Shown here: positions 1 to 64,000 of the stretch, piece after piece
Numbering within the stretch: position 1 is the stretch's first letter
How the letters are laid out: each line of letters begins with the position of its first letter
Assembly (NCBI RefSeq): GCF_041886205.1
Contig: NZ_CP169029.1
DNA from: Escherichia coli
GTDB taxonomy: Bacteria > Pseudomonadota > Gammaproteobacteria > Enterobacterales > Enterobacteriaceae
Length of the DNA stretch: 64,000 nucleotides
Reading direction: 5' to 3' (one strand)
Position numbers and translations under genes: made by a program
The notes under the pieces: generated by a model
What the model was told of the DNA's origin: nothing
The model's database searches: none
Seen by the model: the letters and a program-made list of their open reading frames with translations, nothing else

Positions 1-456
1 TGCGGCTCCACCGCGTTTCTGCTTGGGCGGGAAATGTGTGGCAAGCCAGTGCAAATCATCACTAATTATCTACCGCTGGCAAATTACCTGATCGATCAAG
101 AACATGACAGCGTGATCATTATGGGTGGACAGTACAACAAAAGTCAGTCCATCACTTTAAGCCCGCAGGGCAGCGAAAACAGTCTCTATGCCGGGCACTG
201 GATGTTTACCAGCGGAAAAGGGCTGACCGCAGAAGGGTTGTATAAAACCGATATGCTGACAGCAATGGCAGAGCAGAAGATGCTGAGCGTGGTAGGGAAA
301 CTGGTGGTACTGGTTGATAGCAGTAAGATTGGCGAACGCGCGGGAATGCTTTTTAGCCGTGCCGATCAAATCGATATGCTTATCACCGGCAAAAATGCTA
401 ACCCGGAAATCCTGCAACAACTGGAAGCGCAAGGGGTCAGCATTCTGCGTGTTTAA
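1..456 (+). CDS. ulaR: DeoR-family repressor UlaR, 3' portion (5' end outside window)
   Basis: Open frame from position 1 to stop at 456; C-terminal sequence recognised as UlaR; convergent with yjfP as in E. coli. Confidence 0.8.
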
Positions 457-1202
457 AGATGCTGGCGGAAAAATGTCACGGCAGCATCTAACGCCTCAGG
501 CGTAATGCGGTGACGCACGCCTGGCTGCCATGAACAGGTTAGCAGTTTATCCCGTCCCGTCTCGCTTAAGGCCTGCTGCAAACGTAGTGATTCGTCGGCA
601 GGCACAACGTCATCGTCGAGGCCATGCCACAGCAGTAGAGGTCTGTCACCAAGTTGTTCCAGGTGGTTTGTCGCTTCCCACTCTGCCAGCGGCGCGACAA
701 TGTTATTGAATTCATTCTGCTGTGCTGCCGTTTCAGGTATCAGCGGTGGAAACAGTGAACGGGCGAGCGATGTAAAATAGCCCGATCCCATCATGCTGGC
801 GGTACATTTCACCGTGGGGTGGCGAGCGGTAATTCCCAGTGCCGTCATCGCGCCCATCGACGCGCCACCGACTGCCAGACGGTCATCAAGCAGCCAGTTT
901 TCTTCGGCTATTGCCGCACGTAAAGTACTGAATTCCTGCATACTTTGTAGCAAGATTTGCCAGAATTGATTTAACCGCCGCGCTGCGTCACCACTAAAAC
1001 GGCTACCGTGATCGGGCGCATCCGGCATGATCACCCGCAAACCAGCCTGCGCCAGCGCAACGGCAAAATAGCTATACACCAGACTGGATGAAGTAAAGCC
1101 GTGATAAAAAATTACGCACGGTAACGGGGTATCTTTTTGCCCGACAGGATAAGCATGAAGAACGGGAATATCTGCCAGCTCGCGTGATTCTATTTCAATC
1201 AT
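453..1202 (-). CDS. yjfP: esterase YjfP (alpha/beta hydrolase)
   Basis: 249 aa ORF, length and sequence match E. coli YjfP; hydrolase GxSxG-like motif (GGASMG). Confidence 0.9.
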
Positions 1203-1383
1203 CTGTCTCTCCTTTTTGTCTGGTATGACATGAAGAAATCCTTAGCACAAGTTTCTGCTGGCGGTATTAGTTCATAATGTTGAGATGTGGGTTACGCTTT
1301 CGTCACGTTTTCATTCAAAAATCGCGTACCAGGTAACAATTCGGGAACATTCCCCCAAAGTTAAATTAATAAGGCACTACACT

Positions 1384-1713
1384 ATGGTTAGCAGGAAACG
1401 TAATAGCGTTATTTACCGGTTTGCCAGTTTATTATTGGTGTTGATGTTAAGTGCCTGTAGCGCACTGCAAGGTACGCCACAGCCAGCACCGCCAGTAACG
1501 GACCATCCGCAAGAGATTCGCCGCGACCAGACGCAAGGGTTACAGCGAATAGGTAGCGTAAGCACGATGGTTCGGGGTTCTCCGGATGACGCATTAGCAG
1601 AAATCAGAGCGAAAGCTGTCGCTGCAAAAGCTGATTATTACGTTGTCGTCATGGTGGACGAAACCATCGTGACAGGACAGTGGTATTCACAAGCCATTTT
1701 GTACCGTAAATAA
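1384..1713 (+). CDS. bsmA: DUF1471 lipoprotein BsmA (biofilm stress and motility)
   Basis: Track ORF 1285..1713 trimmed to internal ATG giving the 109 aa lipoprotein (signal peptide ending LSAC). Confidence 0.85.
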   Translation: MVSRKRNSVIYRFASLLLVLMLSACSALQGTPQPAPPVTDHPQEIRRDQTQGLQRIGSVSTMVRGSPDDALAEIRAKAVAAKADYYVVVMVDETIVTGQWYSQAILYRK

Positions 1714-1861
1714 ATCAGACAACTTACATAGTCAGCTTTACATTGCTTTGCGTCCCTATGCGTTTACCTGTGCACAATAAATTACCGGCTGGAAGCCTGG
1801 GCGTTTATTACCGCGATGGAATGCCCTGCAACATGTGGGGAAACGAAAAATGGAGCTGACG

Positions 1862-2137
1862 ATGAAACAATTACTTGCCTCACCCTCGCTGCAATTAGTG
1901 ACTTATCCTGCGAGCGCCACGGCACAGTCTGCAGAATTCGCCAGTGCTGACTGCGTGACGGGCCTGAATGAAATAGGTCAGATCTCAGTTAGCAATATTT
2001 CAGGGGATCCGCAGGACGTGGAACGTATCGTGGCGTTAAAGGCCGATGAACAAGGTGCGTCATGGTACCGCATTATTACCATGTACGAAGACCAGCAGCC
2101 TGATAACTGGCGCGTGCAGGCGATACTGTATGCGTGA
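1862..2137 (+). CDS. yjfN: DUF1471 family periplasmic protein YjfN
   Basis: Track ORF 1835..2137 trimmed to MKQLLASPSL start (91 aa); paralogous to bsmA C-terminal domain. Confidence 0.8.
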   Translation: MKQLLASPSLQLVTYPASATAQSAEFASADCVTGLNEIGQISVSNISGDPQDVERIVALKADEQGASWYRIITMYEDQQPDNWRVQAILYA

Positions 2138-2162
2138 GTGTCATCTACAGCAAATGAACAAT

Positions 2163-2196
2163 GCCGGATGCGGCGCGAGCGCCTTGTCCGGCCTAC
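2163..2196. repeat. REP (repetitive extragenic palindrome) element
   Basis: gccggatgcggcg...ccggcctac palindromic unit typical of E. coli REP, located between convergent yjfN and aidB. Confidence 0.55.
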
Positions 2197-2253
2197 AATT
2201 TTCACATATTTCATTGAGTTAATCGAAACCAGCGTCGCATCAGTCGTATACGC

Positions 2254-3879
2254 TTACACACACACTCCCCCCGTCGCCCGCAGCAATAAATCATTCTGGA
2301 TCTGCTCTGACAACCGTACGCCGCCGCGCGTATCTAACATCACCTGACACCACGCCTGCGCCATTGGCGGAGAGGCATATTTCAACATTTGCGCACCGCA
2401 GCCCAGCAGGAATAGCTGATGAGTAATCTCTCGCCCCAGTTCTTCAGCTGGCTTACGCAGCTGCTGCTGTAAACGACGAACCGCGCGATCAAAATAGCGA
2501 TCCTGCCCTTTCACTTCCACAAATGCTTCCGACAATAAGTCGTATACGCCCGCTTGCTTATTGAGAACGCGCAGCACATCCAGGCACATAATGTTGCCGG
2601 AACCTTCCCAAATACTGTTTACCGGCATCTCCCGGTAAAGCCGCGGCAGCTCGCTCTCCTCGCAATAACCAATGCCGCCCAGCACCTCCATCGCTTCGGC
2701 CACAAACGGCATACCTCGTTTGCAGATCACAAATTTTGCCGCAGGTGTAAATAAACGCGCCCACAGAGCTTCTTTGGCATCGGCGCGCCGGTCCCACGCT
2801 CGCGCAAGACGAAACAGCAACGCCGTTTGCCCTTCAAGCTGAAGTGCCATGCGACTTAAGACATGACGCATAAGGGGCTGTTGGATCAATGGATTACCAA
2901 AAACATGGCGTTGATGTGCATGATAAATCGCCAGCGAAAATGCACGGCGCATCATGGCATGGCTACCCAGGGCGCAATCAAAACGCGTCATCCCCCCCAT
3001 TTTCAGGATCAGACGAATTCCTTCCCCTTCCTGCCCCAATAACCAGCCAATGGCATCCTGAAACTCCACTTCACAACTGGCGTTAGAGCGATTACCCAGC
3101 TTATCTTTCAGCCGTTCGAGGCGAATCGCGTTGCGTTGCCCGTCAGGCAAAAAGCGCGGCACAAAAAAGCAGGACAAACCGCCCGCGGTCTGCGCCAGCA
3201 CCAGATGCGCATCGCTTTGCGGAACCGAGAAAAACCATTTATGCCCCACCAGCCGATAAGAGCCATCCTCCAGACGCTCTGCGCGGGTGGTGTTGCTCAT
3301 GACATCGGAACCGCCCTGCTTTTCCGTCATTCCCATGCCAATCAACAAACCGCGTTTTTGCCCACCTGGCAATAAGTGAGAATCGTAGCGATCGCTCAAC
3401 AGCGGCGTGGTCCAGTCCTGAAACGGCGTGGGTAACATCTGTAACAACAATGGCGTGGCGGCAAAGGTCATCGTTATTGGACATAACGACCCCGCCTCAA
3501 CCTGTGCGTGCAACATAAAACGCGCCGCGCGCGCCACAAATGCGCCGGAGCGAGCGTCTTCTTCCCAGGCAAGATTGTGCACCCGATTGGTACATAGCGC
3601 CTGCATCAGCAGGTGCCAGGCGGGGTGAAAACGCACATCGTCCAGACGGCGTCCTTGCGCATCGTAGCGCAATAATTCGGGCGGATTCACATTCGCCAGC
3701 CGCCCCAGTTCAAGGGATTCAGCCGTTCCTAACTGCTGACCAATACTGGCTAGAAAATCGCTATCCCAGCCAGCTCCTTCACGCGTTACCGCTTCGCAAA
3801 GCGCGCCATCAGACAGGTATAAGTTGCTGTTATTTAATGGTATAGGTTGATTAAAAACGGTGTGAGTTTGCCAGTGCAC
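2254..3879 (-). CDS. aidB: isovaleryl-CoA dehydrogenase-like adaptive-response protein AidB
   Basis: Track ORF 547 aa; recognised AidB sequence beginning at GTG (VHWQTHTVFNQ) giving 541 aa. Confidence 0.9.
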   Translation of the reverse strand: MHWQTHTVFNQPIPLNNSNLYLSDGALCEAVTREGAGWDSDFLASIGQQLGTAESLELGRLANVNPPELLRYDAQGRRLDDVRFHPAWHLLMQALCTNRVHNLAWEEDARSGAFVARAARFMLHAQVEAGSLCPITMTFAATPLLLQMLPTPFQDWTTPLLSDRYDSHLLPGGQKRGLLIGMGMTEKQGGSDVMSNTTRAERLEDGSYRLVGHKWFFSVPQSDAHLVLAQTAGGLSCFFVPRFLPDGQRNAIRLERLKDKLGNRSNASCEVEFQDAIGWLLGQEGEGIRLILKMGGMTRFDCALGSHAMMRRAFSLAIYHAHQRHVFGNPLIQQPLMRHVLSRMALQLEGQTALLFRLARAWDRRADAKEALWARLFTPAAKFVICKRGMPFVAEAMEVLGGIGYCEESELPRLYREMPVNSIWEGSGNIMCLDVLRVLNKQAGVYDLLSEAFVEVKGQDRYFDRAVRRLQQQLRKPAEELGREITHQLFLLGCGAQMLKYASPPMAQAWCQVMLDTRGGVRLSEQIQNDLLLRATGGVCV

Positions 3880-3962
3880 TGTGTCTCCCTCCATCAATGG
3901 CAGTCACCATTAGTATGGTCACTGCCATGGATTCATGACAGAAAGAGATTGCTAAAACATTC

Positions 3963-5126
3963 TTATCCAGCAATGTAATGCGGAACGAAACGTGAGCTGT
4001 CTTTGGTGATCAGCGTGTTATCTTCACGGATCCCCATTCCGCACGCTTCATCATCGACAATCCAGCTACCGATGAGTGTGTAGCTATCGCCAAATCGCGG
4101 CAGAGGTTGAAACGCCTGGTAGATCATCGGTTCATCGGCGTAATCACCATCAGCGTGGTCAACGACGTTATTCTGACCGTCGAAAATGGTGACGTTGCCG
4201 CCTTCGCGCGAGTAGATCGGTTTACGCACATAGCTTTCGCCAGCGGCAATCTGCGATTTTTCACCCTCAAACCAGGATGCAAGAAGGTTAGGATGACCAG
4301 GAAAGAAGCGCCAAAGCAGCGGCATTAGCCCTTTATTACTCAAGATACTTTTCCATAACGGCTCCACCCATTGCTCGCGACGCTTGCGCAGCAGCGGACC
4401 GTTATCGTCACGCATCATCCACTCCAGCGGATACAGCTTAAATGCACGCTGGATGACATTATCATCAAGATCGGTCAGTACGCCGCCGACGCCCAAACCG
4501 AGATCTTCAATGTAGATAAACCGCGACTCCTGCCCTGCCTGCTGGGCGCAGTCCTGCAAGTACAGCACGGTGCTCCTGTCTTCATCGGTGTCCTGACAGC
4601 AGCAAAAATAAAACGGTTCCCGACTGTAAAGCTCACTAAAGCGCGAAATCAGGCGTTCCTGAATGGCATTGTACTGATCGGCATCACGCGGAATAATGCC
4701 GCTGCGCCGGGCATCCTCCAGCCACAACCACTGGAAATAAGCCGACTCATACAACGAGGTCGGCGTATCAGCGTTGTACTCCAGCAACTTAACCGGTGCA
4801 TTGCCACACCAGGCAAAATCCATACGGCCATACAGCGAAGGATCGCGTGCGCGCCAGCTTTCGGCGATCACATCCCAGTACAACGACGGGATCGCCAGTT
4901 GCGTCAGGATCTCTTCGTCTTTAACCGCGCGATCCACCACCTCAAGACACATCTGATGCAGTTCCGCAGTCGGTTTTTCGATCTGCTCTTCAATCTGGCG
5001 CAGAGTAAAACGGTAAGCCCGACTCTCGTCCCAATAGATTTCATTGTCGATGATATGAAAGTCGAAACCGTTGTCAGCGGCGATTTGGTCCAGATCCCGC
5101 CGCACAGGAACGTTGTGTCTCAGCAT
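3963..5126 (-). CDS. yjfC: ATP-grasp protein YjfC (glutathionylspermidine synthetase-like)
   Basis: Track ORF trimmed to MLRHNVPVRR start (387 aa); matches E. coli YjfC. Confidence 0.85.
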   Translation of the reverse strand: MLRHNVPVRRDLDQIAADNGFDFHIIDNEIYWDESRAYRFTLRQIEEQIEKPTAELHQMCLEVVDRAVKDEEILTQLAIPSLYWDVIAESWRARDPSLYGRMDFAWCGNAPVKLLEYNADTPTSLYESAYFQWLWLEDARRSGIIPRDADQYNAIQERLISRFSELYSREPFYFCCCQDTDEDRSTVLYLQDCAQQAGQESRFIYIEDLGLGVGGVLTDLDDNVIQRAFKLYPLEWMMRDDNGPLLRKRREQWVEPLWKSILSNKGLMPLLWRFFPGHPNLLASWFEGEKSQIAAGESYVRKPIYSREGGNVTIFDGQNNVVDHADGDYADEPMIYQAFQPLPRFGDSYTLIGSWIVDDEACGMGIREDNTLITKDSSRFVPHYIAG

Positions 5127-5128
5127 GA

Positions 5129-5767
5129 TTAGCCTCCCCAATGCCCACGGGCGCTGGAAGAACGACCATAGCCGCCGCGCGAAACGGTCGACGCTTTTCT
5201 GGTGGTAAAGCCGCCTGAAGAGTAAGACTCTTTTTTGCCAGAACCGGAGCGCCAGGAGTAATCACCAGAAGTGTTGCGCCAGACGGGGCGCGAAGCAAAA
5301 GAGGAACCGCCGCTGTTATAAACAAACTGCTCATCGCGATCTTTACGAATAACCCGGCTTAACAAAAATCCAGAAACGACCGGGATCCAACTCTGTTCAA
5401 CGTTGTCGTAGTAACAATTTTCATACTTAGACTGACAATTCTGCTGAGTCATATTCTTCGGAACATCGGCATAAAATGCTGCTTTGGCGTTGTTCCAGCC
5501 ACGCGCGCAAATGTCGGCATTATTACCGTCATCAATACAATCCTGCACAGTCGAGTAAAACGTTCCGTCGCCGTCGTTATCGACATCGCTACTTTCACTC
5601 CATCCTTTGACTATTAAAAAAGCGGCACCGCCCATTAGCGCCAACGTTAAGTATTTTTGTGCGTAGCGATTGCGACGCGGTTCAAAAGGATTATTCGGTC
5701 TACCAATGCGACTGATCGCTCCGTGACCAATTTTACTGTTATTTCTTGATTTGCGTTTTCTGGCCAT
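5129..5767 (-). CDS. yjfM: DUF1190 protein YjfM
   Basis: 212 aa ORF matching YjfM; N-terminal hydrophobic segment, Gly/Ser-rich C-terminus. Confidence 0.85.
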   Translation of the reverse strand: MARKRKSRNNSKIGHGAISRIGRPNNPFEPRRNRYAQKYLTLALMGGAAFLIVKGWSESSDVDNDGDGTFYSTVQDCIDDGNNADICARGWNNAKAAFYADVPKNMTQQNCQSKYENCYYDNVEQSWIPVVSGFLLSRVIRKDRDEQFVYNSGGSSFASRPVWRNTSGDYSWRSGSGKKESYSSGGFTTRKASTVSRGGYGRSSSARGHWGG

Positions 5768-5776
5768 GATCGTCCA

Positions 5777-6175
5777 TTACCATGTCATACAAGCTGCGTT
5801 AAAAATACCGCCAGCCAGCGCGGCGGTTCCCATAAACATTCCTGCTGCGGTATTGTGATTAATAATTTTTTCGCTTAATGCGGGCATATAAAGTCTGACA
5901 CCAGCAAAAACGAGTAACTGAATCACCAGTGCAATCCCGCCCCAGGCGAAATAGTCTGGAATACTCACCGCATTGATTGCCGCACTGGATAAGGGGATCA
6001 CGTAACCCAACAATGTACCGCTGAATGCTAGTGACGCCGCGGTATTATTGTTTTTGATTAATTGCCATTCGTTGTGCGGTGTAATTTTGGAGTAGATAAA
6101 CAGAAAAATAATCACCATAGCCACGCCAATAAAAAAATAGGCGCTAAAGGCAAGAAGTGAATCCAGTATATGCAT
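5777..6175 (-). CDS. yjfL: DUF350 inner-membrane protein YjfL
   Basis: Track ORF trimmed to MHILDSLLAF start (132 aa); four predicted hydrophobic helices. Confidence 0.8.
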   Translation of the reverse strand: MHILDSLLAFSAYFFIGVAMVIIFLFIYSKITPHNEWQLIKNNNTAASLAFSGTLLGYVIPLSSAAINAVSIPDYFAWGGIALVIQLLVFAGVRLYMPALSEKIINHNTAAGMFMGTAALAGGIFNAACMTW

Positions 6176-6192
6176 TGTAAACGTCCTTGTAA

Positions 6193-6852
6193 TTAACCAA
6201 TAATATGAAGTGATGTCAGCGGAATATCGACACCCAACGCGCGCGAAAATAACCACTCTGGCTCGCCGAGATCGTTAAAAGATTCCTCACCATTTAACAG
6301 CAAATATTCGTAAGTATCTTCGGTCACTTGCCGCTGGTAGCCCATGGTAAAATTATGGACCTCCCATTTGGCATGGTTTTGATTTTCTACTTTTTCCAGC
6401 ATGTAGACGGGTTCGATATTTCCCGGTTCTTCGCTGTTAAAAAATCGCTGCCAGCGTTTTCCCTGCCAGTTTAAGGTCATTGCCCCCATCGCTTTAGCGT
6501 TGATCGCCTCGCGCCAGTGACTCTCTTTACTGATACCGTAGCTCTCTTCATAGACAAAGAGCTTGATATCATCAATGTCATCAATATTTTCGCCGCCGGT
6601 GGTATTGATTTGCAGAAACTCATCGCCTGAAGTGTAGTAGCGGAAAATCTGGCTACCGCCGCCCAGATCGATGCGACTGACAGCGGCTACCGTAAATTCC
6701 TCACCCGGCAGCGCAATCAGCAATTCATCTTCCAGCAAACGAAACGCTAACGTGTCAAGCGTAAAGCCACTATTGAGATGAAGTCCCAGCGGACCGCGAG
6801 CGATAGCAGGCTTATTATCCTTGCCAAACAGACGCTGGAAAAAACCAGACAT
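6193..6852 (-). CDS. yjfK: DUF2491 protein YjfK
   Basis: 219 aa ORF matching YjfK. Confidence 0.85.
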   Translation of the reverse strand: MSGFFQRLFGKDNKPAIARGPLGLHLNSGFTLDTLAFRLLEDELLIALPGEEFTVAAVSRIDLGGGSQIFRYYTSGDEFLQINTTGGENIDDIDDIKLFVYEESYGISKESHWREAINAKAMGAMTLNWQGKRWQRFFNSEEPGNIEPVYMLEKVENQNHAKWEVHNFTMGYQRQVTEDTYEYLLLNGEESFNDLGEPEWLFSRALGVDIPLTSLHIIG

Positions 6853-6902
6853 ATTTTATCCTTAAAATAGTTGCCAGCCTTGCAGTGAGGCTGGCAAAAA
6901 AA

Positions 6903-7601
6903 TTACTCGCCCTGTTGGCGTTGCAGTCTTGCTAATACATCCTGGGCGCTACTTTTATTGCTACCGCCAATTCCGGCTTCCGCCAGCTTTTCGTCAAGGT
7001 CGCGACCGTCTGCGACTTTCTCCAACTGTGCGGCAGCATCCAGGCGAGCCTGACGTTCGGCCTGACGCGTTTGCAGGCGTTTTAAGGATTCTGCCGCTGT
7101 CGAAACGCTGGAAGATGCGCCAACGGTAGAGGTTGTTACAGCCTGTTGTGCACGCTGCATGGCTTCAGTGGCTTTAACGACTTCCATTTGCTGCTCAAAC
7201 TGAGCGATACGCTGCGCTGTCGCTGTAACTGCTTTTTCCACGCCATCACGGGAGACTTCCAGATTCGACAACACTTGCTCTTCAGCGGTAATGAGATTCT
7301 CAAGGCGCGCGATTTCTTCAGCAACTTCGTTAATCAACGACGGATTAACGTTCTTGCTTAACGCTTCCAGCGCACGGGCTTCCAGACTGGCTTTGCGCTC
7401 ACGTAAATCTTTCAGCTTATCGTGACTTAATTTCACCCGCGCCAGCAGATCAACGCGAGATTTTCCGGCTTTATCGAGTTCAGCTTTAGCGTCACGAATA
7501 TGCTGTTCCAGCATGCGCACGCCCTGGGTTTCTTCAATGGATTCTTCCGCCTGGGAGATAAACGATTTCCCCAGCGTAAATAAACTTTTTAAAATTCCCA
7601 T
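6903..7601 (-). CDS. yjfJ: PspA/IM30-family protein YjfJ
   Basis: 232 aa coiled-coil-rich ORF matching YjfJ (PspA/Vipp1 family). Confidence 0.85.
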   Translation of the reverse strand: MGILKSLFTLGKSFISQAEESIEETQGVRMLEQHIRDAKAELDKAGKSRVDLLARVKLSHDKLKDLRERKASLEARALEALSKNVNPSLINEVAEEIARLENLITAEEQVLSNLEVSRDGVEKAVTATAQRIAQFEQQMEVVKATEAMQRAQQAVTTSTVGASSSVSTAAESLKRLQTRQAERQARLDAAAQLEKVADGRDLDEKLAEAGIGGSNKSSAQDVLARLQRQQGE

Positions 7602-7619
7602 AAATACCCGTCCTTGTAA

Positions 7620-8021
7620 TTAGTGTGAATATTCTTCTGTAATTTCAGCCAGATCCAATGCGTTATCTACCAGCGAGGTTATCTCAAGCAGGATATCTTC
7701 AAGAGAAGATTTAAGCGATAACGCCCCGAAAACAATGTAATACTCTTCCTGTTGTACGCTGGAGATCCCTACCGATGACAACGGCATCATCTTCTGATTT
7801 CTTAATAAGAAGGTATTAAATTCATCTGGATTGCTGATACTACTCACCGGACAAATAAAGGTTTCGATAATCATTTGGCGGGAAGTAAAAAGAATATTGA
7901 TTTGCAAATCGCCATAATCATTCATTTTAATAATTAATGCGTTCTCGCTATTTGTTACATCAATATTTTGTTCAGGTACAGTTTGCAGCGCTGTCGCTAG
8001 CGCCAACGGATTCCATGTCAT
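7620..8021 (-). CDS. yjfI: DUF2170 protein YjfI
   Basis: 133 aa ORF matching YjfI; first gene of yjfIJKLMC cluster. Confidence 0.8.
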   Translation of the reverse strand: MTWNPLALATALQTVPEQNIDVTNSENALIIKMNDYGDLQINILFTSRQMIIETFICPVSSISNPDEFNTFLLRNQKMMPLSSVGISSVQQEEYYIVFGALSLKSSLEDILLEITSLVDNALDLAEITEEYSH

Positions 8022-8100
8022 ATATTATTCCATATAGATTAAGTTTAAATATTAATAAAATGAATATTTGCAATACGTAATTATCTTACCAGCTATAGAC

Positions 8101-8127
8101 AAAAAAAAACCATCCAAATCTGGATGG
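8101..8127 (-). terminator. Rho-independent terminator downstream of rlmB
   Basis: Perfect hairpin ccatcca-aat-ctggatgg followed by a 9-nt T-run on the minus strand, 20 nt after rlmB stop. Confidence 0.6.
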
Positions 8128-8147
8128 CTTTTCATAATTCTGAGAAA

Positions 8148-8879
8148 TTAGCTGCGCTGGCGCACCGCTTCAAATAAGCAAATTCCGGTCGCAACCGAAA
8201 CGTTCAGGGAAGAAACGCTTCCAGCCATCGGGATGCTGATCAACTCATCGCAATGTTCACGAGTCAGGCGACGCATACCTTCACCTTCCGCACCCATCAC
8301 CAGCGCCAGGCGTCCGGTCATTTTGCTCTGATAGAGTGTATGATCCGCCTCGCCTGCCGTACCGACGATCCAGATATTCTCTTCCTGCAACATACGCATG
8401 GTGCGCGCAAGGTTAGTCACCCGAATCAGCGGAACGCTTTCTGCCGCGCCGCAGGCTACTTTTTTCGCCGTAGCGTTGAGCTGTGCGGAGCGATCTTTCG
8501 GCACAATCACCGCATGAACGCCTGCGGCGTCCGCACTACGCAGGCACGCGCCGAGGTTGTGCGGATCGGTTACGCCGTCGAGGATCAGCAGGAACGGTTG
8601 ATCGAGCGAAGCGATCAGATCCGGCAGATCGTTTTCCTGATACTGACGTCCTGGCTTCACGCGGGCGATAATGCCCTGATGCACGGCACCGTCGCTTTTC
8701 TCGTCGAGATATTGGCGGTTTGCCAACTGGATAACCACGCCCTGAGACTCAAGGGCGTGAATCAGCGGTAACAGACGTTTATCTTCACGGCCTTTTAAAA
8801 TAAAGACTTCCTGAAAACGTTCAGGGGCGCGCTCCAGCAGGGCCTGCACTGCGTGGATGCCGTAAATCATTTCGCTCAT
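8148..8879 (-). CDS. rlmB: 23S rRNA (Gm2251) 2'-O-methyltransferase RlmB
   Basis: 243 aa ORF matching RlmB (SpoU family). Confidence 0.9.
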
Positions 8880-8903
8880 TAATGTACTCGTTGTTTACGT
8901 TTT

Positions 8904-9002
8904 GCCTGATGCACTACGTTTATCCGGCCTACATGATCTCTGCAATATATTGAATTTGCGTGATTATGTAGGCCGGATAAGGCGTTCACGCCGCATCCGG
9001 CA
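8904..9002. repeat. BIME (pair of inverted REP units)
   Basis: gcctgatgcactacgtttatccggcctac and gtaggccggataaggcgttcacgccgcatccggca in inverted orientation between rnr and rlmB. Confidence 0.6.
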
Positions 9003-9058
9003 TGAACAAAGCGCATTTTGTCAGCAATCTAACCCTCTTCTTTTAAAGAGGGTATTGA

Positions 9059-11500
9059 TCACTCTGCCACTTTTTTCTTCGCCGCACGCTTCGCTTTGGT
9101 CGCTGCAGCTATTTTCTGCGTTTTCGCCGATGGCTTTTTCGCTTTTCTCGCGTCTTTCTTCGCCGCTTTCGGCTTCGTTTTTTTCTCACCGCGGAAGGCG
9201 CTGTCTGGCTCAAAGTTTACCTTTTTACCGACCTGACGACGCTTGCCGCCTTTTTTACCTGCATCGCCTTTTTTCGCTTTCTCGCGCGCCGTTTTACCGA
9301 CGTTGCGCGGTGCGCGTTCGCTGGAGATCAGGCTAAAGTCGATTTTGCGCTCGTCCATATTAACCGCTTCGACGCGAACTTCCACGCGATCGCCCAGGCG
9401 ATAAGTCTGGCCGCTGGATTCCCCCATCAGGCGTTGCCCCACCTGGTCAAAGCGATAGTAGTCATTGTCCAGCGAAGAGACATGGACCAGACCATCAATG
9501 AACAAGTCGTCCAGACGGACGAAGAAGCCAAAGCCAGTGACGCTGGAAATTACGCCTTTAAAGACGTTACCTACCTGGTCGAGCATGAAGTCACACTTCA
9601 GCCAGTCAGCCACATCGCGCGTTGCTTCGTCGGCACGACGTTCCGCCATCGAACAGTGCTGACCCAGTTGCAGCATCTCTTCCATCGAATAATGGTAGCC
9701 GCCGGTTTCAGTGGTGTTGCCCTGATGCCCCTGCTCTTTCGCCAGCAGATATTTAATGGCGCGGTGCAGCGTCAGGTCTGGATAACGACGAATCGGCGAA
9801 GTAAAGTGCGCATAGGACTGCAATGCCAGGCCAAAGTGACCACGGTTTTCTGGATCGTAAATCGCCTGTTTCATCGAGCGCAGCAGCATGGTTTGCAGCA
9901 TTTCTGCATCAGGACGATCGGCAACCGACTCCAGCAGCTCCGCGTAGTCACGCGGTTCCGGCTTGTTACCGCCCGGCAGTTCCAGCCCCAGCTCCGCCAG
10001 CACTGAACGGAAAGAGGTAATCGCTTCGGTGCTCGGCTTGTCGTGAATACGGAACAGTGCCGGTTCTTTCGCTTTCTCAACGAAACGCGCCGCCGAGATA
10101 TTCGCCAGAATCATGCACTCTTCAATTAATTTGTGCGCGTCGTTACGCTGAGTCTGTTCGATACGTTCAATACGGCGTTCAGCGTTGAAAATGAACTTCG
10201 CTTCTTCGCTCTCAAATGAGATCCCACCGCGTTCTTCACGGGCTTTATCCAGCACTTTATAGAGGTTATGCAACTCTTCGAGATGCTTAACCAGCGGGGC
10301 GTACTGCTCGCGCAGATCCTGATCGCCCTGCAGAATATGCCAGACTTTGGTGTAGGTCAGACGCGCGTGAGAGCTCATCACCGCTTCGTAGAATTTGTAG
10401 CCCGTCAGGCGGCCTTTCGACGAAACCGTCATCTCGCACACCATACACAGGCGGTCTACCTGCGGGTTGAGCGAACACAGGCCGTTAGAGAGCACTTCCG
10501 GCAGCATCGGGATAACCTGCGAAGGGAAGTACACCGACGTGCCACGGTTACGCGCTTCTCTGTCCAGCGGCGTTGACGGACGCACATAGTAGCTGACGTC
10601 GGCAATCGCGACCCATAAACGCCAGCCGCCGCCGCGTTTTTTCTCGCAGTAAACTGCATCGTCAAAGTCACGGGCGTCTTCGCCATCAATGGTGACCAGC
10701 GGTAAATAGCGCAGATCAACACGGCCCGCTTTTGCTTCTTCCGGCACTTCTTCTTTCAGCCCGGCAACCTGTTGCTCAACAGCCTGCGGCCAGATGTACG
10801 GAATTTCATGGGTACGCAGAGCGATATCAACCGCCATGCCGGTGCCCATATTGTCGCCCAGCACTTCGACGATTTTACCCACCGCTTTGGTGCGGCGAGT
10901 CGGACGCTGAGTCAGTTCGACTACGACCACAAAGCCCATCCGCGCGCCCATGATCTGATCGGGCGGGATTAAGATATCGAAGCTCAGACGGCTGTCGTCA
11001 GGAACCACAAAGCCGACGCCCGCTTCGGTAAAGTAGCGACCAACAATCTGGCTGGTTTTTGGCACCAGTACGCGGACAATACGCGCTTCACGACGACCTT
11101 TACGGTCAGCACCCAGCGGCTGAGCCAGCACCTGATCGCCATGAATGCAGGTTTTCATCTGCTCGCTGGAGAGATACAAATCATCTTTACGCCCTTCAAC
11201 CCGTAGAAAGCCGTAGCCATCACGGTGGCCAATAACGGTACCTTTCACCAGGTCGAGGCGTTCCGGCAGCGCATAGCACTGACGACGAGTGAAGACCAGT
11301 TGACCATCGCGCTCCATCGCGCGCAGGCGGCGACGCAGGCCTTCAAGCTGCTCTTCGCCTTCAATGTGCAGTTCTACCGCCAGCTCATCACGGCTGGCCG
11401 GTTTTTCACGTTTGGTTAAATGTTCGAGGATAAATTCCCGACTAGGGATGGGATTCGCGTATTTTTCAGCTTCGCGTTCCTGGAAAGGATCTTGTGACAT
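9059..11500 (-). CDS. rnr: ribonuclease R
   Basis: Track ORF 827 aa trimmed to [10 protein letters not shown] start (813 aa); lysine-rich C-terminal tail typical of RNase R. Confidence 0.9.
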
Positions 11501-11538
11501 CTCGGTTCCTCCGTTGTCATCTCTGATGAAGATTTTCG

Positions 11539-11964
11539 TCACTCCACCAGCAATAATTTATAAAGCGGTTGATTCTCTTCAACCAAATCGGCAAGCGTGT
11601 AGTTATCCAGTTCCGTAAGAAAACTTTGCACGGCCTTAGAAAGTGCCTGTTTCAACCTACAGGCAGGTGTAATGTGGCAAAACTCACTGCTGCAATTCAC
11701 CAGCGATAAGGGCTCCAGCTCGCGCACCACATCACCAATACGTATCGCACTCGCCGGTTTACCCAGGCGAATGCCGCCATTTTTTCCACGAACAGCAGTC
11801 ACGTAGCCGGCACGACTAAGTTGATTGATTATTTTGACCATATGATTACGGGAGACGCCGTAGACGTCAGTCACTTCAGAAATACTGGTCATCCGCCCTT
11901 CTGGCAATGACGCCATGTAGATCAGCGCACGTAATCCGTAATCAGTGAAACTCGTTAACTGCAC
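11539..11964 (-). CDS. nsrR: nitric-oxide-sensing Rrf2-family repressor NsrR
   Basis: 141 aa ORF matching NsrR. Confidence 0.9.
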
Positions 11965-12168
11965 ATCAACCTCAAAAGGGAAATCGGGAAAAAATACATT
12001 TATATTGATGATAAACCAGCCACAAGCTGTGTCGCTAATTTATTTCAGTTCGGGGAAGGAAAAAAGCGAGGATTTAACACTGTGTCGGATAGCGTAATGG
12101 CTTACCCGACACAGCAATGTATCACACTGTTCGCCCGGCAGGCAAAATATCTGCCAGGCGTACCAGAA

Positions 12169-13470
<1,302 letters not shown>

Positions 13471-13570
13471 TCAAAATCACCGTTTGCTTAAAAATGGATT
13501 CTACCATCGCTTTTTCAGAGTTACAGCACTTTTTGCACTCAAAAATGACCTCGATCAGTCTGTTTTTTGT

Positions 13571-13768
13571 TCAGCCAATCGTTTTCCTCAACATGTAGTA
13601 GACCACAACGCCCGCAACCACAAGTCCACCGCCAAAACGACGTAAAATATTATCGGGCAAATTGGTCATCGCAGAGATCATCTTCTTCCATGCCTTCGGG
13701 TAAAGCATCGGCCCTAAACCTTCCAGTACCAAAACCAGGGCAAGCGCCAGCCAGATTGTCGAATTCAT
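13571..13768 (-). CDS. yjeT: DUF2065 small membrane protein YjeT
   Basis: 65 aa hydrophobic ORF between purA and hflC as in E. coli. Confidence 0.8.
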   Translation of the reverse strand: MNSTIWLALALVLVLEGLGPMLYPKAWKKMISAMTNLPDNILRRFGGGLVVAGVVVYYMLRKTIG

Positions 13769-13849
13769 TCATTATCCTTATAGAAAAAGAAAACCACCGA
13801 CATCCCTGAGGATGCGGTGGCTTTATTGACCTGTACCGCAGTCGTTATA

Positions 13850-14854
13850 TTAACGCGTTGCGGAAGTCGGCGTCTTCATGTAGCGGAAGAAATCGCTATC
13901 CGGGCTCATGACCATCACGTCCTGATTGCCAGAGAAGCTGTTCTCATAAGCACGCAGGCTACGGATGAATGCGTAGAAGTCCGGATCTTTACTGAATGCA
14001 TCAGCAAACAGTTTGGCTGCTTCGGCATCGCCTTCACCACGCATGATGCGGCCCTGACGCTCAGCTTCTGCCAGCGTTCTGGTCACTTCATAGTCGGCAG
14101 TCGCGCGCAGTTTTTCCGCTTCTTCCTGACCTTGTGAACGGTGACGACGCGCTACCGCTTCACGCTCGGCGCGCATACGGTTGTAGATCGCTTCAGACAC
14201 TTCGGTCGGCAGGTTGATCTGCTTGATACGCACATCGACAACTTCAATACCCAGCGCCGCCATACTGTTCGGGTTGATGACCGGAACTTTGCCCTTCGTC
14301 TCAGCCGTTACGCGCTCTGCCGCTTCGGCAATGGCGTTATCTGCCGCCGGGGTAGTAACTTCATCTTCTGTACCCGCAGAACCGGAGTTCAGCGCGTCAC
14401 GTACTTCGAGGGTCAGACGACCACGGGAATCGGTGACGATATCTTTCACGTCCAGACGACCAATTTCAGAACGCAGACGGTCAGAGAACTTACGTTTCAA
14501 CAGCACTTCCGCTTGCGAAATGTCGCCACCACCCGTTGCCAGGTAGTAACGGCTGAAATCGCTGATGCGCCATTTGATGTAAGAGTCGACGATCAGGTCT
14601 TTCTTCTCTTTGGTCACAAAGCGGTCGGCCTGGTTGTCCATGGTCTGAATACGTGCGTCGAGCATTTTCACCGTTTCAATGAACGGTATCTTGAAATGCA
14701 GACCCGGCTCATAAACCAGAGGTTTGTTGTCATCGTCACGCAGTACCTTACCAAAACGCAGCGTAATACCGCGCTCACCTTCTTTGACGACAAAGACAGA
14801 CATGTAAAGCACTACCAGCACGATGATGATAATCGCGATAACTGACTTACGCAT
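13850..14854 (-). CDS. hflC: FtsH protease modulator HflC
   Basis: 334 aa ORF matching HflC (SPFH/band-7 family). Confidence 0.95.
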   Translation of the reverse strand: MRKSVIAIIIIVLVVLYMSVFVVKEGERGITLRFGKVLRDDDNKPLVYEPGLHFKIPFIETVKMLDARIQTMDNQADRFVTKEKKDLIVDSYIKWRISDFSRYYLATGGGDISQAEVLLKRKFSDRLRSEIGRLDVKDIVTDSRGRLTLEVRDALNSGSAGTEDEVTTPAADNAIAEAAERVTAETKGKVPVINPNSMAALGIEVVDVRIKQINLPTEVSEAIYNRMRAEREAVARRHRSQGQEEAEKLRATADYEVTRTLAEAERQGRIMRGEGDAEAAKLFADAFSKDPDFYAFIRSLRAYENSFSGNQDVMVMSPDSDFFRYMKTPTSATR

Positions 14855-14856
14855 CG

Positions 14857-16116
14857 TTATTCCCCCTGACGCTGGTAGTCGTTACGCTGCGCGTTGGCGC
14901 GGCGTTGGTCCATAATATCGCCCTGACTGGTGGACGACGTGTTGCTTGCTCCACTGGTTGTGGAGGAAGAGGCTGGCGGCAGACGCAGCAGATTGCTGGC
15001 ACCGTTATCGCTCTTCGCCGCAGGGGCGTTACCACCTTTCAGCATCTGGTCTAACGGCAGAACCATCAGGTTGCCACCTTTATCGTTAACCAGCACTTTG
15101 CGGGTGTTACCCAACACTTTTTCCATCGTCTCGATATACAGACGCTCGCGAGTAATTTCCGGCGCGGCTTTATATTCCGGCAGAAGTTTAGCAAAGCGCG
15201 CCACTTCACCCTGAGCTTCCAGGATGGTCTGGGCCTTGTACGCACGCGCCTCTTCGAGGATACGTTGCGCCTGACCGTTCGCACGCGGCTGAACTTCGTT
15301 GGTATACGCTTCTGCTTCACGAATGTATTGCTGTTCGTTTTCACGCGCGGCAATCGCATCGTCAAACGCCGCTTTTACTTCTTCCGGCGGACGAGCAGCC
15401 TGGAAGTTGACGTCCAGCAGCGTGATACCCATGTCATACGGACGAATCGTCTCTTCCAGTTCGCGCTGAGTATCGCTACGAATCACGGTACGACCTTCCG
15501 TCAGAATGCGGTCCATGGTGTATTTACCGATAACTCCACGCAGGGCGCTGTCGGTAGCCTGACGCAGGCTGTCATCCGGGCTGGTCACGCTATACAGATA
15601 TTTTTCCGGATTGGTGACGCGGTACTGCACGTTCATCTCAACGCGCACTACGTTCTCGTCCGACGTCAGCATCACACCAGAAGCGGCCAGTTCACGCACG
15701 GCTTCCACGTTCACCGGTTTGACTTCGTCGATAAACGTCGGTTTCCAGTTCAGACCCGGCTCAACCAGATGGCTGAATTTACCAAAGCGTGTTACCACGC
15801 CGCGTTCGGCTTCTTTAATGGTATAGAAACCACTGGCCGCCCAGATAATGACAATCGCTGCCGCTGCGATGGTAACGACACGACCGCCAAGCTGCGGGCG
15901 CGGGCCTTGCGATGAACTGCCACCGCCAGATCCGGTGCCTTTACCGCCGCCCAGACCACCGAGCTTTTTACTCAGTTTGCGGAAGATATCATCTAAATCA
16001 GGTGGCCCTTGATCGCGACCGCCTTTGTTTCCATTTCCCTCAGAGTTGCCGCCAGGTTTGCTGCTTCCCCACGGGTCGCGGTCTTGTCCGTTATTACCGG
16101 GCTGATTCCACGCCAT
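14857..16116 (-). CDS. hflK: FtsH protease modulator HflK
   Basis: 419 aa ORF matching HflK; Gly-rich N-terminus. Confidence 0.95.
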   Translation of the reverse strand: MAWNQPGNNGQDRDPWGSSKPGGNSEGNGNKGGRDQGPPDLDDIFRKLSKKLGGLGGGKGTGSGGGSSSQGPRPQLGGRVVTIAAAAIVIIWAASGFYTIKEAERGVVTRFGKFSHLVEPGLNWKPTFIDEVKPVNVEAVRELAASGVMLTSDENVVRVEMNVQYRVTNPEKYLYSVTSPDDSLRQATDSALRGVIGKYTMDRILTEGRTVIRSDTQRELEETIRPYDMGITLLDVNFQAARPPEEVKAAFDDAIAARENEQQYIREAEAYTNEVQPRANGQAQRILEEARAYKAQTILEAQGEVARFAKLLPEYKAAPEITRERLYIETMEKVLGNTRKVLVNDKGGNLMVLPLDQMLKGGNAPAAKSDNGASNLLRLPPASSSTTSGASNTSSTSQGDIMDQRRANAQRNDYQRQGE

Positions 16117-16201
16117 GTTTGTGCTCCATATTTGTTATGCGGTGATCCCTGTTGTCTTTCGACGCCAGAGGATATGACTCCACGCTTCAGACGCTACGCC
16201 G

Positions 16202-17482
16202 TTAGATCAGGTAATCGATCAACGCCGGTTCTTGTTTACAGAGGCGACGCCAGTCAACGATCGGCATACGAACTTGCAGACTTACGCTGCCGTCCTCCTC
16301 CATCCACTCTTTTTCTATTGCCTGAAGCTGATAAAAACGACTTCTCAGACGCCCTTCCTGCGGTGGCAGACGCAATGTATGCTGCGCCACCTCGCCGGAA
16401 AGCCGCTCCGTCAAAGCCTGAAAAAGCTGTGGTATCCCCGCTCCGGTCTGTGCGGAAAGCCAGACACGGATCGGTTTGTTCTCTTCGTCCCGATCAATAC
16501 GCGGTTCGAAATCTTCCAGCATATCGATCTTGTTCATCACCAGCAGGGTTGGGATCTCGTGAGCGTCGATCTCTTCAAGAACCGTATTCACCGCTTCGAT
16601 GTTTTCTTGTACACGCACATCCGCCGCATCAATGACATGCAGCAGTAATGTGGCTTGCCGCGTCTCTTGTAACGTGGCTTTAAATGCTGCCACCAGATCG
16701 TGCGGCAGGTGGCGAATAAACCCTACGGTATCTGCAAGTACGGTTTCACCGACATCTGCAACGTCAATACGCCGCAACGTCGGGTCGAGAGTGGCAAACA
16801 ACTGGTCTGCCGCGTAGACCCGCGCTTCGGTGATGCGATTGAAAAGGGTAGATTTACCGGCGTTGGTATATCCCACCAGCGAAACAGTAGGAACGTCGGC
16901 TTTGATACGCGATTGCCGCCCCTGCTCACGCTGCTTTTCAACTCTTTCCAGGCGTGACTGTATCTGCACGATGCGATTACGCAACAAACGACGGTCGGTT
17001 TCGAGCTGGGTTTCACCCGGACCACGCAAACCTATCCCGCCTTTCTGTCTTTCAAGGTGGGTCCAGCCACGCACCAGGCGCGTAGCCAGATGGCGCAGCT
17101 GCGCCAGCTCAACCTGCAACTTACCCTCATGGGTACGCGCACGTTGGGCGAAAATATCTAAAATAAGGCCGGTGCGGTCGATAACACGACACTCGCACAA
17201 ACGCTCCAGGTTACGCTCCTGCGCCGGGCTCAGGGCATGGTCAAAAAGAACGACCGAAGCTCCCGTCGCTTTTACGGCTTCCGCAATTTCAACTGCTTTA
17301 CCTTCACCTACAAAATACTTCGGGTGCGGCGCTTTACGGCTACCGGTAATCACCTGCAATGCTTCGACACCGGCGGAAGAGACCAGAGATTCAAACTCCT
17401 GGAGGTCTTCCATATCTTTGTCTTGCGTAAAATAGATGTGTACCAGTACCGCCTGCTCACCAGCATCATAACGGTCAAACAA
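16202..17482 (-). CDS. hflX: GTPase HflX
   Basis: 426 aa ORF with G1 motif GYTNAGKST. Confidence 0.95.
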
Positions 17483-17557
17483 GCGTATAACCCTCTAAAT
17501 AGATCAGCGGGGAACGCAGGATCGCTGGCTCCCCGTGTAAAAAAACAGCCCGAAACC

Positions 17558-17878
<321 letters not shown>

Positions 17879-17951
17879 TTATATGCTTATTTGTACTTTG
17901 AACCTTTCGATTCTGAAAAAATTGCGCACGATACGTCTCAATTGTACACAT

Positions 17952-18902
17952 TCAGCCTGCGATAGCACCAACAACCTGTAATACTTCGTCACGCGCCTGT
18001 TCTGGTTTTTCACTGTCAAGCCAGTGAACCCCTTCCCAACCACGCAGCCAGGTTATCTGCCGCTTCGCCAACTGTCTCGTGGCGCAAATACCTCGATAAA
18101 CCATTTCATCGTATGAGATTTCGCCTTCAAGGTAAGACCACATCTGGCGATAACCCACGCAACGAATGGAAGGCAAGTCCGTATGCAAATCTCCTCGGGC
18201 AAAAAGCGCCCGGACTTCTGCTTCAAAACCTGAAGCCAACATCTGATGAAAACGCTGCTCAATGCGTTGATGGAGCAGTTCACGGCTCGCCGGGGCGATG
18301 GCGAACTGATGCACCTGATACGGTAGAGCGTCTCCTGACGTTTGCGTCAGTTCCGTTAAAGTTTTACCCGAAATGAAAAAAACTTCCAGTGCCCGGGAAA
18401 GCCTTTGTGGATCATTTGGATGAATCCTTGCTGCCGCAACCGGATCGATCTCCTGAAGTTGACGATGCAATGACTCCCAACCTTGCTCTGCCGCCTGTTG
18501 CTCAATTCTGGCCCGTACTTCCGGGTCTGCCGACGGTAGCGGCGACAACCCTTCCAGCAATGCCTTGAAATACAACATCGTACCGCCCACTAACAGTGGG
18601 ATCCGCCCCGCCGCGGTGATATCGGCCATTTCCGCCAGCGCATCGCGGCGAAAATCAGCAGCCGAGTAAGCCTGCGACGGATCGCGAATATCCAGCAATC
18701 GGTGCGGCGCGGCGAGTAACTCTTCAGCGTTCGGCTTCGCCGTCCCGATATCCATCCCTTTGTAAATAAGGGCAGAATCAACGCTTATCAACTCTACTGG
18801 TAAAATTTTACGCAGCTCAATGGCTAACGCCGTTTTACCGGAGGCCGTCGGCCCCATCAAAAAAATCGCCTTAGGCAGGCTCGCCTTACTGATATCACTC
18901 AT
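17952..18902 (-). CDS. miaA: tRNA dimethylallyltransferase MiaA
   Basis: 316 aa ORF with P-loop GPTASGKT. Confidence 0.95.
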
Positions 18903-20742
18903 CTTTCAGGGCTTTTATCGCCGGATGTAAATCAACAGATTGTAACAGACCACCCGGCGGCGTTTTCACAAGTTGCGGACATAACCGTTCCACGTCCGCC
19001 AGCAGGGTTATGGCCTGTGCCATTGACCACTGCGCATGTTCGCTCATCAGATTTCGTGCAATCCACTGCGCAATATTGCCAGGTTCGAATACGGACTGCT
19101 TCGCCAGGTAGCCTATCAGTTCAGGAATCAAGATTTGTAAATTTTGTTGGCGTAAGGGTAAAGGCACGGCCCTGATGGTCACATGCTGCGCATCGGACTG
19201 AAATTCAATACCCAATTCCGCCAGGGCAGACTGCGCTTTTTCTAATGCCGATTTTTCTTCGCCAGAAACTTTTAGCCGCAACGGAATCAGCAACGGCTGG
19301 GCGCAAACGGGCGCTTCACCCGGCGTCAATTGTGCCTGACGCAGCCAACGTTCTGCCACTGGCAAGGCTAAAAGTGAAATGTTGCCGTCGCGCTCCAGCA
19401 ACGCACAGTCGGAATGGACGATAGTCAGTACCCGACCAAAACTCTGACTGTTCGCCGCAAGTGCAGGTTCCTGCGGTTCTGGCGCTTTTGGTTTTTGCAT
19501 CGGCGCGGGCGTTTGCAAAAGCTGGCGATACACTTCACCTTGCTGTTTCTGGTAACCTGGCTGCGCATTCGGCCAGGGGGCAGCCGGACGACTGCCTGAT
19601 GCTGGCGCAGGAGTGTAGCGCGGAGCTACTGGCTCACAAACTGCCGGTTCAGCAAAGTGATTGCGCCCCGCCGCCACGCGGTTTTCCGGAATGGTACGCG
19701 GTGCAGGTTGTGGTTCATCGTCCAGCGGTAGCGGCGTTTCCAGTTGCTGTTGTAGCACGCTCAGCACGCCCTGATAGATAAAGTCATGCACCAGACGCGA
19801 CTGATGGAAACGCACTTCGTGTTTGGCGGGGTGTACGTTGACGTCCACCTGATGCGGGTCGATCTCCAGATACAACACAAACGCCGGTTGTTGATCGGCC
19901 CCCAGTTTGTCTTCACAGGCCTGGCGGATCGCATGATTGATCAGGCGATCGCGCATCATGCGACCATTCACGTAGCAATACTGAATTTCTGCCAGGGCGG
20001 GCGTGGTGTGATTCGGATCGGCCACCCAGCCGCGCAGCGTGAGATCGCCGTGTTGCCATTCAATCGCCAGCGCTTGTTCGAGAAAAGCGGTGCCACAAAT
20101 CGCGCCTAAGCGCCGTTCTTTTTGCCCGCCTTCCGGCACCGCGCGGTACTGGCGTACGATTTTGCCGTTATGCGACAGGTTGATCGTGACGTCGAAACGC
20201 GCCAGTGCGATGCGGCGGATGATTTCATCGATATGGTTAAATTCGGTTTTCTCGGTGCGCAGGAATTTGCGCCGCGCCGGGGTGTTGTAGAACAGGTCCA
20301 GTACCTCCAGCGTCGTTCCCACCGGATGCGCCGCCGGTTTAACCGTCACGTCCATATCGCGCCCTTCGGCATAGGCCTGCCAGGCTTCCTGCTGTTCTGC
20401 GGTGCGTGAAGTGAGCGTCAGGCGGGAAACCGAACTGATACTCGCCAGCGCCTCACCGCGAAAGCCCAGGCTGATAATGGCTTCGAGATCGTCCAGAGAG
20501 GCGATTTTACTGGTGGCATGACGAGCCAGCGCCAGCGCCAGCTCATCTTTTTTGATACCGCAGCCGTTATCACGAATGCGGATAAGTTTCGCCCCACCGC
20601 GTTCGATATCAATATCGATACGCGTCGCACCTGCATCGAGGCTGTTTTCCACCAGTTCTTTGACTACCGACGCAGGTCGCTCGACCACCTCACCTGCGGC
20701 AATCTGGTTCGCCAGTTGTGGCGGTAAGACCTGAATTGGCAT
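18895..20742 (-). CDS. mutL: DNA mismatch repair protein MutL
   Basis: Track ORF 616 aa trimmed by one codon to [23 protein letters not shown] (615 aa). Confidence 0.95.
20525..20542 (-). repeat. three tandem GCTGGC hexanucleotide units inside mutL (codons LALALA)
   Basis: Plus strand reads gccagcgccagcgccagc; positioned at MutL codons 69-74 by track arithmetic. Confidence 0.8.
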
Positions 20743-20751
20743 CAATCGTCC

Positions 20752-22089
20752 TTAGTTTGGCAGCGTGCGATCTGGCGTCGTCACCGTACTGGCCGTTTGT
20801 GCCGTTGCCCCCTGCGGCGCAGATTGCATCGGATGCGCAAGGAAATAATTGCGCAGGCCTTTGTAAATGGCTTCTGCCAGCTGTTGTTGGTAATCGTCGC
20901 TCGCCAGCAAACGTTCTTCGCTGTTGTTGCTGATAAAACCGGTTTCGACCAGTACTGATGGGATATCCGGCGAACGCAGAACGCCAAGGCTGGCATGTTC
21001 TGGCCGACGTTTATGTATTTCGCCAATGCGTTGCAACTGACTGATCATACTGGTCGCTACATCATACCCTACCCGCTGGGAATGACCGAACTGTAAATCC
21101 AGCACCGCCTGGCTTAAATAGGGGTCAGACTGACTGTTCGCCAGCACATCACCCGCCCCGCCCAGCAGCTCCGACTGTTTCTCGTGCTGCTCCAGCCAGC
21201 TGGCCATTTCGCTGTTGGCGCGACGGTTAGAGAGCACCCATACAGAAGCGCCAGTCGCACTGCGGTTCGGTGCGGCATCAGCGTGAATCGACACGAGGAA
21301 ATTGGCGTTTTGCTTACGTGCCACATCGCTGCGCCCCATCACCGAGATAAAGTAATCACCGTCACGGGTTAAAACGCCCTTAAACATCGGATCGTCATTG
21401 AGCAAAGTACGCAATTTACGCGCGATGGCGATGGTGACATTTTTCTCCCGCGTACCGCCGGGGCCGATAGCGCCAGGGTCCTGACCGCCGTGTCCGGCAT
21501 CAATAGCGATGATAATTTTATCGCCAGTGTTAGCCGTCGCGCGCGCAGCCGGTCGCGTTACCGTATTACTGCTGATAACACCCGTAGTGCGGTTACTTTC
21601 CGTTTTAAACGGATTGCGCGCCGGTTCGCTGACGCGCGGTGCGACAACCGTAGGCGTTTCAACGCGTTTCGCAACCACAGGCGGCGGAGGAGGCGGTGGC
21701 GGCGCATCGGCGTTAATCGTAAAGACGACAGTGTAATTGCTGCCATTCTGCCGCTTCACCGCTTCGGTTTTACCATTTTCGGTAAGATCGACCACCAGCC
21801 GTAGCGTTTGTGCATCTTTAGGCGTTCCGGAGCGAATCGCCTTCACCAGATTATTACCGCTGAACAACAACGGCAGTCCCTGAATCACGCCCGTTTGTTT
21901 GATATCGAGCGCCACGGTGCGTTTGCTTTGATGGCTAAACGCATAATCAGGATCGCCAATAAAACTCAACGTTATCCGCGCCTGTTGATTACCGTTAGAA
22001 ACCTGAATATCAGAGAGCGTCGCGGCACCCACCTGCGCGCACAGCAGCAGCAACGTCGCTACCAACCAATTTCTGATGCGATACATCAT
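20752..22089 (-). CDS. amiB: N-acetylmuramoyl-L-alanine amidase AmiB
   Basis: Track ORF trimmed to [10 protein letters not shown] start (445 aa); contains an 8-proline run. Confidence 0.9.
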
Positions 22090-22107
22090 CCCGCCACCTT
22101 TCAAAGG

Positions 22108-24086
<1,979 letters not shown>

Positions 24087-24088
<2 letters not shown>

Positions 24089-25226
24089 GTCAGAGCCCCT
24101 CGATCTCAATCAGTTAGCGCAAAAAATTAAACAGTGGGGGCTGGAACTGGGCTTTCAGCAGGTAGGTATTACCGATACCGATCTCAGCGAGTCCGAGCCC
24201 AAACTGCAAGCATGGCTGGACAAACAATACCACGGCGAAATGGACTGGATGGCACGTCACGGTATGCTGCGCGCTCGCCCTCATGAGTTATTGCCCGGTA
24301 CGCTGCGCGTGATCAGCGTGCGGATGAATTACCTTCCTGCTAACGCCGCATTTGCCAGCACGCTGAAAAACCCCAAACTCGGCTATGTTAGCCGTTATGC
24401 GCTGGGCCGTGACTATCACAAACTTCTGCGCAACCGACTCAAAAAGCTGGGCGAGATGATTCAGCAACATTGTGTTTCGCTGAATTTTAGACCGTTTGTC
24501 GATTCTGCGCCTATTCTCGAGTGCCCGTTAGCTGAAAAAGCTGGGCTCGGCTGGACAGGTAAGCACTCACTTATCCTCAATCGCGAGGCCGGTTCGTTCT
24601 TCTTTTTAGGCGAATTGCTGGTCGATATTCCGCTGCCCGTGGATCAACCAGTCGAGGAAGGATGCGGTAAATGCGTGGCCTGTATGACTATTTGCCCGAC
24701 CGGTGCCATCGTCGAGCCATATACCGTCGATGCTCGCCGCTGTATCTCTTATCTCACCATCGAACTTGAAGGGGCGATCCCGGAAGAGTTGCGACCGTTA
24801 ATGGGAAACCGTATTTACGGTTGCGATGACTGCCAGCTTATCTGCCCGTGGAATCGCTATTCACAACTCACCACAGAAGAGGATTTCAGCCCGCGTAAGC
24901 CGCTACACGCACCGGAACTCATTGAGTTATTCGCCTGGAGCGAAGAGAAGTTTTTAAAAGTCACGGAAGGATCGGCGATTCGTCGTATTGGTCACCTGCG
25001 TTGGCTGCGTAATATCGCCGTAGCATTAGGCAATGCCCCTTGGGATGAAACGATTTTGACAGCGCTGGAAAGTCGTAAAGGTGAGCACCCACTTCTCGAT
25101 GAGCACATAGCGTGGGCGATTGCGCAGCAAATAGAGAGACGAAATGCGTGCATAGTCGAAGTGCAATTGCCGAAAAAACAGCGTCTGGTTCGGGTGATTG
25201 AAAAAGGGTTACCGCGTGACGCCTGA
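24087..25226 (+). CDS. queG: epoxyqueuosine reductase QueG
   Basis: Track ORF 415 aa trimmed to MSEPLDLNQL start (379 aa); 4Fe-4S Cys clusters CGKCVACMTICP and CDDCQLICP. Confidence 0.9.
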
Positions 25227-25495
25227 TTCATCCACAGCTTGTGAATAAAAATAAAAACGCATTGCAATTCAAGACGAATAAAATCGTCAAGTGATCGACT
25301 CGACAAAACGGAATCTTAATTTTTAACTTATCTATCAATAGGTTAAAAAAATACTATTCACCGTGCGAAGTTTCTTTGAAATTAAGATTACAGCCTGAGG
25401 CTGTGGATAACTCTGTTTACAAGAGTTTGTCAGAGACAACAAAAACCAGCAATAACGCATCGCGTCGCTGTGGATATTTTATTGAGAGAAGAATT

Positions 25496-25571
<76 letters not shown>

Positions 25572-25606
25572 TTGGGTGGTCTGTGCCTTACAGCACTTTC
25601 AAATTT

Positions 25607-25682
<76 letters not shown>

Positions 25683-25718
25683 TTGGGTGGTCTGTGCTTT
25701 GTAGCACTTTTCAAATTT

Positions 25719-25794
<76 letters not shown>

Positions 25795-26004
25795 GTACTA
25801 CTTAATTTTGCTTTCGTAATTTTCGCATTTCTGCGTCGTTACGGGAGGCGCATTATACGAGAAATCTTTCCCTCTGCAACCCCCCTAAAAAATTTTTTTT
25901 GAGTTTTTATCTCAAGTGCTGAAATTATCAGCAAGACGTTCAATTTAGCGTCAAAATCACGCCGCCGCAAGTGGATTCCGGCGCTTACGTGACCAGCAAA
26001 AATT

Positions 26005-26550
26005 TTACAGCTTGATAAAATGCTCGCGGTAGTAAGCCAGCTCCGCCACCGATTCACGGATATCATCCATCGCCTGATGCGTCCCCTGCTTGGTAAAACC
26101 ATCCAGAATTTCCGGCTTCCAGCGGCGCGCCAGCTCTTTCAGGGTGCTGACATCGAGATAACGGTAGTGGAAGTAGGCTTCCAGCTCCGGCATGTATTTA
26201 AACAGGAAACGACGGTCCTGTCCGATGCTGTTACCGCAAATCGGCGATTTTCCCGCAGGCACCCACTGTTTTAAGAATTCGAGCGTTGCCAGTTCAGCTT
26301 CCCGATCGCCCATCGTGCTCGCTTTCACGCGCTCTACCAGCCCGCTGGCGGTATGGGTGCGCACGTTCCAGTCATCCATCAGCGCCAGCTGTTCATCGGA
26401 CTGGTGTACTGCAATGGTCGGCCCTTCTGCCAGAATATTCAGGTTGGCATCGGTCACCAGCGTGGCAATCTCAATAATGCGATCGCGCTCGGGATCCAGA
26501 CCGGTCATCTCAAGATCGATCCAAATCAGGTTGTTTTCATTGGCACTCAT
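26005..26550 (-). CDS. orn: oligoribonuclease
   Basis: Track ORF 229 aa trimmed to [18 protein letters not shown] start (181 aa). Confidence 0.9.
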
Positions 26551-26644
26551 GCTATTTTCCACCCATTCACAGTGACTATATTGATCCACAATTGCGTGTA
26601 TCATAGATGTTTTGCCCATCAGGGGCGACCAGGAGTCTGTACGA

Positions 26645-27697
26645 TTGAGTAAAAATAAACTCTCCAAAGGCCAGCAGCGCCGCGTGAACGCCAATCACCA
26701 GCGTCGTCTTAAAACGTCTAAGGAGAAGCCCGACTACGACGACAATCTGTTTGGCGAGCCTGATGAAGGTATCGTCATCAGCCGCTTTGGTATGCACGCT
26801 GATGTGGAATCCGCCGATGGCGACGTTCACCGCTGCAATATTCGCCGTACCATCCGTTCGCTGGTGACCGGCGACCGCGTAGTCTGGCGTCCGGGTAAAC
26901 CGGCGGCGGAAGGCGTAAATGTCAAAGGGATCGTGGAAGCGGTGCATGAGCGCACCTCGGTGTTGACGCGTCCGGATTTCTACGACGGCGTGAAACCTAT
27001 TGCCGCCAACATCGACCAGATTGTCATTGTCTCCGCCATTTTGCCGGAGCTGTCGCTCAATATTATCGACCGTTACCTGGTGGCCTGCGAAACCTTGCAG
27101 ATTGAGCCGATTATTGTGCTCAACAAGATAGACCTGCTGGACGACGAAGGCATGGCGTTCGTCAACGAACAGATGGATATCTACCGCAATATCGGTTATC
27201 GCGTATTGATGGTTTCCAGCCATACTCAGGATGGGCTGAAACCGCTGGAAGAGGCGTTGACCGGGCGCATCAGCATTTTTGCCGGCCAGTCTGGCGTCGG
27301 CAAATCCAGCCTGCTGAACGCGTTGCTGGGGCTGCAAAAAGAGATCCTGACCAACGATGTCTCTGACAACTCGGGGCTTGGTCAGCACACCACGACCGCC
27401 GCTCGGCTGTATCACTTCCCGCACGGCGGTGATGTGATTGATTCCCCTGGTGTGCGTGAGTTCGGCCTCTGGCACCTGGAGCCGGAACAAATCACTCAGG
27501 GCTTTGTCGAATTCCATGACTATTTAGGTCTGTGTAAATATCGCGATTGCAAACACGATACCGATCCGGGCTGCGCTATCCGGGAAGCGGTTGAGGAAGG
27601 GAAAATCGCGGAAACCCGTTTCGAAAACTATCACCGTATTCTGGAAAGCATGGCGCAGGTAAAAACGCGTAAAAACTTTTCTGATACGGATGACTGA
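26645..27697 (+). CDS. rsgA: ribosome small-subunit-dependent GTPase RsgA
   Basis: Track ORF trimmed to TTG start giving [19 protein letters not shown] (350 aa); G motifs and C-terminal zinc-finger Cys cluster. Confidence 0.9.
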
Positions 27698-27793
27698 CAA
27701 TTAAGCTAACCGTCGTTAGAATCGTCCCCTTTTTTTCAGGATCCGGCATGTAGGCCGGATCAGGAACGACAAAACAATGGCCTGGAGGCTACC

Positions 27794-28762
27794 TTGTTAA
27801 ATTCATTTAAACTTTCGCTACAGTACATTCTGCCGAAACTATGGCTTACTCGCCTGGCGGGTTGGGGCGCAAGCAAGCGGGCAGGATGGCTGACAAAACT
27901 GGTTATCGATCTGTTCGTTAAATACTACAAGGTCGACATGAAAGAGGCGCAAAAGCCGGACACCGCCAGCTACCGCACCTTTAACGAATTCTTTGTCCGT
28001 CCGCTGCGTGACGAAGTACGCCCAATCGATACCGATCCAAATGTCCTGGTCATGCCTGCCGATGGCGTTATCAGCCAGTTGGGTAAAATCGAAGAAGATA
28101 AAATCCTGCAAGCCAAAGGCCACAACTACAGCCTCGAAGCCCTGCTGGCAGGCAACTATCTGATGGCGGACCTGTTCCGCAACGGTACGTTTGTGACCAC
28201 TTACCTCTCCCCGCGTGACTACCACCGCGTACACATGCCGTGCAACGGTATTCTGCGTGAAATGATCTACGTGCCGGGCGATCTCTTCTCCGTTAACCAT
28301 CTCACTGCTCAGAACGTGCCGAATCTGTTTGCCCGTAACGAACGCGTGATCTGCCTGTTCGATACCGAATTTGGCCCAATGGCGCAGATTCTGGTCGGTG
28401 CGACGATTGTAGGCAGCATTGAGACGGTCTGGGCGGGCACCATTACGCCGCCGCGCGAAGGCATCATCAAACGCTGGACCTGGCCTGCCGGGGAAAACGA
28501 CGGTTCTGTGGCGCTGCTGAAAGGCCAGGAAATGGGTCGCTTTAAACTCGGTTCCACCGTTATCAACCTGTTTGCACCGGGTAAAGTGAATCTGGTTGAG
28601 CAACTGGAAAGCCTGTCTGTCACGAAAATTGGCCAGCCGCTGGCAGTATCTACCGAAACCTTTGTTACGCCAGACGCTGAACCGGCCCCGCTTCCTGCTG
28701 AAGAGATCGAAGCAGAACACGACGCCAGCCCATTGGTTGACGACAAAAAAGACCAGGTCTAA
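27794..28762 (+). CDS. psd: phosphatidylserine decarboxylase proenzyme
   Basis: 322 aa ORF with the GST self-cleavage motif (FKLGSTV). Confidence 0.95.
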
Positions 28763-28783
28763 TCCATCAAAGGAAACGCTGAC

Positions 28784-31700
28784 GTGCGCCTGATTATCAC
28801 TTTTCTGATGGCCTGGTGCCTCAGTTGGGGGGCGTACGCCGCGACGGCCCCCGATAGCAAACAAATCACTCAGGAACTGGAGCAGGCAAAAGCGGCGAAA
28901 CCCGCACAGCCGGAAGTCGTAGAGGCGCTCCAGTCTGCCTTAAATGCGCTTGAGGAACGAAAAGGTTCCCTTGAGCGCATCAAACAATATCAGCAAGTTA
29001 TCGATAATTATCCGAAACTCTCCGCTACTCTGCGCGCACAATTAAACAACATGCGTGACGAGCCGCGCAGCGTGTCGCCGGGAATGTCTACCGACGCGCT
29101 GAATCAGGAAATTCTCCAGGTCAGCAGCCAGTTGCTGGATAAAAGCCGTCAGGCCCAGCAAGAGCAGGAGCGCGCCCGCGAGATTGCCGATTCGCTGAAT
29201 CAACTGCCGCAACAGCAAACCGACGCCCGCCGTCAGTTAAATGAGATCGAGCGCCGCCTGGGAACGCTTACCGGCAATACTCCGCTCAATCAGGCACAAA
29301 ATTTCGCGTTGCAGTCTGACTCCGCACGCCTGAAAGCGCTCGTTGATGAACTGGAACTGGCGCAGCTGTCTGCCAATAACCGTCAGGAATTAGCGCGCTT
29401 ACGCTCAGAGCTGGCGGAAAAAGAGAGCCAGCAACTGGATGCGTATTTGCAGGCCTTACGTAATCAGTTGAACAGCCAACGTCAGCTTGAGGCGGAGCGG
29501 GCGCTGGAAAGTACCGAATTGCTGGCAGAAAACAGCGCCGATTTGCCGAAAGACATCGTCGCGCAATTCAAAATTAACCGCGAACTATCGGCGGCACTGA
29601 ATCAACAGGCGCAGCGGATGGATCTCGTTGCCTCGCAACAGCGCCAGGCCACCAGCCAGACGTTACAGGTTCGGCAGGCGCTGAATACGCTGCGTGAACA
29701 GTCGCAATGGCTGGGATCGTCCAACCTGCTCGGCGAAGCGTTGCGGGCGCAGGTGGCACGGCTGCCGGAAATGCCGAAACCACAACAGCTTGATACCGAA
29801 ATGGCGCAGTTGCGTGTGCAACGGTTACGTTATGAGGATCTGCTTAATAAACAGCCGCTGCTACGGCAAATTCATCAGGCCGACGGTCAGCCGCTGACCG
29901 CCGAGCAAAACCGTATTCTGGAAGCACAACTACGCACTCAGCGTGAGTTGCTGAACTCATTGTTGCAGGGTGGCGACACGCTACTATTGGAACTGACCAA
30001 GCTGAAAGTCTCCAACGGGCAACTGGAGGATGCGCTGAAAGAGGTGAACGAAGCAACGCACCGCTATCTGTTCTGGACCTCTGACGTGCGCCCGATGACC
30101 ATCGCCTGGCCGCTGGAAATCGCCCAGGATCTGCGTCGTCTCATTTCGCTGGACACCTTCAGTCAGTTGGGCAAAGCCAGTGTGATGATGCTGACCAGCA
30201 AAGAGACAATTTTGCCGCTGTTTGGCGCGTTGATTCTGGTCGGTTGCAGTATTTACTCGCGCCGCTATTTCACCCGTTTTCTTGAACGTTCGGCGGCGAA
30301 AGTCGGCAAAGTGACTCAGGATCACTTCTGGCTGACGTTGCGCACTCTTTTCTGGTCGATTCTCGTCGCGTCACCGCTGCCGGTGCTGTGGATGACGCTG
30401 GGTTACGGCTTGCGCGAGGCGTGGCCTTATCCGCTGGCGGTCGCGATTGGCGATGGCGTAACGGCCACCGTGCCGCTGCTGTGGGTAGTGATGATTTGCG
30501 CCACCTTTGCCCGCCCGAACGGCTTGTTTATCGCTCATTTTGGCTGGCCGCGCGAACGTGTTTCCCGTGGGATGCGCTACTACCTGATGAGCATCGGGCT
30601 TATTGTGCCGCTGATTATGGCGCTGATGATGTTCGATAACCTCGACGACCGTGAATTCTCCGGTTCGCTGGGACGGCTTTGCTTTATCCTCATTTGCGGT
30701 GCGCTGGCGGTGGTCACCCTCAGCCTGAAAAAGGCCGGGATCCCACTGTATCTCAACAAAGAGGGCAGCGGCGACAACATTACCAACCATATGCTGTGGA
30801 ACATGATGATTGGCGCGCCGTTGGTTGCCATTCTGGCGTCGGCTGTGGGTTATCTGGCAACGGCACAGGCGCTGTTAGCGAGGCTTGAAACCTCGGTTGC
30901 CATCTGGTTCCTGCTACTGGTGGTTTATCACGTTATCCGCCGCTGGATGCTGATCCAGCGCCGCAGGCTGGCGTTTGACCGGGCGAAGCATCGCCGGGCA
31001 GAGATGTTAGCGCAACGTGCGCGTGGCGAAGAGGAAGCGCATCATCACAGTAGCCCGGAAGGAGCAATTGAAGTCGATGAAAGCGAAGTCGATCTCGATG
31101 CCATCAGTGCGCAATCCTTGCGGCTGGTGCGCTCAATTTTGATGTTGATCGCCCTGCTTTCGGTCATTGTGCTGTGGTCAGAAATCCATTCCGCTTTCGG
31201 CTTCCTCGAAAATATTTCGTTGTGGGATGTCACTTCCACGGTACAGGGCGTGGAAAGTCTGGAGCCGATTACCCTCGGTGCGGTGCTGATTGCCATTCTG
31301 GTATTTATCATCACCACGCAGCTGGTGCGCAACCTGCCCGCGCTGCTGGAACTGGCGATTTTGCAGCACCTGGATTTAACGCCGGGTACGGGCTACGCCA
31401 TCACCACCATCACCAAATATCTGCTGATGCTGATTGGCGGGCTGGTCGGCTTCTCAATGATTGGTATTGAGTGGTCGAAATTGCAGTGGCTGGTTGCCGC
31501 GCTCGGTGTTGGTCTCGGTTTTGGTTTGCAGGAAATTTTCGCCAACTTTATCTCTGGCCTGATCATCCTGTTCGAAAAACCGATTCGCATTGGCGATACG
31601 GTAACGATCCGCGATCTTACTGGTAGCGTGACGAAAATTAATACCCGCGCAACCACCATCAGCGACTGGGACCGTAAAGAGATAATCGTGCCGAACAAGG

Positions 31701-32107
31701 CGTTTATTACCGAGCAGTTTATCAACTGGTCGCTCTCTGACTCGGTCACGCGCGTGGTGTTGACGATTCCGGCCCCTGCCGATGCCAACAGTGAAGAAGT
31801 GACGGAAATCCTGCTCACCGCAGCGCGTCGCTGCTCGCTGGTGATCGACAACCCGGCACCGGAAGTCTTCCTGGTGGATCTGCAACAGGGGATTCAGATT
31901 TTCGAGCTGCGTATTTACGCCGCTGAGATGGGTCACCGTATGCCGCTACGCCATGAGATCCACCAGCTAATTCTGGCAGGCTTCCATGCCCACGGTATCG
32001 ATATGCCATTCCCGCCCTTCCAGATGCGTCTGGAAAGCCTGAATGGTAAACAAACGGGGAGAACATTAACTTCTGCGGGCAAAGGTCGTCAGGCGGGAAG
32101 TTTGTAA
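28784..32107 (+). CDS. mscM: miniconductance mechanosensitive channel MscM
   Basis: 1107 aa ORF: signal peptide, long Gln-rich coiled-coil periplasmic domain, multi-TM region and MscS-like C-terminal domain. Confidence 0.9.
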   Translation: MRLIITFLMAWCLSWGAYAATAPDSKQITQELEQAKAAKPAQPEVVEALQSALNALEERKGSLERIKQYQQVIDNYPKLSATLRAQLNNMRDEPRSVSPGMSTDALNQEILQVSSQLLDKSRQAQQEQERAREIADSLNQLPQQQTDARRQLNEIERRLGTLTGNTPLNQAQNFALQSDSARLKALVDELELAQLSANNRQELARLRSELAEKESQQLDAYLQALRNQLNSQRQLEAERALESTELLAENSADLPKDIVAQFKINRELSAALNQQAQRMDLVASQQRQATSQTLQVRQALNTLREQSQWLGSSNLLGEALRAQVARLPEMPKPQQLDTEMAQLRVQRLRYEDLLNKQPLLRQIHQADGQPLTAEQNRILEAQLRTQRELLNSLLQGGDTLLLELTKLKVSNGQLEDALKEVNEATHRYLFWTSDVRPMTIAWPLEIAQDLRRLISLDTFSQLGKASVMMLTSKETILPLFGALILVGCSIYSRRYFTRFLERSAAKVGKVTQDHFWLTLRTLFWSILVASPLPVLWMTLGYGLREAWPYPLAVAIGDGVTATVPLLWVVMICATFARPNGLFIAHFGWPRERVSRGMRYYLMSIGLIVPLIMALMMFDNLDDREFSGSLGRLCFILICGALAVVTLSLKKAGIPLYLNKEGSGDNITNHMLWNMMIGAPLVAILASAVGYLATAQALLARLETSVAIWFLLLVVYHVIRRWMLIQRRRLAFDRAKHRRAEMLAQRARGEEEAHHHSSPEGAIEVDESEVDLDAISAQSLRLVRSILMLIALLSVIVLWSEIHSAFGFLENISLWDVTSTVQGVESLEPITLGAVLIAILVFIITTQLVRNLPALLELAILQHLDLTPGTGYAITTITKYLLMLIGGLVGFSMIGIEWSKLQWLVAALGVGLGFGLQEIFANFISGLIILFEKPIRIGDTVTIRDLTGSVTKINTRATTISDWDRKEIIVPNKAFITEQFINWSLSDSVTRVVLTIPAPADANSEEVTEILLTAARRCSLVIDNPAPEVFLVDLQQGIQIFELRIYAAEMGHRMPLRHEIHQLILAGFHAHGIDMPFPPFQMRLESLNGKQTGRTLTSAGKGRQAGSL

Positions 32108-32257
32108 TGCATGAAGCTGCCAAATGATGTCAACGTGGCTCATTTAGCAGCTTAACATCATCTTCAGTTATCACCGGCCCTGGAGAGTATCATCCATACG
32201 CATTACTTCCAGACAACTCATCGCCGGAGAGACGATGAGTTGCAGGATTTCATATGA

Positions 32258-33760
32258 TCAGTCGAGAGCTAACTCAGGTTTGTTCGCCATGCGACTGCAA
32301 TAGTTCTGGTAAATCGCCATCGCTAACAGCGAGAAGAAGACAGGGCCGCCAATCATCCACAATGTGCTGTCCCAGTCTCCGGCTTCAACCACAGGTTGAA
32401 TGATGGTGAAGACGTTCGCAAATGTCACCACCAGTACGACAACCACTGTTGCGATCATTGCCGACATACGCGTTTTGAAAATCACAAACGGTCTGTCGAG
32501 ATCCTGACGTGCTTTAAAGAATGGGAAAGCCAGCGCGAGGAACAGGTAAGGAAGCGTCATAGACACGTTCGCCATCAGCGTCAGTTTGTTAAAGAACGCC
32601 GATGCGGTGCCACCGCCAAACGAAACCAGCAGGATGAAGACAGTAACCAACCCGCACTGCATCCACATGGCGATAGAAGGCATACCCATCGTATTCAGGC
32701 GCGTCATCGGTTCCGGCCACAATGCTTTCGGCGTTCCCTGGATGATGGCTTTCAGCGGTGAATAGCAAAGCGTAAAGAACGCACCGGTATAAGCGAGGAA
32801 CATCGAAAGCCCGGTAATACGCGCAAACCATACGCCCAGCGACAATGACGCTTCTGGTGACAAATGCAGTGCGTTACCCAGCGTCACCCCGAGGCTCTTC
32901 ATCAGCACATAGGTAATATTGCCGAGGTTAACGGAACCATTACTTAATACCTGCTGCCAGTTTGTGCTGACGCCCCATAAAAATATTGCCAGCGAATAAC
33001 CGATTGAAATAACAATAGCGGCAAAAACAATACCTTTGGCAAAGTTCTTTTCTGGATTTTCCGTTTTATCGACCAGACCACCAACCGCTTCAATTCCGCC
33101 ATAGGCAAAAATGGCAAATACCACAAACGATAGCATTGCCAGACCGGACTGATAACCTGGGTTCGGTGATGCAAGGAAATTAATATCCTGCGCGAAATGC
33201 CCACCATTTAATAACAAAATAGTAATGCTTACTAACAGCAATACTAAGTTCAGACACATTACTGCAATACCGCCCACCGCAGTAATGCGGGCAATTTTAT
33301 TAATCCCCTTTGAAGCAACGACGGTGACCAGAATCATCCATGCCACTGCCAGCAGACCAACCACCTGCGTAGGCTCCAGTCCGGCAATACGCCAGTGCTG
33401 GGTCATGTCGCTACCATAGAGGAATGTTGAGAACGGTACCCAAACTTTCGCGGAGGTGCTCACCATCCAGATGATATAAGAGGAAAACCACATAAACGTA
33501 CCAATGAAGGCAAAACGTGGTCCGACACTATTATTCATCCAGGAATAGATACCACCTTCTTCTTTGCGATAAGCAGCTCCCATTTCAGCCATCATTAAGG
33601 CGAATGGAATAAAGAATAACAATGCAGAAAATATATAAAAGGGAATCGCACTATAACCCATTAAGTAATAAGCCGATGGGCTATTGGCAAATCCAAATAC
33701 GGAAGTAAAGATCATCAATATGAGTCCTATCAGACTCATCTTTTTTATCGTGTGAGGCAT
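32258..33760 (-). CDS. yjeM: APC-family amino acid/polyamine transporter YjeM
   Basis: Track ORF 514 aa trimmed to MPHTIKKMSL start (500 aa). Confidence 0.85.
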   Translation of the reverse strand: MPHTIKKMSLIGLILMIFTSVFGFANSPSAYYLMGYSAIPFYIFSALLFFIPFALMMAEMGAAYRKEEGGIYSWMNNSVGPRFAFIGTFMWFSSYIIWMVSTSAKVWVPFSTFLYGSDMTQHWRIAGLEPTQVVGLLAVAWMILVTVVASKGINKIARITAVGGIAVMCLNLVLLLVSITILLLNGGHFAQDINFLASPNPGYQSGLAMLSFVVFAIFAYGGIEAVGGLVDKTENPEKNFAKGIVFAAIVISIGYSLAIFLWGVSTNWQQVLSNGSVNLGNITYVLMKSLGVTLGNALHLSPEASLSLGVWFARITGLSMFLAYTGAFFTLCYSPLKAIIQGTPKALWPEPMTRLNTMGMPSIAMWMQCGLVTVFILLVSFGGGTASAFFNKLTLMANVSMTLPYLFLALAFPFFKARQDLDRPFVIFKTRMSAMIATVVVVLVVTFANVFTIIQPVVEAGDWDSTLWMIGGPVFFSLLAMAIYQNYCSRMANKPELALD

Positions 33761-33978
33761 GAAACCATCCTTCATTTCAGCGCGTGTATAAAACGCGCCC
33801 ACTGAACTGCACTGCCCAACATTGAGCGGGCAGCGTAAAAACCAATACAGAATTGATACCTGGATGATATCAAATATCCAGTCTTAAATTGTGGCCTTTA
33901 ACAGAAAAATGAAAACATATGCTACAGAATGGCGCTTATCACGCCATTCTTCGCTGTTAATTCAGTAATTTTTCAGAA

Positions 33979-34956
33979 TTATGCCCGGTCAACGCTAAAG
34001 GCGATGACTTCAGCCAGTGTCTCCGCGCCCAGCGCCAACATCACCAGACGATCAACGCCTAATGCCACGCCGGAACAGTCAGGCATACCGACTTTCAAGG
34101 CTTCAATCAGATTCTGGTCAATGGGGTGCTGCGGCAAACCACGCGCCGCTCGCTTACGGTTATCTTGTTCAAAGCGTTGTTGCTGCTCACGGGCATCCGT
34201 CAATTCATGGAAACCATTCGCCAGCTCAATACCTTTATAATAAACCTCAAAGCGTTCAGCGACCCGATGATCTTCGGTACTGATTTGCGCCAGTGATGCC
34301 TGGCTGGCTGGAAAGTGGTACACAAAGGTCGGTTTTTCTTTACCAATATTTGGCTCTACGCCAAAGGTAAACAGCAATTGTAGCAACGTGTCGCGGTCTT
34401 CTTCGGTATCAGCAACGTTGCTCAAATCCAGTTTCGCTGCCACTTCCCGCAGTTGCGTTTTGTCGGCAGAGAGTGGGTCAATTTCCAGATAACGCAAGAA
34501 AGCTTGTTGATAAGAAAGGCTTTCTGCTGCCGGGCAGTCCAGCACCTGTTGTAAGAGATCGTCCACCTCGTTCATCAACCGGTACATATCATAGTGCGGT
34601 CGATACCACTCAAGCATAGTGAACTCAGGGTTGTGATAACGCCCCATCTCTTCATTACGGAAGCTGCGGCACAGCTGGAATACTGGCCCACAACCAGCAA
34701 CCAGCAGGCGTTTCATATGGTATTCAGGGCTGGTCATTAACCAGAGATTCATCCCCTGCGAATGCCCGGGGCCAACGAAACGTGTCTCAAACGGGACCAA
34801 ATGAATATCGGTTACCGTCGCCTGGCTCATACAAGGCGTCTCCACCTCCAGCACTCCACGATCGGCAAAGAAACGACGGATCTCCGCCATAATCGCCGCG
34901 CGTTTTAATAAGTTAGGAATGGATGCGCTCGGCTGCCAGGATGCCGTTTCGCTCAT
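33979..34956 (-). CDS. epmA: EF-P (R)-beta-lysine ligase EpmA
   Basis: Track ORF trimmed to [10 protein letters not shown] start (325 aa); class II lysyl-tRNA-synthetase-like catalytic domain. Confidence 0.9.
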
Positions 34957-35134
34957 AGTTAAATCTCCAGTTTTTGACAAGGGCACGAAGTCTACTCGCA
35001 ACGCGACGGCGAGACAAATTTTACGCAGGAATAAAACAACGGTGGGCAGTGACTAAAAAAAGCACGATCTGATGGTTTAGTAATTAAATTAATCATCTTC
35101 AGTGATAATTTAGCCCTCTTGCGCACTAAAAAAA

Positions 35135-35148
35135 TCGATCTCGTCAAA
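35135..35148 (+). promoter_or_regulatory. FNR binding site of the frdA promoter
   Basis: tcgatctcgtcaaa (FNR half-sites TCGAT / GTCAA) about 130 nt upstream of frdA start, where the known frd FNR box lies. Confidence 0.55.
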
Positions 35149-35280
35149 TTTCAGACTTATCCATCAGACTATACTGTTGTACCTATAAAGGAGCAGTGGA
35201 ATAGCGTTCGCAGACCGTAACTTTCAGGCACTTACCCTGAAGTACGGGGCTGTGGGATAAAAACAATCTGGAGGAATGTC

Positions 35281-37081
35281 GTGCAAACCTTTCAAGCCGA
35301 TCTTGCCATTGTAGGCGCCGGTGGCGCGGGATTACGTGCTGCAATTGCTGCCGCGCAGGCAAATCCAAATGCAAAAATCGCACTAATCTCAAAAGTATAC
35401 CCGATGCGTAGCCATACCGTTGCTGCAGAAGGGGGCTCCGCCGCTGTCGCGCAGGATCATGACAGCTTCGAATATCACTTTCACGATACAGTAGCGGGTG
35501 GCGACTGGTTGTGTGAGCAGGATGTCGTGGATTATTTCGTCCACCACTGCCCCACCGAAATGACCCAACTGGAACTGTGGGGGTGCCCATGGAGCCGTCG
35601 CCCGGATGGTAGCGTCAACGTACGTCGCTTCGGCGGCATGAAAATCGAGCGTACCTGGTTCGCCGCCGATAAGACCGGCTTCCATATGCTGCACACGCTG
35701 TTCCAGACCTCTCTGCAATTCCCGCAGATCCAGCGTTTTGACGAACATTTCGTGCTGGATATTCTGGTTGATGATGGTCATGTTCGCGGCCTGGTAGCAA
35801 TGAACATGATGGAAGGCACGCTGGTGCAGATCCGTGCTAACGCGGTCGTTATGGCTACCGGCGGTGCGGGTCGCGTTTATCGTTACAACACCAACGGCGG
35901 CATCGTTACCGGTGACGGTATGGGTATGGCGCTAAGCCACGGCGTTCCGCTGCGTGACATGGAATTCGTTCAGTATCACCCAACCGGTCTGCCAGGTTCC
36001 GGTATCCTGATGACCGAAGGCTGCCGTGGTGAAGGCGGTATTCTGGTCAACAAAAATGGCTACCGTTATCTGCAAGATTACGGCATGGGCCCGGAAACTC
36101 CGCTGGGCGAGCCGAAAAACAAATATATGGAACTGGGTCCACGCGACAAAGTTTCTCAGGCCTTCTGGCACGAATGGCGTAAAGGCAACACCATCTCCAC
36201 GCCGCGTGGTGATGTGGTTTATCTCGACCTGCGTCACCTCGGCGAGAAAAAACTGCATGAACGTCTGCCGTTCATCTGCGAACTGGCGAAAGCGTACGTT
36301 GGCGTCGATCCGGTTAAAGAACCGATTCCGGTACGTCCGACCGCACACTACACCATGGGCGGTATCGAAACCGATCAGAACTGTGAAACCCGCATTAAAG
36401 GTCTGTTCGCCGTGGGTGAATGTTCCTCTGTTGGTCTGCACGGTGCAAACCGTCTGGGTTCTAACTCCCTGGCGGAACTGGTGGTCTTCGGCCGTCTGGC
36501 CGGTGAACAAGCGACAGAGCGTGCAGCAACTGCCGGTAATGGCAACGAAGCGGCAATTGAAGCGCAGGCAGCTGGCGTTGAACAACGTCTGAAAGATCTG
36601 GTTAACCAGGATGGCGGCGAAAACTGGGCGAAGATCCGCGACGAAATGGGTCTGGCTATGGAAGAAGGCTGCGGTATCTACCGTACGCCGGAACTGATGC
36701 AGAAAACCATCGACAAGCTGGCAGAGCTGCAGGAACGCTTCAAGCGCGTGCGCATCACCGACACTTCCAGCGTGTTCAACACCGACCTGCTCTACACCAT
36801 TGAACTGGGCCACGGTCTGAACGTTGCTGAATGTATGGCACACTCCGCAATGGCACGTAAAGAGTCCCGCGGCGCACACCAGCGTCTGGACGAAGGTTGC
36901 ACCGAGCGTGACGACGTCAACTTCCTCAAACACACCCTCGCCTTCCGCGATGCTGATGGCACGACTCGCCTGGAGTACAGCGACGTGAAGATTACTACGC
37001 TGCCGCCAGCTAAACGCGTTTACGGTGGCGAAGCGGATGCAGTCGATAAGGCGGAAGCAGCCAATAAGAAGGAGAAGGCGA

Positions 37082-37089
<8 letters not shown>
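35281..37089 (+). CDS. frdA: fumarate reductase flavoprotein subunit
   Basis: 602 aa ORF, GTG start, FAD-binding N-terminus [16 protein letters not shown]. Confidence 0.95.
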
Positions 37090-38222
<1,133 letters not shown>

Positions 38223-38232
38223 GGAGCCTGAG

Positions 38233-39788
<1,556 letters not shown>

Positions 39789-39876
39789 AATTTCATCGGG
39801 TCCGAATTTTCGGACCTTTTCTGCGCTTTTCCTTGCTGTCATCTACACTTAGAAAAAAACCAGTAAGGAAACATTT

Positions 39877-40410
39877 ATGCGCCTGCTCCCTCTCGTTGCC
39901 GCAGCGACAGCTGCATTTCTGGTCGTTGCCTGCAGTTCTCCTACGCCGCCGCGTGGCGTGACAGTAGTGAATAATTTCGACGCTAAACGCTATCTCGGTA
40001 CCTGGTATGAGATTGCCCGTTTTGATCACCGTTTTGAACGTGGACTGGAAAAAGTCACCGCAACATACAGTCTGCGTGATGACGGCGGCCTGAATGTCAT
40101 CAATAAAGGCTATAACCCTGACAGAGAAATGTGGCAGCAGAGTGAAGGGAAAGCGTACTTTACCGGCGCACCAACACGCGCTGCGCTGAAAGTGTCATTC
40201 TTTGGTCCTTTCTATGGCGGTTATAACGTCATTGCACTTGATCGGGAATACCGCCATGCGCTGGTTTGCGGCCCGGACCGCGACTACCTGTGGATACTCT
40301 CCCGCATGCCAACCATTTCTGACGAAGTGAAACAGGAGATGCTGGCAGTCGCGACCCGGGAAGGGTTTGATGTCAGTAAGTTTATTTGGGTACAGCAGCC
40401 CGGTAGTTAG
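39877..40410 (+). CDS. blc: outer-membrane lipocalin Blc
   Basis: 177 aa ORF with lipoprotein signal peptide (LVVAC). Confidence 0.9.
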
Positions 40411-40724
40411 TGAGTGCTGAGTTTCAGACCAATAATCCCCAATACGATTAACGCCAGACTCGCCAGGCGCATCGGGTTAGCGGACTCACCGAGCAGCACA
40501 ATGCCGGTGATAGCCGCGCCGACTGCGCCAATACCCGTCCACACGGCATAAGCCGTCCCTACTGGTAACGATTTCATCGCCCAGGCAAGTAGCGCCATAC
40601 TGACAATCATCGCCGTCACGGTAATAACACTCGGCGTCAAACGACTAAAGCCGTGGGTATATTTCAGGCCAACGGCCCATACCACTTCCAGCAGACCAGC
40701 AATAACTAAGATAATCCAGGACAT
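40407..40724 (-). CDS. gdx: SMR-family guanidinium exporter Gdx (SugE)
   Basis: Track ORF 155 aa trimmed to [14 protein letters not shown] start (105 aa, four TM helices, conserved Glu in TM1). Confidence 0.9.
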
Positions 40725-40742
40725 ATCAGGCTCCGGAGAATT

Positions 40743-40787
40743 GGGGCCGTCCCCGGTGAAAAGACGCGTTTGCAGGTCGTCCTGCAA
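40743..40787 (-). ncRNA. guanidine-II (mini-ykkC) riboswitch in the gdx leader
   Basis: Two hairpins on the minus strand with ACGR tetraloops: uugcagg-ACGA-ccugcaa and gggg-ACGG-cccc, separated by a 15-nt linker, followed by GGAG Shine-Dalgarno and the gdx ATG. Confidence 0.75.
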
Positions 40788-40905
40788 AGCTGATGGTTGA
40801 ACGGATATTTTGCCAGGTGGCAGGGGAATTTCAACTATTACCTTAGTGACTATCGCAGAAAAAACAAACGGCACGACATAGCTGTCGTACCGTTATTGCT
40901 TATTG

Positions 40906-41052
40906 CTATTGCTGCGCTTTCGTTGCTGCGCCAGAAATCGCGTTACCGCCATCAGAAATGTCTTCACCAACGCCACGCGTGGTGTTGCAGGCAGTTAATA
41001 CTGTTGAAAGCACCAGAACAGAAAAGATCGCTGCAATTGTCTTCTTCACCAT
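40906..41052 (-). CDS. ecnB: entericidin B lipoprotein
   Basis: Hand-translated 48 aa [51 protein letters not shown] (not in the ORF track because under its length cutoff). Confidence 0.85.
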
Positions 41053-41162
41053 AACGTCTTCCTTTTAGGTAATGTTATTTATGTTTGCCTATAGCAAATT
41101 AATAATAGACAACATCGCCAAAAATGACGGAAATCTGATGATTTTTCGGAAGAGAAGAAAAA

Positions 41163-41288
41163 TTAGCTGGCAGCGCGAGAGATGGAGTTGCCGAGATGTT
41201 TGATGTCTTCGCCGAAACCGCGAGCGGTGTTACAGCCCGTGAGCAGCGTGCTGGCAAGCAAAACAAGAACGATAAGGCGTTTCATCAT
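41163..41288 (-). CDS. ecnA: entericidin A lipoprotein
   Basis: Hand-translated 41 aa [44 protein letters not shown]. Confidence 0.85.
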
Positions 41289-41339
41289 CTCTGACCTGAA
41301 TAAGTGATGGTGCAGCCTGCAGGCCGCACCACAACCGCA

Positions 41340-41906
41340 TTACTTCACGCGAGAGACGTATTCACCAGAGCGGGTATCCACTTTGATGACTTCGCCGATT
41401 TGTACGAACAGCGGAACTTTAACCACTGCGCCAGTAGACAGGGTAGCCGGTTTGCCGCCAGTACCTGCGGTATCACCTTTCAGGCCCGGATCGGTATCAA
41501 CGATTTCCAGTTCAACGAAGTTCGGCGGAGTAACGGAGATCGGCTGACCATTCCACAGAGTTACGATACACTCTGCCTGATCCAGCAGCCATTTAGCGTT
41601 GTCGCCAATTGCTTTTGCGTCAGCAGACAGCTGCTCGAAAGTTTCGTTGTTCATGAAGTGCCAGAACTCACCGTCGTTGTACAGGTAAGTCAGGTTCATA
41701 TCGACAACATCAGCGCCTTCAGCGGAATCAGTAGATTTGAAGGTTTTTTCTACGCGAGTACCGGTCAGCAGACGACGCAGTTTAACGCGAGCAAATGCCT
41801 GGCCTTTACCCGGTTTTACGAATTCACTCGCTTCAACCGCGTAAGGTTCGCCGTCTAACATGATTTTAAGACCAGCACGAAAATCGTTGCTATAGTACGT
41901 TGCCAT
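41340..41906 (-). CDS. efp: elongation factor P
   Basis: 188 aa ORF with the modified-lysine loop KPGKGQAF. Confidence 0.95.
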
Positions 41907-41947
41907 AAGGCCCTCTGAAATTTGTTAATTGGTAGCTAAGCCACAAA

Positions 41948-42976
41948 ATGGCGCATATTGTAACCCTAAATACCCCATCCAGAGAAGATTGGTTAACGCA
42001 ACTTGCCGATGTTGTGACCGATCCTGATGAACTTCTGCGTCTTTTGAATATAGACGCGGACGAAAAACTGTTGGCCGGACGCAACGCCAAAAAGCTGTTT
42101 GCCCTGCGTGTGCCCCGCTCATTTATCGATCGCATGGAGAAAGGCAATCCGGACGATCCGCTTTTGCGTCAGGTACTTACCTCGCAAGATGAGTTTGCCA
42201 TCGCGCCCGGATTCTCCACCGACCCGCTGGAAGAACAGCACAGCGTAGTGCCTGGTTTGTTGCATAAATACCACAACCGGGCGCTTTTGCTGGTCAAAGG
42301 CGGCTGCGCGGTAAATTGCCGTTATTGCTTCCGTCGCCACTTCCCTTATGCCGAAAATCAGGGCAACAAGCGTAACTGGCAAACTGCACTTGAGTATGTT
42401 GCTGCGCATCCGGAACTGGACGAGATGATTTTCTCCGGCGGCGATCCGCTGATGGCGAAAGATCACGAGCTGGACTGGTTGCTCACACAACTGGAAGCCA
42501 TCCCGCATATCAAACGTCTGCGGATTCACAGTCGTCTGCCGATTGTGATCCCGGCACGCATCACAGATGCGCTGGTTGAACGCTTTTCACATTCTACGCT
42601 GCAAATCTTGCTGGTGAATCACATCAACCATGCCAATGAGATAGATGAAACATTCCGTCAGGCGATGGCTAAGTTGCGCCGGGCGGGCGTTACTTTGCTG
42701 AACCAGAGCGTTCTGTTACGTGGTGTGAACGATAACGCACAAACGCTGGCAAACCTGAGTAATGCGTTGTTCGATGCCGGCGTGATGCCGTATTACCTGC
42801 ATGTGCTCGATAAAGTACAGGGCGCGGCGCATTTTATGGTGAGTGATGACGAAGCACGGCAGATTATGCGTGAGTTGCTGACACTGGTGTCCGGATATCT
42901 GGTGCCGAAACTGGCGCGAGAAATTGGCGGCGAACCCAGCAAAACGCCGCTGGATCTCCAGCTACGCCAGCAGTAA
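41948..42976 (+). CDS. epmB: EF-P lysine 2,3-aminomutase EpmB
   Basis: 342 aa ORF with radical-SAM CxxxCxxC motif (CAVNCRYCFRR). Confidence 0.9.
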   Translation: MAHIVTLNTPSREDWLTQLADVVTDPDELLRLLNIDADEKLLAGRNAKKLFALRVPRSFIDRMEKGNPDDPLLRQVLTSQDEFAIAPGFSTDPLEEQHSVVPGLLHKYHNRALLLVKGGCAVNCRYCFRRHFPYAENQGNKRNWQTALEYVAAHPELDEMIFSGGDPLMAKDHELDWLLTQLEAIPHIKRLRIHSRLPIVIPARITDALVERFSHSTLQILLVNHINHANEIDETFRQAMAKLRRAGVTLLNQSVLLRGVNDNAQTLANLSNALFDAGVMPYYLHVLDKVQGAAHFMVSDDEARQIMRELLTLVSGYLVPKLAREIGGEPSKTPLDLQLRQQ

Positions 42977-43008
42977 CTGATTAAACAGGGAAGTCAAAAA
43001 TTAAAATT

Positions 43009-43107
<99 letters not shown>

Positions 43108-43370
43108 AAGAGCAACAAACGCAAGTACAGCAACCTGTCATTAAACTGGGAAGTTTAATCTTTGCCCGTTGCATAACCTTTAATTATTCATATGCATTGC
43201 TGTTGTTACTTTTTATATAGCTAACACCAATAATTAACCTTTCTTTTCTGTTTATATAGAGTGAGCACGGCTATTTATGTTATTTTAACAACTATTACTA
43301 CCAAGCCCATTTATCTGGCTTATAAATTAAAATTAATTATTTAATTGAGAAATGGTTAGGGAGAACCTAC

Positions 43371-44240
43371 ATGGCCATAAGCATCAAGGGTGTTAATACC
43401 GGTGTTATTCGCAAGAGTAATAATTTCATTGCAATGGCGCTGAAAATTAAAGAACCTCGCAATAAAGAATCGTTGTTCTTTATGTCTGTCATGGAACTGC
43501 GCGACCTGCTGATTGCGCTGGAAAGTCGTCTGCATCAAAAGCATAAACTGGATGCTGCTGCACGCCTTCAGTATGAGCAAGCTCGCGATAAAGTCATTAA
43601 GAAAATGGCAGAAAACATCCCAGAAATTCTGGTTGATGAGCTTAAAAATGCCGATATTAATCGTCGGGTTAACACGCTGGAACTTACCGATAATCAAGGC
43701 GAAAATCTTACCTTCGTATTAACGCTACATGACGGTAGCAAATGTGAGTTAGTCGTCAATGAGTTGCAGATTGAAATGCTGGCGCGAGCAATCATTCATG
43801 CAATTAATAATGCGGAAATGCGTGAACTGGCATTACGTATTACCTCACTGTTAGATTTCCTGCCGTTATATGACGTTGACTGCCAGGAAAATGGCAATCT
43901 GGAATATGACACCTATTCCCAACCGGAATGGAAACATAACCTGTTCGACCATTATCTGGCGGTGCTTTACCGCTTTAAAGATGAAAGTGGCAAAGAACAA
44001 TTTAGCGGCGCAGTGGTGAAAACGCGTGAAGCAACGCCGGGTAAAGAAATAGAGGCGATCACTCGCCGAATGCTTGATTTCAGCCCACGACTGAAAAAAC
44101 TCGCGGGTGTGCCATGTCAGGTCTATGTTCGCACCGTAGCGGCGAATAACGCCCAACCGCTAACCCAGGATCAATGCTTACGCGCGCTGCATCACTTACG
44201 TGTTCAATCCACCAGCAAAACTGCACCACAGGCGAAATAA
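43371..44240 (+). CDS. yjeJ: uncharacterised protein YjeJ
   Basis: 289 aa ORF matching YjeJ; AT-rich gene preceded by a very AT-rich 5' region. Confidence 0.8.
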   Translation: MAISIKGVNTGVIRKSNNFIAMALKIKEPRNKESLFFMSVMELRDLLIALESRLHQKHKLDAAARLQYEQARDKVIKKMAENIPEILVDELKNADINRRVNTLELTDNQGENLTFVLTLHDGSKCELVVNELQIEMLARAIIHAINNAEMRELALRITSLLDFLPLYDVDCQENGNLEYDTYSQPEWKHNLFDHYLAVLYRFKDESGKEQFSGAVVKTREATPGKEIEAITRRMLDFSPRLKKLAGVPCQVYVRTVAANNAQPLTQDQCLRALHHLRVQSTSKTAPQAK

Positions 44241-44309
44241 TCTCATCTTTGCTAATGCGAGGCTGGAGCCATCCAGCCTGAAATGACTGATAACGTGATC
44301 GTTGGTCAT

Positions 44310-44408
<99 letters not shown>

Positions 44409-44432
44409 AATTATACGTTTGTCACCATCACA

Positions 44433-44786
44433 TCAGTTCGGGCACTTATAAACCTGACCGATAATCTGGCTATCCGTCGGGACAAAACTGGACAACATTC
44501 CCTGCGACGGGCTGCTGATGCCATAAATCACGTTACCGCCCATTGCAGCCGCCTGGTTGCGCAGATCGTTTGCTGCGCCGCGCATAGAACCGCCCTCTTC
44601 TCCGTGTTGCCCGGAAAGCCAGTTGCTTTGCTTACCTGTCGCAGTACCAATCAGCTGGCACTCTGCGCCTGGCTGCTCGTCCACAATGCGTACACTCTGA
44701 CCGGCAGCACTCAATTCGTTGCTGGAGCTACAACCCGCCATCAGTAGCGCGGCACCGACAATCCCTGATAAGTATTTTACGTGCAT
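44433..44786 (-). CDS. yjeI: DUF4156 lipoprotein YjeI
   Basis: Track ORF trimmed to MHVKYLSGIVGAALLMAGC start (117 aa, lipobox LMAGC). Confidence 0.8.
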   Translation of the reverse strand: MHVKYLSGIVGAALLMAGCSSSNELSAAGQSVRIVDEQPGAECQLIGTATGKQSNWLSGQHGEEGGSMRGAANDLRNQAAAMGGNVIYGISSPSQGMLSSFVPTDSQIIGQVYKCPN

Positions 44787-44923
44787 GTTATTCCCCATAA
44801 TCAATGAGCTGGACGCCACTCGCGTCGTCCGTGTCTGAATCTTATACTAGAAAGATGACCAAAAGAAAAACCCCCAGACATTTCTGCCCGGGGGTTTGTT
44901 TATTTCTGCGAGGTGCAGGGCAA

Positions 44924-46582
<1,659 letters not shown>

Positions 46583-46613
46583 TTAAATTCGTATGTTCAG
46601 TGTCGTGCGAGGA

Positions 46614-46958
<345 letters not shown>

Positions 46959-46984
46959 TTACGTGGTTTCCCGGCTGGTGACCA

Positions 46985-47020
46985 GAGAAATGGGGATGAG
47001 GATTCGCCCCTTCAAGGGGG
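46985..47020 (-). promoter_or_regulatory. sigma-32 heat-shock promoter of groSL
   Basis: On minus strand: cccccTTGAAggggcgaa ... CCCCATtTc, matching the sigma-32 -35 CTTGAA and -10 CCCCATNT consensus, about 80 nt upstream of groS. Confidence 0.75.
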
Positions 47021-47182
47021 AAAAAGAAAAAAAATTCTGATCAGCACAAAATCGGGTGAAAACCCTGATTCACCTCACATTTCATCGCAATTTCTTCATC
47101 GCCGTCATAAGCGAATCTGATTGTGCTACCATCGAAAATCTACGCAGTTGCCCAAAATTTGGGCGCAATCGGATATCAACCC

Positions 47183-48439
47183 ATGAGTGGACTCAAACAA
47201 GAACTGGGGCTGGCCCAGGGCATTGGACTGCTATCGACGTCATTATTAGGCACTGGCGTGTTTGCCGTTCCTGCGTTAGCTGCGCTGGTAGCGGGCAATA
47301 ACAGCCTGTGGGCGTGGCCCGTTTTGATTATCTTAGTGTTCCCGATTGCGATTGTGTTTGCGATTCTGGGTCGCCACTATCCCAGTGCAGGCGGCGTCGC
47401 GCACTTCGTCGGTATGGCGTTTGGTTCGCGGCTTGAGCGAGTCACCGGCTGGCTGTTTTTATCGGTCATTCCCGTGGGTTTGCCTGCCGCGCTACAAATT
47501 GCCGCCGGGTTCGGCCAGGCGATGTTTGGCTGGCATAGCTGGCAACTGTTGTTGGCAGAACTCGGTACGCTGGCGTTGGTGTGGTATATCGGTACTCGCG
47601 GTGCCAGTTCCAGTGCAAATCTACAAACCGTTATTGCCGGACTTATCGTCGCACTGATTGTCGCTATCTGGTGGGCGGGCGATATCAAACCTGCGAGTAT
47701 CCCCTTCCCCGCGCCAGGAAATATCGAACTTACCGGGTTATTTGCTGCGTTATCAGTGATGTTCTGGTGTTTTGTCGGTCTGGAAGCATTTGCCCATCTT
47801 GCCTCGGAATTTAAAAATCCAGAACGTGATTTTCCTCGTGCTTTGATGATTGGTCTGCTGCTGGCAGGATTAGTCTACTGGGGCTGTACGGTAGTCGTCT
47901 TACACTTCGACGCCTATGGTGAACAAATGGCCGCGGCAGCATCGCTTCCAAAAATTGTAGTGCAACTGTTCGGTGTAGGAGCGTTATGGATTGCCTGCGT
48001 AATTGGCTATCTGGCCTGCTTTGCCAGTCTCAACATTTATATACAGAGCTTCGCCCGCCTGGTCTGGTCGCAGGCGCAACATAATCCTGACCACTACCTG
48101 GCACGCCTCTCTTCTCGCCATATCCCGAATAATGCCCTCAATGCGGTGCTCGGCTGCTGCGTGGTGAGCACTTTGGTGATTCATGCTTTAGAGATCAATC
48201 TGGACGCTCTTATTATTTATGCCAATGGCATCTTTATTATGATTTATCTGTTATGCATGCTGGCAGGCTGTAAATTATTGCAAGGACGTTATCGACTACT
48301 GGCGGTGGTTGGCGGGCTGTTATGCGTTCTGTTACTGGCAATGGTCGGCTGGAAAAGTCTCTATGCGCTGATCATGCTGGCGGGGTTATGGCTGTTGCTG
48401 CCAAAACGAAAAACGCCGGAAAATGGCATAACCACATAA
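47183..48439 (+). CDS. yjeH: APC-family amino acid exporter YjeH
   Basis: Track ORF trimmed to MSGLKQELGLAQ start (418 aa). Confidence 0.85.
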   Translation: MSGLKQELGLAQGIGLLSTSLLGTGVFAVPALAALVAGNNSLWAWPVLIILVFPIAIVFAILGRHYPSAGGVAHFVGMAFGSRLERVTGWLFLSVIPVGLPAALQIAAGFGQAMFGWHSWQLLLAELGTLALVWYIGTRGASSSANLQTVIAGLIVALIVAIWWAGDIKPASIPFPAPGNIELTGLFAALSVMFWCFVGLEAFAHLASEFKNPERDFPRALMIGLLLAGLVYWGCTVVVLHFDAYGEQMAAAASLPKIVVQLFGVGALWIACVIGYLACFASLNIYIQSFARLVWSQAQHNPDHYLARLSSRHIPNNALNAVLGCCVVSTLVIHALEINLDALIIYANGIFIMIYLLCMLAGCKLLQGRYRLLAVVGGLLCVLLLAMVGWKSLYALIMLAGLWLLLPKRKTPENGITT

Positions 48440-48454
48440 TCCGGCGTTTCGACA

Positions 48455-48931
48455 TTAATCCTGGCGATCGTCTTTATGATCAAGGCGGTCGCGCTCATCA
48501 TCCTTTCGCTGGTACTCACCATCAAAAGTATTACCGCCACCGGTCCCGGCGCTAAAACCGCCGCCTGGCATACGAGAAAAGCGCAAATGCGGCATCAACT
48601 TCACTGTCAGATGCTTTTGCACCGGCGGTAATAAAAGCAGAAGACCGAGGAAGTCGGTGAAAAAGCCCGGTAATAAAAGCAGCAAACCGGCAATGATCAG
48701 CGAAACACTTTTAATCATCTCCGCCGCTGGGTTTTCACCCGCCGCCATTTTTTGCTGCATCAGCACGAAATTCTTAAAGCCCTGGTTACGTACCAGTGAC
48801 ATCCCGATAACTGACGTGAATATAACCAGCACGAGGGTCAGCAATACCCCCAATACATGGGCAACCTGAATAAAGATTGAAATCTCAATATAGACATAAA
48901 GGAAAATGGCAATAAAAGGTAACCAGCGCAA
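48455..48931 (-). CDS. fxsA: inner-membrane protein FxsA
   Basis: 158 aa ORF matching FxsA. Confidence 0.9.
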   Translation of the reverse strand: MRWLPFIAIFLYVYIEISIFIQVAHVLGVLLTLVLVIFTSVIGMSLVRNQGFKNFVLMQQKMAAGENPAAEMIKSVSLIIAGLLLLLPGFFTDFLGLLLLLPPVQKHLTVKLMPHLRFSRMPGGGFSAGTGGGNTFDGEYQRKDDERDRLDHKDDRQD

Positions 48932-49267
48932 AGGTTTCTCCTGTAATAGCAGCCGGTAAAACCCGGCTACCTGAATGGGTTGCGAATCGCGTTCAGCTTA
49001 TATTGTGGTCATTAGCAAAATTTCAAGATGTTTGCGCAACTATTTTTGGTAGTAATCCCAAAGCGGTGATCTATTTCACAAATTAATAATTAAGGGGTAA
49101 AAACCGACACTTAAAGTGATCCAGATTACGGTAGAAATCCTCAAGCAGCATATGATCTCGGGTATTCGGTCGATGCAGGGGATAATCGTCGGTCGAAAAA
49201 CATTCGAAACCACATATATTCTGTGTGTTTAAAGCAAATCATTGGCAGCTTGAAAAAGAAGGTTCAC

Positions 49268-50704
49268 ATGTCAAACAACATTCGTATCGAAGAAGATCTG
49301 TTGGGTACCAGGGAAGTTCCAGCTGATGCCTACTATGGTGTTCACACTCTGAGAGCGATTGAAAACTTCTATATCAGCAACAACAAAATCAGTGATATTC
49401 CTGAATTTGTTCGCGGTATGGTAATGGTTAAAAAAGCCGCAGCTATGGCAAACAAAGAGCTGCAAACCATTCCTAAAAGTGTAGCGAATGCCATCATTGC
49501 CGCATGTGATGAAGTCCTGAACAACGGAAAATGCATGGATCAGTTCCCGGTAGACGTCTACCAGGGCGGCGCAGGTACTTCCGTAAACATGAACACCAAC
49601 GAAGTGCTGGCCAATATCGGTCTGGAACTGATGGGTCACCAGAAAGGTGAATATCAGTACCTGAACCCGAACGACCATGTTAACAAATGTCAGTCCACTA
49701 ACGACGCCTACCCGACCGGTTTCCGTATCGCAGTTTACTCTTCCCTGATTAAGCTGGTAGATGCGATTAACCAACTGCGTGAAGGCTTTGAACGTAAAGC
49801 TGTCGAATTCCAGGACATCCTGAAAATGGGTCGTACCCAGCTGCAGGACGCAGTACCGATGACCCTCGGTCAGGAATTCCGCGCTTTCAGCATCCTGCTG
49901 AAAGAAGAAGTGAAAAATATCCAACGTACCGCTGAACTGCTGCTGGAAGTTAACCTTGGCGCAACAGCAATCGGTACTGGTCTGAACACGCCGAAAGAGT
50001 ACTCTCCGCTGGCAGTGAAAAAACTGGCTGAAGTCACTGGCTTCCCATGCGTACCGGCTGAAGACCTGATCGAAGCGACCTCTGACTGCGGCGCTTATGT
50101 TATGGTTCACGGCGCGCTGAAACGCCTGGCTGTGAAGATGTCCAAAATCTGTAACGACCTGCGCTTGCTCTCTTCTGGTCCACGTGCCGGCCTGAACGAG
50201 ATCAACCTGCCGGAACTGCAGGCGGGCTCTTCCATCATGCCAGCTAAAGTAAACCCGGTTGTTCCGGAAGTGGTTAACCAGGTATGCTTCAAAGTCATCG
50301 GTAACGACACCACTGTTACCATGGCAGCAGAAGCAGGTCAGCTGCAGTTGAACGTTATGGAGCCGGTCATTGGCCAGGCTATGTTCGAATCCGTTCACAT
50401 TCTGACCAACGCTTGCTACAACCTGCTGGAAAAATGCATTAACGGCATCACTGCTAACAAAGAAGTGTGCGAAGGTTACGTTTACAACTCTATCGGTATC
50501 GTTACTTACCTGAACCCGTTCATCGGTCACCACAACGGTGACATCGTGGGTAAAATCTGTGCCGAAACCGGTAAGAGTGTACGTGAAGTCGTTCTGGAAC
50601 GCGGTCTGTTGACTGAAGCGGAACTTGACGATATTTTCTCCGTACAGAATCTGATGCACCCGGCTTACAAAGCAAAACGCTATACTGATGAAAGCGAACA
50701 GTAA
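49268..50704 (+). CDS. aspA: aspartate ammonia-lyase
   Basis: Track ORF trimmed to [18 protein letters not shown] start (478 aa); fumarase/aspartase signature GSSxMPxKxN. Confidence 0.95.
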
Positions 50705-50730
50705 TCGTACAGGGTAGTACAAATAAAGAA

Positions 50731-50756
50731 GGCACGTCAGATGACGTGCCTTTTTT
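50731..50756 (+). terminator. Rho-independent terminator after aspA
   Basis: Hairpin ggcacgtca-g-atgacgtgcc followed by tttttt, 26 nt after aspA stop. Confidence 0.7.
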
Positions 50757-50821
50757 CTTGTGAGCAGTAACTTAAAAACAACAATCTAATATCAACTTGT
50801 TAAAAAACAAGGAAGGCTAAT

Positions 50822-52123
50822 ATGCTAGTTGTAGAACTCATCATAGTTTTGCTGGCGATCTTCTTGGGCGCCAGATTGGGGGGAATAGGTATTGGTTTTG
50901 CAGGCGGATTGGGGGTGCTGGTTCTTGCCGCTATTGGCGTTAAACCCGGTAACATCCCGTTCGATGTCATTTCCATTATCATGGCGGTTATCGCCGCTAT
51001 TTCTGCCATGCAGGTTGCTGGCGGTCTGGACTATCTGGTTCATCAGACAGAAAAGCTGCTGCGCCGTAACCCGAAATACATCACGATCCTCGCACCTATC
51101 GTGACCTATTTCCTGACAATCTTTGCTGGTACTGGCAACATCTCTCTGGCGACACTGCCAGTTATCGCTGAAGTTGCGAAGGAACAAGGCGTTAAACCTT
51201 GCCGTCCGCTGTCTACTGCAGTGGTATCCGCGCAGATTGCGATCACCGCATCGCCAATCTCAGCGGCAGTGGTTTACATGTCTTCCGTGATGGAAGGTCA
51301 TGGCATCAGCTACCTCCATCTGCTCTCCGTGGTCATCCCGTCCACCCTGCTGGCGGTTCTGGTGATGTCCTTTCTGGTCACTATGCTGTTCAACTCCAAA
51401 CTCTCTGACGATCCGATTTATCGCAAGCGTCTGGAAGAGGGCTTGGTTGAACTGCGCGGTGAAAAGCAGATTGAAATCAAATCCGGTGCAAAAACGTCCG
51501 TTTGGCTGTTCCTGCTGGGCGTAGTTGGCGTGGTTATCTATGCAATCATCAACAGCCCAAGCATGGGTCTGGTTGAAAAACCGCTGATGAACACCACCAA
51601 CGCAATCCTGATCATCATGCTCAGCGTTGCAACTCTGACCACCGTTATCTGTAAAGTCGATACCGACAACATCCTCAACTCCAGCACCTTCAAAGCAGGT
51701 ATGAGCGCCTGTATTTGTATCCTGGGTGTTGCGTGGCTGGGCGATACTTTCGTTTCCAACAACATCGACTGGATCAAAGATACCGCTGGTGAAGTGATTC
51801 AGGGTCATCCGTGGCTGCTGGCCGTCATCTTCTTCTTTGCTTCTGCTCTGCTGTACTCTCAGGCTGCAACCGCAAAAGCACTGATGCCGATGGCTCTGGC
51901 ACTGAACGTTTCTCCGCTGACCGCTGTTGCTTCTTTCGCTGCGGTGTCTGGTCTGTTCATTCTGCCGACCTATCCGACGCTGGTTGCTGCGGTACAGATG
52001 GATGACACGGGTACTACCCGTATCGGTAAATTCGTCTTCAACCATCCGTTCTTCATCCCGGGTACTCTGGGTGTTGCCCTGGCCGTTTGCTTCGGCTTCG
52101 TGCTGGGTAGCTTCATGCTGTAA
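50822..52123 (+). CDS. dcuA: anaerobic C4-dicarboxylate transporter DcuA
   Basis: 433 aa polytopic membrane ORF matching DcuA. Confidence 0.95.
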   Translation: MLVVELIIVLLAIFLGARLGGIGIGFAGGLGVLVLAAIGVKPGNIPFDVISIIMAVIAAISAMQVAGGLDYLVHQTEKLLRRNPKYITILAPIVTYFLTIFAGTGNISLATLPVIAEVAKEQGVKPCRPLSTAVVSAQIAITASPISAAVVYMSSVMEGHGISYLHLLSVVIPSTLLAVLVMSFLVTMLFNSKLSDDPIYRKRLEEGLVELRGEKQIEIKSGAKTSVWLFLLGVVGVVIYAIINSPSMGLVEKPLMNTTNAILIIMLSVATLTTVICKVDTDNILNSSTFKAGMSACICILGVAWLGDTFVSNNIDWIKDTAGEVIQGHPWLLAVIFFFASALLYSQAATAKALMPMALALNVSPLTAVASFAAVSGLFILPTYPTLVAAVQMDDTGTTRIGKFVFNHPFFIPGTLGVALAVCFGFVLGSFML

Positions 52124-52238
52124 TGACCAATCGCGGGGCGTTCACGCCCCGCTTTCTTTCCCGCCGACTAACATCCTTCCCCCGTCCGTTGTATAGTGAC
52201 CTCTCTCTTGCGGTTCCATCTGTTCTTGCGAGGTGTTT

Positions 52239-52577
52239 ATGCTTGATGAAAAAAGTTCGAATACCGCGTCTGTCGTGGTGCTATGTACGGCACCAGATGA
52301 AGCGACAGCCCAGGATTTAGCCGCCAAAGTGCTGGCGGAAAAACTGGCGGCCTGCGCGACCTTGATCCCCGGCGCTACCTCTCTCTATTACTGGGAAGGT
52401 AAGCTGGAGCAAGAATACGAAGTGCAGATGATTTTAAAAACTACCGTATCTCACCAGCAGGCACTGCTGGAATGCCTGAAGTCTCATCATCCATATCAAA
52501 CCCCGGAACTTCTGGTTTTACCTGTTACACACGGAGACACAGATTACCTCTCATGGCTCAACGCATCTTTACGCTGA
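52239..52577 (+). CDS. cutA: divalent-cation tolerance protein CutA
   Basis: Track ORF trimmed to [15 protein letters not shown] start (112 aa). Confidence 0.9.
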
Positions 52578-54250
52578 TCCTGCTACTTTGCAGCACTTCC
52601 GTTTTTGCCGGATTATTCGACGCGCCGGGACGTTCACATTTTGTCCCCGCGGATCAAGCCTTTGCTTTTGATTTTCAGCAAAACCAACATGACCTGAATC
52701 TGACCTGGCAGATCAAAGACGGTTACTACCTCTACCGTAAACAGATCCGCATTACGCCGGAACACGCGAAAATTGCCGACGTGCAGCTGCCGCAAGGCGT
52801 CTGGCATGAAGATGAGTTTTACGGCAAAAGCGAGATTTACCGCGATCGGCTGACGCTTCCCGTAACCATCAACCAGGCGAGTGCGGGAGCGACGTTAACT
52901 GTCACCTACCAGGGCTGTGCTGATGCCGGTTTCTGTTATCCGCCAGAAACCAAAACCGTTCCGTTAAGCGAAGTGGTAGCCAACAACGCAGCGTCACAGC
53001 CTGTGTCTGTTCCGCAGCAAGAGCAGCACACCGCGCAATTGCCCTTTTCCGCGCTCTGGGCGTTGTTGATCGGTATTGGTATCGCCTTTACGCCATGCGT
53101 GCTGCCAATGTACCCACTGATTTCTGGCATCGTGCTGGGTGGTAAACAGCGGCTCTCCACTGCCAGAGCATTGTTGCTGACCTTTATTTATGTGCAGGGG
53201 ATGGCACTGACTTACACGGCGCTGGGTCTGGTAGTTGCCGCCGCAGGGTTACAGTTCCAGGCGGCGCTACAGCACCCATACGTGCTCATTGGCCTCGCCA
53301 TCGTCTTTACCTTGCTGGCGATGTCAATGTTTGGCTTGTTTACTCTACAACTCCCCTCTTCGCTGCAAACACGTCTCACGTTGATGAGCAATCGCCAACA
53401 GGGCGGCTCACCTGGCGGTGTGTTTGTTATGGGGGCGATTGCCGGACTGATCTGTTCACCATGCACCACCGCACCGCTTAGCGCGATTCTGCTGTATATC
53501 GCCCAAAGCGGGAACATGTGGCTGGGCGGCGGCACGCTTTATCTCTATGCGTTGGGCATGGGCCTGCCGCTGATGCTAATTACCGTCTTTGGTAACCGCT
53601 TGCTGCCGAAAAGCGGCCCGTGGATGGAACAAGTCAAAACCGCGTTTGGTTTTGTGATCCTCGCACTGCCGGTCTTCCTGCTGGAGCGAGTGATTGGTGA
53701 TGTATGGGGATTACGCTTGTGGTCGGCGCTGGGTGTCGCATTCTTTGGCTGGGCCTTTATCACCAGCCTACAGGCTAAACGCGGCTGGATGCGTATTGTG
53801 CAAATTATTCTGCTGGCAGCGGCATTGGTTAGCGTGCGCCCACTTCAGGATTGGGCATTTGGTGCGACGCATACCGCGCAAACTCAGACGCATCTCAACT
53901 TTACACAAATCAAAACGGTAGATGAGTTAAATCAGGCGCTCGTTGAAGCCAAAGGCAAACCGGTGATGTTAGATCTTTATGCCGACTGGTGCGTCGCCTG
54001 TAAAGAGTTTGAGAAATACACCTTCAGCGACCCGCAGGTGCAAAAAGCGTTAGCAGACACGGTCTTACTTCAGGCCAACGTCACTGCTAACGACGCACAA
54101 GATGTGGCGCTGTTAAAGCATCTTAATGTCCTTGGCCTACCGACAATTCTCTTTTTTGACGGACAAGGCCAGGAGCATCCACAAGCACGCGTCACGGGCT
54201 TTATGGATGCTGAAACCTTCAGCGCACATTTGCGCGATCGCCAACCGTGA
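52553..54250 (+). CDS. dsbD: thiol:disulfide interchange protein DsbD
   Basis: Track ORF trimmed to [14 protein letters not shown] start (565 aa); C-terminal thioredoxin CVAC motif; overlaps cutA 3' end. Confidence 0.9.
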
Positions 54251-54286
54251 ACGACACTTGCAGTGGGAAAGACGGAGGAAAATAGC

Positions 54287-54862
54287 GTGCAACGTGAAGA
54301 TGTACTGGGAGAAGCCCTGAAATTATTAGAATTACAAGGGATTGCCAACACCACGCTGGAGATGGTTGCTGAACGTGTGGATTATCCACTGGACGAGCTA
54401 CGCCGCTTCTGGCCAGACAAAGAGGCAATCCTCTACGATGCGCTGCGTTATCTTAGCCAACAGATAGATGTCTGGCGTCGTCAGCTGATGCTGGACGAAA
54501 CGCAAACCGCCGAACAAAAGCTGCTGGCACGTTATCAGGCGTTATCGGAGTGCGTTAAAAACAACCGCTATCCGGGCTGTCTATTTATCGCTGCCTGTAC
54601 GTTTTATCCCGATCCTGGCCACCCTATTCATCAACTGGCCGATCAGCAAAAAAGCGCGGCCTACGATTTCACCCACGAACTGTTAACCACACTGGAAGTT
54701 GACGATCCGGCGATGGTAGCAAAGCAGATGGAACTGGTGCTGGAAGGCTGTTTAAGCCGAATGCTGGTGAATCGTAGCCAGGCGGATGTCGACACTGCAC
54801 ATCGGCTGGCGGAAGATATCCTGCGCTTCGCCCGCTGCCGCCAGGGTGGTGCATTGACCTGA
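54287..54862 (+). CDS. yjdC: TetR-family transcriptional regulator YjdC
   Basis: Track ORF trimmed to GTG start giving [11 protein letters not shown] (191 aa). Confidence 0.8.
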
Positions 54863-54968
54863 CAGAAACACAGAAAAGAAGCGATTTGCCGCAATCTTAA
54901 GCAGTTGAATCGCTTTTACTGAAATTAGGTTGACGAGATGTGCAGATTACGGTTTAATGCGCCCCGTT

Positions 54969-55044
54969 GCCCGGATAGCTCAGTCGGTAGAGCAGGGGAT
55001 TGAAAATCCCCGTGTCCTTGGTTCGATTCCGAGTCCGGGCACCA
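54969..55044 (+). tRNA. pheU: tRNA-Phe (GAA)
   Basis: 76 nt exact match to E. coli tRNA-Phe (gcccggatagctcagtcggtagagcaggggattgaaaatcccc...cacca); located after yjdC as pheU is in E. coli. Confidence 0.95.
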
Positions 55045-55241
55045 AATTCATATCAACGGACCTCCACGGAGGTCCGTTTTTCGTTTCAGAACGCCACAAT
55101 TTAAGCGTTCTACCTACAAATCAATTCTACCGAACTCAACCAGATTCCCCCCACATCAACCCCATTGTGTGGGTATAATTGCGGGCATACCCCAGTTCGA
55201 CAGAATTTGTACCCTCTTTAACGCATTCAGAAGGCTATACT

Positions 55242-56504
55242 ATGGCACTGACTGACGCAAAAATCCGGGCTGCAAAGCCCACTGACAAGGCTTATAAACT
55301 CACTGACGGGGCTGGCATGTTCCTACTGGTTCATCCTAATGGTTCCCGTTACTGGCGTCTCCGTTATCGTATTCTGGGTAAGGAGAAGACTCTGGCACTT
55401 GGTGTGTATCCAGAAGTTTCTCTCTCCGAAGCTCGTACAAAACGGGATGAGGCCCGAAAACTGATTTCGGAGGGGATTGACCCTTGCGAACTGAAAAGAG
55501 CTAAAAAAGTAGTCCCTGATTTACAACTCTCTTTTGAACATATTGCACGACGCTGGCATGCCAGTAATAAACAATGGGCACAATCACACAGCGATAAAGT
55601 ACTCAAAAGCCTCGAGACACACGTTTTCCCCTTTATCGGCAACCGGGATATCACAACACTCAGTACCCCGGACCTGCTTATCCCTGTTCGTGCTGCAGAA
55701 GCTAAACAAATTTATGAAATCGCCAGTCGTCTGCAGCAAAGAATATCTGCTGTAATGCGTTATGCCGTACAGTCTGGCATCATCAGATATAACCCGGCTC
55801 TGGATATGGCTGGTGCATTGACCACGGTAAAACGCCAGCATCGCCCTGCACTGGATCTTTCACGCCTGCCTGAACTTCTGTCGCGTATTGACGGTTATAA
55901 AGGCCAGCCTGTCACCCGACTGGCAGTTATGCTGAATTTACTGGTTTTTATTCGTTCCAGTGAACTCAGATACGCCCGCTGGTCTGAAATTGATATTGAC
56001 AATGCCATGTGGACTATTCCAGCCGAACGCGAACCTCTGCCTGGCGTAAAATTCTCACACCGGGGCTCCAAGATGCGAACACCACATCTTGTGCCACTCA
56101 GCAAACAGGCTGTAGCCATACTGGCAGAACTACAGACATGGGCTGGTGAAAATGGTCTGATCTTTACGGGAGCACATGACCCGCGTAAACCAATCAGTGA
56201 AAATACTGTAAATAAAGCCCTGAGGGTGATGGGGTATGACACAACCCAGGATGTCTGTGGCCATGGATTCCGGGCGATGGCGTGCAGTGCATTGATTGAA
56301 TCAGGTTTGTGGTCCCGCGATGCTGTGGAACGTCAGATGAGCCATCAGGAGCGTAATGGTGTACGTGCTGCGTATATCCATAAAGCAGAACATCTGGAAG
56401 AACGGCGACTGATGTTGCAATGGTGGGCCGATTTTCTGGATGCGAACCGGGAGAAGGGTATCAGTCCGTTTGAATATGCAAAAATTAACAATCCATTAAA
56501 ATAG
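55242..56504 (+). CDS. P4-type tyrosine integrase (tRNA-associated genomic-island integrase)
   Basis: 420 aa ORF starting MALTDAKIRAAKP, 198 nt downstream of tRNA-Phe; C-terminal catalytic region with HGFRAMACS (H-x-x-R) and nucleophile Tyr in RAAYIHK; appears full length. Confidence 0.85.
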   Translation: MALTDAKIRAAKPTDKAYKLTDGAGMFLLVHPNGSRYWRLRYRILGKEKTLALGVYPEVSLSEARTKRDEARKLISEGIDPCELKRAKKVVPDLQLSFEHIARRWHASNKQWAQSHSDKVLKSLETHVFPFIGNRDITTLSTPDLLIPVRAAEAKQIYEIASRLQQRISAVMRYAVQSGIIRYNPALDMAGALTTVKRQHRPALDLSRLPELLSRIDGYKGQPVTRLAVMLNLLVFIRSSELRYARWSEIDIDNAMWTIPAEREPLPGVKFSHRGSKMRTPHLVPLSKQAVAILAELQTWAGENGLIFTGAHDPRKPISENTVNKALRVMGYDTTQDVCGHGFRAMACSALIESGLWSRDAVERQMSHQERNGVRAAYIHKAEHLEERRLMLQWWADFLDANREKGISPFEYAKINNPLK

Positions 56505-56590
56505 TAAGCAGTCCGGGCAATCAGCCCGGACTGCTGGTGATGCTGCCAACTTACTGATTTAGTGTATGATGGTGTTTTTGAGGTGCTCCA

Positions 56591-56866
56591 GTGGCTTCTG
56601 TTTCTATCAGCTGTCCCTCCTGTTCAGCTACTGACGGGGTGGTACGTAACGGCAAAAGCACCGCCGGACATCAGCGCTATCTCTGCTCTCACTGCCGTAA
56701 AACATGGCAACTGCAGTTCACTTACACCGCTTCTCAACCCGGTACGCACCAGAAAATCATTGATATGGCCATGAATGGCGTTGGATGCCGGGCAACTGCC
56801 CGCATTATGGGCGTTGGCCTCAACACGATTTTACGTCACTTAAAAAACTCAGGCCGCAGTCGGTAA
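56591..56866 (+). CDS. insA: IS1 protein InsA
   Basis: 91 aa [43 protein letters not shown]. Confidence 0.95.
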
Positions 56867-57288
56867 CCTCGCGCATACAGCCGGGCAGTGACGTCATCGT
56901 CTGCGCGGAAATGGACGAACAGTGGGGCTATGTCGGGGCTAAATCGCGCCAGCGCTGGCTGTTTTACGCGTATGACAGGCTCCGGAAGACGGTTGTTGCG
57001 CACGTATTCGGTGAACGCACTATGGCGACGCTGGAGCGTCTTCTGGGCCTGCTGTCGGCCTTTGAGGTCGTGGTATGGATGACGGATGGCTGGCCGCTTT
57101 ATGAATCACGCCTGAAGGGAGAACTGCACGTTATCAGCAAGCGATATACGCAGCGCATTGAGCGGCATAACCTGAATCTGAGGCAGCATCTGGCAAGGCT
57201 GGGCAGGAAGTCACTGTCGTTCTCAAAATCGGTGGAGCTGCATGACAAAGTTATCGGGCATTATCTGAACATAAAACACTATCAATAA
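56785..57288 (+). CDS. insB: IS1 InsB frame (expressed as InsAB' transposase by -1 frameshift)
   Basis: 167 aa ORF overlapping insA in the -1 frame, ending ...[19 protein letters not shown]. Confidence 0.9.
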
Positions 57289-57354
57289 GTTGGAGTCATT
57301 ACCCGCTTTGCTTTAGCGAGAACTGGTCTTTTATTCGCACTCAGGAGTACATGT

Positions 57355-58116
57355 ATGAGGATTTGCAGCGACCAACCTTGTATTGTTTTATTGACTGAAA
57401 AAGATGTCTGGATAAGGGTGAATGGGAAAGAACCTATTAGCCTTAAAGCTAACCATATGGCGTTATTAAATTGTGAAAATAATATTATCGACGTCTCCTC
57501 TCTTAACAACACTTTGGTTGCTCATATTAGTCACGACATCATCAAAGATTACCTCCGGTTTCTGAATAAAGATCTCTCGCAAATACCAGTATGGCAACGT
57601 AGCGCTACGCCCATACTCACCCTGCCATGCCTGACGCCAGACGTCTTTCGCGTTGCCGCGCAACACAGCATGATGCCCGCAGAAACTGAGTCAGAAAAGG
57701 AACGAACACGCGCATTATTATTCACGGTGCTATCCCGTTTTCTCGACAGTAAAAAATTCGTTTCATTAATGATGTATATGTTACGTAATTGTGTAAGTGA
57801 CAGCGTTTATCAAATTATTGAAAGCGATATTCACAAAGACTGGAATCTTAGTATGGTAGCCAGTTGTTTATGTCTTAGCCCAAGTCTGTTAAAGAAAAAG
57901 TTGAAAAGCGAAAACACCAGTTATAGCCAAATAATCACCACCTGCCGCATGCGTTATGCCGTAAATGAATTAATGATGGACGGTAAAAATATCTCTCAGG
58001 TATCACAGTCCTGCGGCTACAACAGTACGTCGTACTTTATTTCTGTCTTTAAAGACTTCTACGGTATGACGCCGCTGCATTATGTTAGTCAGCACAGAGA
58101 ACGCACTGTCGCCTGA
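57355..58116 (+). CDS. adiY: AraC-family regulator AdiY
   Basis: 253 aa ORF MRICSDQPCIVLLTEKDVWIRVNGKEP matching AdiY; begins only 51 nt after the IS1 end. Confidence 0.9.
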   Translation: MRICSDQPCIVLLTEKDVWIRVNGKEPISLKANHMALLNCENNIIDVSSLNNTLVAHISHDIIKDYLRFLNKDLSQIPVWQRSATPILTLPCLTPDVFRVAAQHSMMPAETESEKERTRALLFTVLSRFLDSKKFVSLMMYMLRNCVSDSVYQIIESDIHKDWNLSMVASCLCLSPSLLKKKLKSENTSYSQIITTCRMRYAVNELMMDGKNISQVSQSCGYNSTSYFISVFKDFYGMTPLHYVSQHRERTVA

Positions 58117-58252
58117 TTTTTAACCTTAACGAAGAGCTATATTAATAACGGCATCAGCGATAACCCGGTCGATAATAATTCAACTATCGAATGCAGGCGT
58201 ATGATATGACGTAATTTATTGTCACGAAGCTCGCCTTCGCAGGAGTTTAATT

Positions 58253-59590
58253 ATGTCTTCGGATGCTGATGCTCACAAAGTGGGCTTAATCCCCGTCACC
58301 CTGATGGTGTCGGGGAATATTATGGGGTCAGGTGTTTTTCTGTTACCTGCAAACCTGGCCTCTACTGGCGGGATTGCCATTTATGGATGGTTGGTGACGA
58401 TTATCGGTGCACTGGGGCTCTCGATGGTATACGCCAAAATGTCGTTCCTCGACCCAAGTCCTGGTGGTTCTTACGCTTACGCCCGCCGCTGCTTTGGCCC
58501 GTTTCTCGGTTATCAAACCAACGTCCTCTACTGGCTGGCCTGCTGGATCGGCAATATCGCCATGGTGGTCATTGGCGTAGGATATTTAAGTTACTTCTTC
58601 CCGATTCTGAAAGATCCATTGGTATTAACCATCACCTGCGTCGTGGTGCTGTGGATCTTCGTCCTGCTGAACATTGTCGGTCCGAAAATGATCACCCGTG
58701 TGCAGGCAGTTGCCACCGTGCTGGCGCTGATCCCCATCGTCGGGATTGCCGTATTTGGCTGGTTCTGGTTCCGTGGTGAAACCTATATGGCGGCATGGAA
58801 CGTCAGCGGCCTGGGCACCTTCGGTGCAATTCAAAGTACCCTTAACGTTACGCTGTGGTCGTTCATCGGTGTGGAAAGTGCCTCCGTTGCCGCAGGTGTG
58901 GTGAAAAACCCGAAACGCAATGTCCCTATCGCCACCATTGGTGGGGTATTGATTGCCGCCGTTTGCTATGTACTTTCTACCACCGCGATTATGGGGATGA
59001 TCCCTAATGCCGCACTGCGCGTTTCTGCTTCGCCATTCGGTGATGCCGCACGGATGGCGTTGGGTGACACCGCCGGGGCCATTGTTTCCTTCTGCGCAGC
59101 TGCGGGTTGCTTAGGTTCACTGGGCGGCTGGACGTTGCTGGCGGGTCAAACGGCGAAAGCCGCTGCCGATGACGGACTGTTCCCACCGATTTTTGCCCGT
59201 GTAAATAAAGCGGGTACGCCAGTGGCGGGGCTGATTATCGTCGGTATTTTGATGACCATCTTCCAGCTCAGCAGCATTTCACCAAACGCGACCAAAGAGT
59301 TCGGTCTGGTTTCTTCCGTCTCGGTCATCTTTACACTGGTGCCATATCTTTACACCTGTGCGGCGTTACTGCTGCTCGGACACGGTCACTTTGGTAAAGC
59401 ACGCCCGGCATATCTGGCAGTTACTACCATTGCCTTCCTCTACTGCATCTGGGCCGTGGTGGGGTCCGGAGCGAAAGAGGTTATGTGGTCATTTGTCACC
59501 CTGATGGTCATCACCGCCATGTATGCGCTGAATTACAACCGGCTACATAAAAACCCGTATCCCTTAGATGCACCAATAAGCAAAGATTAA
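58253..59590 (+). CDS. adiC: arginine:agmatine antiporter AdiC
   Basis: 445 aa [39 protein letters not shown] matching AdiC. Confidence 0.95.
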
Positions 59591-59693
59591 TTCCCCTTAA
59601 TCCAGCAAACATAAAAGCCAACCTTAAGAACTTAAGGTTGGCTTAATTTTGCTTTGCGAGCATATGCGCACTTTGTTCGATGGAAACACCGTG

Positions 59694-61337
59694 ATGTTGA
59701 AGCGCCTACTAAAAAGACCCTCTTTGAATTTACTCGCCTGGCTATTGTTGGCCGCTTTTTATATCTCTATCTGCCTGAATATTGCCTTTTTTAAACAGGT
59801 GTTGCAGGCGCTGCCGCTGGATTCGCTGCATAACGTACTGGTTTTCTTGTCGATGCCGGTCGTCGCTTTCAGCGTGATTAATATTGTCCTGACACTAAGC
59901 TCTTTCTTATGGCTTAATCGACCACTGGCCTGCCTGTTTATTCTGGTTGGCGCGGCTGCACAATATTTCATAATGACTTACGGCATCGTCATCGACCGCT
60001 CGATGATTGCCAATATTATTGATACCACTCCGGCAGAAAGTTATGCGCTGATGACACCGCAAATGTTATTAACGCTGGGATTCAGCGGCGTGCTTGCTGC
60101 GCTGATTGCCTGCTGGATAAAAATCAAACCTGCCACCTCGCGTCTGCGCAGTGTTCTTTTCCGTGGAGCCAATATTCTGGTTTCTGTACTACTGATTTTG
60201 CTGGTCGCCGCACTGTTTTATAAAGACTACGCCTCGTTGTTCCGCAATAACAAAGAGCTGGTGAAATCCTTAAGCCCCTCTAACAGCATTGTTGCCAGCT
60301 GGTCATGGTACTCCCATCAGCGACTGGCAAATCTGCCGCTGGTGCGAATTGGTGAAGACGCGCACCGCAACCCGTTAATGCAGAACGAAAAACGTAAAAA
60401 TTTGACCATCCTGATTGTCGGCGAAACCTCGCGGGCGGAGAACTTCTCCCTCAACGGCTACCCGCGTGAAACTAACCCGCGGCTGGCGAAAGATAACGTG
60501 GTCTATTTCCCTAATACCGCATCTTGCGGCACGGCAACGGCAGTTTCAGTACCGTGCATGTTCTCGGATATGCCGCGTGAGCACTACAAAGAAGAGCTGG
60601 CACAGCACCAGGAAGGCGTGCTGGATATCATTCAGCGAGCGGGCATCAACGTGCTGTGGAATGACAACGATGGCGGCTGTAAAGGTGCCTGCGACCGCGT
60701 GCCTCACCAGAACGTCACCGCGCTGAATCTACCTGATCAGTGCATCAACGGCGAATGCTATGACGAAGTGCTGTTCCACGGGCTTGAAGAGTACATCAAT
60801 AACCTGCAAGGTGATGGCGTGATTGTCTTACACACCATCGGCAGCCACGGTCCGACCTATTACAACCGCTATCCGCCTCAGTTCAGGAAATTTACCCCAA
60901 CCTGCGACACCAATGAGATCCAGACCTGTACCAAAGAGCAACTGGTGAACACTTACGACAACACGCTGGTTTACGTCGACTATATTGTTGATAAAGCGAT
61001 TAATCTGCTTAAAGAACATCAGGATAAATTTACCACCAGCCTGGTTTATCTTTCTGACCACGGTGAATCGTTAGGTGAAAATGGCATCTATCTGCACGGT
61101 CTGCCTTATGCCATCGCCCCGGATAGCCAAAAACAGGTGCCAATGCTGCTGTGGCTGTCGGAGGATTATCAAAAACGGTATCAGGTTGACCAGAACTGCC
61201 TGCAAAAACAGGCGCAAACGCAACACTATTCACAAGACAATTTATTCTCCACGCTATTGGGATTAACTGGCGTTGAGACGAAGTATTACCAGGCTGCGGA
61301 TGATATTCTGCAAACTTGCAGGAGAGTGAGTAAATGA
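59694..61337 (+). CDS. eptA: lipid A phosphoethanolamine transferase EptA (PmrC)
   Basis: Track ORF trimmed to [22 protein letters not shown] start (547 aa). Confidence 0.9.
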
Positions 61338-62002
61338 AAATTCTGATTGTTGAAGACGATACGCTGTTATTGCAGGGACTGATTCTGGCGGCGCAAACCG
61401 AAGGCTACGCGTGCGATGGCGTGACAACCGCGCGGATGGCGGAACAAAGCCTTGAGGCCGGTCATTACAGCCTGGTGGTACTGGATTTAGGGTTACCCGA
61501 CGAAGATGGACTGCATTTTCTCGCCCGTATCCGGCAGAAAAAATACACCCTGCCGGTACTGATCCTCACCGCTCGCGATACGCTGACCGACAAAATCGCC
61601 GGGCTGGATGTCGGTGCCGATGACTATCTGGTGAAGCCCTTTGCGCTGGAAGAGTTACACGCCCGTATCCGAGCCCTGCTACGACGCCATAATAATCAGG
61701 GCGAAAGTGAGCTGATTGTTGGCAATCTGACGCTGAATATGGGTCGCCGTCAGGTATGGATGGGCGGTGAAGAGTTGATTCTGACGCCCAAAGAATATGC
61801 TCTGCTGTCACGGTTAATGCTCAAAGCAGGCAGTCCGGTGCATCGGGAAATTCTCTACAACGACATCTATAACTGGGACAATGAACCCTCGACCAACACC
61901 CTGGAAGTGCATATCCACAATCTGCGCGACAAAGTGGGCAAAGCCCGTATCCGCACCGTGCGCGGCTTTGGCTATATGCTGGTCGCGAATGAGGAAAACT
62001 AA
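61334..62002 (+). CDS. basR: two-component response regulator BasR (PmrA)
   Basis: 222 aa [19 protein letters not shown] with receiver-domain Asp; start overlaps eptA stop (ATGA). Confidence 0.95.
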
Positions 62003-62011
62003 TTGAATCTG

Positions 62012-63103
62012 ATGCGTTTTCTGCGCCGACCAATATCGCTGCGCCAACGGCTGATATTGACCATCGGGGCCATTTTGTTGGTGTTTGAGCTGATCAGCGT
62101 CTTCTGGCTATGGCATGAAAGTACCGAGCAGATTCAGCTGTTTGAGCAGGCGCTACGCGACAATCGCAACAACGATCGCCACATCATGCGTGAGATCCGC
62201 GAGGCGGTCGCCAGCCTGATTGTCCCCGGCGTCTTTATGGTCAGCCTGACGCTATTTATCTGCTATCAGGCGGTACGCCGCATCACCCGCCCGCTGGCGG
62301 AGCTGCAAAAAGAGCTGGAAGCGCGCACCGCCGACAACTTAACGCCCATTGCCATTCACAGCGCCACCCTCGAAATCGAAGCGGTGGTTTCGGCGTTAAA
62401 CGATCTGGTCAGTCGCCTGACCAGCACGCTGGATAACGAAAGGTTGTTTACCGCTGACGTCGCGCACGAACTGCGAACGCCACTGGCGGGGGTGCGTTTG
62501 CATCTGGAACTGCTGGCGAAAACGCATCACATTGATGTAGCACCGTTAGTGGCACGGCTTGATCAGATGATGGAGAGCGTCTCCCAGCTGCTGCAACTGG
62601 CGCGTGCCGGACAGTCATTTTCTTCCGGTAATTATCAACATGTAAAACTGCTGGAAGATGTCATTCTCCCCTCGTATGACGAACTCAGTACCATGCTCGA
62701 CCAGCGACAGCAAACCCTGCTATTGCCAGAGAGCGCCGCCGACATCACCGTTCAGGGTGATGCAACCCTGCTGCGGATGTTATTGCGAAACCTGGTAGAA
62801 AACGCCCATCGTTACAGCCCGCAAGGCAGCAACATTATGATTAAGCTGCAAGAAGATGACGGAGCGGTCATGGCAGTTGAAGATGAAGGACCAGGTATTG
62901 ATGAGAGTAAATGCGGGGAGTTGAGTAAAGCGTTTGTACGTATGGACAGCCGTTATGGCGGGATTGGTCTGGGGTTAAGTATTGTCAGCCGCATTACACA
63001 GTTGCATCACGGGCAGTTTTTCCTGCAAAACCGGCAAGAGACTTCCGGCACGCGGGCCTGGGTACGGCTGAAGAAAGATCAGTACGTGGCAAACCAGATA
63101 TAA
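62012..63103 (+). CDS. basS: two-component sensor kinase BasS (PmrB)
   Basis: Track ORF (TTG at 62003) trimmed to ATG giving MRFLRRPISLRQ (363 aa); H-box ADVAHELRTPL. Confidence 0.9.
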   Translation: MRFLRRPISLRQRLILTIGAILLVFELISVFWLWHESTEQIQLFEQALRDNRNNDRHIMREIREAVASLIVPGVFMVSLTLFICYQAVRRITRPLAELQKELEARTADNLTPIAIHSATLEIEAVVSALNDLVSRLTSTLDNERLFTADVAHELRTPLAGVRLHLELLAKTHHIDVAPLVARLDQMMESVSQLLQLARAGQSFSSGNYQHVKLLEDVILPSYDELSTMLDQRQQTLLLPESAADITVQGDATLLRMLLRNLVENAHRYSPQGSNIMIKLQEDDGAVMAVEDEGPGIDESKCGELSKAFVRMDSRYGGIGLGLSIVSRITQLHHGQFFLQNRQETSGTRAWVRLKKDQYVANQI

Positions 63104-63279
63104 AGAAAGCTGCTGACCACCAGCACGCTGAACACGGTAGTTAAACTTTCATAAACACGGTTTTTCATTGCACTCTCCTCCGTTAACCTGGAGGAGAGTA
63201 TGCGCGTCAGAGATTAAGTGAACCTTAAGAGTTCAATTGGCCTGATAAGACAGCGTCACATCAGGCCATCCGTTTCAGC

Positions 63280-64000
63280 TTATTCATCAATTCGCGGATG
63301 TTGCTGCACCAGGCGGGTACGTTTCGCCTGCAAATCGGCAATCTCGTGGTCAATATTATCGATTTTCTGCTCGATATTATCGTAATGCTCGACGAGAATT
63401 TCCTTCGCTTCCTGTATATCTGACGCCGCCGGTGTCGCACCTTTCAACGGACGATTTGCCGTCTCTTTCATGGTTACGCCGGTGATTAAACCAATCACCG
63501 CCACTACCATCAGGTAATAGGCAGGCATCATCAGATTCTGCGAGCTTTCGACCAGCCAGGCCGCCAGTGTTGGCGTCAGACCGGCAACCAGCACCGAAAT
63601 ATTAAATGCCGCCGCCAGCGCGCTGTAACGGATATGCGTCGGGAACATCGCTGGCAAGGTAGAAGCCATAACGCCCGTAAAGCAGTTAAGGATCACCGCC
63701 AGCATCAGTAACCCGGCAAAAATCAGGCCGATGACGTTACTGTTAATCAGAATAAACGCCGGGATCGCCAACACAAACAGGGCAACACTACCAAGTAGCA
63801 CAAACGGACGACGGCCAAAACGGTCACTCAGCAAGCCCATCACCGGCTGGACAAACAGCATACCGATCATAATGGCGATAATAATCAGCACCCCGTGGTC
63901 TTCGGAGTAATGCAAGTTATGCGACAAATAACTCGGCATATAGGTCAGCAACATGTAGTAAGTCACGTTGGTGGCAATTACCAGACCAATACATGTCAAC
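63280..64000 (-). CDS. proP: osmoprotectant/proton symporter ProP, 3' portion (5' end outside window)
   Basis: ORF open to window edge; C-terminal coiled-coil tail ...DIQEAKEILVEHYDNIEQKIDNIDHEIADLQAKRTRLVQQHPRIDE characteristic of ProP. Confidence 0.85.
   Translation of the reverse strand, partial: LTCIGLVIATNVTYYMLLTYMPSYLSHNLHYSEDHGVLIIIAIMIGMLFVQPVMGLLSDRFGRRPFVLLGSVALFVLAIPAFILINSNVIGLIFAGLLMLAVILNCFTGVMASTLPAMFPTHIRYSALAAAFNISVLVAGLTPTLAAWLVESSQNLMMPAYYLMVVAVIGLITGVTMKETANRPLKGATPAASDIQEAKEILVEHYDNIEQKIDNIDHEIADLQAKRTRLVQQHPRIDE

Follow-up and report, generated by a model that had tools for sequence, protein, structure and literature searches.

Tandem DUF1471 genes bsmA and yjfN of Escherichia coli: a probable ancient duplication that gave a predicted lipoprotein and a reported DegP activator

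The adjacent Escherichia coli genes bsmA (yjfO) and yjfN are very probably a core-genome pair of single-domain DUF1471 genes that duplicated and then specialised. After the duplication, BsmA would have kept or gained a lipoprotein signal, in which Cys25 lies, together with a proline-rich tether that is conserved. YjfN, of ~70 residues once exported, would be soluble in the periplasm. If the literature is followed, YjfN would be induced by the Cpx envelope-stress response, would bind DegP and would itself be degraded, and its degradation would allosterically activate DegP towards other misfolded substrates. The identity of the genes, their family and fold, their predicted export signals, their relationship as sisters and their synteny come from the present analysis; for the activation of DegP, the induction by Cpx and the phenotypes of BsmA we rely on published work. 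The gene pair, its family and fold, the argument for duplication and the mechanism of YjfN (published in 2018) were already known. What we add is a corrected function for yjfN, a test of the duplication claim, which found moderate support and defined its taxonomic spread, and a testable idea: that one copy became a DegP activator when its final one or two residues changed from Tyr-Arg/Lys to Tyr-Ala. The locus gives no new hold on what BsmA and most other DUF1471 proteins do at the molecular level.

Results and Discussion

The open reading frames of bsmA and yjfN coincide with RefSeq coding sequences, whose coordinates were converted from a 100%-identical genome. Both genes are on the plus strand, and a 181-bp spacer separates bsmA from yjfP. 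A first-pass annotation of this DNA had described the two genes as tandem and divergent from yjfP, which is correct, and the gene names it used agree with RefSeq and with comparison to K-12. In positions of the window (the whole 64,000-nucleotide stretch that was analysed), the locus consists of the following features.

453..1202, minus strand: yjfP, esterase (open reading frame; NCBIfam NF007857, 450.9 bits against a cutoff of 201; RefSeq annotation)
1203..1383: yjfP/bsmA divergent intergenic region, 181 bp, the presumed home of both promoters
1384..1713, plus strand: bsmA (yjfO) coding sequence, 109 aa plus stop, ATG start (RefSeq; NF011433; PF07338)
1714..1861, plus strand: bsmA-yjfN intergenic region, 148 bp
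1852-1855: Shine-Dalgarno sequence of yjfN, GGAG, within the bsmA-yjfN spacer
1862..2137, plus strand: yjfN coding sequence, 91 aa plus stop, ATG start (RefSeq 'DUF1471 family protease activator YjfN'; PF07338)
2156..2193: lone REP-type palindrome in the gap where yjfN and aidB converge
2254..3879, minus strand: aidB, converging on yjfN from downstream (open reading frame and RefSeq annotation)

The bsmA-yjfN stretch was found in 5424 of 5426 complete genomes, with 100% identical copies in many RefSeq E. coli genomes, and positions 1203-2253 match K-12 at 1046 of 1051 nucleotides. This confirms bsmA and yjfN as a chromosomal gene pair of the E. coli core genome. YjfN is the K-12 gene product (b4188) in another E. 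coli strain, with no difference: 91 of 91 residues are identical, and the locus, its neighbours and the C-terminal Tyr-Ala are also the same. BsmA is identical to K-12 BsmA/YjfO (b4189) at 108 of 109 residues, the sole change being the conservative substitution K75R, and it has the same lipobox, linker and domain. On the NCBIfam BsmA equivalog model NF011433, BsmA scored 152.7 bits against a cutoff of 100. YjfN scored 51.0 bits on the same model and, because this falls below the cutoff, is a paralogue and not a BsmA.

Downstream of yjfN, the element at 2156..2193 forms a hairpin, GCCGGA...TCCGGC, and we take it to be a REP from the general form of REP sequences. It gave matches to the REP-derived naRNA4 family of Rfam on both strands (29.6 and 24.3 bits, below the gathering score of 59.5). 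These sub-threshold matches were all that the Rfam scan returned downstream of yjfN, with no sRNA and no riboswitch.

Both products had been placed at first pass in the YdgH/BhsA/McbA family (DUF1471), and HMM scores and predicted fold agree on this. The Pfam model PF07338 (DUF1471, YdgH/BhsA/McbA-like) scored 56.9 bits for BsmA and 63.4 bits for YjfN, with a gathering score of 27, and both AF2 models, which are predicted and not experimental structures, have the order strand-helix-strand-strand. Alignment of the two products, on which the earlier proposal of paralogy had been staked, returned significant similarity: 30% identity over 87 aa by BLASTP (E 4e-8), and a probability of 96.8% (E 2.1e-10) when profiles of the BsmA and YjfN orthologues were compared with hhalign. 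Searching 1.84 billion representatives with a joint profile of BsmA and YjfN gave just 154 matches at E <= 1e-3. The named family members that we looked up belonged to Enterobacterales genera, bar one record labelled Pseudomonas aeruginosa, which is 600 bp long and 97% identical to E. coli BsmA. The DUF1471 / 'YhcN' family was in this way found to consist of Enterobacterales-restricted small envelope proteins with several paralogues per genome, and the ten paralogues counted in K-12 match the number in PMC12096828.

Searching the PDB by sequence turned up neither a BsmA nor a YjfN structure; YjfN matched only 2m2j (E 0.12) and 2jna (E 0.66), and BsmA nothing relevant. Because these matches were insignificant, we compared folds from the AF2 models instead. 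The top five Foldseek PDB matches of the BsmA model were all DUF1471 structures (2m2j, 2jna, 2ma8, 4evu), as were the top five of the YjfN model, with an rmsd of 1.3-2.6 Å over 55-61 columns in four of the five. The solved members of the family are SrfN (2jna, 2ma8), domains of YdgH/SssB (2m2j, 4evu) and YahO (2ma4). For most top matches, the two models superimpose on these structures at an rmsd of ~1.3-2.6 Å over 55-72 columns, with an identity of only 16-28%.

Among the paralogues, the soluble single-domain proteins YhcN, BhsA/YcfR, McbA/YbiM, YbiJ, YahO and RclB have the same Pfam domain and size as BsmA and YjfN, as well as stress-linked expression, a predicted Sec signal and a C-terminal xAx(I/L)Y motif. 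They differ in having no lipobox, in lacking the extra residues that precede the last strand in BsmA, YjfN, YjfY and YdgH, and in a basic end (Tyr-Lys; YKKK in YahO) in place of Tyr-Ala, and they form a separate group in trees.

The sequences bear out the shared C-terminal motif described at first pass: the last residues are ...GQWYSQAILYRK in BsmA and ...DNWRVQAILYA in YjfN, and QAILY is limited to these two among the ten K-12 DUF1471 proteins (12 domains). As a sign of common origin the exact match is weakened by the YjfN orthologues of Edwardsiella and Nissabacter, which end otherwise (TAALYR and SATLYR, respectively). Endings also vary among BsmA orthologues, which include NALLYK, SAILYG..., RAVLYR, VATLYR and QAILYR. 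It is possible, though on balance we doubt it, that QAILY is not ancestral and arose later within the Enterobacteriaceae, either through parallel changes or because gene conversion over a short tract homogenised the two tandem genes. Such a late origin would account for the different endings of YjfN outside the Enterobacteriaceae and for the variety in BsmA, and bootstrap support for BsmA and YjfN as sisters, 85% with the motif columns, is 61% without them; however, Nissabacter BsmA has QAILY too, which makes an ancestral origin of the motif in BsmA possible. Furthermore, the E. coli bsmA and yjfN products are only ~30% identical outside the motif, and in an informal look we noticed no extended DNA identity that would suggest a recent conversion tract.

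The coding sequence of yjfN divides into four parts.

1862..1924, plus strand: predicted Sec signal peptide, residues 1-21, with predicted cleavage between ATA and QSA
1925..1963, plus strand: first segment of the mature protein as predicted, residues 22-34, QSAEFASADCVTG
1964..2131, plus strand: DUF1471 domain, residues 35-90 (Pfam match)
2132..2134, plus strand: codon of the C-terminal Ala91, read from the sequence; the reported DegP-engaging hydrophobic terminus

The first-pass annotation had called the two products secreted or lipoproteins, and YjfN fits this with its predicted Sec-type signal, which has an A-x-A site; where in the cell the proteins reside is taken from the literature. Across orthologues, the N-terminal 21 residues are variable and conservation starts at A21/Q22. 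E. coli YjfN has an unusually weak h-region, with a top 9-residue Kyte-Doolittle mean of 1.19 versus 2.13 in Salmonella and Enterobacter. Residues 22-34 are invariant across 13 orthologues save for position 23 (S or P), and they contain the single cysteine of YjfN, Cys31, in an ADC motif present in 106 of 108 cluster representatives. The orthologues of Edwardsiella and Nissabacter lack the ADC segment with its cysteine. In the AF2 model, strands at 37-47, 68-76 and 82-90 and a helix at 50-63 all have pLDDT >90.

The first-pass annotation had professed no knowledge of what yjfN does. That statement does not stand, as YjfN is a published DegP activator and carries the RefSeq name 'protease activator YjfN'. 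PMC12096828, PMC6094958 and bioRxiv 10.1101/2024.12.25.630354, citing Kim et al. (2018, J Bacteriol 200), describe YjfN as a Cpx-induced 'suicide activator' of DegP. Its activation of DegP is said to need the hydrophobic C-terminal alanine (PMC12096828, citing Kim et al. 2018), and activation of DegQ in vitro is also described. CpxP resembles YjfN in being small, periplasmic and induced by Cpx, and in that DegP consumes it as it helps substrates to be degraded, but the two are unrelated in fold and family and the likeness is a functional analogy only; in a CsgA assay, DegP was activated by YjfN and not by CpxP (bioRxiv 10.1101/2024.12.25.630354).

Of the 108 YjfN cluster representatives whose C-terminal motif is intact, at least 99 end exactly in ...YA or ...YV, and all other E. 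coli family members end in basic residues (...YK, YR, YRK or YKKK). All sequences in which we saw the Tyr-Ala/Tyr-Val end and the lone, nearly invariant Cys31 bore names of Enterobacteriaceae or of close relatives; the syntenic YjfN of Edwardsiella and Nissabacter has the family-typical Tyr-Arg end and no cysteine. The Tyr-Ala terminus may thus be derived in the Enterobacteriaceae and their close relatives, and may have created the DegP-activator role. We would tentatively read that role as a recent neofunctionalisation on a much older bsmA-yjfN tandem pair, a reading we rate at somewhat less than an even chance. If it is true, YjfN of Edwardsiella and Nissabacter, as well as BsmA with its Tyr-Arg-Lys end, are predicted not to activate DegP, and exchange of the one or two C-terminal residues would make a protease activator of an otherwise typical DUF1471 protein, or undo such activity.

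Three features of the bsmA-yjfN spacer bear on the regulation of yjfN.

1735-1778: conserved spacer block (four-genus alignment)
1737-1751: CpxR-box-like site TTTAC-N5-TTTGC, TTTACATTGCTTTGC, with one mismatch to the CpxR consensus
1773-1778: -10-like hexamer CACAAT, in the conserved spacer block

From these we suggest that a separate, Cpx-responsive yjfN promoter may lie in the 1735-1778 block. Searching the whole window with the CpxR consensus returned 6 sites versus 3.35 expected, which is not significant, and we give weight to the box at 1737-1751 only because it is conserved across genera. The Edwardsiella spacer keeps TTTACA and not the second half-site. We consider it unlikely that the two genes instead form a single operon transcribed from the bsmA promoter, with yjfN having no stress-responsive promoter of its own. 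The genes are indeed on the same strand, 148 bp apart, with no terminator-like site found between them by a terminator scan, and just 39 bp separate them in Nissabacter; set against this arrangement is the 44-bp spacer block itself, which, with its CpxR-like box and -10-like hexamer, is conserved in four genera while its flanks drift. Moreover, the CpxR iModulon lists yjfN, bsmA is nowhere mentioned in the same study (PMC7657598), Salmonella yjfN is reported to be Cpx-regulated (PMC5428311), and bsmA and yjfN are annotated separately in K-12. The iModulon assignment has its own qualification, in that yjfN is in the CpxR iModulon yet was classed in the ChIP-exo study as neither a direct nor an indirect CpxR target (PMC7657598).

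Scanning 1150-2350 for the sigma-70 consensus gave no site, and the yjfP and bsmA promoters were accordingly not located in 1203..1383. When folded as RNA, the bsmA-yjfN spacer had z = -2.1, and 10 of 200 shuffled sequences did as well; for the yjfN-aidB spacer z was ~0.3-0.4. Neither value is compelling and no structured RNA is claimed. The sole terminator-like site in 1150-2350 lies inside bsmA on the wrong strand and is uninformative on regulation.

bsmA and yjfN most likely come from one ancient tandem duplication, after which the copies specialised. The first-pass annotation had proposed such a duplication, and Eletsky et al. 2014 (PMC4092069) had already treated the adjacency of the two genes as one; our results lend the proposal moderate support. 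BsmA and YjfN were sisters in neighbour-joining trees with 85% bootstrap, and with 72% when outgroup taxa were added, which is moderate support because the trees used ~62 columns and distance methods only. Gene order, taken from context look-ups of exact proteins, places the tandem pair in synteny in three Enterobacterales families. The order yjfP(-) bsmA(+) yjfN(+) is kept in Klebsiella, Pluralibacter and Kosakonia; in Edwardsiella a bsmA(+) yjfN(+) tandem adjoins yjfP, and in Nissabacter a chemoreceptor gene precedes bsmA in the same tandem. Yersinia, Pantoea and Pectobacterium have bsmA without yjfN, so that an 'ancient' date requires later losses.

Solitary bsmA at the same locus in these three genera would also be expected if the two genes were chance or translocated neighbours, a YhcN-like paralogue ancestral to YjfN having landed beside an older bsmA. 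The best E. coli BLAST paralogue of BsmA is YjfN, and that of YjfN is YhcN (42.4 bits, 38% over 53 aa) with BsmA at 33.5 bits; the NCBIfam YhcN model likewise scores YjfN slightly over the BsmA model (51.8 versus 51.0 bits, about equal). We nevertheless regard translocation as quite improbable: a YjfN+YhcN bipartition appeared in no more than 3% of bootstrap replicates versus 72-85% for BsmA+YjfN, the extra residues before the last strand are common to the BsmA, YjfN, YjfY and YdgH domains and missing from YhcN and BhsA, and every genus carrying both genes has them in the same tandem order and orientation. Tandem duplication therefore stays our preferred account of the pair. We also considered a clade of the three neighbouring paralogues YjfY, BsmA and YjfN, which had only 34-36% bootstrap and is not claimed.

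The coding sequence of bsmA comprises an export signal, a linker and a domain.

1384..1458, plus strand: lipoprotein signal peptide, residues 1-25, read from the sequence
1459..1539, plus strand: conserved proline-rich linker, residues 26-52, SALQGTPQPAPPVTDHPQEIRRDQTQG
1540..1707, plus strand: DUF1471 domain, residues 53-108 (Pfam match)

BsmA/YjfO was reportedly described by Weber et al. in 2010 as a biofilm, stress and motility lipoprotein, and the first-pass call of secreted or lipoprotein products fits its lipobox, LSAC. The signal has a basic n-region, the h-region FASLLLVLML and the lipobox L22-S-A-C25 at 1447-1458. Cys25 is invariant in 8 orthologues, with a lipobox of the form L(S/C)(A/G)C; LSAC or LSGC is present in 118 of 120 BsmA cluster representatives, and the Cys-bearing signal is also found in proteins of Yersinia, Pantoea, Pectobacterium, Edwardsiella and Nissabacter. 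The lipobox +2 residue is Ser/Thr and not Asp; by the Lol rule, BsmA probably sits in the outer membrane, anchored at its periplasmic face. Mutants of bsmA show altered biofilm formation and motility and greater sensitivity to acid and peroxide (PMC4092069, PMC4783026).

BsmA, unlike YjfN, recalls RcsF in its lipoprotein signal, its proline-rich tether and the topology of its small alpha/beta domain. By this analogy BsmA would be an outer-membrane lipoprotein that monitors or contacts outer-membrane proteins and not a passive stress 'shield'. After DUF1471 structures, the next Foldseek matches of the BsmA model were E. coli RcsF (2y1b and 2l8y; for 2y1b, E 0.024, target TM-score 0.66 and rmsd 2.8 Å over 84 columns), the BsmA signal, together with the strongly conserved linker, weakly matches the RcsF NCBIfam model (E 0.079), and the similarity between the DUF1471 and RcsF folds had been pointed out by Eletsky et al. 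(PMC4092069). We hold an RcsF-like role to be very unlikely nonetheless, since all RcsF scores are sub-threshold, BsmA has no significant sequence similarity to RcsF, and it has no disulfides, the RcsF disulfide cysteines being absent (family-wide, according to PMC4092069).

In the AF2 model of BsmA, pLDDT is 88-95 from about residue 31 on and >94 in the elements of the domain (strands at 54-64, 85-93 and 99-108, helix at 67-80). The strong conservation of the linker extends across genera. Within E. coli, in-frame indel alleles of other strains fall in this linker, and the allele here has the K-12 length.

Identity of the locus

The DNA under study is E. coli chromosome. The stretch at 1150-2300 matches many RefSeq genomes at 100% identity and is present in 5424 of 5426 complete E. 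coli genomes; it has 5624 matching places, two of them on plasmid-labelled records, and some genomes carry two places. We converted the feature table of one identical RefSeq genome to window coordinates, which gave:

453-1202, minus strand, yjfP
1384-1713, plus strand, bsmA
1862-2137, plus strand, yjfN
from 2254, minus strand, aidB

The first-pass annotation had placed adjacent bsmA and yjfN genes at 1384-2137, arranged in tandem and divergent from yjfP. These coordinates and the K-12 record bear this out: the limits of the span coincide with the start of bsmA and the stop of yjfN, with both genes on the strand opposite to yjfP. K-12 has the same gene order in the opposite orientation, and its record calls the products “DUF1471 domain-containing putative lipoprotein BsmA” and “protease activator YjfN”. 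Compared with K-12, YjfN has no residue changes and BsmA has one, K75R. A lone palindrome (2156-2193), presumably a REP-type element, lies where yjfN and aidB converge and gives sub-threshold matches to Rfam naRNA4 on both strands.

BsmA and YjfN are related DUF1471 proteins

The two products are significantly similar on pairwise alignment. BLASTP gave 30% identity across 87 residues (E 4e-8), and hhalign comparison of profiles built from 13 YjfN and 8 BsmA sequences gave a probability of 96.8% (E 2.1e-10, 62 columns). Both matched the YdgH/BhsA/McbA-like family, Pfam PF07338 (BsmA 56.9 bits, YjfN 63.4 bits; gathering score 27), and BsmA also passed its NCBIfam equivalog (152.7 bits, cutoff 100). 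AlphaFold models made from orthologue alignments have in common a strand-helix-strand-strand domain (pLDDT > 90), and the best five Foldseek matches of each model in the PDB were solved DUF1471 structures (SrfN and YdgH domains I and III). The Pfam scores and predicted folds thus uphold the family assignment. The proposed common W...QAILY ending was also found: BsmA finishes with ...WYSQAILYRK and YjfN with ...WRVQAILYA, and of the ten DUF1471 proteins retrieved from K-12 no others have QAILY. The observation is confirmed and its interpretation supported, with the function of yjfN updated.

Evidence for a probable tandem duplication

The top E. coli paralogue of BsmA is YjfN (33.5 bits; runner-up 21.2). 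The relationship is not reciprocal, as YjfN matches YhcN best (42.4 bits) and BsmA second. In neighbour-joining trees (distance only, ~62-column domain alignment), BsmA and YjfN grouped in 85% of bootstraps, in 61% without the five QAILY columns, and in 72% with Yersinia, Pantoea, Pectobacterium, Edwardsiella and Nissabacter sequences included, while YjfN grouped with YhcN in at most 3% of replicates. Additional residues ahead of the last strand are common to BsmA, YjfN, YjfY and the three YdgH domains and are missing from the YhcN/BhsA group; a clade of YjfY, BsmA and YjfN reached a bootstrap of only 34-36%.

The order yjfP(-) bsmA(+) yjfN(+) also occurs in Klebsiella, Pluralibacter and Kosakonia. 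In Edwardsiella the bsmA(+) yjfN(+) tandem adjoins yjfP, and in Nissabacter a chemoreceptor gene, not yjfP, precedes it. Yersinia kristensenii (locus L014), Pantoea (L015) and Pectobacterium polaris (L016) have bsmA without yjfN at the corresponding locus. The Yersinia and Pantoea loci have no space for a yjfN remnant; the end of bsmA is 15 bp from aidB in Yersinia, and the two genes overlap in Pantoea. The simplest reading, and probably the correct one, is a single duplication predating the split of these Enterobacterales families, followed by yjfN loss in some lineages. The earlier proposal of an ancient tandem duplication thus gains from the 72-85% bootstrap values and from conservation of the tandem across genera, but falls short of proof, given the short domain and the use of distance trees only. 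Eletsky et al. (PMC4092069) had already taken the neighbouring positions of yjfN and yjfO (bsmA) to indicate that the family expanded by duplication. Because the genes, family, fold and duplication argument are already known, the pair is of low interest.

A third DUF1471 gene, yjfY, lies directly across yjfP in Klebsiella, Kosakonia, Yersinia and Edwardsiella, an arrangement with two or three family members in ~2 kb beside the rpsF-priB-rpsR-rplI operon. The E. coli chromosome has the ula operon, from ulaR to ulaF, between yjfP and yjfY. A Cache/HAMP methyl-accepting chemotaxis protein gene flanks the bsmA/yjfN region in several genera; insertions have evidently occurred here more than once.

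Neighbouring genes at the compared loci (locus:coordinates)
L002:19517-19792, K-12, yjfY
L008:2290-2565, Klebsiella, yjfY
L012:1965-2237, Kosakonia, yjfY
L014:2652-2927, Yersinia, yjfY
L017:2287-2556, Edwardsiella, yjfY
L015:2013-3944, Pantoea, chemotaxis gene between yjfP and bsmA, just upstream of bsmA
L018:1665-3587, Nissabacter, chemotaxis gene just upstream of bsmA
L012:4445-6379, Kosakonia, chemotaxis gene downstream of yjfN

YjfN function and sequence features

The initial statement that the function of yjfN is not known has been superseded: in later papers, which cite Kim et al. 2018 (J Bacteriol 200), YjfN is described as a small periplasmic protein acting as a suicide activator of DegP. 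Its hydrophobic C-terminal alanine is reported to engage DegP (PMC12096828). In vitro, unfolded CsgA was degraded by DegP and DegQ only when YjfN was added, whereas CpxP gave these proteases no help (bioRxiv 10.1101/2024.12.25.630354). YjfN is elsewhere listed as “activator and substrate of DegP” (PMC6094958), yjfN is included in the CpxR iModulon (PMC7657598), and Salmonella yjfN is cited as a Cpx-regulated gene (PMC5428311). Overproduction of YjfN suppresses the growth defects of a strain without six cytoplasmic PPIases.

YjfN ends in Tyr-Ala. Every other E. coli family member has a basic C-terminal residue, whereas Ala or Val is terminal in at least 99 of the 108 YjfN cluster representatives with an intact C-terminal motif; the syntenic orthologues in Edwardsiella and Nissabacter have a Tyr-Arg end. 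From this distribution, the DegP-engaging terminus seems to be derived in Enterobacteriaceae and their close relatives, and the gene itself would be older.

The YjfN N-terminus looks Sec-type and is variable, and across 13 orthologues conservation sets in sharply at A21-Q22, the predicted A-x-A cleavage site. Residues 22-34, which precede the domain, are invariant in these orthologues save at position 23. They hold the sole cysteine, Cys31 (codon 1952-1954), itself invariant in the 13 and part of an ADC motif in 106 of 108 cluster representatives; cysteine is lacking altogether in the orthologues from Edwardsiella and Nissabacter. An unpaired conserved cysteine in a periplasmic protein, as in YjfN, is unusual.

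The predicted E. coli signal peptide (1862-1924), MKQLLASPSLQLVTYPASATA, has two prolines and is far less hydrophobic than those of the orthologues and YhcN (highest 9-residue Kyte-Doolittle mean 1.19, versus 2.13 and 2.47). Export efficiency may be different in Escherichia.

The yjfN start and upstream region

In an alignment of Escherichia, Klebsiella, Pluralibacter and Kosakonia, AATGGAGCTGAC upstream of yjfN is invariant, and (A/G)ATG follows it in the three genera whose alignment reaches the start codon. It holds a GGAG Shine-Dalgarno seven bases ahead of the ATG at 1862, which speaks for this annotated start and against the in-frame ATG at 1850. In the 148 bp between bsmA and yjfN there is no terminator-like site, and there may be some read-through from bsmA into yjfN.

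Within the spacer, a block at 1735-1778 is kept in the same four genera while its flanks diverge. It contains a CpxR-box-like TTTACATTGCTTTGC (TTTAC-N5-TTTGC), which is the CpxR consensus on the other strand with one mismatch, and a -10-like CACAAT. As a candidate promoter or operator of yjfN, the block would fit an independent Cpx-responsive yjfN promoter. We are cautious on the latter point because the CpxR motif count is not significant by itself and ChIP-exo did not class yjfN as a direct CpxR target (PMC7657598).

BsmA

BsmA is known from mutant phenotypes only: altered biofilm formation and motility and increased sensitivity to acid and oxidative stress (PMC4092069, PMC4783026). Its N-terminus has a basic n-region, a strongly hydrophobic h-region and the lipobox L-S-A-C25, and this predicted Cys-containing lipoprotein signal is kept from Escherichia to Yersinia, Pantoea, Pectobacterium, Edwardsiella and Nissabacter. 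The +2 residue of a lipoprotein sets its membrane destination under the Lol sorting rule, and since this residue is Ser or Thr in BsmA, the protein should be sent to the outer membrane. A strongly conserved proline-rich tether (GTPQPAPPV.DHPQEIRR.QT) leads into the DUF1471 domain.

E. coli alleles vary across the linker and helix (1459-1620) by short in-frame duplications or deletions. The variants include a duplicated QGTPQPAL, a duplicated QEIRRDQT, gain or loss of QPA, and a helix minus five residues (AKAVA), and products range from 104 to 117 aa. The linker length variation resembles what slippage between short direct repeats would give. In several cluster representatives the bsmA stop (1711-1713) is a sense codon, mostly adding six residues (...YRK-x-IRQLT); one reads ...YRKIRQLT.

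After the DUF1471 structures, the next structural matches of the predicted BsmA model (m5086cb62b08d) were E. coli RcsF (2y1b, 2l8y), and BsmA residues 16-51 (signal and linker) weakly matched the RcsF NCBIfam model (E 0.079). On these matches, BsmA and RcsF have a common architecture: a lipoprotein signal, a proline-rich tether and a small alpha/beta domain.

Follow-up and report, generated by a model that had tools for sequence, protein, structure and literature searches.

The Escherichia coli yjfIJKLMC cluster and a candidate protein substrate for the ATP-grasp ligase YjfC

What does the ATP-grasp ligase YjfC act on, and why does its gene lie behind five others, one of which encodes a PspA/IM30-type protein? 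Both questions were addressed by computational analysis of a stretch of E. coli DNA of 64,000 nucleotides (the window) in which the cluster is located.

Composition and conservation of the cluster

The cluster consists of six co-directional genes on the minus strand (3963–8021, from the ORF list and reading of the sequence; Table 1), separated from yjfI to yjfC by gaps of 18, 50, 17, 9, and 2 nt, the last of them between the yjfM stop codon and the yjfC start. The starts of yjfL and yjfC were taken at the ATG codons, as in the RefSeq annotation; the mechanical ORF list begins both genes further upstream (GTG 6256 and TTG 5141, respectively). The first-pass annotation had described six packed genes with gaps of 2 to 50 nt, had assigned a domain to each product, and had taken YjfM for a membrane-anchored, Gly/Ser-rich protein. 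The coordinates agree with this arrangement, the Pfam matches of all six proteins were above the gathering score, and YjfM has one hydrophobic segment and a Gly/Ser-rich C-terminal half. That annotation had also regarded the locus as conserved and already annotated rather than new, and so it is: the window was 100% identical to E. coli chromosomes with yjfI–yjfC annotation, and of 5426 complete E. coli genomes all but one (5425) gave a match to the cluster, with a query coverage of 80% or more in 5326. The cluster occupies a constant position between rlmB and aidB, and its composition is normal. Operons of this type were described in 2024 (Ravi et al. 2024, mSystems, PMC11237479).

Table 1. 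Genes and other features of the yjfIJKLMC region, in order of transcription.
Feature	Position	Strand	Description
Terminator-like hairpin after rlmB	8104..8133	(-)	13-pair stem then T run; consensus scan and sequence reading
yjfI upstream (promoter) region	8022..8103	(-)	AT-rich; from the sequence
yjfI	7620..8021	(-)	133 aa, DUF2170; Pfam 1.5e-44
yjfJ	6903..7601	(-)	232 aa, divergent PspA/IM30 (bacterial ESCRT-III) family; Pfam PF04012 PspA_IM30 5e-58
Stable hairpin, 50-nt yjfJ-yjfK gap	6871..6897	(-)	10 pairs, 6 G-C
yjfK	6193..6852	(-)	219 aa, DUF2491; Pfam 3e-71; cytoplasmic, beta-rich, numerous invariant charged residues
yjfL	5777..6175	(-)	132 aa, DUF350; Pfam 1e-33; membrane protein, 4 hydrophobic segments
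Terminator-like hairpin within yjfL 3' end	5807..5827	(-)	Consensus scan only
yjfM	5129..5767	(-)	212 aa, DUF1190; Pfam 1e-17; C-terminus ...HWGG
TVSRGGYG codons, YjfM residues 194-201	5165..5188	(-)	Conserved SRGGFG-type motif
GGA GGC codons, Gly211-Gly212 of YjfM	5132..5137	(-)	Proposed acceptor carboxylate; also GGAGG Shine-Dalgarno of yjfC
yjfC	3963..5126	(-)	387 aa, stand-alone ATP-grasp ligase, glutathionylspermidine-synthetase family; Pfam GSP_synth 1e-148

Judged by its sequence profile, YjfJ belongs to the PspA/Vipp1 family: the family profile matched structures of Vipp1/PspA proteins over their full length (6ZVR at 2e-13, E. coli PspA 4WHE at 8e-4), whereas YjfJ as a single sequence, too divergent from PspA for such detection, gave no match in the PDB at E 0.01. 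It is reported to form no large oligomers of the PspA type (PMC5333519). YjfI matched the crystal structure of BacA (8Q8O) at 1e-16 in the PDB search and the NCBIfam BacA model at 1e-26, under the cut-off of that model. BacA, its homologue, has a CesT-like fold in that structure (PMC10948618; described as CesT-like also in PMC11237479), and a published AlphaFold2 prediction gives an interaction probability of 0.981 for BacA and BacB (PMC13092808). YjfI is a protein of the CesT/Tir-like chaperone fold and probably the partner or regulator of YjfJ. For YjfK, the search for fold relatives gave no recognisable one, a point against the model proposed below.

The ligase and the conserved tail of its neighbour

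YjfC is near-identical to the crystal structures 7UK6/7UK7, named "acid-amine ligase YjfC", and its paralogue YgiC is represented by 7UK8 (matched by YjfC at 2e-129) and 7UKA. The same ATP-grasp family (GSP_synth) includes GspS and trypanothione synthetase (PDB 2IO7 and 2VOB, at 1e-33 to 1e-38), both of which join a C-terminal glycine carboxylate to an amine of a polyamine; in GspS, the family archetype, the glycine carboxylate of glutathione acylates spermidine. In contrast to GspS, YjfC is devoid of the N-terminal CHAP amidase domain, glutathione is reportedly not among its substrates, and it scored 165 bits against the NCBIfam model of bifunctional GspS, whose cut-off is 882. According to PMC11762307, which relays Pederick 2023 and Sui 2012, YjfC and YgiC have peptide-spermidine ligase activity in vitro, without glutathionylspermidine synthetase activity, and their physiological substrate is called unknown there. 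The first-pass claim that no function is established does not hold, then, for this activity, nor for the heat tolerance linked to yjfIJKL (see below); it stands for the pathway and the physiological substrate, to which the published biochemistry does not extend.

The protein encoded directly upstream, YjfM, begins with a basic tail (12 K/R among residues 1–38), followed by a single hydrophobic anchor segment, and has a four-Cys domain and a basic, Gly/Ser-rich, disordered C-terminal tail. In the DUF1190 family (YjfM/YgiB), the C-terminus nearly always follows the pattern ...SRGGFG...[W/F]-G-G, with GG ends in 75 and GS ends in 14 of 97 full-length representatives selected at 50% identity. Position counts on 89 family representatives gave Gly at position -2 in 87, Gly (72) or Ser (15) at position -1, and Trp (50) or Phe (11) at position -3, while inside the tails no more than 6.7% of positions hold the GG dipeptide. 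Exceptions to a terminal Gly-Gly exist in the form of GS, AT, and SS ends. Most of the family carries a lipoprotein signal peptide, with a lipobox-like motif in 70 of the 97 proteins; YgiB-type proteins have a canonical lipobox, in contrast to YjfM of the window, which shows a Trp at that position.

This tail protein and the ligase were found together with great regularity. In a survey of 80 YjfC-family loci, each from a separate species, a tail protein of the DUF1190 kind was present at 73 (60 directly upstream, 11 in a divergent half-operon, and 2 elsewhere in the locus); the other loci were either cut by the contig end (4) or had merely tiny upstream ORFs (3). The C-termini of these proteins were GG in 54/72 and GS in 10/72, compared with GG in 18 of 2596 long ORFs taken from these loci as background. 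The reverse search, starting from DUF1190, located the ligase immediately downstream in 7/7 informative contigs.

The DUF1190-ligase pair was also detected in phages of Gram-negative and Gram-positive hosts, in which the tail was the most conserved feature. At each of the eight phage ligase loci examined there was a lipoprotein whose Ser/Gly-rich tail terminates in GG or GS. Phage loci included those of Aeromonas phages 60AhydR15PP and 4_4572, Acinetobacter phage Abraxas, Achromobacter phage Motura, and the phage-like contig L003, and the tail protein was kept beside distant ligases (24–27% identity) in Delftia phage PhiW-14, Bacillus phage FADO, and Pseudomonas phage Kassivere. The ligase locus of Motura adjoins a homospermidine synthase gene, and polyamine-synthesis genes were linked in some relatives. 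Where other genes part the phage tail gene from the ligase (L004, L005, L095, and L097), the GG end was still present, as it was in the lipoproteins of phages CR3 and CF1, which encode no ligase. In addition, DUF350 matched the phage family phrog_29907 at 2e-45.

For modelling with AlphaFold2, the 25 C-terminal residues of YjfM were fused behind YjfC through a Gly-Ser linker of 43 aa, and 33 paired rows served as the alignment. Fusion residues 431–440 (TTRKASTVSR) reached a pLDDT of 85, the linker 36–40, and residues 437–440 (TVSR) formed a beta strand, so that the TVSR segment of the tail is predicted to dock on YjfC; the last eight residues (SARGHWGG) were unplaced in this model (pLDDT < 50).

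The interpretation that we put forward, tentatively and at a little below even chances, is that yjfIJKLMC is a composite envelope-maintenance system in which YjfC adds a polyamine to the C-terminal glycine of YjfM before its export. Cytoplasmic YjfC would dock on the TVSRGG(F/Y)G segment of the tail and convert the carboxylate of the terminal Gly-Gly into an activated acyl phosphate, which would then be amidated by a polyamine, presumably spermidine in E. coli and homospermidine at loci linked to a gene for its synthase. Amidation would precede the crossing of the membrane by the tail, and YjfM would then present, in the periplasm beside YjfL, a long basic tail with a polycationic end. In parallel, YjfJ would work on the cytoplasmic face of the inner membrane, bound or restrained by YjfI, with YjfK as the cytoplasmic companion of both. 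We infer YjfM as the substrate, the timing relative to export, and the role of the modified tail; the proposed chemistry fits that of GspS and the joining of peptides, not glutathione, to spermidine by YjfC and YgiC. The earlier suggestion of an envelope-stress module whose ligase acts on a small molecule or peptide holds as a general idea, in agreement with comparative genomics (PMC11237479). What is new here is a candidate substrate, the Gly-Gly tail of a neighbouring membrane protein, which is directly testable.

The main objection is that the two partners belong to opposite compartments. Most DUF1190 proteins bear a lipoprotein signal peptide, and with a basic N-terminal tail ahead of its lone hydrophobic segment, and four Cys residues, YjfM should have its C-terminal tail in the periplasm, whereas the ATP-dependent ligase is cytoplasmic; the model therefore requires modification before export. 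Further points against the model are the unplaced last eight residues in the AlphaFold2 fusion, the ends other than Gly-Gly, the reported lack of large YjfJ oligomers, and the iModulon without yjfMC (see below). The separation of the compartments favours an alternative that we consider unlikely, namely that small cytoplasmic molecules are the substrates from which YjfC builds a soluble peptide-polyamine or other acid-amine conjugate, that YjfM is a partner in the periplasm for binding, sensing, or anchoring, and that the product might leave through YjfL or TolC-dependent routes. The in-vitro activity on peptides and spermidine and the unassigned physiological substrate, the linkage of polyamine-synthesis genes in some relatives, and the presence of the paralogous ygiBC in one operon with the exporter gene tolC (PMC11762307) would all suit such a product. 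However, no gene for a small-peptide precursor or a peptide synthetase was conserved beside the ligase at the 80 loci, and for a binding partner there would be no need of a disordered tail whose last residues are invariant. The predicted docking, and the retention of the pair in phages of both kinds of host with the tail as its most conserved part, also speak against it.

Two proposed modules and their transcription

The survey supports a division of the cluster into two modules, YjfI-YjfJ-YjfK and YjfL-YjfM-YjfC, each of which occurs apart in other organisms. This reading is based on the gene sets of the 80 loci, with the full set in 14, DUF350 as the only addition to the pair in 37, and the pair only in 26, and on DUF2491, which was seen only alongside the PspA dyad and not as a companion of the ligase. 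DUF350, present at 51/80 ligase loci, is the usual neighbour upstream of the DUF1190-ligase pair. Loci with all six genes belong to alpha- and gamma-proteobacteria, and one metagenome contig combines the set with a K+ channel gene. Sphingomonads and caulobacters have the ligase gene downstream of PspA in the same direction and DUF2491-DUF350-DUF1190 in divergent orientation, with the six genes kept together.

Upstream of the cluster, the hairpin after rlmB would act, as we infer from its sequence, as a terminator that sets nsrR-rnr-rlmB apart from yjfI, and the sigma-70 consensus scan found no site in the region between this hairpin and yjfI. In heat-evolved E. coli, the loss of 1 nt at 80 bp ahead of yjfI switches yjfIJKL on, and the iModulon activated by this promoter mutation contains yjfIJKL only, without yjfMC (PMC12492005); activation of yjfIJKL from a plasmid led to faster growth at 42 C (PMC11472167). 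Thus, yjfIJKL and yjfMC may be separately regulated in E. coli, and the iModulon perhaps ends at yjfL because of the hairpin in the 3' end of that gene. The hairpin between yjfJ and yjfK (RNA fold of -17.1 kcal/mol, z = -3.0 versus shuffles) could be an attenuator, a partial terminator, or an mRNA stabiliser.

Such data are also what would be expected if a heat- and membrane-stress operon of a PspA paralogue, yjfIJ(KL), and an unrelated yjfMC pair were accidental neighbours, which we also regard as unlikely. Besides the iModulon and the two internal hairpins, the 26 loci with the pair alone, its association with tolC in E. coli, and the DUF2170-PspA dyad without ligase in the bac operon of Pseudomonas aeruginosa point in this direction. 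Against it, the six-gene set recurs in two proteobacterial classes and next to a K+ channel gene, and it is held together even as two divergent operons, with the ligase directly behind PspA. The 9- and 2-nt gaps and the failure of the consensus scan to detect any promoter ahead of yjfM argue for read-through.

A role in anti-phage defence, for instance abortive infection around a PspA-like membrane effector, is very improbable, despite the origin of the name PspA in phage shock, the SIR2/TIR and nSTAND genes beside the cluster in one related metagenome contig, and the homologues of three cluster genes in phages. A PADLOC search with the six proteins gave no meaningful match, just coiled-coil noise for YjfJ, and defence islands are typically variable, whereas this cluster is core, with the fixed site and normal composition described above. 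Finally, that the terminal Gly-Gly is conserved merely at the DNA level, as a GGAGG Shine-Dalgarno 5 nt upstream of the yjfC ATG for a translationally coupled ligase gene, is hardly credible, being contradicted by the GG ends at 11/11 loci in which DUF1190 is last in a divergent operon with no ligase downstream, and by those of the phage genes apart from a ligase, CR3 and CF1 included, and leaving the aromatic residue at -3 and the SRGGFG motif unaccounted for.

Relation to known systems

The closest system is the "third group" of CesT/Tir-PspA operons (Ravi et al. 2024, PMC11237479), which is the same operon type, with a DUF2170-PspA dyad, a glutathionylspermidine-synthetase-like ATP-grasp ligase, DUF350, DUF1190, and DUF2491. 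Our survey recovered this same gene set, including the K+ channel variant, although the E. coli cluster is devoid of the channel. That work takes DUF1190 for a lipoprotein that chelates metal and assigns the ligase to polyamine metabolism, and it is silent on the invariant C-terminal Gly-Gly, the phage copies, and DUF1190 as a substrate. In the P. aeruginosa bac operon, too, a DUF2170 protein (BacA/PA3732) is followed by a PspA homologue (BacB/PA3731), but the genes behind them differ, and ligase, DUF1190, DUF350, and DUF2491 are all absent; the phenotypes of the operon concern biofilm formation, rhamnolipid secretion, and virulence (PMC10948618).

The Psp (PspF, PspABC) and LiaIH systems share with YjfJ the PspA/IM30/Vipp1 family, and raised expression of yjfIJKL helps, in a Psp-like manner, under a membrane-perturbing stress (heat). 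In contrast to them, the yjf cluster lacks the PspF, PspB, PspC, and LiaI partners, the partner of YjfJ being a CesT-like protein. The E. coli tolC-ygiBC locus contains the same two-gene module as a paralogous DUF1190-ligase pair, without PspA, DUF2170, DUF2491, or DUF350 genes. Dhamdhere and Zgurskaya reportedly observed in 2010 that the joint loss of ygiBC and yjfMC worsens the growth defect of tolC mutants in minimal glucose medium.

ATP-grasp ligases that act on protein C-termini include RimK, with ribosomal protein S6, LysX/ArgX, with the carrier protein LysW (the LysW and LysX genes being adjacent), and tubulin-tyrosine ligase, all of which add amino acids to cytoplasmic proteins. By analogy, YjfC might follow the same logic, in which a specific partner is recognised and an amide is formed at its conserved C-terminal tail; in contrast to that class, YjfC would use a polyamine as the nucleophile, and its putative substrate is a protein that is exported, as a lipoprotein or membrane protein.

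The yjf locus and its two proposed modules

Analysis of the ORF coordinates, intergenic gaps and Pfam matches bore out the six packed minus-strand genes and the domain calls of the first-pass annotation, with gaps of 18, 50, 17, 9, and 2 nt from yjfI to yjfC. These genes are labelled yjfI, yjfJ, yjfK, yjfL, yjfM, and yjfC in RefSeq, are flanked by rlmB and aidB, and show an ordinary base composition. The region 3800–8200 is 100% identical to several complete E. coli genomes, and the cluster was matched in 5425 of 5426 complete genomes of the species, with at least 80% of the query covered in 5326. The same annotation had presented the locus as conserved and already annotated but under-described; the RefSeq labels and the genome matches support the former, whereas the latter does not stand, as Ravi et al. 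2024 (PMC11237479) defined this same operon type, comprising a CesT/Tir-like DUF2170 protein with PspA, an ATP-grasp ligase, DUF350, DUF1190, and DUF2491, in some cases together with a K+ channel, and proposed a coupling of PspA-based membrane dynamics to polyamines. The yjfIJKLMC cluster is real but previously known: a conserved, annotated, and published operon that is still uncharacterised.

Genes of the yjf cluster, with their Pfam matches
Gene	Coordinates	Strand	Pfam match	E-value
yjfI	7620–8021	minus	DUF2170	1.5e-44
yjfJ	6903–7601	minus	PspA_IM30	5e-58
yjfK	6193–6852	minus	DUF2491	3e-71
yjfL	5777–6175	minus	DUF350	1e-33
yjfM	5129–5767	minus	DUF1190	1e-17
yjfC	3963–5126	minus	GSP_synth	1e-148

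The genes yjfIJKL form the "YjfJ iModulon", which is activated by a 1-nt promoter deletion in E. coli evolved at 45 °C (PMC12492005), and their activation from a plasmid increased the growth rate at 42 °C more than 1.21-fold (PMC11472167). A consensus scan for promoters did not exceed the number of hits in shuffled sequence and placed no site ahead of yjfI or yjfM, and no Rfam match was detected in 3600–8500 at E up to 1. No terminator-like site was found between the yjfC stop and the aidB start (3880–3962). The two genes share a strand and are 83 nt apart, and read-through into aidB is possible. In addition, a 14-nt string, TAATTACAAGGACG, comprising a stop codon and a ribosome-binding region, is identical at the yjfI/yjfJ (7609–7622) and yjfK/yjfL (6182–6195) junctions on the minus strand, which suggests matched translation-initiation regions or an old duplication. 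The cluster is occasionally disrupted, as an IS1 element lies within it in an E. coli O78 genome (NZ_CP084096.1), and yjfJ and yjfK are separated by about 1 kb in another locus (L009, 3070–4089).

YjfJ matched PF04012 with 196.7 bits (cut-off 33.9) over positions 1–220 of the 220 in the profile. Used alone as a query, it retrieved no solved structure at E 0.01, whereas a profile of 12 family sequences matched Vipp1/PspA 6ZVR (E 2e-13, profile 9–235 on chain 1–216) and E. coli PspA 4WHE (E 8e-4), a relation to solved Vipp1/PspA structures that extends over the full length and includes the N-terminal helix. As judged from these profile matches, YjfJ is a true yet divergent PspA/Vipp1 relative. 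The literature on its assembly is conflicting, since YjfJ was reported not to form large ring or rod complexes (PMC5333519) and was described elsewhere as a 48-mer, by homology modelling only (PMC12492005). No PspF, PspB, or PspC was found among the six proteins and the flanking genes, and hence no canonical Psp regulon. Residues 3–128 of YjfI matched 8Q8O (E 1e-16), the crystal structure of the Pseudomonas aeruginosa DUF2170 protein BacA, which has a CesT-like fold (PMC10948618), so that YjfI has, by homology, a CesT-like chaperone fold. BacA has a predicted interaction with BacB, the PspA homologue encoded next to it (PMC13092808), and a PspA homologue is likewise the conserved neighbour of YjfI; no secretion-system genes linking YjfI to type III secretion were detected in the cluster or its flanks.

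We scanned the YjfC-family alignment against one genome per species and kept 80 ligase loci from alpha-, beta-, and gamma-proteobacteria. DUF2170, PspA, DUF2491, and DUF350 occurred together in 14 of them, DUF2170 and PspA in three more on incomplete contigs, DUF350 alone beside the DUF1190–ligase pair in 37, and the pair by itself in 26; DUF2491 never appeared without the DUF2170–PspA dyad. On these groupings, the E. coli cluster may be read as two modules in linkage: YjfI, YjfJ, and YjfK would form the PspA module, and YjfM and YjfC, in most cases joined by YjfL, the ligase module. A less likely rival reading is that yjfIJKL and yjfMC are functionally independent. In Sphingomonas, Caulobacter, Brevundimonas, and Pseudovibrio, DUF2170–PspA–ligase genes face a divergent DUF2491–DUF350–DUF1190 set, a rearrangement that keeps all six genes in one place. 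Comparison of DUF2491, DUF350, DUF1190, and DUF2170 with other Pfam families gave no useful relation at E up to 10.

The ligase YjfC and the fixed C-terminus of YjfM

The archetype of YjfC, the glutathionylspermidine synthetase/amidase GspS, couples glutathione, through its glycine carboxylate, to spermidine. YjfC belongs to the GSP_synth/ATP-grasp family (PF03738, E 1e-148), and crystal structures exist for YjfC itself (7UK6/7UK7) and for its paralogue YgiC (7UK8/7UKA). Unlike GspS, which uses glutathione and carries a CHAP amidase domain at its N-terminus, YjfC has no such domain, and against the bifunctional GspS model NF007801 it scored only 165.5 bits (cut-off 882), its best stretch covering model positions 487–613 only. 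According to papers citing the primary work, among them PMC11762307, YjfC and YgiC were reported to lack glutathionylspermidine synthetase activity and to ligate spermidine to peptides. This 2025 review describes the physiological substrate of YgiC/YjfC as unknown, and connects ygiBC, located in the tolC operon, with the growth defect of a tolC mutant (PMC11762307).

A search with YjfM among 1.8 billion representative proteins gave 126 relatives, 97 of them apparently full length, of which 75 ended in GG and 14 in GS. In a C-terminus-anchored alignment of the 89 relatives carrying a G[FYW]G motif, position −2 was Gly in 87, position −1 was Gly in 72 and Ser in 15, and position −3 was Trp in 50 and Phe in 11. 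The SRGGFG motif most commonly started 17 residues before the end (31 of 74). Within these Gly/Ser-rich tails, GG occupied the terminus in 81% of cases versus 6.7% of internal positions, and the last 40 residues were strongly basic (5.8 K/R vs 0.9 D/E). The YjfM of the window ends in ...TVSRGGYGRSSSARGHWGG, its 25-residue tail being TTRKASTVSRGGYGRSSSARGHWGG. E. coli YgiB was represented in this analysis by YgiB-like family members and phage homologues. Dhamdhere and Zgurskaya reportedly found in 2010 that yjfMC is redundant with ygiBC in the growth defect of a tolC mutant in minimal glucose medium.

A lipobox-like motif was present in 70 of the 97 family members. The YjfM of the window has no lipobox, showing ...FLIVKGW56SE with Trp at residue 56 (5600–5602, minus strand), while its close E. 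coli-type relatives P0121, P0122, and P0133 carry ...FFVLKGC, with Cys at that position; this YjfM, with Trp56 in place of the lipobox Cys, cannot receive a lipid anchor and would be held in the membrane by its one hydrophobic segment, which is preceded by 12 K/R. Only eight complete genomes were at least 99% identical to this stretch. Apparent YjfM–YjfC fusion proteins (P0253, 601 aa with 130 member sequences, and P0246–P0250, 548 aa) were rejected as natural fusions, being frameshift read-throughs in E. coli assemblies in which the SRGGYG...WGG tail is destroyed. Such frameshifts would stem either from gene decay in some lineages or from errors in sequencing. The very C-terminus of DUF350 proteins is conserved as well, reading ...NAACMTW in YjfL (5777–5800, minus strand) and ...NAACMTY, ...NAACMIY, or ...NAASMIY in relatives (L002 2754–3155, Bradyrhizobium loci); it is a second fixed C-terminus in the ligase module and a conceivable alternative ligase substrate.

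For docking, 33 paired alignment rows were built, each joining a ligase through a Gly-Ser linker of 43 residues to the C-terminal 25 residues of its own partner, and AlphaFold2 was run on the E. coli row only, with the native tail, and read from per-residue pLDDT. The ligase exceeded 90 and the linker stayed at 36–40. Fusion residues 431–440 (YjfM TTRKASTVSR) reached 85 in this native-tail model, with a beta strand at 437–440, whereas the ten residues that follow scored 64 and the last eight (SARGHWGG) fell below 50. The model thus predicts a possible docking of the conserved YjfM motif on YjfC and leaves the terminus unplaced.

Linkage of the ligase with its partner in bacteria and phages

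A DUF1190-type partner was present in 73 of the 80 bacterial ligase loci: directly upstream of the ligase in 60, in a divergent half-operon in 11, and elsewhere in the locus in two. Among the others, the upstream side was cut by the contig end or too short in four, and held only tiny ORFs in three. The 60 upstream partners include low-complexity Bradyrhizobium versions, which share only an N-terminal KRS..ALL.MG and a C-terminal SRGGFGSF.H.F.GGG; these were missed by the DUF1190 HMM and recovered by the tail pattern and by eye. Partners ended in GG in 54 and in GS in 10 of 72 cases (64 of 72 together), versus 18 and 6 of 2596 long background ORFs from the same loci (24 together), which are the sole negative set for this linkage. 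The distant phage ligases of PhiW-14, FADO, and Kassivere had been considered as a partner-less control and failed as such, since all three have a partner. The reverse approach, starting from diverse DUF1190 proteins, found a ligase immediately downstream in 7 of 7 informative contigs. Linkage of the ligase with a partner of fixed C-terminus, as expected under a RimK/LysX-like logic, was hence observed from both sides.

The three loci with tiny ORFs are second-copy ligase loci of Bradyrhizobium (L040 7798–7998, L064 7614–7997, L048 7639–7995), with products such as MPTMRGGQIIGGRVIPGHSGG or MLTMMGGGQIIHGNSGS, which may represent minimal peptide substrates with a terminal Gly or simply a conserved leader sequence. 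In three other Bradyrhizobium loci (L018, 7184–7624 and 7687–7959, and also L020 and L034), two small tailed-protein genes lie in tandem between DUF350 and the ligase, one of the L018 products ending in ...FGFGGG and the other in ...SHGGS.

YjfC homologues were also found in 143 phage records. Eight phage ligase loci were examined, and in each a lipoprotein gene lies just upstream of the ligase, its product having a tail rich in Ser and Gly and a GG or GS end: Aeromonas phages 60AhydR15PP and 4_4572, Acinetobacter phage Abraxas, Achromobacter phage Motura, the phage-like contig L003, and, with distant ligases of 24–27% identity, Delftia phage PhiW-14, Bacillus phage FADO, and Pseudomonas phage Kassivere. 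The pair of Motura adjoins a homospermidine synthase gene, a linkage previously noted in PMC9992855. Genus by genus, the numbers of records with ligase and with partner agreed, being 42 and 42 for Aeromonas phages, and 57 and 52 for Acinetobacter phages. Two unannotated PHROGs families correspond to the partner (phrog_3739) and to DUF350 (phrog_29907).

Polyamine capping as a candidate modification

RimK acts on ribosomal protein S6 and LysX on LysW, and the action proposed here for YjfC on the YjfM C-terminus would be analogous. YjfM, the obligate neighbour of YjfC, has a flexible tail that bears a conserved, putative docking motif and ends in an invariant glycine carboxylate, and YjfC would amidate that C-terminus with a polyamine. 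This would be the simplest synthesis of the GspS chemistry, the reported peptide–spermidine ligation by YjfC, and the invariant-Gly neighbour; tail conservation, gene linkage, and predicted docking make the YjfM tail a specific candidate substrate. In the literature searched, which excludes the key biochemical paper, Pederick 2023, the YjfM/YgiB tail was not found to have been proposed as a substrate of YjfC/YgiC.

The main objection is topology. The tail is expected to be periplasmic, given the lipoprotein signal peptides of the family and the 12 K/R ahead of the hydrophobic segment of YjfM, and the enzyme is cytoplasmic, so the modification would need to precede export. Stated generally, YjfC/YgiC-type ligases may cap the C-terminal Gly-Gly or Gly-Ser of their partner, DUF1190 or a low-complexity relative, with a polyamine before export, a tentative reading that we place a little short of probable. 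More speculatively, the tethered primary amine might allow binding of the tail to anionic polymers of the envelope, or its cross-linking to them. A competing explanation is that the product is a soluble peptide–polyamine conjugate, with YjfM in another role. Retention of the terminal GG as a Shine–Dalgarno constraint on the last codons is contradicted by its presence in 11 of 11 divergent loci and in phage partner genes lacking a downstream ligase gene, and was rejected. The reading as an anti-phage defence system was also discarded, as PADLOC gave no matches to the six proteins except weak ones to the YjfJ coiled coil (E 5e-4 and 2e-3).

The locus itself is ordinary, consisting of core annotated E. 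coli genes in a published operon type; of interest are the in-cell target of YgiC/YjfC and the reason why DUF1190–ligase pairs adjoin TolC and a PspA homologue. The value of polyamine capping lies in being a specific and cheaply testable proposal for the YjfC/YgiC substrate and the role of DUF1190. If true, it would represent an unrecognised post-translational modification across Proteobacteria and many phages, including those of Bacillus, and a new polyamine-based modification of exported proteins, with one of the E. coli copies coupled to an ESCRT-III-like module built on PspA and the second copy to TolC. It would tie polyamine metabolism mechanistically to envelope stress responses, give a role to DUF1190 directly and to DUF350 and DUF2491 by association, and account for the gene pair in many T4-like and jumbo phages.

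In addition, YgiB-like lipoproteins were found in Cronobacter phage CR3 (L092 1141–1755) and Citrobacter phage CF1 (L093 1153–1731), with an N-terminus MKRTKVINK.RFRK... and tails ending in ...SSSFGG and ...GSFGG. No Cronobacter or Citrobacter phages were among the genera of the phage ligase matches; these tails, if modified, would depend on the host YgiC or YjfC. Finally, a K+ channel gene (Ion_trans_2) absent from the E. coli cluster lies repeatedly just upstream of DUF350/DUF1190/ligase genes (L002 1584–2645, L091 3846–4889, and, as a 124-aa mini version in Aeromonas phage 4_4572, L094 2630–3004), which hints at a tie to ion or membrane-potential homeostasis.

Follow-up and report, generated by a model that had tools for sequence, protein, structure and literature searches.

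A tandem hexanucleotide repeat within mutL, coding for the peptide LALALA, has been described as a source of mutators in Salmonella and E. coli. The 6bpΔmutL allele of Salmonella Typhimurium LT7 (Gong et al. 2007; Chen et al. 2010, PMC2955026) carries two copies of the unit and confers a mutator phenotype, whereas three copies are wild type, and slipped-strand mispairing was proposed as the underlying mechanism. Chen et al. observed conversion between two and three copies in both directions in LT7 culture, as well as a lower population mutability with synonymous 'locked' repeat alleles. In non-mutator Salmonella, they recorded zero conversions among more than 10,000 colonies, so that the forward rate is low. 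According to the same paper, only Salmonella, Escherichia and Shigella possess the exact repeat, and Shaver & Sniegowski (2003), as cited there, found the same mutL site in evolving E. coli B. Working with K-12 lines, Wei et al. (2022, PMC9376063) obtained two independent 6-bp deletions, converting LALALA into LALA, which made the lines hypermutators within about 100 generations; Pillon et al. (2013), in the wording of that citing paper, showed that the gain or removal of one LA impairs ATP binding. Finally, Desroches et al. (2018, PMC5793043) identified Escherich's original strain, NCTC86, as a mutator harbouring MutL L68_A69del.

The classical contingency loci of Haemophilus, Neisseria and Campylobacter resemble this system in that a short tandem repeat located in a coding region toggles a phenotype through reversible slippage. 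However, these loci possess many more units and operate by frameshift on/off, whereas the mutL repeat consists of three units, gains or loses them in frame and displays no sign of special maintenance. Classical contingency loci switch at high rates, far above that of the mutL repeat in non-mutator Salmonella.

Here, we focus on the mutL repeat present in a 64,000-nucleotide stretch of E. coli DNA, hereafter the window. In all probability, this feature is the known (GCTGGC)3/LALALA slippage hotspot of E. coli mutL, in its wild-type three-copy form, at which slippage generates reversible mutators and whose origin is incidental. The finding as such is already known, namely, a textbook-level hotspot in its ordinary state. 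With regard to LT7, the repeat is identical, occupies the same nucleotides of the gene (201-218) and codes for the same LALALA peptide, but the species is another one, and the two-copy allele and its reversion were observed in LT7, whereas the window holds only the three-copy form. NCTC86 shares the E. coli site, and its two-unit allele was recovered in our census of genomes; it represents the off state, together with mutT and other repair defects probably acquired in culture collections (PMC5793043), whereas the window is in the on state. The mutators from the long-term evolution of E. coli B (Shaver & Sniegowski 2003, as relayed by PMC2955026 and PMC5793043) have in common with the window the gene, the site and the 6-bp unit, with three units as wild type and two or four as mutator. 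They differ from it by a GCG codon for Ala73, which makes the tract 1-2 nt longer, whereas the window has GCT, a tract of exactly 18 nt and the wild-type copy number. One of the long-term lines is said to have carried four copies and another one two, each allele raising the mutation rate on its own.

The mutL gene of the window

The mutL coding sequence, recognised from its open reading frame, Pfam domains and identity with K-12, extends over 18895..20742 on the minus strand, the stop codon at the low end included, and specifies 615 residues from an ATG at 20742. The mechanically predicted ORF starts one codon earlier than this annotated ATG, at TTG 20745; the RefSeq mutL CDS of K-12 (1,848 nt, 615-aa protein) has the same ATG start as that used here. 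Pfam assigns HATPase_c_3 to residues 24-120, DNA_mis_repair (PF01119) to residues 214-330 and MutL_C (PF08676) to residues 440-564, so that a single 615-aa chain combines the ATPase, the DNA_mis_repair transducer and the MutL_C dimerisation domains. In the PDB, the first 349 residues find the E. coli MutL chains 1bkn, 1b62, 1b63 and 7p8v with an E-value of about 1e-234, 7p8v being full-length MutL. Across 71 MutL sequences, the residues of GHKL motifs I-III (E29, N33, D58, G60, G62 and G93-G96) do not vary, and the window protein has all of them. Further, the gene order amiB-mutL-miaA-hfq is found, with amiB upstream and miaA, hfq and hflX downstream, in a region collinear with K-12 MG1655 at 98.9% identity. 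These features identify the gene as E. coli mutL and place the repeat inside its N-terminal GHKL ATPase domain, in agreement with the original prediction.

The window and K-12 MutL proteins share 607 of 615 residues without any gap. The eight differences (N131D, S350T, A368V, R369C, L418P, S459A, A494G and D513E) fall mostly in the linker, as do R369C and L418P, and N131D is the sole one in the ATPase domain. The frame is intact, as had been claimed, and this, together with the identity to K-12, makes it reasonable to regard the three-unit allele as presumably functional; given the eight substitutions, R369C and L418P among them, full function is an assumption. The allele is rare: among the 5,425 complete E. 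coli genomes, just four match its CDS at 99% identity or more, the remainder reaching 98.8% at most. These four genomes come from a bear, a cow, a frog and a human; the best match, at 100% identity, is strain wlxctx60, whose host was a Japanese black bear.

Several other features of the window were noticed in passing. On the minus strand, at about 21630-21660, the neighbouring AmiB has nine consecutive prolines. Three tandem tRNA-Gly genes at 25494-25794, as in K-12, appear as internal repeats in the comparison of K-12 with the window. At 32108-32294, about 187 bp stand in place of about 740 bp of K-12 carrying yjeO and yjeN, with flanks on both sides collinear with K-12 at about 99% identity. 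The genome of wlxctx60 diverges from the window beyond position 55158. The segment 54969-57355 contains a P4-type integrase ORF (55179-56504) just after the tRNA-Phe gene pheU, followed by an IS1 transposase ORF (56785-57288), directly after which come adiY, adiC, eptA, basR, basS and proP. We take the K-12 genes between pheU and adiY to be cadCBA, dtpC, lysU, dcuSR, dcuB, fumB, melRAB and adiA; they appear to be missing from the window, as if by an IS1-bounded deletion. None of the complete E. coli genomes in the collection spans the IS1-adiY junction, the best matches ending at the IS1 end.

The repeat and its structural setting

The plus strand at 20525-20542 reads GCCAGCGCCAGCGCCAGC, i.e., (GCCAGC)x3, whose reverse complement, GCTGGCGCTGGCGCTGGC, is (GCTGGC)x3 on the minus strand coding for MutL. 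Tandem Repeats Finder reports the same interval with a period of 6, 3.0 copies, 100% matches and a score of 36, so the three perfect tandem units announced at this place are exact. The tract measures exactly 18 nt, the bases flanking both ends breaking the period, and it is the sole perfect period-6 repeat with at least three copies within the 64-kb window, where a mean of 0.005 such repeats is expected by chance (200 dinucleotide-preserving shuffles). Given LALALA and the codon usage of the gene, the probability of a perfect 18-nt tract is roughly 2-4% in E. coli-like genes.

The minus-strand frame over the repeat, GAT GAG CTG GCG CTG GCG CTG GCT CGT, translates as DELALALAR. Counted from the annotated ATG, LALALA corresponds to Leu68-Ala73 and the repeat to nt 201-218 of mutL, in agreement with the position given for S. 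Typhimurium LT2 (PMC2955026, Table 2) and with the E. coli numbering of L68_A69del (PMC5793043). The original prediction had the peptide right but numbered its codons 69-74, because the mechanical ORF begins at TTG 20745. Two third-codon positions vary among genomes: that of Ala69 (20536, minus strand), a G here, which in 574 complete E. coli genomes is an A (GCA) breaking the repeat, and that of Ala73 (20524, minus strand), a T here (GCT) and a G in many E. coli according to our alignment and to PMC2955026. An AAAAAA run encoding Lys64-Lys65 (20548..20553, minus strand; mutL nt 190-195) is located 5 nt upstream of the repeat and is listed as the second possible slippage site of mutL (PMC2955026, Table 2).

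The structural setting was examined with an AlphaFold2 model of MutL residues 1-349, built on 71 MutL sequences (mean pLDDT 81.5). Motif II of the GHKL family (DxGxG), the D58-N-G-C-G62 segment encoded at 20557..20571 on the minus strand, has its D58, G60 and G62 invariant in the alignment and is directly followed by a predicted alpha-helix spanning residues 65-73 (KDELALALA; 20524..20550, minus strand), the last two turns of which are encoded by the repeat. A flexible ATP-lid segment, RHATSKI...GFR (codons 74-95; 20458..20523, minus strand), recognised from pLDDT and alignment, begins where the repeat ends. Within it, the model has a low-confidence stretch at 75-94, with pLDDT below 50 at 75-80 and 85-94; this stretch includes RHATSKI and leads to GFRGEAL, both motifs being invariant across the 71 aligned sequences.

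Drawing on the literature and on this model, the following sequence of events can be proposed. Since the 6-nt unit is present three times in direct succession, slipped-strand mispairing at replication, a step described in published work, may occasionally delete or duplicate one copy. The change being in frame, minus or plus one Leu-Ala, the protein would still be made. We infer that helix 65-73, shortened or lengthened by two residues at its end, would mis-set the ATP lid, as such a modification should shift the point where the lid leaves the predicted helix. ATP binding would then fail, in line with the published binding defect, and with it mismatch repair would be lost, giving the strong mutator phenotype known from the literature. 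Slippage could likewise restore three copies, so that the defect would be reversible, as has been reported.

Copy number and haplotypes in E. coli genomes

The repeat length was surveyed in 5,426 complete RefSeq E. coli genomes, with the window flanks placed around two or four units as queries. The mutL locus was present in 5,425 of them; the segment had no match at all in the remaining genome, and two matches were on records labelled plasmids. A three-unit length was found in 5,417 of the 5,425 genomes, K-12 MG1655 included, two units in seven records and four units in one. The original prediction, which had assumed three units to be the functional state and had proposed a comparison of isolates, agrees with these counts; reference wild types with a different number were looked for, and K-12 and the 5,417 genomes all have the three-unit length. 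Three copies are the population norm and the wild-type state in E. coli.

The two-unit records comprise three assemblies labelled NCTC86 or NCTC_86, strain B-2207, whose MutL protein is the same as that of NCTC86, LT601384, the urine isolate W137 and the faecal isolate 377323_2f. LT601384 is presumably another NCTC86 assembly. The four-unit record belongs to an isolate named ST648, from a pleural effusion in Beijing (NZ_CP008697.1, 534590-535293), and codes for a 617-aa MutL. On the basis of its sequence, this isolate is a candidate natural mutator, and no description of its allele was found in the literature searched. All two- and four-unit genes are annotated as an intact 'DNA mismatch repair endonuclease MutL' of 613 or 617 residues, so the annotation does not reveal the defect.

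These records bear on the view that the tract is a chance coding repeat, neither more mutable nor more important than the neighbouring sequence. CTG and GCG are indeed the commonest Leu and Ala codons in the genes of the loci listed in our cross-species scan, described below, and dipeptide repeats generally favour identical codons, both of which speak for it. However, the alignment of the two- and four-unit alleles revealed a clean loss or gain of whole units, the eight records differing from the norm by exactly one, and no other length variants were seen in the 92-104-nt mutL stretch among the 5,425 genomes. Moreover, such alleles have arisen independently in experiments, and their mutator phenotype is documented (PMC9376063, PMC5793043). 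We therefore give this view almost no credence, and the predicted status of the site as a mutator hotspot through one unit more or less, in E. coli as in Salmonella, is borne out by published work (PMC2955026, PMC9376063, PMC5793043).

With exact 30-mer queries, a haplotype could be assigned to 5,373 of the genomes with three units (5,417 in all). A perfect repeat preceded by GAT for Asp66 occurs in 2,941 genomes, with the four-unit ST648 genome counted in, and a perfect repeat preceded by GAC in 1,859, which puts the share of complete E. coli genomes with the perfect three-unit repeat at 88% or more; GAT followed by the interrupted form GCTGGCACTGGCGCTGGC is found in 574, and about 44 genomes carry other haplotypes. 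Ala73 is encoded by GCT in 2,640 genomes, as it is in the window; the other aligned alleles have GCG, with which the tract grows to 19-20 nt and can be read as (CTGGCG)x3, as in E. coli B. The interruption results from a synonymous GCG to GCA change at Ala69, which in about 10.6% of the 5,425 genomes leaves 13 nt of perfect tract instead of 18-20 nt. The five carriers sampled all share MutL WP_001296676.1, one of their genomes being labelled O25b:H4-ST131, and the GCA-interrupted form looks like one heavily sequenced lineage. We tentatively suggest, holding it slightly less probable than its opposite, that Ala69 GCA represents a natural 'locked-on' allele. If so, this lineage would throw off ±6-bp mutL mutators at a measurably lower rate, as do the engineered locked alleles (Chen et al. 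2010).

Incidental hotspot or maintained switch

Chen et al. (2010) regard the repeat as an evolved and selectively maintained switch, i.e., a contingency locus for mutability kept by second-order selection. The conversion in both directions in LT7 and the lowered population mutability after synonymous locking (PMC2955026) fit with this idea, as do the prevalence of the perfect repeat in complete E. coli genomes and the recurrence of mutator alleles at this site in independent lineages. Set against it are the absence of switching among the >10,000 colonies of non-mutator Salmonella examined in the same study, the off state in only 8 of 5,425 E. coli records, the 574 genomes in which the repeat is interrupted (one MutL allele in the five carriers sampled), and the nature of the change at mutL, an in-frame indel and not a frameshift on/off.

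The question was further addressed across species by scanning GTDB representatives, a single genome for each species, for any DNA that encodes one 12-residue peptide, which yielded at least 120 loci in Gamma- and Betaproteobacteria; the 120 loci listed form an arbitrary sample of species, without Salmonella. A perfect period-6 tract of at least 18 nt was present in 28 of these 120 loci, compared with 3.8 expected from the codon usage of each gene (about 7x), an excess in favour of a maintained switch. Among the matches listed, it stays at 5-7x after a crude clustering of related sequences, by single linkage on third-position identity, which stands short of a proper phylogenetic correction and was usable at the 0.65 and 0.70 thresholds only, since at 0.55-0.60 the shared GC3 chained most sequences together. 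On the other hand, 92 of the 120 species among the matches listed retain the peptide but encode it by something other than a perfect three-unit repeat.

The excess was compared with that at LALA/ALAL control sites in the long ORFs of the same listed loci, where perfect 12-nt repeats occur at 19 of 63 sites versus 6.6 expected (2.9x). Expressed per tetrapeptide window, the mutL site reaches 3.06x over the codon-usage expectation among the matches listed, so the excess is not specific to mutL, in a comparison that is coarse, with 63 sites, and falls short of a full phylogenetic test. The 7x excess over codon usage was accordingly rejected as a sign of selection, the control sites (63, a coarse set) being equally biased. 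The identical-codon bias in Leu-Ala repeats is general, and it could stem from a preference for the CTGGCG codon pair or from an origin of such repeats by slippage. Repeat perfection beyond codon usage and this general bias, as would characterise a contingency locus, was not found at mutL. As the controls show an equal bias per step, there is no evidence that the mutL repeat is kept for its mutability, and we consider a selectively maintained switch improbable. Given the similar values at control sites and at mutL, as well as the common interrupted MutL allele, the repeat most likely arose incidentally, LALALA being coded for with the favoured codons CTG and GCG.

The same scan extends the distribution of the repeat. 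Among the 28 perfect-tract loci listed, eight come from taxa outside the Enterobacteriaceae, namely, Noviherbaspirillum, Sulfuricella, Edwardsiella, Pantoea, Acerihabitans, and metagenome-assembled genomes of Burkholderiaceae, Chromatiales and a Lake Baikal gammaproteobacterium. Their tracts are of the (CTGGCG)x3 type, 18-20 nt long, and located at the same MutL site, so the repeat has a broader distribution than Chen et al. state ('only Escherichia, Shigella and Salmonella').

The survey of E. coli genomes and the control sites of the cross-species scan make a small contribution to the debate over an evolved switch, in favour of an incidental hotspot. The value of the site is that of a marker more than of a discovery: counting the units of the 18-nt tract is a rapid way to recognise, from sequence alone, a likely mismatch-repair mutator among E. 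coli, Shigella and Salmonella genomes, and the window reads three copies, with repair presumably on.

Follow-up and report, generated by a model that had tools for sequence, protein, structure and literature searches.

An eight-proline run at the start of the AmiB linker in Escherichia coli: EF-P-dependent translation, length alleles and genomic setting

The window analyzed here is a 64-kb stretch of an Escherichia coli genome. On its minus strand, positions 20752..22089 code for the N-acetylmuramoyl-L-alanine amidase AmiB, a cell-division (cell-separation) enzyme of 445 amino acids (plus the stop codon) that begins MMYRIRN. It belongs to the NCBIfam equivalog NF007751, with residues 1-445 matching profile positions 1-445 at 978 bits against a cutoff of 532. 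In 5,425 E. coli genomes the gene carries the annotation amiB. Direct reading and translation place an uninterrupted run of eight prolines at 21679..21702, in frame on the minus strand and encoded, from 21702 down to 21679, by CCG CCA CCG CCT CCT CCG CCG CCT. The earlier note had reported the run as PPPPPPPP with a CCG/CCT-rich make-up; the coordinates are exact and the codons bear out the composition. Its numbering as codons 135-142 has to be changed. The accepted start is the ATG at 22089, which makes the run residues 130-137; 135-142 is obtained only from an in-frame TTG upstream at 22104. Codon 130 is also the tract start in Martens 2015 (PMC4402525).

With at least three consecutive Pro codons in a translated reading frame, amiB has the motif of EF-P-dependent stalling. 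No other real gene in the window has three or more prolines in a row, the remaining PPP hits being in antisense frames of known genes. A plus-strand ORF at 21490..21804 (104 amino acids, Arg-rich across the tract) was rejected as a gene; it is the mirror image of the proline codons within amiB. The length of the proline run in amiB is far beyond chance. AmiB has 28 prolines among 445 residues, and in 200,000 shuffles of the protein the longest run never exceeded six. Runs of eight or more prolines would be expected about 1e-7 times in AmiB and about 2e-5 times in an E. coli-sized proteome.

AmiB combines an AMIN fold at its N-terminus with an Amidase_3 fold at its C-terminus. Pfam PF11741 (AMIN) matches residues 27-112 barely above its cutoff (20.8 versus 20.5 bits), and PF01520 (Amidase_3) matches residues 194-413 (E=2.8e-48). 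An AlphaFold2 model built on 45 homologues places the AMIN domain, a beta-sandwich that serves in targeting, at residues 24-127 (21709..22020, minus strand), with pLDDT >90 over these residues and the last strand at 118-127. The catalytic domain, assigned from PF01520 and model superposition, is modeled with confidence at residues 192-420 (20830..21516, minus strand). Between the two lies a linker, residues 128-191 (21517..21708, minus strand), that is predicted to be disordered; the model has no secondary structure here, and pLDDT is 58 in the block 131-140 and about 40-55 in the blocks spanning 141-190. In Foldseek searches the catalytic part of the model matched 8c0j with a target-normalised TM-score of 0.97, the model aligned with E. 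coli AmiC (4bin) over 414 columns, and its N-terminal part matched the B2 domain of PilQ (4aqz). The only solved AmiB structure, 8c0j, covers residues 190-422; as it starts at 190, the linker was left out of the crystallised construct. In the model the eight prolines begin two residues after the AMIN fold and open a predicted disordered linker of about 64 residues.

Natural AmiB variants of 414-420 amino acids are found in E. coli and Shigella (P0007-P0013, P0015 and P0019). They keep the eight-proline run and are missing 25-31 linker residues downstream of it; in one example VVAPR is joined directly to ATANTGDK. Some of these variants are encoded on contigs as large as a complete genome. The linker of AmiB thus tolerates large in-frame deletions.

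The tract has been noticed before as an obstacle to ribosomes. Martens 2015 (PMC4402525) identified the amiB run as the longest proline run in E. coli and showed that ribosome footprints in E. coli profiling data peak sharply at the tract; an efp mutant is not mentioned. Sieber 2024 (PMC11611912) used an asymmetry score that compares ribosome occupancy before and after a motif. At the PPP positions of amiB the score is 1.0-1.24 in wild-type BW25113, which is not the strain of this window though the K-12 tract also has eight codons, and it rises to 6.7-10.5 in the efp deletion mutant (PMC11611912, Supplementary Data 3B). These values are as strong as that for the PPP of cadC in the same mutant background, 10.8 (PMC11611912). 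That the amiB prolines are an EF-P-dependent obstacle, which the earlier note had put forward from established knowledge, agrees with these published values.

The same supplement gives asymmetry scores of 1.0-2.9 at the amiB PPP positions when efpL is deleted, and of 3.8-6.7 when EfpL is overproduced in the efp deletion mutant (PMC11611912, Supplementary Data 3B). Loss of efpL alone thus reaches 2.9 at the first amiB PPP positions, and overproduction of EfpL lowers the score in the efp mutant from about 10.5 to about 6.7, which suggests that EfpL also helps on the amiB tract. The efpL gene is outside the 64-kb window. In the papers and supplements searched, no AmiB protein-level data were found for efp, epmA or epmB mutants, and no entry for amiB was found in the supplements of Elgamal 2014 and Elgamal 2016. 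A lowered output of AmiB is therefore inferred from ribosome density.

The window also encodes EF-P and two of the enzymes that modify it. The minus strand has epmA at 33979..34956, whose product, EF-P-(R)-beta-lysine ligase, is paralogous to lysyl-tRNA synthetase and matches NCBIfam NF006828 with its residues 1-325 on profile positions 1-325 (604 bits, cutoff 264). Elongation factor P itself (efp, 188 amino acids) is encoded on the same strand at 41340..41906; it scores above the cutoffs of TIGR00038 and NF001810, contains the three Pfam EF-P domains, and has Lys as residue 34 in the loop VKPGKGQAF. On the plus strand, epmB at 41948..42976 codes for the radical SAM enzyme, of the lysine 2,3-aminomutase type, that supplies EF-P with beta-lysine (NCBIfam TIGR03821, EFP_modif_epmB; 534.8 bits, cutoff 369.3). 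The (R)-beta-lysine produced by EpmB is attached to Lys34 by EpmA, and EF-P modified in this way accelerates the formation of Pro-Pro bonds. All three genes are full-length equivalogs, and the bacterium encodes a modifiable EF-P together with these enzymes; epmA, efp and epmB are intact, as the earlier note had them. Calling the modification machinery in the window complete was an overstatement, as the gene for the third enzyme, epmC, is absent from the genes of the 64-kb window. EpmC is the Lys34 hydroxylase; it is encoded elsewhere and is dispensable.

Gene order over most of the window is that of other E. coli. Positions 3-55158 are colinear with strain XH990 at 98.9% identity, and amiB stands in the block tsaE-amiB-mutL-miaA-hfq. 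From the amiB tract it is 12.3 kb to epmA, 19.6 kb to efp and 20.2 kb to epmB. The intervening region holds, on both strands, nnr, queG, three tRNA-Gly genes, orn, rsgA, psd (annotated as asd), mscM and yjeM, so that amiB is neither adjacent to nor in an operon with any of the EF-P genes: at least nine unrelated genes and three tRNA genes lie in the 12.3-20.2 kb between them. The three tRNA-Gly(GCC) genes are in tandem at 25496-25794, between queG and orn, which is the ordinary arrangement of the region.

The usual E. coli order ends in this window at the tRNA-Phe gene (54969-55044). Past it lie an intact gene for a tyrosine integrase (55179-56504) and an IS1 copy (insB-like ORF, 56785-57288), which abut adiY at 57355-58116, followed by adiC, eptA, basR, basS and proP. 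None of the 5,426 complete E. coli genomes covers more than 71% of the junction (54969-58116). The best-matching genome, XH990, led us to expect cadC within the window; direct reading ruled this out, as the two sequences diverge after tRNA-Phe. The cadC-cadBA block, which follows tRNA-Phe in XH990, is absent from the 64-kb window, and with it cadC, a classic EF-P client, has been removed. The genes that continue up to adiA in the K-12 gene order are presumably missing at the junction as well. We take the junction to resemble the cad 'black hole' deletions of Shigella and enteroinvasive E. coli.

To see how the tract varies within the species, complete E. coli genomes were searched with a 191-nt probe across it, which matched in 5,425 of 5,426. 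The remaining genome had no match, and two matches were on plasmid records. When a six-codon allele served as the probe, the genomes split into 4,572 (~84%) with eight-codon spacing and 852 (~16%) with six-codon spacing, one genome being an outlier match. Among the 852, 711 are at most one mismatch from the PPSPPPM type, a group that includes PPSPPPV, and 141 are more distant, including those with an uninterrupted run of six (P6).

The eight-codon allele (P8) is found in the K-12-like strain OV2, in BL21 and in this window. P6 occurs as CCG CCA CCG CCT CCG CCA in UPEC-774U and 24AR0376, and as a second allele, CCG CCA CCG CCG CCG CCA, in SCPM-O-B-9504. Two six-codon alleles are interrupted: PPSPPPV, in the protein cluster represented by P0002, and PPSPPPM, in AR_0089 and DA61218, to which an O25:H4 strain is 100% identical and "FDA strain Seattle 1946" 99.5%. 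These derive from P6 by single substitutions (CCG to TCG, GTG to ATG). At the other extreme, the bovine strain EC42405 (NZ_CP043414.1, locus L008, 701-898) has eleven codons, CCG CCA CCG CCG CCA CCG CCT CCA CCG CCG CCA. It is the only complete E. coli genome found with P11, the longest run seen in the species here. Synonymous changes retain the prolines, as in CCT versus CCC at codon 137 and in the other codon orders of the P6 and P11 alleles.

The earlier note had also proposed that the repeat is a potentially length-variable tract. Comparison across strains bears out the variation, with runs of 6, 8 and 11 codons in E. coli. The length is thus not invariant and the stall is not independent of EF-P, either of which would have spoken against the note. 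A slippage-prone tract is another matter: the repeat is imperfect, and the variants are in frame and lineage-bound. Tandem Repeats Finder describes an imperfect period-9 repeat of 2.9 copies with 82% matches and a score of 38, below the default threshold; with CCG, CCA and CCT mixed, this is not a long near-perfect tandem repeat of a short unit. Synthetic P7 and P9 probes in the K-12 background, which cover backgrounds within two mismatches, gave nothing at 99% identity or above in the 5,425 genomes, and their best matches were all P8 with a three-base gap. Only three length classes are seen, rather than frequent recurrent change among close relatives. The alleles differ by whole codons and amiB is an intact coding sequence in every locus fetched, so length does not switch the gene on and off. 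The six-codon alleles carry linked flanking substitutions, which makes them old lineage markers. To judge from these sequences, tract length is polymorphic in the form of a few old, lineage-bound, in-frame alleles and does not appear hypermutable.

We also examined how far the run extends beyond E. coli. Among the 120 closest proteins, most Citrobacter AmiB sequences keep P8, and Citrobacter-like sequences include rare singletons with P7, P9 or P10 or with a single Leu or Ala interruption. A broader sample consisted of 97 diverse AMIN-amidase representatives, clustered at 50% identity and with both domains present. None of the 97 has a long proline run at the AMIN-linker junction. At the aligned position the closest of them (79% identity) reads PPPPSAP, one distant representative has a P6 run elsewhere in the linker, and the representative of the cluster that includes a Yersiniaceae AmiB is without a run. 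Across 15 orthologues the linker sequence is not conserved and cannot be aligned, though its length is similar. From these comparisons the run appears to be recent and specific to its clade, within a linker that evolves fast; the prolines of the run have nonetheless been held through synonymous change.

Taken together, the tract is very probably a lineage-specific polyproline at the linker start that causes a stall relieved by EF-P, changes length rarely and in frame, and shares the window with the EF-P genes by coincidence. Eight successive Pro-Pro bonds would form slowly, and ribosomes would pause on the amiB tract. EF-P, beta-lysylated at Lys34 by way of EpmB and EpmA, would sit beside the P-site tRNA-Pro and speed bond formation. 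With EF-P present the flow of ribosomes through amiB should be nearly normal, and in its absence far fewer ribosomes would pass the tract; AmiB output would then be expected to fall. AmiB is functionally redundant with AmiA and AmiC, so that a shortage is phenotypically buffered. The lineage alleles may have arisen by rare in-frame gain or loss of codons and then stayed stable. The most likely role of the prolines in the finished protein is that of a stiff, extended spacer immediately behind the AMIN fold. Against such a role, six-codon alleles, for the most part interrupted, serve about 16% of E. coli genomes well, and there are AmiB variants without 25-31 linker residues and distant orthologues without a long run. 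It follows that neither the precise length nor the purity of the run can be essential.

The pause could instead have been selected, giving the N-terminal part time to fold or be exported once the AMIN domain has emerged, or tying AmiB synthesis to EF-P activity or proline supply. Polyproline motifs in E. coli are enriched -2 to +9 residues after domain ends (Qi 2018, PMC5811046), and a tract just after a domain end fits that enrichment. The footprint peak in E. coli data, reported without mention of an efp mutant (PMC4402525), and the conservation of P8 in Escherichia and Citrobacter through synonymous changes point the same way. However, a wild-type asymmetry of about 1.0-1.2 indicates that the tract hardly lowers throughput as long as EF-P is there, more distant AMIN-amidase orthologues lack the run, ~16% of E. 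coli genomes have it shortened or interrupted, and a structural role explains the proline conservation equally well. We consider a selected pause unlikely. Another possibility is that, when EF-P is limiting, the stall uncouples translation from transcription and brings about Rho-dependent polarity on mutL, miaA and hfq, as an attenuator-like sensor. Loss of EF-P does lead to Rho-dependent premature termination on polyproline mRNAs with rut sites (Elgamal 2016, PMC5021804). The stall in the efp mutant is strong, and amiB is directly upstream of mutL-miaA-hfq on the same strand. Internal promoters in amiB, mutL and miaA drive the downstream genes, though, and would buffer polarity. Neither amiB nor mutL was found among the candidates of PMC5021804 in those parts of its text and supplements that were searched, and no values for mutL, miaA or hfq expression in the efp deletion mutant were found in the Sieber 2024 supplements. 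Polarity of this kind strikes us as improbable. We would give only an outside chance to the wider idea that the amiB run is an uncoupling point sensitive to EF-P or proline, at which Rho lowers the expression of mismatch repair, tRNA modification and Hfq; the six-codon and interrupted alleles (e.g. O25:H4) would then weaken the link.

Frequent replication slippage that alters AmiB function or expression, as at a contingency locus, would account for the 6-, 8- and 11-codon classes in E. coli and for the 7-, 9- and 10-codon singletons in Citrobacter-like sequences. Yet the repeat is imperfect, with mixed CCG, CCA and CCT (TRF score 38), every variant is a multiple of three and keeps the frame, none of 5,425 genomes has P7 or P9 on a background at most two mismatches from K-12, the six-codon alleles are old markers with linked flanking substitutions, and P11 is confined to a single genome. 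This possibility is already largely refuted and is extremely improbable. Nor is there much to recommend a functional reason for amiB being near efp, epmA and epmB, such as a regulatory neighborhood shared by an EF-P client and its helper. All four genes do lie within 21.3 kb, and in most E. coli the classic client cadC is about 14 kb from efp on its other side. However, the four belong to different transcription units, lie on both strands and are separated by many unrelated genes. PPP occurs 79 times in the E. coli proteome, so about one PPP gene is expected in a window of about 60 genes, and one is close to chance; that the one present should also have the longest run is a coincidence at the level of a few percent, noticed post hoc. 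Only a narrow clade has the polyproline run, and the order tsaE-amiB-mutL-miaA-hfq is much older than that clade. With cadC absent from this window, the neighborhood has not been maintained either. The closeness that the earlier note had pointed out spans 12.3-20.2 kb and separate transcription units, and we hold a functional basis for it to be almost certainly wrong. The co-location with the EF-P genes looks like a coincidence that reflects ordinary E. coli gene order.

For the amiB run itself, the analysis adds little beyond confirmation. Its EF-P-dependent stall is already known from the literature, as a textbook-style case of extreme polyproline stalling, and the EF-P genes have been characterised in detail. 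A modest addition is the allele census, with ~84% of genomes having eight codons, ~16% having six that are often interrupted, and one having eleven. These natural alleles could serve as controls on how the length and purity of a run set EF-P dependence in vivo.

Several known systems resemble the amiB tract in part. In its architecture of signal sequence, AMIN domain, linker and Amidase_3 domain, the AmiB of this window is like AmiC (PDB 4bin) and the AmiB catalytic domain with EnvC (PDB 8c0j). Among AMIN-domain amidases, a long polyproline at the AMIN-linker junction is confined to the AmiB of Escherichia and Citrobacter. Simple-sequence contingency loci share with the amiB tract a short-period codon repeat that differs in copy number between strains; the amiB repeat, by contrast, is imperfect and changes only in frame, its alleles being rare, bound to lineages and without on/off switching. 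The domain-boundary motifs of Qi 2018 (PMC5811046) are a further parallel, with the AmiB tract, two residues after a folded domain, inside the -2 to +9 zone; that study is statistical and without mention of AmiB, and a folding benefit for AmiB would be conjecture. The closest likeness is to CadC (PPPIP), the classic EF-P client. Both have consecutive Pro codons and a strong rise in asymmetry in the efp deletion mutant, and the EF-P encoded in this host is of the beta-lysyl-Lys34 type with EpmA and EpmB, as for other E. coli EF-P clients. Unlike CadC, AmiB has no known regulatory consequence of its run, and where CadC has three consecutive prolines AmiB has eight, the longest run in E. coli.

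Follow-up and report, generated by a model that had tools for sequence, protein, structure and literature searches.

The 150-nt mscM-yjeM spacer of an Escherichia coli strain is very probably a scar left by one old deletion of yjeO and most of yjeN

Comparison of K-12 with O157:H7 by Perna et al. and by Hayashi et al., both in 2001, is said to have defined strain-specific 'K-islands'. Terminators between convergent E. coli genes were reportedly the subject of SEnd-seq work by Ju, Li and Liu in 2019. Known immunity proteins of the Tgi/Tsi3 type are lipoproteins or soluble proteins of the periplasm. Orphan immunity genes that persist after loss or displacement of their effectors have been described in T6SS islands, in the Pantoea hcp island (PMC9796082) and in Vibrio cholerae arrays (PMC5361080). 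The locus analyzed here resembles a K-island in that a short K-12 segment is missing from O157:H7 and many other strains while the flanks are conserved. Unlike a K-island, however, yjeN-yjeO is neither K-12-specific nor a mobile insertion but an ancestral Escherichia/Salmonella segment, in all likelihood lost by deletion, and the empty state of the mscM-yjeM site is the plurality allele. The absence of yjeN-yjeO is real but ordinary, a common polymorphism of two uncharacterised accessory genes that is already known and visible in thousands of annotated genomes. Our analysis adds to this only the probable direction of change (loss, once and long ago) and the anatomy of the scar, a clean small example in which structured 3'-end elements of both neighbours are kept while the stub between them decays.

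The window is a stretch of 64,000 nt of E. coli DNA in which mscM and yjeM converge. The features of the locus, with the parts of the spacer labelled as we read them, are as follows.

28784-32107, plus strand: mscM, 1107 aa, from the ORF list; stop codon TAA at 32105-32107.
32108-32257: convergent mscM-yjeM spacer, exactly 150 nt, the putative deletion scar.
32114-32153: mscM-proximal hairpin, arms 32114-32127 and 32140-32153, loop 32128-32139, from folding and alignment.
32154-32160: putative deletion junction zone, with an (A/T)TCA motif at both ends.
32158-32197, minus strand: yjeN stub, ATG at 32197-32195 plus ~13 codons, from alignments and BLAST.
32198-32212, minus strand: remnant of the yjeN 5' untranslated leader, from alignments.
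32213-32243: yjeM-proximal hairpin, arms 32213-32225 and 32231-32243, loop 32226-32230.
32258-33760, minus strand: yjeM, 500 aa; stop codon TGA, read 'tca' at 32258-32260.

Both flanking genes are intact, the products matching the NCBIfam equivalogs NF008180 (MscM, 2200 bits) and NF011775 (YjeM, 862 bits) over their full length. An earlier note on this DNA had described the two genes as convergent and 150 nt apart with no ORF between them, and the gene ends agree with this, as does an ORF search that found no ORF of at least 20 aa wholly inside 32108-32257. The same note placed yjeN and yjeO between the two genes on the K-12 map and named direct adjacency of mscM and yjeM there as what would refute it. 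The placement was correct: the MG1655 annotation reads yjeM (b4156) > yjeN (b4157) > yjeO (b4158) > < mscM (b4159), with the yjeM and mscM stop codons 705 nt apart. Alignment with the K-12 interval and the ORF search likewise support the statement that this strain is without yjeN-yjeO. The missing DNA amounts to ~0.58 kb, from the yjeO stop codon to about codon 14 of yjeN. We consider it very likely that the spacer arose by one old deletion of this length, whose scar retained hairpins and a yjeN stub. An ancestor with yjeM-yjeN-yjeO would have lost all of yjeO and yjeN beyond its first ~13 codons. The scar left behind would comprise the ancestral hairpin 3' of mscM/yjeO, of a type still present in E. 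albertii, then the frameshifted yjeN start stub with its leader, and finally the hairpin 3' of yjeM.

The hairpin next to yjeM contains the 9-bp palindrome described previously (aactcatcg at 32215-32223, cgatgagtt at 32233-32241), and its stem is longer than was noted, with 10 perfect pairs (32214-32223 with 32233-32242) and 13 pairs as minus-strand RNA. It lies 16 nt past the yjeM stop codon. Folding of the minus strand gave a predicted dG of -23.7 kcal/mol (z -6.7), against -18.5 (z -5.3) for the plus strand, and none of 200 shuffles was equally stable. In the intact locus this hairpin sits between yjeM and yjeN, and each of the 28 loci examined, drawn from several genera, has a strong hairpin 3' of yjeM, in some cases a REP-like one. 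The 51 nt that carry the window hairpin (32207-32257) show 100% identity with M172-1 and L005, two islet-bearing alleles from which the adjoining stub is far more diverged. Between the window and K-12, all 13 pairs are kept through four double (compensatory) and three single changes, in a test that had only three distinct hairpin sequences and in which 20-25 of 500 shuffles reached the same level. The yjeM 3' end and the hairpin downstream of it occur as two sharply different alleles, E. albertii having the window type. When window 32258-32290 was compared with the K-12 allele (L001 7310-7393), using tblastn of aa 1-500 and translations, the last ten residues of YjeM read …CSRMANKPELALD (…MANKPELALD) in the window and …CSRVAKNPQWAVE (…VAKNPQWAVE) in K-12.

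A second hairpin, absent from the earlier note, lies 6 nt past the mscM stop codon and has a 14-pair stem (dG -19.3 on the plus and -19.7 on the minus strand, z about -3). By alignment, it is homologous to the hairpin between mscM and yjeO of E. albertii, GAAGCTGCC...GGCAGCTTC. The outer stem, GAAGCTGC / GCAGCTT, is common to the two; the inner stems differ with pairing kept, and the window loop is enlarged. The left end of the window spacer aligned locally with the E. albertii sequence directly past the mscM stop codon (z 4.0, 1 of 200 shuffles), and its leftmost ~32-35 nt had no match in K-12-type islets, only in E. albertii. The hairpin was invariant in all seven empty alleles sampled.

Each hairpin is a stable, G+C-containing stem-loop shortly past a stop codon, as expected of an intrinsic terminator. 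Terminators between convergent E. coli genes (bioRxiv 10.1101/2022.10.23.513370) are likewise stable stem-loops, the ones here being 6 and 16 nt past the stops, but the stems in the window are without flanking U- or A-tracts and form two hairpins, not one that is shared. No U-tract (at least 5 T in 8 nt) lies directly 3' of the stem on either strand of either hairpin, the tails being UCUGGAAG (right hairpin, minus strand), CAGGAUUU (right hairpin, plus strand) and AACAUCAU (left hairpin, plus strand), and a terminator scan of 31900-32500 returned no site on either strand. The canonical features of the bidirectional terminator suggested previously for the palindrome are thus missing and, lacking U-tracts, the hairpins do not qualify as canonical intrinsic terminators. 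In K-12, an assembled transcript covers yjeM-yjeN-yjeO, suggesting read-through of the yjeM hairpin (PMC4168707). The REP/BIME stabilisers of mRNA 3' ends are similarly extragenic palindromes right past a stop codon, and REP-like GCCGGAT... palindromes fill the equivalent post-yjeM position in Citrobacter and Salmonella. Unlike multicopy REP elements, the spacer itself carries no GCCGGATG-type consensus, and its hairpins are single-copy, the spacer matching a median of one place per genome. Judging from their position, stability and conservation, the hairpins most likely define the mRNA 3' ends of mscM and yjeM, or stabilise and protect them.

The spacer might instead be a functional small RNA or regulatory element, going beyond 3'-end hairpins and selected after the deletion, which we regard as highly unlikely. 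As a whole, either strand of it folds better than shuffled sequence (z -3.4 and -4.05), and in both stems a C.A mismatch of the plus strand is replaced by a G.U pair in minus-strand RNA. Yet the Rfam scan of 31800-32600 gave no match at E ≤ 1, the promoter scan found no promoter-like site in the spacer, and the variable sites of empty alleles cluster in the central stub, as they would in neutral DNA between inherited hairpins. The one weak promoter-like site in that scan lies within yjeM.

Between the two hairpins lies a decayed 5' stub of yjeN. This stub, which had also escaped the earlier note, aligned collinearly (32158-32198) with the yjeN 5' end of K-12, M172-1, L005 and E. albertii (local alignments, z 5.8-8.9, 0 of 200 shuffles), and BLAST with the spacer alone matched annotated yjeN at 84.5% identity. 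The yjeN-similar stretch is at the yjeM-proximal end of the interval, as in a pseudogene remnant, and its frame is broken by a 1-nt deletion that leads to a stop after eight codons. It differs by ~20-30% from every sampled yjeN allele, so that either its progenitor was divergent and is unsampled or the stub has decayed neutrally for a long time. The (A/T)TCA motif, read from the alignments, occurs both around the yjeO stop codon and at yjeN codon ~14. The deletion was likely mediated by microhomology at this short motif; the breakpoint is ambiguous within 32147-32160, and we infer its exact position to lie in the shared bases. It is conceivable that positions 32147-32153 stem from yjeN codons 16-20 and not from an arm of the old hairpin.

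An E. coli progenitor would combine an E. albertii-type left hairpin with an intact islet, and no true E. coli in the collection did so. The sole three matches, NZ_CP025747.1 (ML35), NZ_CP144930.1 and NZ_CP144926.1, are labelled E. coli in RefSeq and are 99.6-99.7% identical to the E. albertii islet. ML35, the one whose flanks were examined, is 99.4-99.6% identical to E. albertii and ~90% to E. coli in those flanks. From these identities, all three records are probably mislabelled E. albertii.

We surveyed the locus in 5426 complete E. coli genomes, as had been proposed, calling the scar where the spacer matched with at least 80% coverage and at least 95% identity. The states found were as follows.

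Window-type spacer (scar), including O157:H7: 2394 of 5426 (44%).
Islet DNA present: 3030 of 5426 (56%).
Islet DNA with yjeN and yjeO both present: 2153 of 5426 (40%).
Islet DNA partial, mostly yjeO only: 877 of 5426 (16%).
~237-aa gene, yjeO-like gene, IS630 remnant and yjeO fragment: 45 of 5426 (0.8%).

Together, the scar and islet classes account for 5424 of the 5426 genomes. The 877 partials include at least some of the 45 genomes of the fifth configuration, SX48 having come to light as a partial match. No other single state of the locus is as common in E. coli as the scar. The name 'K-12 islet' given to the segment earlier is right about its presence in K-12, but the specificity to K-12 that it implies does not hold, as the islet DNA in more than half of these genomes makes clear. 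The sampled O157:H7 genomes share the 150-nt scar. Seven empty alleles from diverse strains, O157:H7 included, had an identical junction with one to three differences, mostly in the stub, which argues for one deletion event. A very unlikely alternative is that the empty state arose many times across lineages through independent deletions. The locus is admittedly deletion-prone, a different deletion having taken yjeN alone in ~16% of genomes, and the partners of yjeO homologues were independently disrupted in three other genera. However, all 2394 empty alleles match the 150-nt spacer at the thresholds given above, and the seven sampled ones, from diverse hosts and serotypes, share the stub frameshift and the enlarged hairpin loop along with the junction.

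In the yjeO-only state, a separate deletion runs from upstream of the yjeN start codon to near the yjeN 3' end (ECA64, L003 1351-1449). It differs from the scar deletion, so yjeN was lost at least twice independently. The fifth configuration (SX48, L094 1272-5247; also L092 and L093) reads mscM> <yjeO-like <237-aa gene <IS630 (frameshifted) <yjeO fragment <yjeM, with an IS3 as well in SX48. In SX48 the ~237-aa product is WP_001061059.1. With GC contents of 40% and 34% the module is AT-rich and was perhaps acquired recently.

Following a single deletion, the scar allele may have passed from lineage to lineage by homologous recombination in addition to being inherited. Identity between the window and K-12 is 99.9-100% at 7-18 kb and 96-99% at 28-36 kb. 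Over window positions 1-55000 the comparison is a mosaic, with 96-98% patches at about 3-7, 19-23, 28-33, 39-41, 42-43 and 47-48 kb, indicating recombination imports in an otherwise K-12-like background. That the scar is on a locally divergent stretch of an otherwise K-12-like chromosome suggests that it was spread in this way.

The site is occupied in related lineages. E. albertii (L006) has the order mscM> <yjeO <yjeN <yjeM <epmA, and SCPM-O-B-8794 (L005), the GTDB 'E. coli' representative, has mscM> <yjeO <yjeN <yjeM. The latter is only ~93.5% identical to the window and, on this identity, looks like a cryptic Escherichia clade. Salmonella enterica carries yjeM>yjeN> <mscM, without yjeO, at the same site (L089 4993-5515); its yjeN is flanked on each side by REP-like GCCGGAT palindromes. 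The YjeN family was found in Escherichia and Salmonella only. The yjeN-yjeO segment of K-12 contains no integrase or transposase and has no tRNA target, flanking direct repeats or atypical composition, GC being 50.2% in yjeN and 47.9% in yjeO against 47-56% in the neighbours. The least probable reading, in which the 150-nt spacer is original and yjeN-yjeO was inserted later toward K-12 and its relatives, can draw on an empty site at deeper time (mscM and epmA are directly adjacent in more distant Enterobacterales, and in many Citrobacter mscM> is followed at once by <yjeM), but it is largely refuted by the yjeN start stub, and both the occupied exact site in E. albertii, the cryptic clade and Salmonella and the lack of integrase, repeats or atypical GC in the islet speak against it. 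The choice between ancestral absence and deletion, which the earlier note left open, thus falls to a derived deletion on the strength of the stub, the E. albertii-homologous hairpin and the occupied outgroups.

The lost genes have received little annotation. yjeN-yjeO is listed as an operon, and yjeO is induced 2.6-fold by sigma-E overexpression (PMC2731931); DUF2645, the YjeO family, is mentioned in no paper of the literature searched. YjeO is a three-helix inner-membrane protein with a conserved acidic loop (residues 25-56), periplasmic by the positive-inside rule. In Citrobacter, Enterobacter, Kosakonia, Pseudocitrobacter and others, the yjeO homologue beside mscM is translationally coupled to a ~237-aa gene, whose family is widespread in Enterobacterales and annotated only as hypothetical. 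Searches of Pfam, NCBIfam and PADLOC assigned no family to YjeN or to the ~237-aa partner, and YjeN had no BLASTP similarity to the partner, which rules yjeN out as a remnant of that gene.

Sequence-profile searches of the PDB with partner alignments gave only noise. An AF2 model of the partner built from 40 sequences reached a pLDDT of 88 (a 7-sequence model with pLDDT 44 was discarded), and all of its Foldseek matches were goose-type lysozymes or lytic transglycosylases, a toxin-type fold for the gene upstream of DUF2645. In each of the nine mscM-locus genomes examined, the DUF2645 gene lay immediately downstream of a partner gene that was either intact or decayed. The pair was also found in E. 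coli SX48, in L092/L093 and in five of five distant genera, where it was always intact. In Pectobacterium, Xenorhabdus and Dickeya, hcp adjoins the pair, and in Dickeya hcp>partner>DUF2645 forms a tight operon; hcp does not adjoin it in Yersinia, in Winslowiella, where the pair stands alone, or at the mscM locus. At the mscM locus the partner is broken beside an intact yjeO homologue by a frameshift in C. youngae (L011), a premature stop in E. asburiae (L023) and an internal deletion in Leclercia (L032). The states of the site in E. coli range from the full pair (0.8%) through yjeN with yjeO and yjeO alone to nothing, which on the reading proposed below would be stages of decay.

Taken together, the partner decay, the modelled fold, the hcp linkage in some genera and the YjeO loop suggest that yjeO may be the orphan immunity gene of a Tge-like T6SS effector. 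We propose tentatively, holding it somewhat likelier to be wrong than right, that YjeO (DUF2645) acts as an orphan immunity protein, countering a Tse3-like, Hcp-linked T6SS peptidoglycan glycosidase, and that the mscM-yjeM site is a decaying effector-immunity islet. As with T6SS orphan immunity genes, yjeO homologues often stay intact as the small downstream gene where their partner has decayed or gone, and some E. coli carry the full pair plus an extra DUF2645 fragment. In contrast to T6SS effector islands, the mscM locus lies outside a T6SS cluster, with no hcp, vgrG or PAAR nearby, and the K-12 gene upstream of yjeO is yjeN, unrelated to the effector-like partner. Sequence identity to the Tse3/Tsi3 (Tge/Tgi) glycoside-hydrolase pairs of P. 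aeruginosa is only ~11%, and YjeO, as an inner-membrane protein with an acidic periplasmic loop, is unlike the known Tgi/Tsi3 immunity proteins.

A phage lysis cassette, with the partner as endolysin and YjeO as holin-like membrane protein, was also considered; it is weakened by a search of 50,697 phage records in which no homologue of the partner turned up, and the two 'phage' matches to YjeO were unannotated fragments of 1.6-2 kb. In Yersinia enterocolitica (L103 5001-6013), a lysozyme-like and DUF2645 pair appears to be cargo of a P2-like prophage, placed between its tail and baseplate genes, and such carriage is a possible route of horizontal spread for the pair.

If YjeO is indeed an immunity protein, the strains with an empty site (44% of E. 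coli, including the window strain and O157:H7) would have lost protection against effector-bearing attackers. This proposal is the only part of the analysis with some novelty and could matter more than the main finding. It would give a concrete, testable function to a K-12 y-gene family and to the unannotated ~237-aa family.

Elsewhere in the window (54969-57303 and on to 64000), the tRNA-Phe gene pheU (54969-55044) is followed by a P4-type integrase ORF (55179-56504) and an IS1 transposase (56785-57288). Past IS1, the sequence resumes at K-12 position 4,337,980, just upstream of adiY. The junction between IS1 and adiY was spanned by none of the best 12 genome matches. About 24.5 kb of K-12 backbone is missing (adiA, melR, melAB, yjdF, fumB, dcuB, dcuRS, yjdIJ, ghoST, lysU, dtpC and cadABC), which looks like an IS1-mediated deletion out of a pheU island. 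This ~24.5-kb loss removes the lysine and arginine decarboxylase acid-resistance genes.

What the first reader, a model, noticed from the sequence alone, without database searches (positions are those of the whole stretch)
40743..40787. Textbook guanidine-II (mini-ykkC) riboswitch in the gdx (sugE) leader
Seen in sequence: on the minus strand, two hairpins each capped by an ACGR tetraloop (ACGA and ACGG), separated by a 15-nt linker and followed by the Shine-Dalgarno GGAG and the gdx start. Established knowledge: guanidine-II riboswitches are two ACGR-loop hairpins that dimerise on guanidinium binding and control SMR-family Gdx exporters. The element lies inside the N-terminal extension of the naive ORF call (40407..40874), a good illustration of why the longest-ORF start is wrong here.
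Basis: partly seen in the sequence, partly recalled or inferred. Interest (0 to 1): 0.35.

Follow-up and report, generated by a model that had tools for sequence, protein, structure and literature searches.

The report
Known E. coli gdx guanidine-II riboswitch

Summary
The observation and the interpretation both hold. On the minus strand, window 40788-40742 matches Rfam RF01068 (Guanidine-II / mini-ykkC) over the full model at 49.3 bits (gathering score 32; E 9.5e-7 for the whole window). P1 is 8 bp with an ACGA loop. P2 is 4 bp with an ACGG loop. A 14-nt linker separates them, GGAG lies 8 nt after P2, and the ATG follows 6 nt later. The gene is Gdx/SugE (105 aa; NCBIfam equivalog 193 bits). 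The window is E. coli chromosome (ecnB-gdx-blc-ampC). The leader is present in 5421 of 5426 complete E. coli genomes. All 20 enterobacterial gdx loci I fetched hit RF01068, and 53 loci from many phyla show strong compensatory covariation in both stems. The 155-aa ORF is an artefact: its GTG lies in the ecnB terminator, upstream of the mapped gdx transcription start. This very element has a crystal structure (P1, PDB 5NDI), NMR and smFRET studies, and a P2 deletion that gives constitutive gdx expression. Two nuances emerged. Published Term-seq shows Rho-dependent premature termination in this leader, so the output is not purely translational. Folding predicts that the Shine-Dalgarno pairs with the P2 3' strand and loop rather than the linker, but this did not beat shuffled controls. 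Novelty: already known.

The parts
40807..40834 (-). Promoter-like site for gdx: TTGAAA, 16 nt, TG-n-CAAAAT. The implied TSS is near 40799-40800.
   Evidence: Consensus scan (1 found against 1.1 expected, so weak on its own). It agrees with the published TSS, which lies 76 nt upstream of the Term-seq 3' end at K-12 4376876. That places the TSS at K-12 ~4376800, i.e. window ~40799 (PMC7815308; coordinate mapping).
40769..40788 (-). P1 hairpin: 8-bp stem UUUGCAGG/CCUGCAAA with ACGA tetraloop (40780-40777)
   Evidence: Sequence. Rfam alignment with all 8 pairs standard. P1 pair probabilities 0.83-1.0. Six of 8 pairs show compensatory changes across 53 loci.
40755..40768 (-). 14-nt linker CGCGUCUUUUCACC. 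Position 40765 is G here and C in K-12.
   Evidence: The family's allowed linker length of 7-40 nt is from PMC5558903.
40743..40754 (-). P2 hairpin: 4-bp stem GGGG/CCCC with ACGG tetraloop (40750-40747)
   Evidence: Sequence. Rfam alignment (the model's fifth, outer pair is a C/A mismatch). Four of 6 tested pair positions show compensatory changes across loci. P2 is predicted to be only 1-21% populated without ligand.
40722..40742 (-). Expression platform: spacer AAUUCUCC, Shine-Dalgarno GGAG (40734-40731), 6-nt spacer, start codon ATG (40724-40722)
   Evidence: Sequence. The RefSeq CDS starts here. The published dominant Term-seq 3' end maps to 40723.
40407..40724 (-). gdx (sugE) coding sequence, 105 aa plus stop: the regulated guanidinium exporter
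   Evidence: NF008512 SugE equivalog, 193.5 bits against a cut-off of 126, residues 1-104 on profile positions 1-104. The solved Gdx-type SMR structure 6WK5 matches residues 1-103 on 1-103, E 1.5e-32.
40857..40894 (-). ecnB intrinsic terminator (12-bp stem plus T-run). It bounds the gdx unit on the 5' side and contains the GTG (40874) of the spurious 155-aa ORF.
   Evidence: Terminator scan. A published Term-seq 3' end at K-12 4376736 maps to window ~40863.

Best explanation
This is the guanidine-II (mini-ykkC) riboswitch of the E. coli gdx (sugE) mRNA, an ON switch. Transcription starts near window 40799. The 76-nt leader folds into a stable P1 hairpin (ACGA loop) and a marginal 4-bp P2 hairpin (ACGG loop). 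When guanidinium accumulates, one cation binds in each ACGR loop and the two loops dock through C-G pairs (a kissing interaction), which locks P2 in place. That keeps the P2 nucleotides away from the ribosome-binding site 8 nt downstream, so GGAG and AUG become available and the Gdx exporter is made. Without ligand, the ribosome-binding site is sequestered. My folding predicts pairing mainly with the 3' strand and loop of P2; the published cartoons show pairing with the linker. The untranslated leader is then cut short by Rho-dependent termination, with a 3' end at the start codon. Shown here: the anatomy, family membership, conservation, covariation, gene association and the correct start codon. 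Taken from the literature on this same sequence: ligand binding, loop-loop docking, Rho dependence, and constitutive expression after P2 deletion. Inferred: which nucleotides act as the anti-Shine-Dalgarno, and that guanidinium relieves the Rho termination.
For: Identity. RF01068 matches positions 1-48 of 48 at 49.3 bits against a gathering score of 32. Both 8-nt cores GGACGRCC are present. The linker is 14 nt, within the family's 7-40 nt range. The gene downstream is the Gdx/SugE equivalog.

Conservation. The 85-nt leader is present in 5421 of 5426 complete E. coli genomes at 95% identity or more. All 20 of 20 enterobacterial gdx loci hit RF01068 at 38-49 bits directly upstream of the gene. 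Of 79 Gdx-homolog loci from diverse bacteria, 53 have two strict cores within 220 nt upstream.

Covariation. On those 53 loci, 88% of cells are paired against 67% in shuffles. Ten of 14 pairs show double changes. The covariation score is 0.552 against 0.169 (0 of 500 shuffles reach it), and it collapses when partners are slid.

Literature on this element. The E. coli sugE P1 crystal structure is 5NDI, and smFRET shows an in-cis kissing state that depends on guanidinium and Mg2+ (PMC9094411). NMR shows two new G-C pairs on guanidinium binding (PMC9300104). A 20-bp deletion, equivalent to window 40756-40737, removes P2 and gives constitutive gdx expression, and guanidinium supplementation boosts Gdx-dependent Cs+ resistance (PMC13064478). 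A Rho-dependent 3' end lies 76 nt from the TSS, with bicyclomycin (BCM) readthrough, and the rhoR66S mutant raises lacZ fusions more than 2-fold (PMC7815308).

Folding. Without constraints P2 is not in the minimum-energy structure. GGAG pairs with the P2 3' strand and loop at probability 0.62-0.67 and with the linker below 0.1. Forcing the aptamer state costs 1.1-2.8 kcal/mol, depending on the transcript length folded.
Against: Nothing argues against the identity. The mechanistic detail is less secure. The predicted cost of the aptamer state in E. coli (1.3 kcal/mol) is no larger than with shuffled downstream sequence (39 of 100 shuffles are at least as high). Across 19 enterobacterial leaders, only 11 exceed their shuffled mean. 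Even with P1 and P2 enforced, the Shine-Dalgarno is predicted to pair locally with codons 2-4, and the opening energy of the ribosome-binding site drops by only about 0.9 kcal/mol. So thermodynamic modelling neither proves nor locates the anti-SD. In vitro, NMR/SAXS on the 49-mer saw mainly intermolecular dimers rather than a clear intramolecular kiss. The ZX-1 expression data are RNA-seq with n = 1. I could not read the primary validation paper (Sherlock et al. 2017; not held).
Confidence: 0.95

Rival explanations
1. The switch is the same riboswitch and purely translational, with the anti-Shine-Dalgarno in the P1-P2 linker as drawn in published cartoons. Loop-loop docking pulls the linker away from GGAG, and Rho termination is only a passive consequence of poor translation.
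For: This is the model stated for the E. coli element in PMC9300104 and PMC9094411, and for P. aeruginosa in PMC5558903. The K-12 linker contains CUCU, which can form 4 pairs with GGAG (sequence). In several more distant enterobacterial leaders (L012, L016, L017, L018) folding does put the SD region on the linker.
Against: In E. coli the predicted linker-SD pairing probability is below 0.1 for both alleles. The window allele (G at 40765) breaks one of the four possible linker-SD pairs, yet 1121 genomes carry a leader identical to the window's over these 85 nt. The ZX-1 deletion keeps the whole linker and removes P2, yet expression becomes constitutive. That is the opposite of what a linker anti-SD would predict.
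Confidence: 0.3
2. P1 followed by the U-rich linker acts as an intrinsic transcription terminator or attenuator, so the element controls transcription elongation directly.
For: The consensus scan flags P1 (8 bp, 4 G-C pairs) plus CGCGTCTTTT as terminator-like.
Against: The U-run begins 5-6 nt after the stem and is interrupted. The scan found 3 terminator-like sites against 1.1 expected in this 1-kb stretch, so the flag is weak. The dominant in vivo 3' end is at +76 (the start codon), not near +45, and it is bicyclomycin- and Rho-sensitive. P1 is stable with or without ligand, so it could not switch.
Confidence: 0.02
3. The 155-aa ORF (40874..40407) is the real gene and the two hairpins are coincidental structure inside coding sequence.
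For: An uninterrupted GTG-initiated frame exists.
Against: The 50-aa extension has no family match. Its GTG lies in the ecnB terminator stem and upstream of the mapped TSS. All RefSeq records checked start at the ATG. The Gdx-type SMR structure 6WK5 aligns residue 1 to residue 1. Seven of 21 enterobacterial orthologous loci have in-frame stops within 75 nt upstream. The RNA stems covary in a way that coding constraint would not produce.
Confidence: 0.01

Closest known systems
Guanidine-II riboswitch (mini-ykkC, Rfam RF01068), specifically the E. coli K-12 sugE/gdx representative used for PDB 5NDI and for the NMR and smFRET work
   Same: The architecture, both loops (ACGA and ACGG), both stems, the spacing to the SD and start codon, and the regulated gene are all the same. 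The 85-nt leader is 98.8% identical to K-12.
   Different: There is one base difference in the non-conserved linker (window 40765 G, K-12 C). The window's version of the leader occurs unchanged in about 21% of complete E. coli genomes (1121 of 5421).
Plasmid-borne sugE/gdx with its guanidine-II leader, found next to blc on conjugative multidrug-resistance plasmids
   Same: The promoter region, riboswitch and gene travel as one unit. 683 plasmid records match from about window 40835 through the gene. The plasmid copy in L007 hits RF01068 at 47.2 bits with identical P1 and P2 hairpins.
   Different: Identity is only about 77%, which suggests a source other than E. coli, and the linker is one nucleotide shorter. 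The window copy is the chromosomal E. coli locus.
Riboswitches coupled to Rho-dependent termination (PMC7815308 groups the E. coli moaA Moco riboswitch with sugE; the Mg2+ and FMN leaders are recalled from my own knowledge)
   Same: The ligand-free, untranslated leader yields Rho-dependent 3' ends (PMC7815308).
   Different: For gdx, ligand control of the Rho step has not been shown. The aptamer is far smaller (47 nt) and binds two ligands at a loop-loop interface.
Guanidine-I (ykkC) and guanidine-III riboswitches
   Same: They sense the same ligand and regulate the same class of genes (Gdx exporters and guanidine carboxylases).
   Different: Their folds are unrelated: guanidine-I is a large transcriptional aptamer and guanidine-III is a pseudoknot. 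Neither gave a match in the window.

Membership tests
Guanidine-II riboswitch (RF01068) | Score at or above the curated Rfam gathering threshold, over the full model | tested here: met
   49.3 bits against 32, model positions 1-48 of 48, E 9.5e-7 (whole window) and 5.2e-9 (local)
Guanidine-II riboswitch (RF01068) | Two hairpins, each capped by an ACGR tetraloop | tested here: met
   ACGA at 40780-40777 and ACGG at 40750-40747 on the minus strand
Guanidine-II riboswitch (RF01068) | Two conserved G-C pairs closing each tetraloop (16 conserved nucleotides, GGACGRCC twice) | tested here: met
   GGACGACC at 40782-40775 and GGACGGCC at 40752-40745, the only two occurrences in the window. The definition is from PMC5558903.
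Guanidine-II riboswitch (RF01068) | Linker of 7-40 nt between the hairpins | tested here: met
   14 nt (40768-40755)
Guanidine-II riboswitch (RF01068) | Sits in the 5' leader of a guanidine-related gene, with the Shine-Dalgarno close behind P2 | tested here: met
   GGAG lies 8 nt after P2 and the ATG 6 nt further on. The gene is the SugE/Gdx equivalog. The published TSS lies about 11 nt upstream of P1.
Guanidine-II riboswitch (RF01068) | Stems supported by covariation in homologous leaders | tested here: met
   On 53 loci, 10 of 14 pairs show double changes and the covariation score is 0.552 against 0.169 (0 of 500 shuffles). Slid controls give 0.065-0.20. Caveat: loci were selected on the strict cores, so the inner two pairs are invariant by construction.
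Guanidine-II riboswitch (RF01068) | Binds guanidinium, with ligand-dependent loop-loop (kissing) docking | not testable with these tools
   Reported for the E. coli sugE sequence itself: 5NDI and smFRET (PMC9094411) and NMR (PMC9300104). The K-12 allele differs from the window at one linker base.
Guanidine-II riboswitch (RF01068) | Ligand-dependent activation of the downstream gene in vivo | not testable with these tools
   Indirect published support: deleting P2 gives constitutive gdx expression, and guanidinium enhances a Gdx-dependent phenotype (PMC13064478). The primary reporter data (Sherlock 2017) could not be read.
Gdx/SugE subfamily of SMR transporters | Full-length match to the curated SugE equivalog model, and to solved Gdx-type SMR structures rather than EmrE or Qac | tested here: met
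   NF008512 scores 193.5 bits against a cut-off of 126. All Qac, EmrE and Smr models fall far below their cut-offs. 6WK5 gives E 1.5e-32 against EmrE at 2e-10.

The most novel reading that the evidence does not exclude
In the E. coli leader the anti-Shine-Dalgarno may not be the linker, as published schemes draw it. It may instead be the 3' strand and ACGG loop of P2 itself, with the 5' strand GGG plus AC of the loop pairing to G-UCCU at the start codon. On this reading, guanidinium works simply by trapping P2 as a hairpin, and the ligand-free alternative helix also defines the +76 Rho-associated 3' end. Natural P2-deletion alleles (for example strain 167) and the 40765 G/C linker polymorphism would then be expression variants of gdx that affect tolerance to guanidinium, quaternary ammonium compounds and Cs+.
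Probability: 0.3. Interest if true: 0.25.

Novelty: already known. Interest (0 to 1): 0.08.

Why it matters
For discovery it matters little. This exact locus is a published model for the guanidine-II class, and MG1655 already names the gene gdx, 'guanidinium exporter'.

It does have value as a positive control for the scan. A reader without tools recovered a 47-nt riboswitch and the correct start codon from raw sequence.

It is also an annotation lesson. None of the RefSeq records I inspected carries a riboswitch feature here, and a longest-ORF caller would bury the element inside a spurious 155-aa protein.

The only open biology is the exact OFF-state pairing, and whether guanidinium controls the documented Rho-dependent termination.

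Tried and rejected
1. Thermodynamic test of the switch. I compared free ensembles with P1+P2-enforced ensembles for the window, K-12, the ZX-1 deletion and the strain 167 deletion, and for 19 enterobacterial leaders with 100 shuffled tails each. The aptamer state costs 1.1-2.8 kcal/mol in E. coli, but this is not distinguishable from shuffles (39 of 100). Only 11 of 19 leaders exceeded their shuffled mean. The ribosome-binding-site opening energies (8.2 versus 7.3 kcal/mol; ZX-1 6.8; strain 167 9.1) are too close to support a mechanism. I therefore rejected this as evidence for any particular anti-SD.

2. P1 as an intrinsic terminator (flagged). Rejected on geometry and on the published Term-seq and bicyclomycin data.

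3. The octamer count alone as evidence. GGACGRCC is not rare (2 seen, 3.4 expected). Only the paired arrangement and the covariance-model score are significant.

4. Reading three primary papers: Sherlock 2017 (PMC5340285), Higgins 2019 (PMC6560137) and Greener 1993 (PMC413287); also Slipski 2020 (PMC7648145). None is held in the library.

5. Looking for other guanidine riboswitch classes upstream of the 20 Gdx-homolog loci that lack strict cores. I found only two more guanidine-II hits and nothing else at gathering threshold.

Full report
**What is there.** Read on the minus strand, window 40788-40722 is:

UUUGCAGG-ACGA-CCUGCAAA / CGCGUCUUUUCACC / GGGG-ACGG-CCCC / AAUUCUCC / GGAG / CCUGAU / AUG

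- P1 is an 8-bp hairpin (40788-40769) with an ACGA loop.
- P2 is a 4-bp hairpin (40754-40743) with an ACGG loop.
- The linker between them is 14 nt.
- The Shine-Dalgarno GGAG (40734-40731) lies 8 nt after P2.
- The ATG (40724-40722) lies 6 nt after the Shine-Dalgarno.

Their "15-nt linker" simply leaves out the outermost U-A pair of P1.

**Is it more than chance?** An Rfam scan of the whole window returns RF01068 (Guanidine-II, mini-ykkC) at 40742-40788 on the minus strand. The match covers model positions 1-48 of 48 at 49.3 bits, against a gathering score of 32, with E = 9.5e-7. A permissive local scan finds no other family there. The core octamer GGACGRCC is not rare by itself: 2 are seen and about 3.4 expected in the window. 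However, both copies are in this element, 30 nt apart on one strand, and each sits at the centre of a perfect palindrome.

**Where it comes from.** The 751-bp surroundings occur in 5425 of 5426 complete E. coli genomes. The gene order is epmB, efp, ecnA, ecnB, sugE, then convergent blc and ampC. The downstream CDS (40724-40407, 105 aa) is the SugE/Gdx equivalog: NF008512 scores 193.5 bits against a cut-off of 126. It aligns residue 1 to residue 1 with the solved Gdx-type SMR structure 6WK5, E 1.5e-32. MG1655 annotates it as gdx, "guanidinium exporter", at 4376875-4377192.

**The start codon.** The mechanical ORF list does contain a 155-aa GTG ORF at 40407-40874, but it is spurious.

- Its GTG lies inside the 12-bp ecnB terminator hairpin (40894-40867).
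- The 50-aa extension matches no family.
- All four RefSeq records I checked start at the ATG.
- The published gdx transcription start is about 75 nt downstream of that GTG (see "An additional layer" below).
- Seven of 21 enterobacterial orthologous loci have an in-frame stop within 75 nt upstream of the aligned Met.

**Comparative evidence.** A scan of one genome per species with the Gdx protein returned 80 loci.

- All 20 enterobacterial loci tested hit RF01068 at 38-49 bits directly upstream of the gene.
- Among 79 usable loci, from Enterobacterales to Bradyrhizobium, Mesorhizobium, Massilia and others, 53 carry two strict cores within 220 nt upstream. Two more reach the gathering score with variant P1 cores.
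- I made a gap-free alignment of the two hairpins from 52 of these loci plus the window (A1). On it, 88% of cells are paired against 67% in shuffles. Ten of 14 pairs have changes on both sides. The covariation score is 0.552 against 0.169 (0 of 500 shuffles reach it). Sliding the partners by 1-3 columns collapses it to 0.065-0.20.
- Caveat: the loci were chosen on the strict cores, so the two inner pairs of each stem are invariant by construction.

**What is already published on this exact element.**

- The crystal structure 5NDI is the E. coli sugE P1 homodimer with guanidinium. smFRET on the 47-mer aptamer upstream of E. coli sugE shows a kissing state in cis that depends on ligand and Mg2+ (PMC9094411).
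- NMR and SAXS on a 49-mer found two new G-C pairs on guanidinium binding, with the ACGA loop of P1 as the stronger site (PMC9300104).
- The family definition is two ACGR-capped hairpins, two closing G-C pairs each, and a 7-40 nt linker, acting as a translational ON switch (PMC5558903).
- In vivo, a 20-bp deletion upstream of gdx gives constitutive high gdx expression, and guanidinium enhances Gdx-dependent Cs+ resistance (PMC13064478; RNA-seq n = 1). That deletion corresponds to window 40756-40737 and removes P2 plus AAUUCU.

**An additional layer.** Adams et al. (PMC7815308) mapped a dominant Term-seq 3' end at K-12 4376876, 76 nt downstream of the sugE TSS.

- Using the gdx coordinates, the 3' end maps to window 40723, the U of AUG.
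- The TSS maps to about window 40799. That fits the promoter-like TTGAAA-16-TGnCAAAAT site ending at 40807.
- The 3' end has a Rho score of 3.7 and reads through with bicyclomycin.
- Expression of the sugE lacZ fusion rises more than 2-fold in the rhoR66S mutant.

So in E. coli the ligand-free leader is subject to Rho-dependent premature termination. The output is not purely translational. Guanidinium control of this step has not been shown.

**How the switch is thrown.**

- Unconstrained folding does not form P2 (probability 0.01-0.21). Instead GGG and AC of the loop pair with G-UCCU at the start codon, and GGC.CC pairs with GG.GCC across the Shine-Dalgarno.
- GGAG pairs with the P2 3' strand at 0.62-0.67 and with the linker below 0.1, in both the window and K-12 alleles.
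- Enforcing P1+P2 costs 1.1-2.8 kcal/mol, a plausible size for a ligand-driven switch.
- The ZX-1 deletion keeps the linker but removes P2 and de-represses the gene. This fits a P2-strand anti-SD better than the linker anti-SD drawn in the literature.
- The modelling is nevertheless not decisive. The cost is no greater than with shuffled downstream sequence (39 of 100). Only 11 of 19 enterobacterial leaders exceed their shuffled mean. The Shine-Dalgarno is predicted to remain partly paired with codons 2-4 even in the aptamer state.

I therefore commit to the general mechanism with high confidence: guanidinium traps P1-P2 docking, the ribosome-binding site is freed, and translation suppresses Rho termination. 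I assign the specific anti-SD only tentatively.

**Rivals.** An intrinsic terminator formed by P1 plus the U-rich linker is flagged by the scan. It is contradicted by the position of the in vivo 3' end and its Rho dependence, and by P1 being constitutively stable. The long-ORF reading and a chance occurrence are excluded by the evidence above.

**Verdict.** The finding is real and correctly interpreted, and the element is already known in detail. Interest is low. Its value is as a positive control and as an annotation example, because the RefSeq records I inspected carry no riboswitch feature here.

Noticed in passing
window 40765 (minus-strand linker): The window has G where K-12 has C (ACGCGUCUUUU versus ACGCCUCUUUU). 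This is the only difference from K-12 in the 111 nt I aligned. The window's 85-nt leader is exact in 1121 of 5421 E. coli genomes, including O157:H7 and O121 strains; 4300 genomes fall in the 95-99% band. The base lies in the stretch that published cartoons call the anti-SD. I did not check whether every genome with one mismatch differs at the same position.
   Followed up: partly
L083 2534-2547 (E. coli strain 167, NZ_CM132950.1); equivalent to window 40767-40739: A urine isolate carries a natural 29-bp deletion that removes the linker and all of P2, leaving P1 joined to CUCCGGAG-ATG. It resembles the laboratory ZX-1 20-bp deletion reported to make gdx constitutive. About 6 of 5421 genomes cover less than 80% of the leader; I inspected only this one.
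   Followed up: partly
L034 1439-1483 (Collimonas sp. OK307) and L038 1435-1479 (Acerihabitans arboris): Upstream of these gdx homologs are guanidine-II-like double hairpins with a pyrimidine at the fourth loop position. Both loops are ACGC in Collimonas, and the P1 loop is ACGU in Acerihabitans. Both score below the Rfam gathering score (24.2 and 27.4 bits against 32). They could be degenerate copies or tolerated ACGY variants.
   Followed up: partly
window 40769-40788 plus 40759-40768: P1 followed by CGCGTCTTTT is flagged as terminator-like by the consensus scan. Published 3'-end mapping does not support termination there.
   Followed up: yes
window 40723 and ~40511: Published Term-seq and DirectRNA-seq data place a Rho-dependent 3' end at the gdx start codon (K-12 4376876) and a Rho termination region inside the gdx ORF (K-12 4377088, about window 40511). 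The +76 end lies 6 nt past the predicted SD-sequestering helix. That would fit exonuclease trimming back to that helix, but this is speculation.
   Followed up: partly
window 40407-40410: The gdx (minus strand) and blc (plus strand, 39877-40410) coding regions converge and overlap by 4 nt at their stop codons.
   Followed up: no
plasmid collection (hits H10-H32); L007 (Providencia vermicola plasmid p8538-NDM-1): About 683 mostly conjugative plasmids from Escherichia, Salmonella, Klebsiella, Providencia and others carry a sugE about 77% identical, next to a lipocalin (blc) gene. Homology starts at about window 40835, so the promoter region and riboswitch travel with the gene. The L007 copy hits RF01068 at 47.2 bits.
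   Followed up: partly
window 63072-63237 (-): A full-length match to the enterobacterial sRNA family STnc630 (RF02052): 181.8 bits against a gathering score of 55.
   Followed up: no
window 25496-25794 (-) and 54969-55044 (+): Three tandem, identically scoring tRNA-Gly(GCC) genes spaced about 111 nt apart, and a single tRNA-Phe(GAA).
   Followed up: no
window 40857-40894 (-) and 40906-41052, 41163-41288 (-): The small entericidin lipoprotein ORFs ecnB (48 aa) and ecnA (41 aa) lie just upstream of gdx. The strong ecnB terminator (12-bp stem) separates them from the gdx promoter. A published Term-seq 3' end (K-12 4376736) falls in its T-run.
   Followed up: partly

Follow-up and report, generated by a model that had tools for sequence, protein, structure and literature searches.

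Two short open reading frames (ORFs) stand in tandem on the minus strand of the 64-kb stretch of Escherichia coli DNA analysed here (the window). The first, ecnA (41163..41288), begins with ATG and encodes 41 amino acids before its stop codon; the second, ecnB (40906..41052), begins with ATG, encodes 48 amino acids and ends with TAG. Re-translation places both frames exactly where the original prediction, made from the sequence alone, had put them, and neither contains the frameshift or premature stop that it had named as a refutation. The pair was also said to have escaped the mechanical ORF list by falling below its length cut-off, which is plausible, as both ORFs are shorter than the 60-aa default. 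The surrounding gene order is yjeI-yjeJ-epmB-efp-ecnA-ecnB-sugE/gdx-blc-ampC-frdDCBA, and the same tandem (ecnA then ecnB, on one strand, between efp and sugE/gdx) is found here, in strain LHM10-1, in K-12, in Salmonella and in Klebsiella.

The tandem lipoprotein genes ecnA and ecnB

The two genes are tandem paralogues, each coding for a lipoprotein precursor; EcnA and EcnB are 55% identical (E = 4e-14). Their N-termini are basic (KR in EcnA, KK in EcnB) and are followed by a hydrophobic stretch and then by the lipobox. In EcnA the signal peptide (codons 1-18) precedes the lipobox LTG-C19, whose cysteine codon, TGT, lies at 41234..41232; in EcnB it occupies codons 1-21 and precedes LTA-C22, with the cysteine codon TGC at 40989..40987 (minus strand in all cases). 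The lipobox cysteines announced for ecnB (LTAC) and ecnA (LTGC) are both present after the signal peptide, and the mature peptides are 23 aa (EcnA) and 27 aa (EcnB) long.

Both proteins exceed the gathering score (23.3) of the Pfam family PF08085 (Entericidin EcnA/B), with 30.2 bits for EcnB and 26.4 bits for EcnA, and in each the domain begins 2 residues past the lipobox Cys. They have the features by which this family is recognised: a precursor of small size (about 40-55 aa) with a lipoprotein signal peptide, and a lipobox Cys that immediately precedes the domain. NCBIfam holds two curated equivalog models, NF007487 ("lipoprotein toxin entericidin B") and NF007319 ("lipoprotein antitoxin entericidin A"). 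The 48-aa ORF scores 121.9 bits on NF007487 (cut-off 94) over positions 1-48 of 48, and the 41-aa ORF scores 114.9 bits on NF007319 (cut-off 86) over positions 1-41 of 41. The cross-scores on the opposite model are about 45 bits each; as the EcnA ORF obtains just 44.5 bits on NF007487, ecnA and ecnB are correctly told apart.

Alignment to annotated ecnA and ecnB, which had been proposed as a check, gives 100% DNA identity over both coding sequences with strain LHM10-1 (RefSeq ecnA WP_000977757.1, ecnB WP_000239596.1), and the encoded proteins are identical to those of K-12 b4410 (ecnA) and b4411 (ecnB). A stretch of 801 nt around the genes has matches in 5425 of 5426 complete E. coli genomes, and the RefSeq features on this match are efp, ecnA, ecnB and sugE. 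A PDB sequence search with EcnB returned no relative with a solved structure. None of the family-model, alignment, synteny and substitution tests gave evidence against the identity of the genes. That the two ORFs correspond to ecnA and ecnB, the entericidin genes of the E. coli chromosome, is virtually certain: the names first given to the 41-aa and 48-aa frames are supported by the family models, the DNA identity, the K-12 proteins and the synteny. The best overall explanation is, very probably, an intact ecnA/ecnB pair in its normal place between efp and sugE/gdx.

Salmonella and Klebsiella have the same synteny (efp-ecnA-like-ecnB-sugE), and their EcnB proteins are 95.8% and 91.7% identical to the one encoded here, respectively. 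EcnA is longer in these genera (44 aa in Salmonella, 43 aa in Klebsiella), with longer signal peptides. The three genera have in common the mature core C-N-T-x-R-G-x-G-E-D-I, which is invariant in 6 of 6 EcnA and EcnB proteins, and the sequence block around the candidate ecnB -10 element is conserved in them. Salmonella carries an additional gene for a LuxR-C-terminal regulator, placed between ecnB and sugE but on the other strand; this gene is absent here, from K-12 and from Klebsiella. We take this LuxR-type gene to be ecnR-like, as in Citrobacter freundii. In Salmonella sp. pPJT1-452kb the regulator gene is found at 1378..1965; this record is a 452-kb IncHI2A 'plasmid' with a chromosomal-type segment.

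Expression signals and neighbouring features

The stop codon of efp lies at 41342..41340 (minus strand) and is followed by a stem-loop, GGTGCGGCC-TGCA-GGCTGCACC (41309..41330, minus strand), with a 9-bp stem and a predicted RNA folding energy of -21.6 kcal/mol. This stem-loop has no T-run and was not called by the terminator scan. It is probably a hairpin that ends or stabilises the efp mRNA, or a leaky terminator. Since it lacks the form of a canonical terminator, ecnA may be partly co-transcribed with efp by read-through. The ecnA start is a tandem ATG ATG, directly preceded by CAGGTCAGAG (41289..41298, minus strand), a putative weak ribosome-binding region.

The spacer between ecnA and ecnB is 110 nt long. 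A terminator-like site after ecnA (41129..41116) was rejected: the whole spacer folds at just about -9 kcal/mol, and the site has no clean T-run. Further down, the motif C-TATTAT (41102..41108, minus strand), located by eye, is a candidate RpoS-type -10 element for an ecnB promoter; a C at -13 is typical of sigma-38 promoters. The block that contains it, GTTGTCTATTATTAA, is shared unchanged with Salmonella and almost unchanged with Klebsiella, in contrast to the divergent remainder of the spacer. A few nucleotides downstream, TGCTATAGG (41088..41096, minus strand) is an extended -10-like motif in what would be the initially transcribed region; it matches the consensus TGcTATA(A/C)T at 7 of 9 positions, and is a candidate sigma-38-dependent promoter-proximal pause signal. 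A scan for the sigma-70 consensus found no promoter in the ecnA-ecnB spacer, which is uninformative because the published ecnB promoter depends on sigma-38. According to published work, the spacer holds a separate promoter for ecnB, ecnB P, which is served by sigma-38 RNA polymerase but poorly by sigma-70; expression of ecnB occurs in stationary phase and at high osmolarity, is RpoS-dependent and is repressed by OmpR (PMC5389655). The same work describes an extended -10-like pause signal, of consensus TGcTATA(A/C)T, a short way past the start, and a pause site that overlaps an OmpR site (PMC5389655). From their sequences, C-TATTAT and TGCTATAGG probably correspond to these published promoter and pause elements.

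A Shine-Dalgarno sequence, AAGGAAG (41058..41064, minus strand), stands 5 nt before the ecnB ATG, and AAGGA(A/T)GAC is kept at this site in Salmonella and Klebsiella. The sigma-E-dependent sRNA MicA is predicted by RNAduplex (nt 1-28 of the K-12 copy of MicA) to pair with ecnB codons 1-11 (41021..41051, minus strand). The predicted duplex has an energy of -24.2 kcal/mol, compared to -12.8 +/- 2.9 for shuffled targets, 1 in 500 of which was as good. This agrees with the published repression of ecnB mRNA by MicA (PMC3551931). After the gene, the terminator scan found a strong intrinsic terminator (40859..40894, minus strand) made of a 12-bp stem, a 4-nt loop and then TTGTTTTTT; it folds at -20.2 kcal/mol, and its only difference from LHM10-1 is one loop base.

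A scan of 40300..42000 against Rfam found no RNA family within the ecn genes and only the guanidine-II riboswitch of sugE (mini-ykkC, RF01068), at 40742..40788 on the minus strand (49.3 bits for a gathering score of 32, E = 2.5e-8). It lies 18 nt upstream of the sugE/gdx ATG (40724) and is in keeping with gdx being annotated as a guanidinium exporter in K-12. The mechanical list gives this gene as a 155-aa ORF with a GTG start (40407..40874, minus strand), which is an over-extension of the 105-aa sugE/gdx, whose annotated start is the ATG at 40724. As the 50 extra codons span the riboswitch and reach the ecnB terminator, they are not to be read as coding.

Three other ORFs of the window have convincing lipoprotein signal peptides, all of them above the length cut-off: a 109-aa ORF that begins MVSRKRNSVIYRFASLLLVLMLSAC... 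(1384..1713, plus strand) and is presumably BsmA/YjfO, Blc (177 aa; 39877..40410, plus strand), and YjeI (117 aa, DUF4156; 44433..44786, minus strand).

Coding status and allelic variation

ORFs as short as these could be chance open frames in the efp-sugE intergenic region, from which no protein is made, and lipobox-like patterns are not rare: 35 of the 2565 start-to-stop ORFs of at least 30 aa in the 64-kb window match a loose PROSITE-like lipoprotein pattern. The lipobox alone is therefore weak evidence. The ecnAB pair is nonetheless far beyond chance, because the ORFs are adjacent paralogues, match the curated models above their cut-offs and differ between genomes mainly by synonymous substitutions. 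Six other E. coli alleles, picked to cover the range of identity, differ in ecnA by 13 distinct synonymous codon changes and a single non-synonymous one, T14A, in the signal peptide; in ecnB the same six alleles show 1 synonymous and no non-synonymous change. Synonymous changes dominate between genera as well: the ecnB codons differ from those of Salmonella by 23 synonymous and 2 non-synonymous changes, and from those of Klebsiella by 25 and 4. The pattern of codon changes indicates that both genes are under purifying selection. The Shine-Dalgarno site and the terminator are in place, and peptides of EcnB have repeatedly been seen by mass spectrometry, and few small proteins of E. coli are detected as often in proteomics; the same study reports no EcnA protein (PMC12529367). 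The reading of the two ORFs as chance frames is already refuted, and the probability left to it is negligible.

Compared to K-12, the sequence is 6 bases longer right at the ecnB stop codon, through a tandem duplication of AGCAAT (40908..40913, minus strand), and ecnB could on this account be seen as a variant or damaged allele. The gene reads CAA TAG CAA TAA where K-12 has CAA TAA, so that TAG takes the codon position of the K-12 TAA and the 48-aa protein is unchanged; moreover, NCBI annotates the same allele as WP_000239596.1, and the terminator is intact. Damage to ecnB is thus refuted at the protein level, and very improbable overall. The duplication is polymorphic in E. coli: among the matches listed, those of 99.6-99.8% identity have a span of 486 nt, and K-12, BL21 and every match of at most 98.4% identity have a span of 480 nt. 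The ecnAB locus of K-12, which is the type locus itself, has the same proteins, gene order, spacer and terminator as the one described here. The DNA differences from K-12 are the 6-bp duplication at the stop codon, two substitutions in the ecnA-ecnB spacer and one base of the terminator loop, and these differences in the compared region are neutral.

The two genes are not equally variable in the sampled E. coli alleles: 1 site in 147 nt varies in ecnB, and 14 in 126 nt in ecnA. Much of the ecnA variation belongs to one haplotype common to three of the sampled alleles. For this reason, the contrast may reflect a recombination tract rather than an additional constraint on ecnB, such as the MicA pairing site.

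Physiological role of the entericidin pair

From general lipoprotein biology, the two precursors would be modified by Lgt, which attaches diacylglycerol to the Cys, cleaved by signal peptidase II (LspA) and N-acylated by Lnt. The products would be N-acyl-S-diacylglyceryl-Cys lipopeptides of 23 (EcnA) and 27 (EcnB) residues, both destined for the outer membrane. Sorting to the outer membrane is expected because position +2 is an Asn, not the Asp of the Lol-avoidance signal; the outer membrane vesicles in which EcnB homologues have been reported fit this expectation (PMC7296081). In UniProt the lipidation of EcnB at C22 is a curation assertion; intact EcnB went undetected in a top-down analysis, for which the authors blame hydrophobic lipid modifications (PMC12529367). 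The mature peptides have opposite net charges, +1 for EcnA and -1 for EcnB. None of 2000 shuffled sequences matches the helical hydrophobic moment of mature EcnA, and 0.2% match that of mature EcnB. These moments, well above the shuffled controls, are consistent with mature EcnA and EcnB being amphipathic helices, which probably lie on or in the membrane.

The original prediction had described EcnB as a stationary-phase bacteriolytic lipoprotein and EcnA as its antidote. This description agrees with the names that RefSeq gives to the K-12 products ("entericidin A lipoprotein, antidote to entericidin B" for b4410, "bacteriolytic entericidin B lipoprotein" for b4411) and Bishop et al. 1998, but it meets with inconsistencies in the later literature; the mention of stationary phase agrees with Bishop et al. 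1998 as cited by later papers. According to the account of that work given in PMC7296081, overproduction of EcnB leads to lysis, which ecnA prevents in cis. The toxin-antidote label rests mainly on this one overexpression study of 1998, and doubt over a toxin-antitoxin role is already in print (PMC7296081).

As reported, the ecnAB pair resembles the type I systems Hok/Sok and TisB/IstR and the type V system GhoT/GhoS, in which a small membrane-active toxin is countered by an antidote from a neighbouring gene. Unlike in these systems, the two partners here are paralogous lipoproteins, both of them exported, and a protein serves as antidote in place of an antisense RNA or an RNase; deletion of the antidote gene is also not lethal (PMC7296081), in contrast with the small membrane-toxin modules. 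Atu8019 from Agrobacterium tumefaciens is likewise a small lipoprotein with an Entericidin domain, exposed at the cell surface and in vesicles (PMC7296081). It differs from ecnAB in that it has no ecnA partner and is proposed to act in vesicle docking, and it is neither lytic when overproduced nor pore-forming in liposome assays (PMC7296081).

That EcnB and EcnA act physiologically as a lysis toxin and its antidote has, in our estimation, about an even chance of being correct. The alternative, to which we give a somewhat lower probability, is that EcnB is an abundant lipopeptide of the outer membrane and vesicles and EcnA a related or modulating paralogue; the two would not form a self-killing pair, and lysis would be an artefact of overexpression. 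The roles proposed for EcnB along with it, and held just as tentatively, are stress adaptation, vesicle or cell-surface interactions, and antagonism of other bacteria. In minimal medium, growing and viable cultures contain up to about 70,000 EcnB copies per cell, and a clpP mutant contains more than 100 times as much EcnB (PMC12529367). An ecnA deletion mutant is viable and is part of the Keio collection (PMC7296081), which argues against a strict antidote, as cells should not survive without a true antitoxin. The copy number and the viable ecnA mutant are in tension with the 'toxin' and 'antitoxin' of the RefSeq names. A role in the envelope is also favoured by the non-lytic Atu8019 with its proposed part in vesicle docking, by the entericidin B homologues that many species from several genera have in their outer membrane vesicles, and by the secreted Enterobacter EcnB homologue that acts against Flavobacterium (PMC7296081 for all three). 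Control by RpoS, OmpR and MicA is typical of envelope-remodelling genes, and the Asn at +2, which predicts outer-membrane sorting, as well as the natural loss of both genes in UPEC129, point in the same direction. Against it stand the lysis on overproduction and the rescue by ecnA in cis in Bishop et al. 1998, as related in PMC7296081, and the tight conservation of the tandem across Enterobacteriaceae, which fits a functionally coupled pair.

The E. coli strain UPEC129 has a clean natural deletion of 514 bp, which removes ecnA, ecnB, the spacer and the terminator. The stem-loop at the end of efp is still present in this allele, as is the sugE riboswitch. The deletion junction falls within ACCATCA, a 7-bp direct repeat (41311..41305 and 40797..40791 in the window), which suggests that the loss was mediated by microhomology. 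The loss means that ecnAB is dispensable, which fits either model of its function. Less than 80% of the ecnAB query is covered in about 11 of the 5425 genomes.

The ecnAB locus is reported (Bishop 1998) to stabilise plasmids by post-segregational killing. A tblastn search of plasmids returned mostly chromosome-sized or misassigned records, and no sign of a mobile plasmid-addiction ecnAB module. The record 'plasmid unnamed16' (5317 bp, linear) of Klebsiella oxytoca FDAARGOS_1334 is made up of E. coli ecnA-ecnB-sugE-blc-ampC(BlaEC)-frdDCB, with EcnA and EcnB under protein accessions that E. coli also has. Rather than a plasmid, this record seems to be a contig of E. coli within a Klebsiella assembly; it may also be an excised ampC amplicon.

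The ecnA and ecnB genes described here are intact, long known and annotated in thousands of genomes, and there is nothing new in them; beyond bookkeeping, the finding has little consequence. Their sequence gives no new information on whether the label of toxin plus antidote fits the physiological role. If EcnB were indeed an envelope lipopeptide, this would correct an annotation and would not be a discovery made from this sequence. The remark that small proteins of the window need hand annotation is borne out by the pair itself, for which the calls made by hand proved accurate: ORF lists with a length threshold skip real and abundant small proteins such as EcnB.
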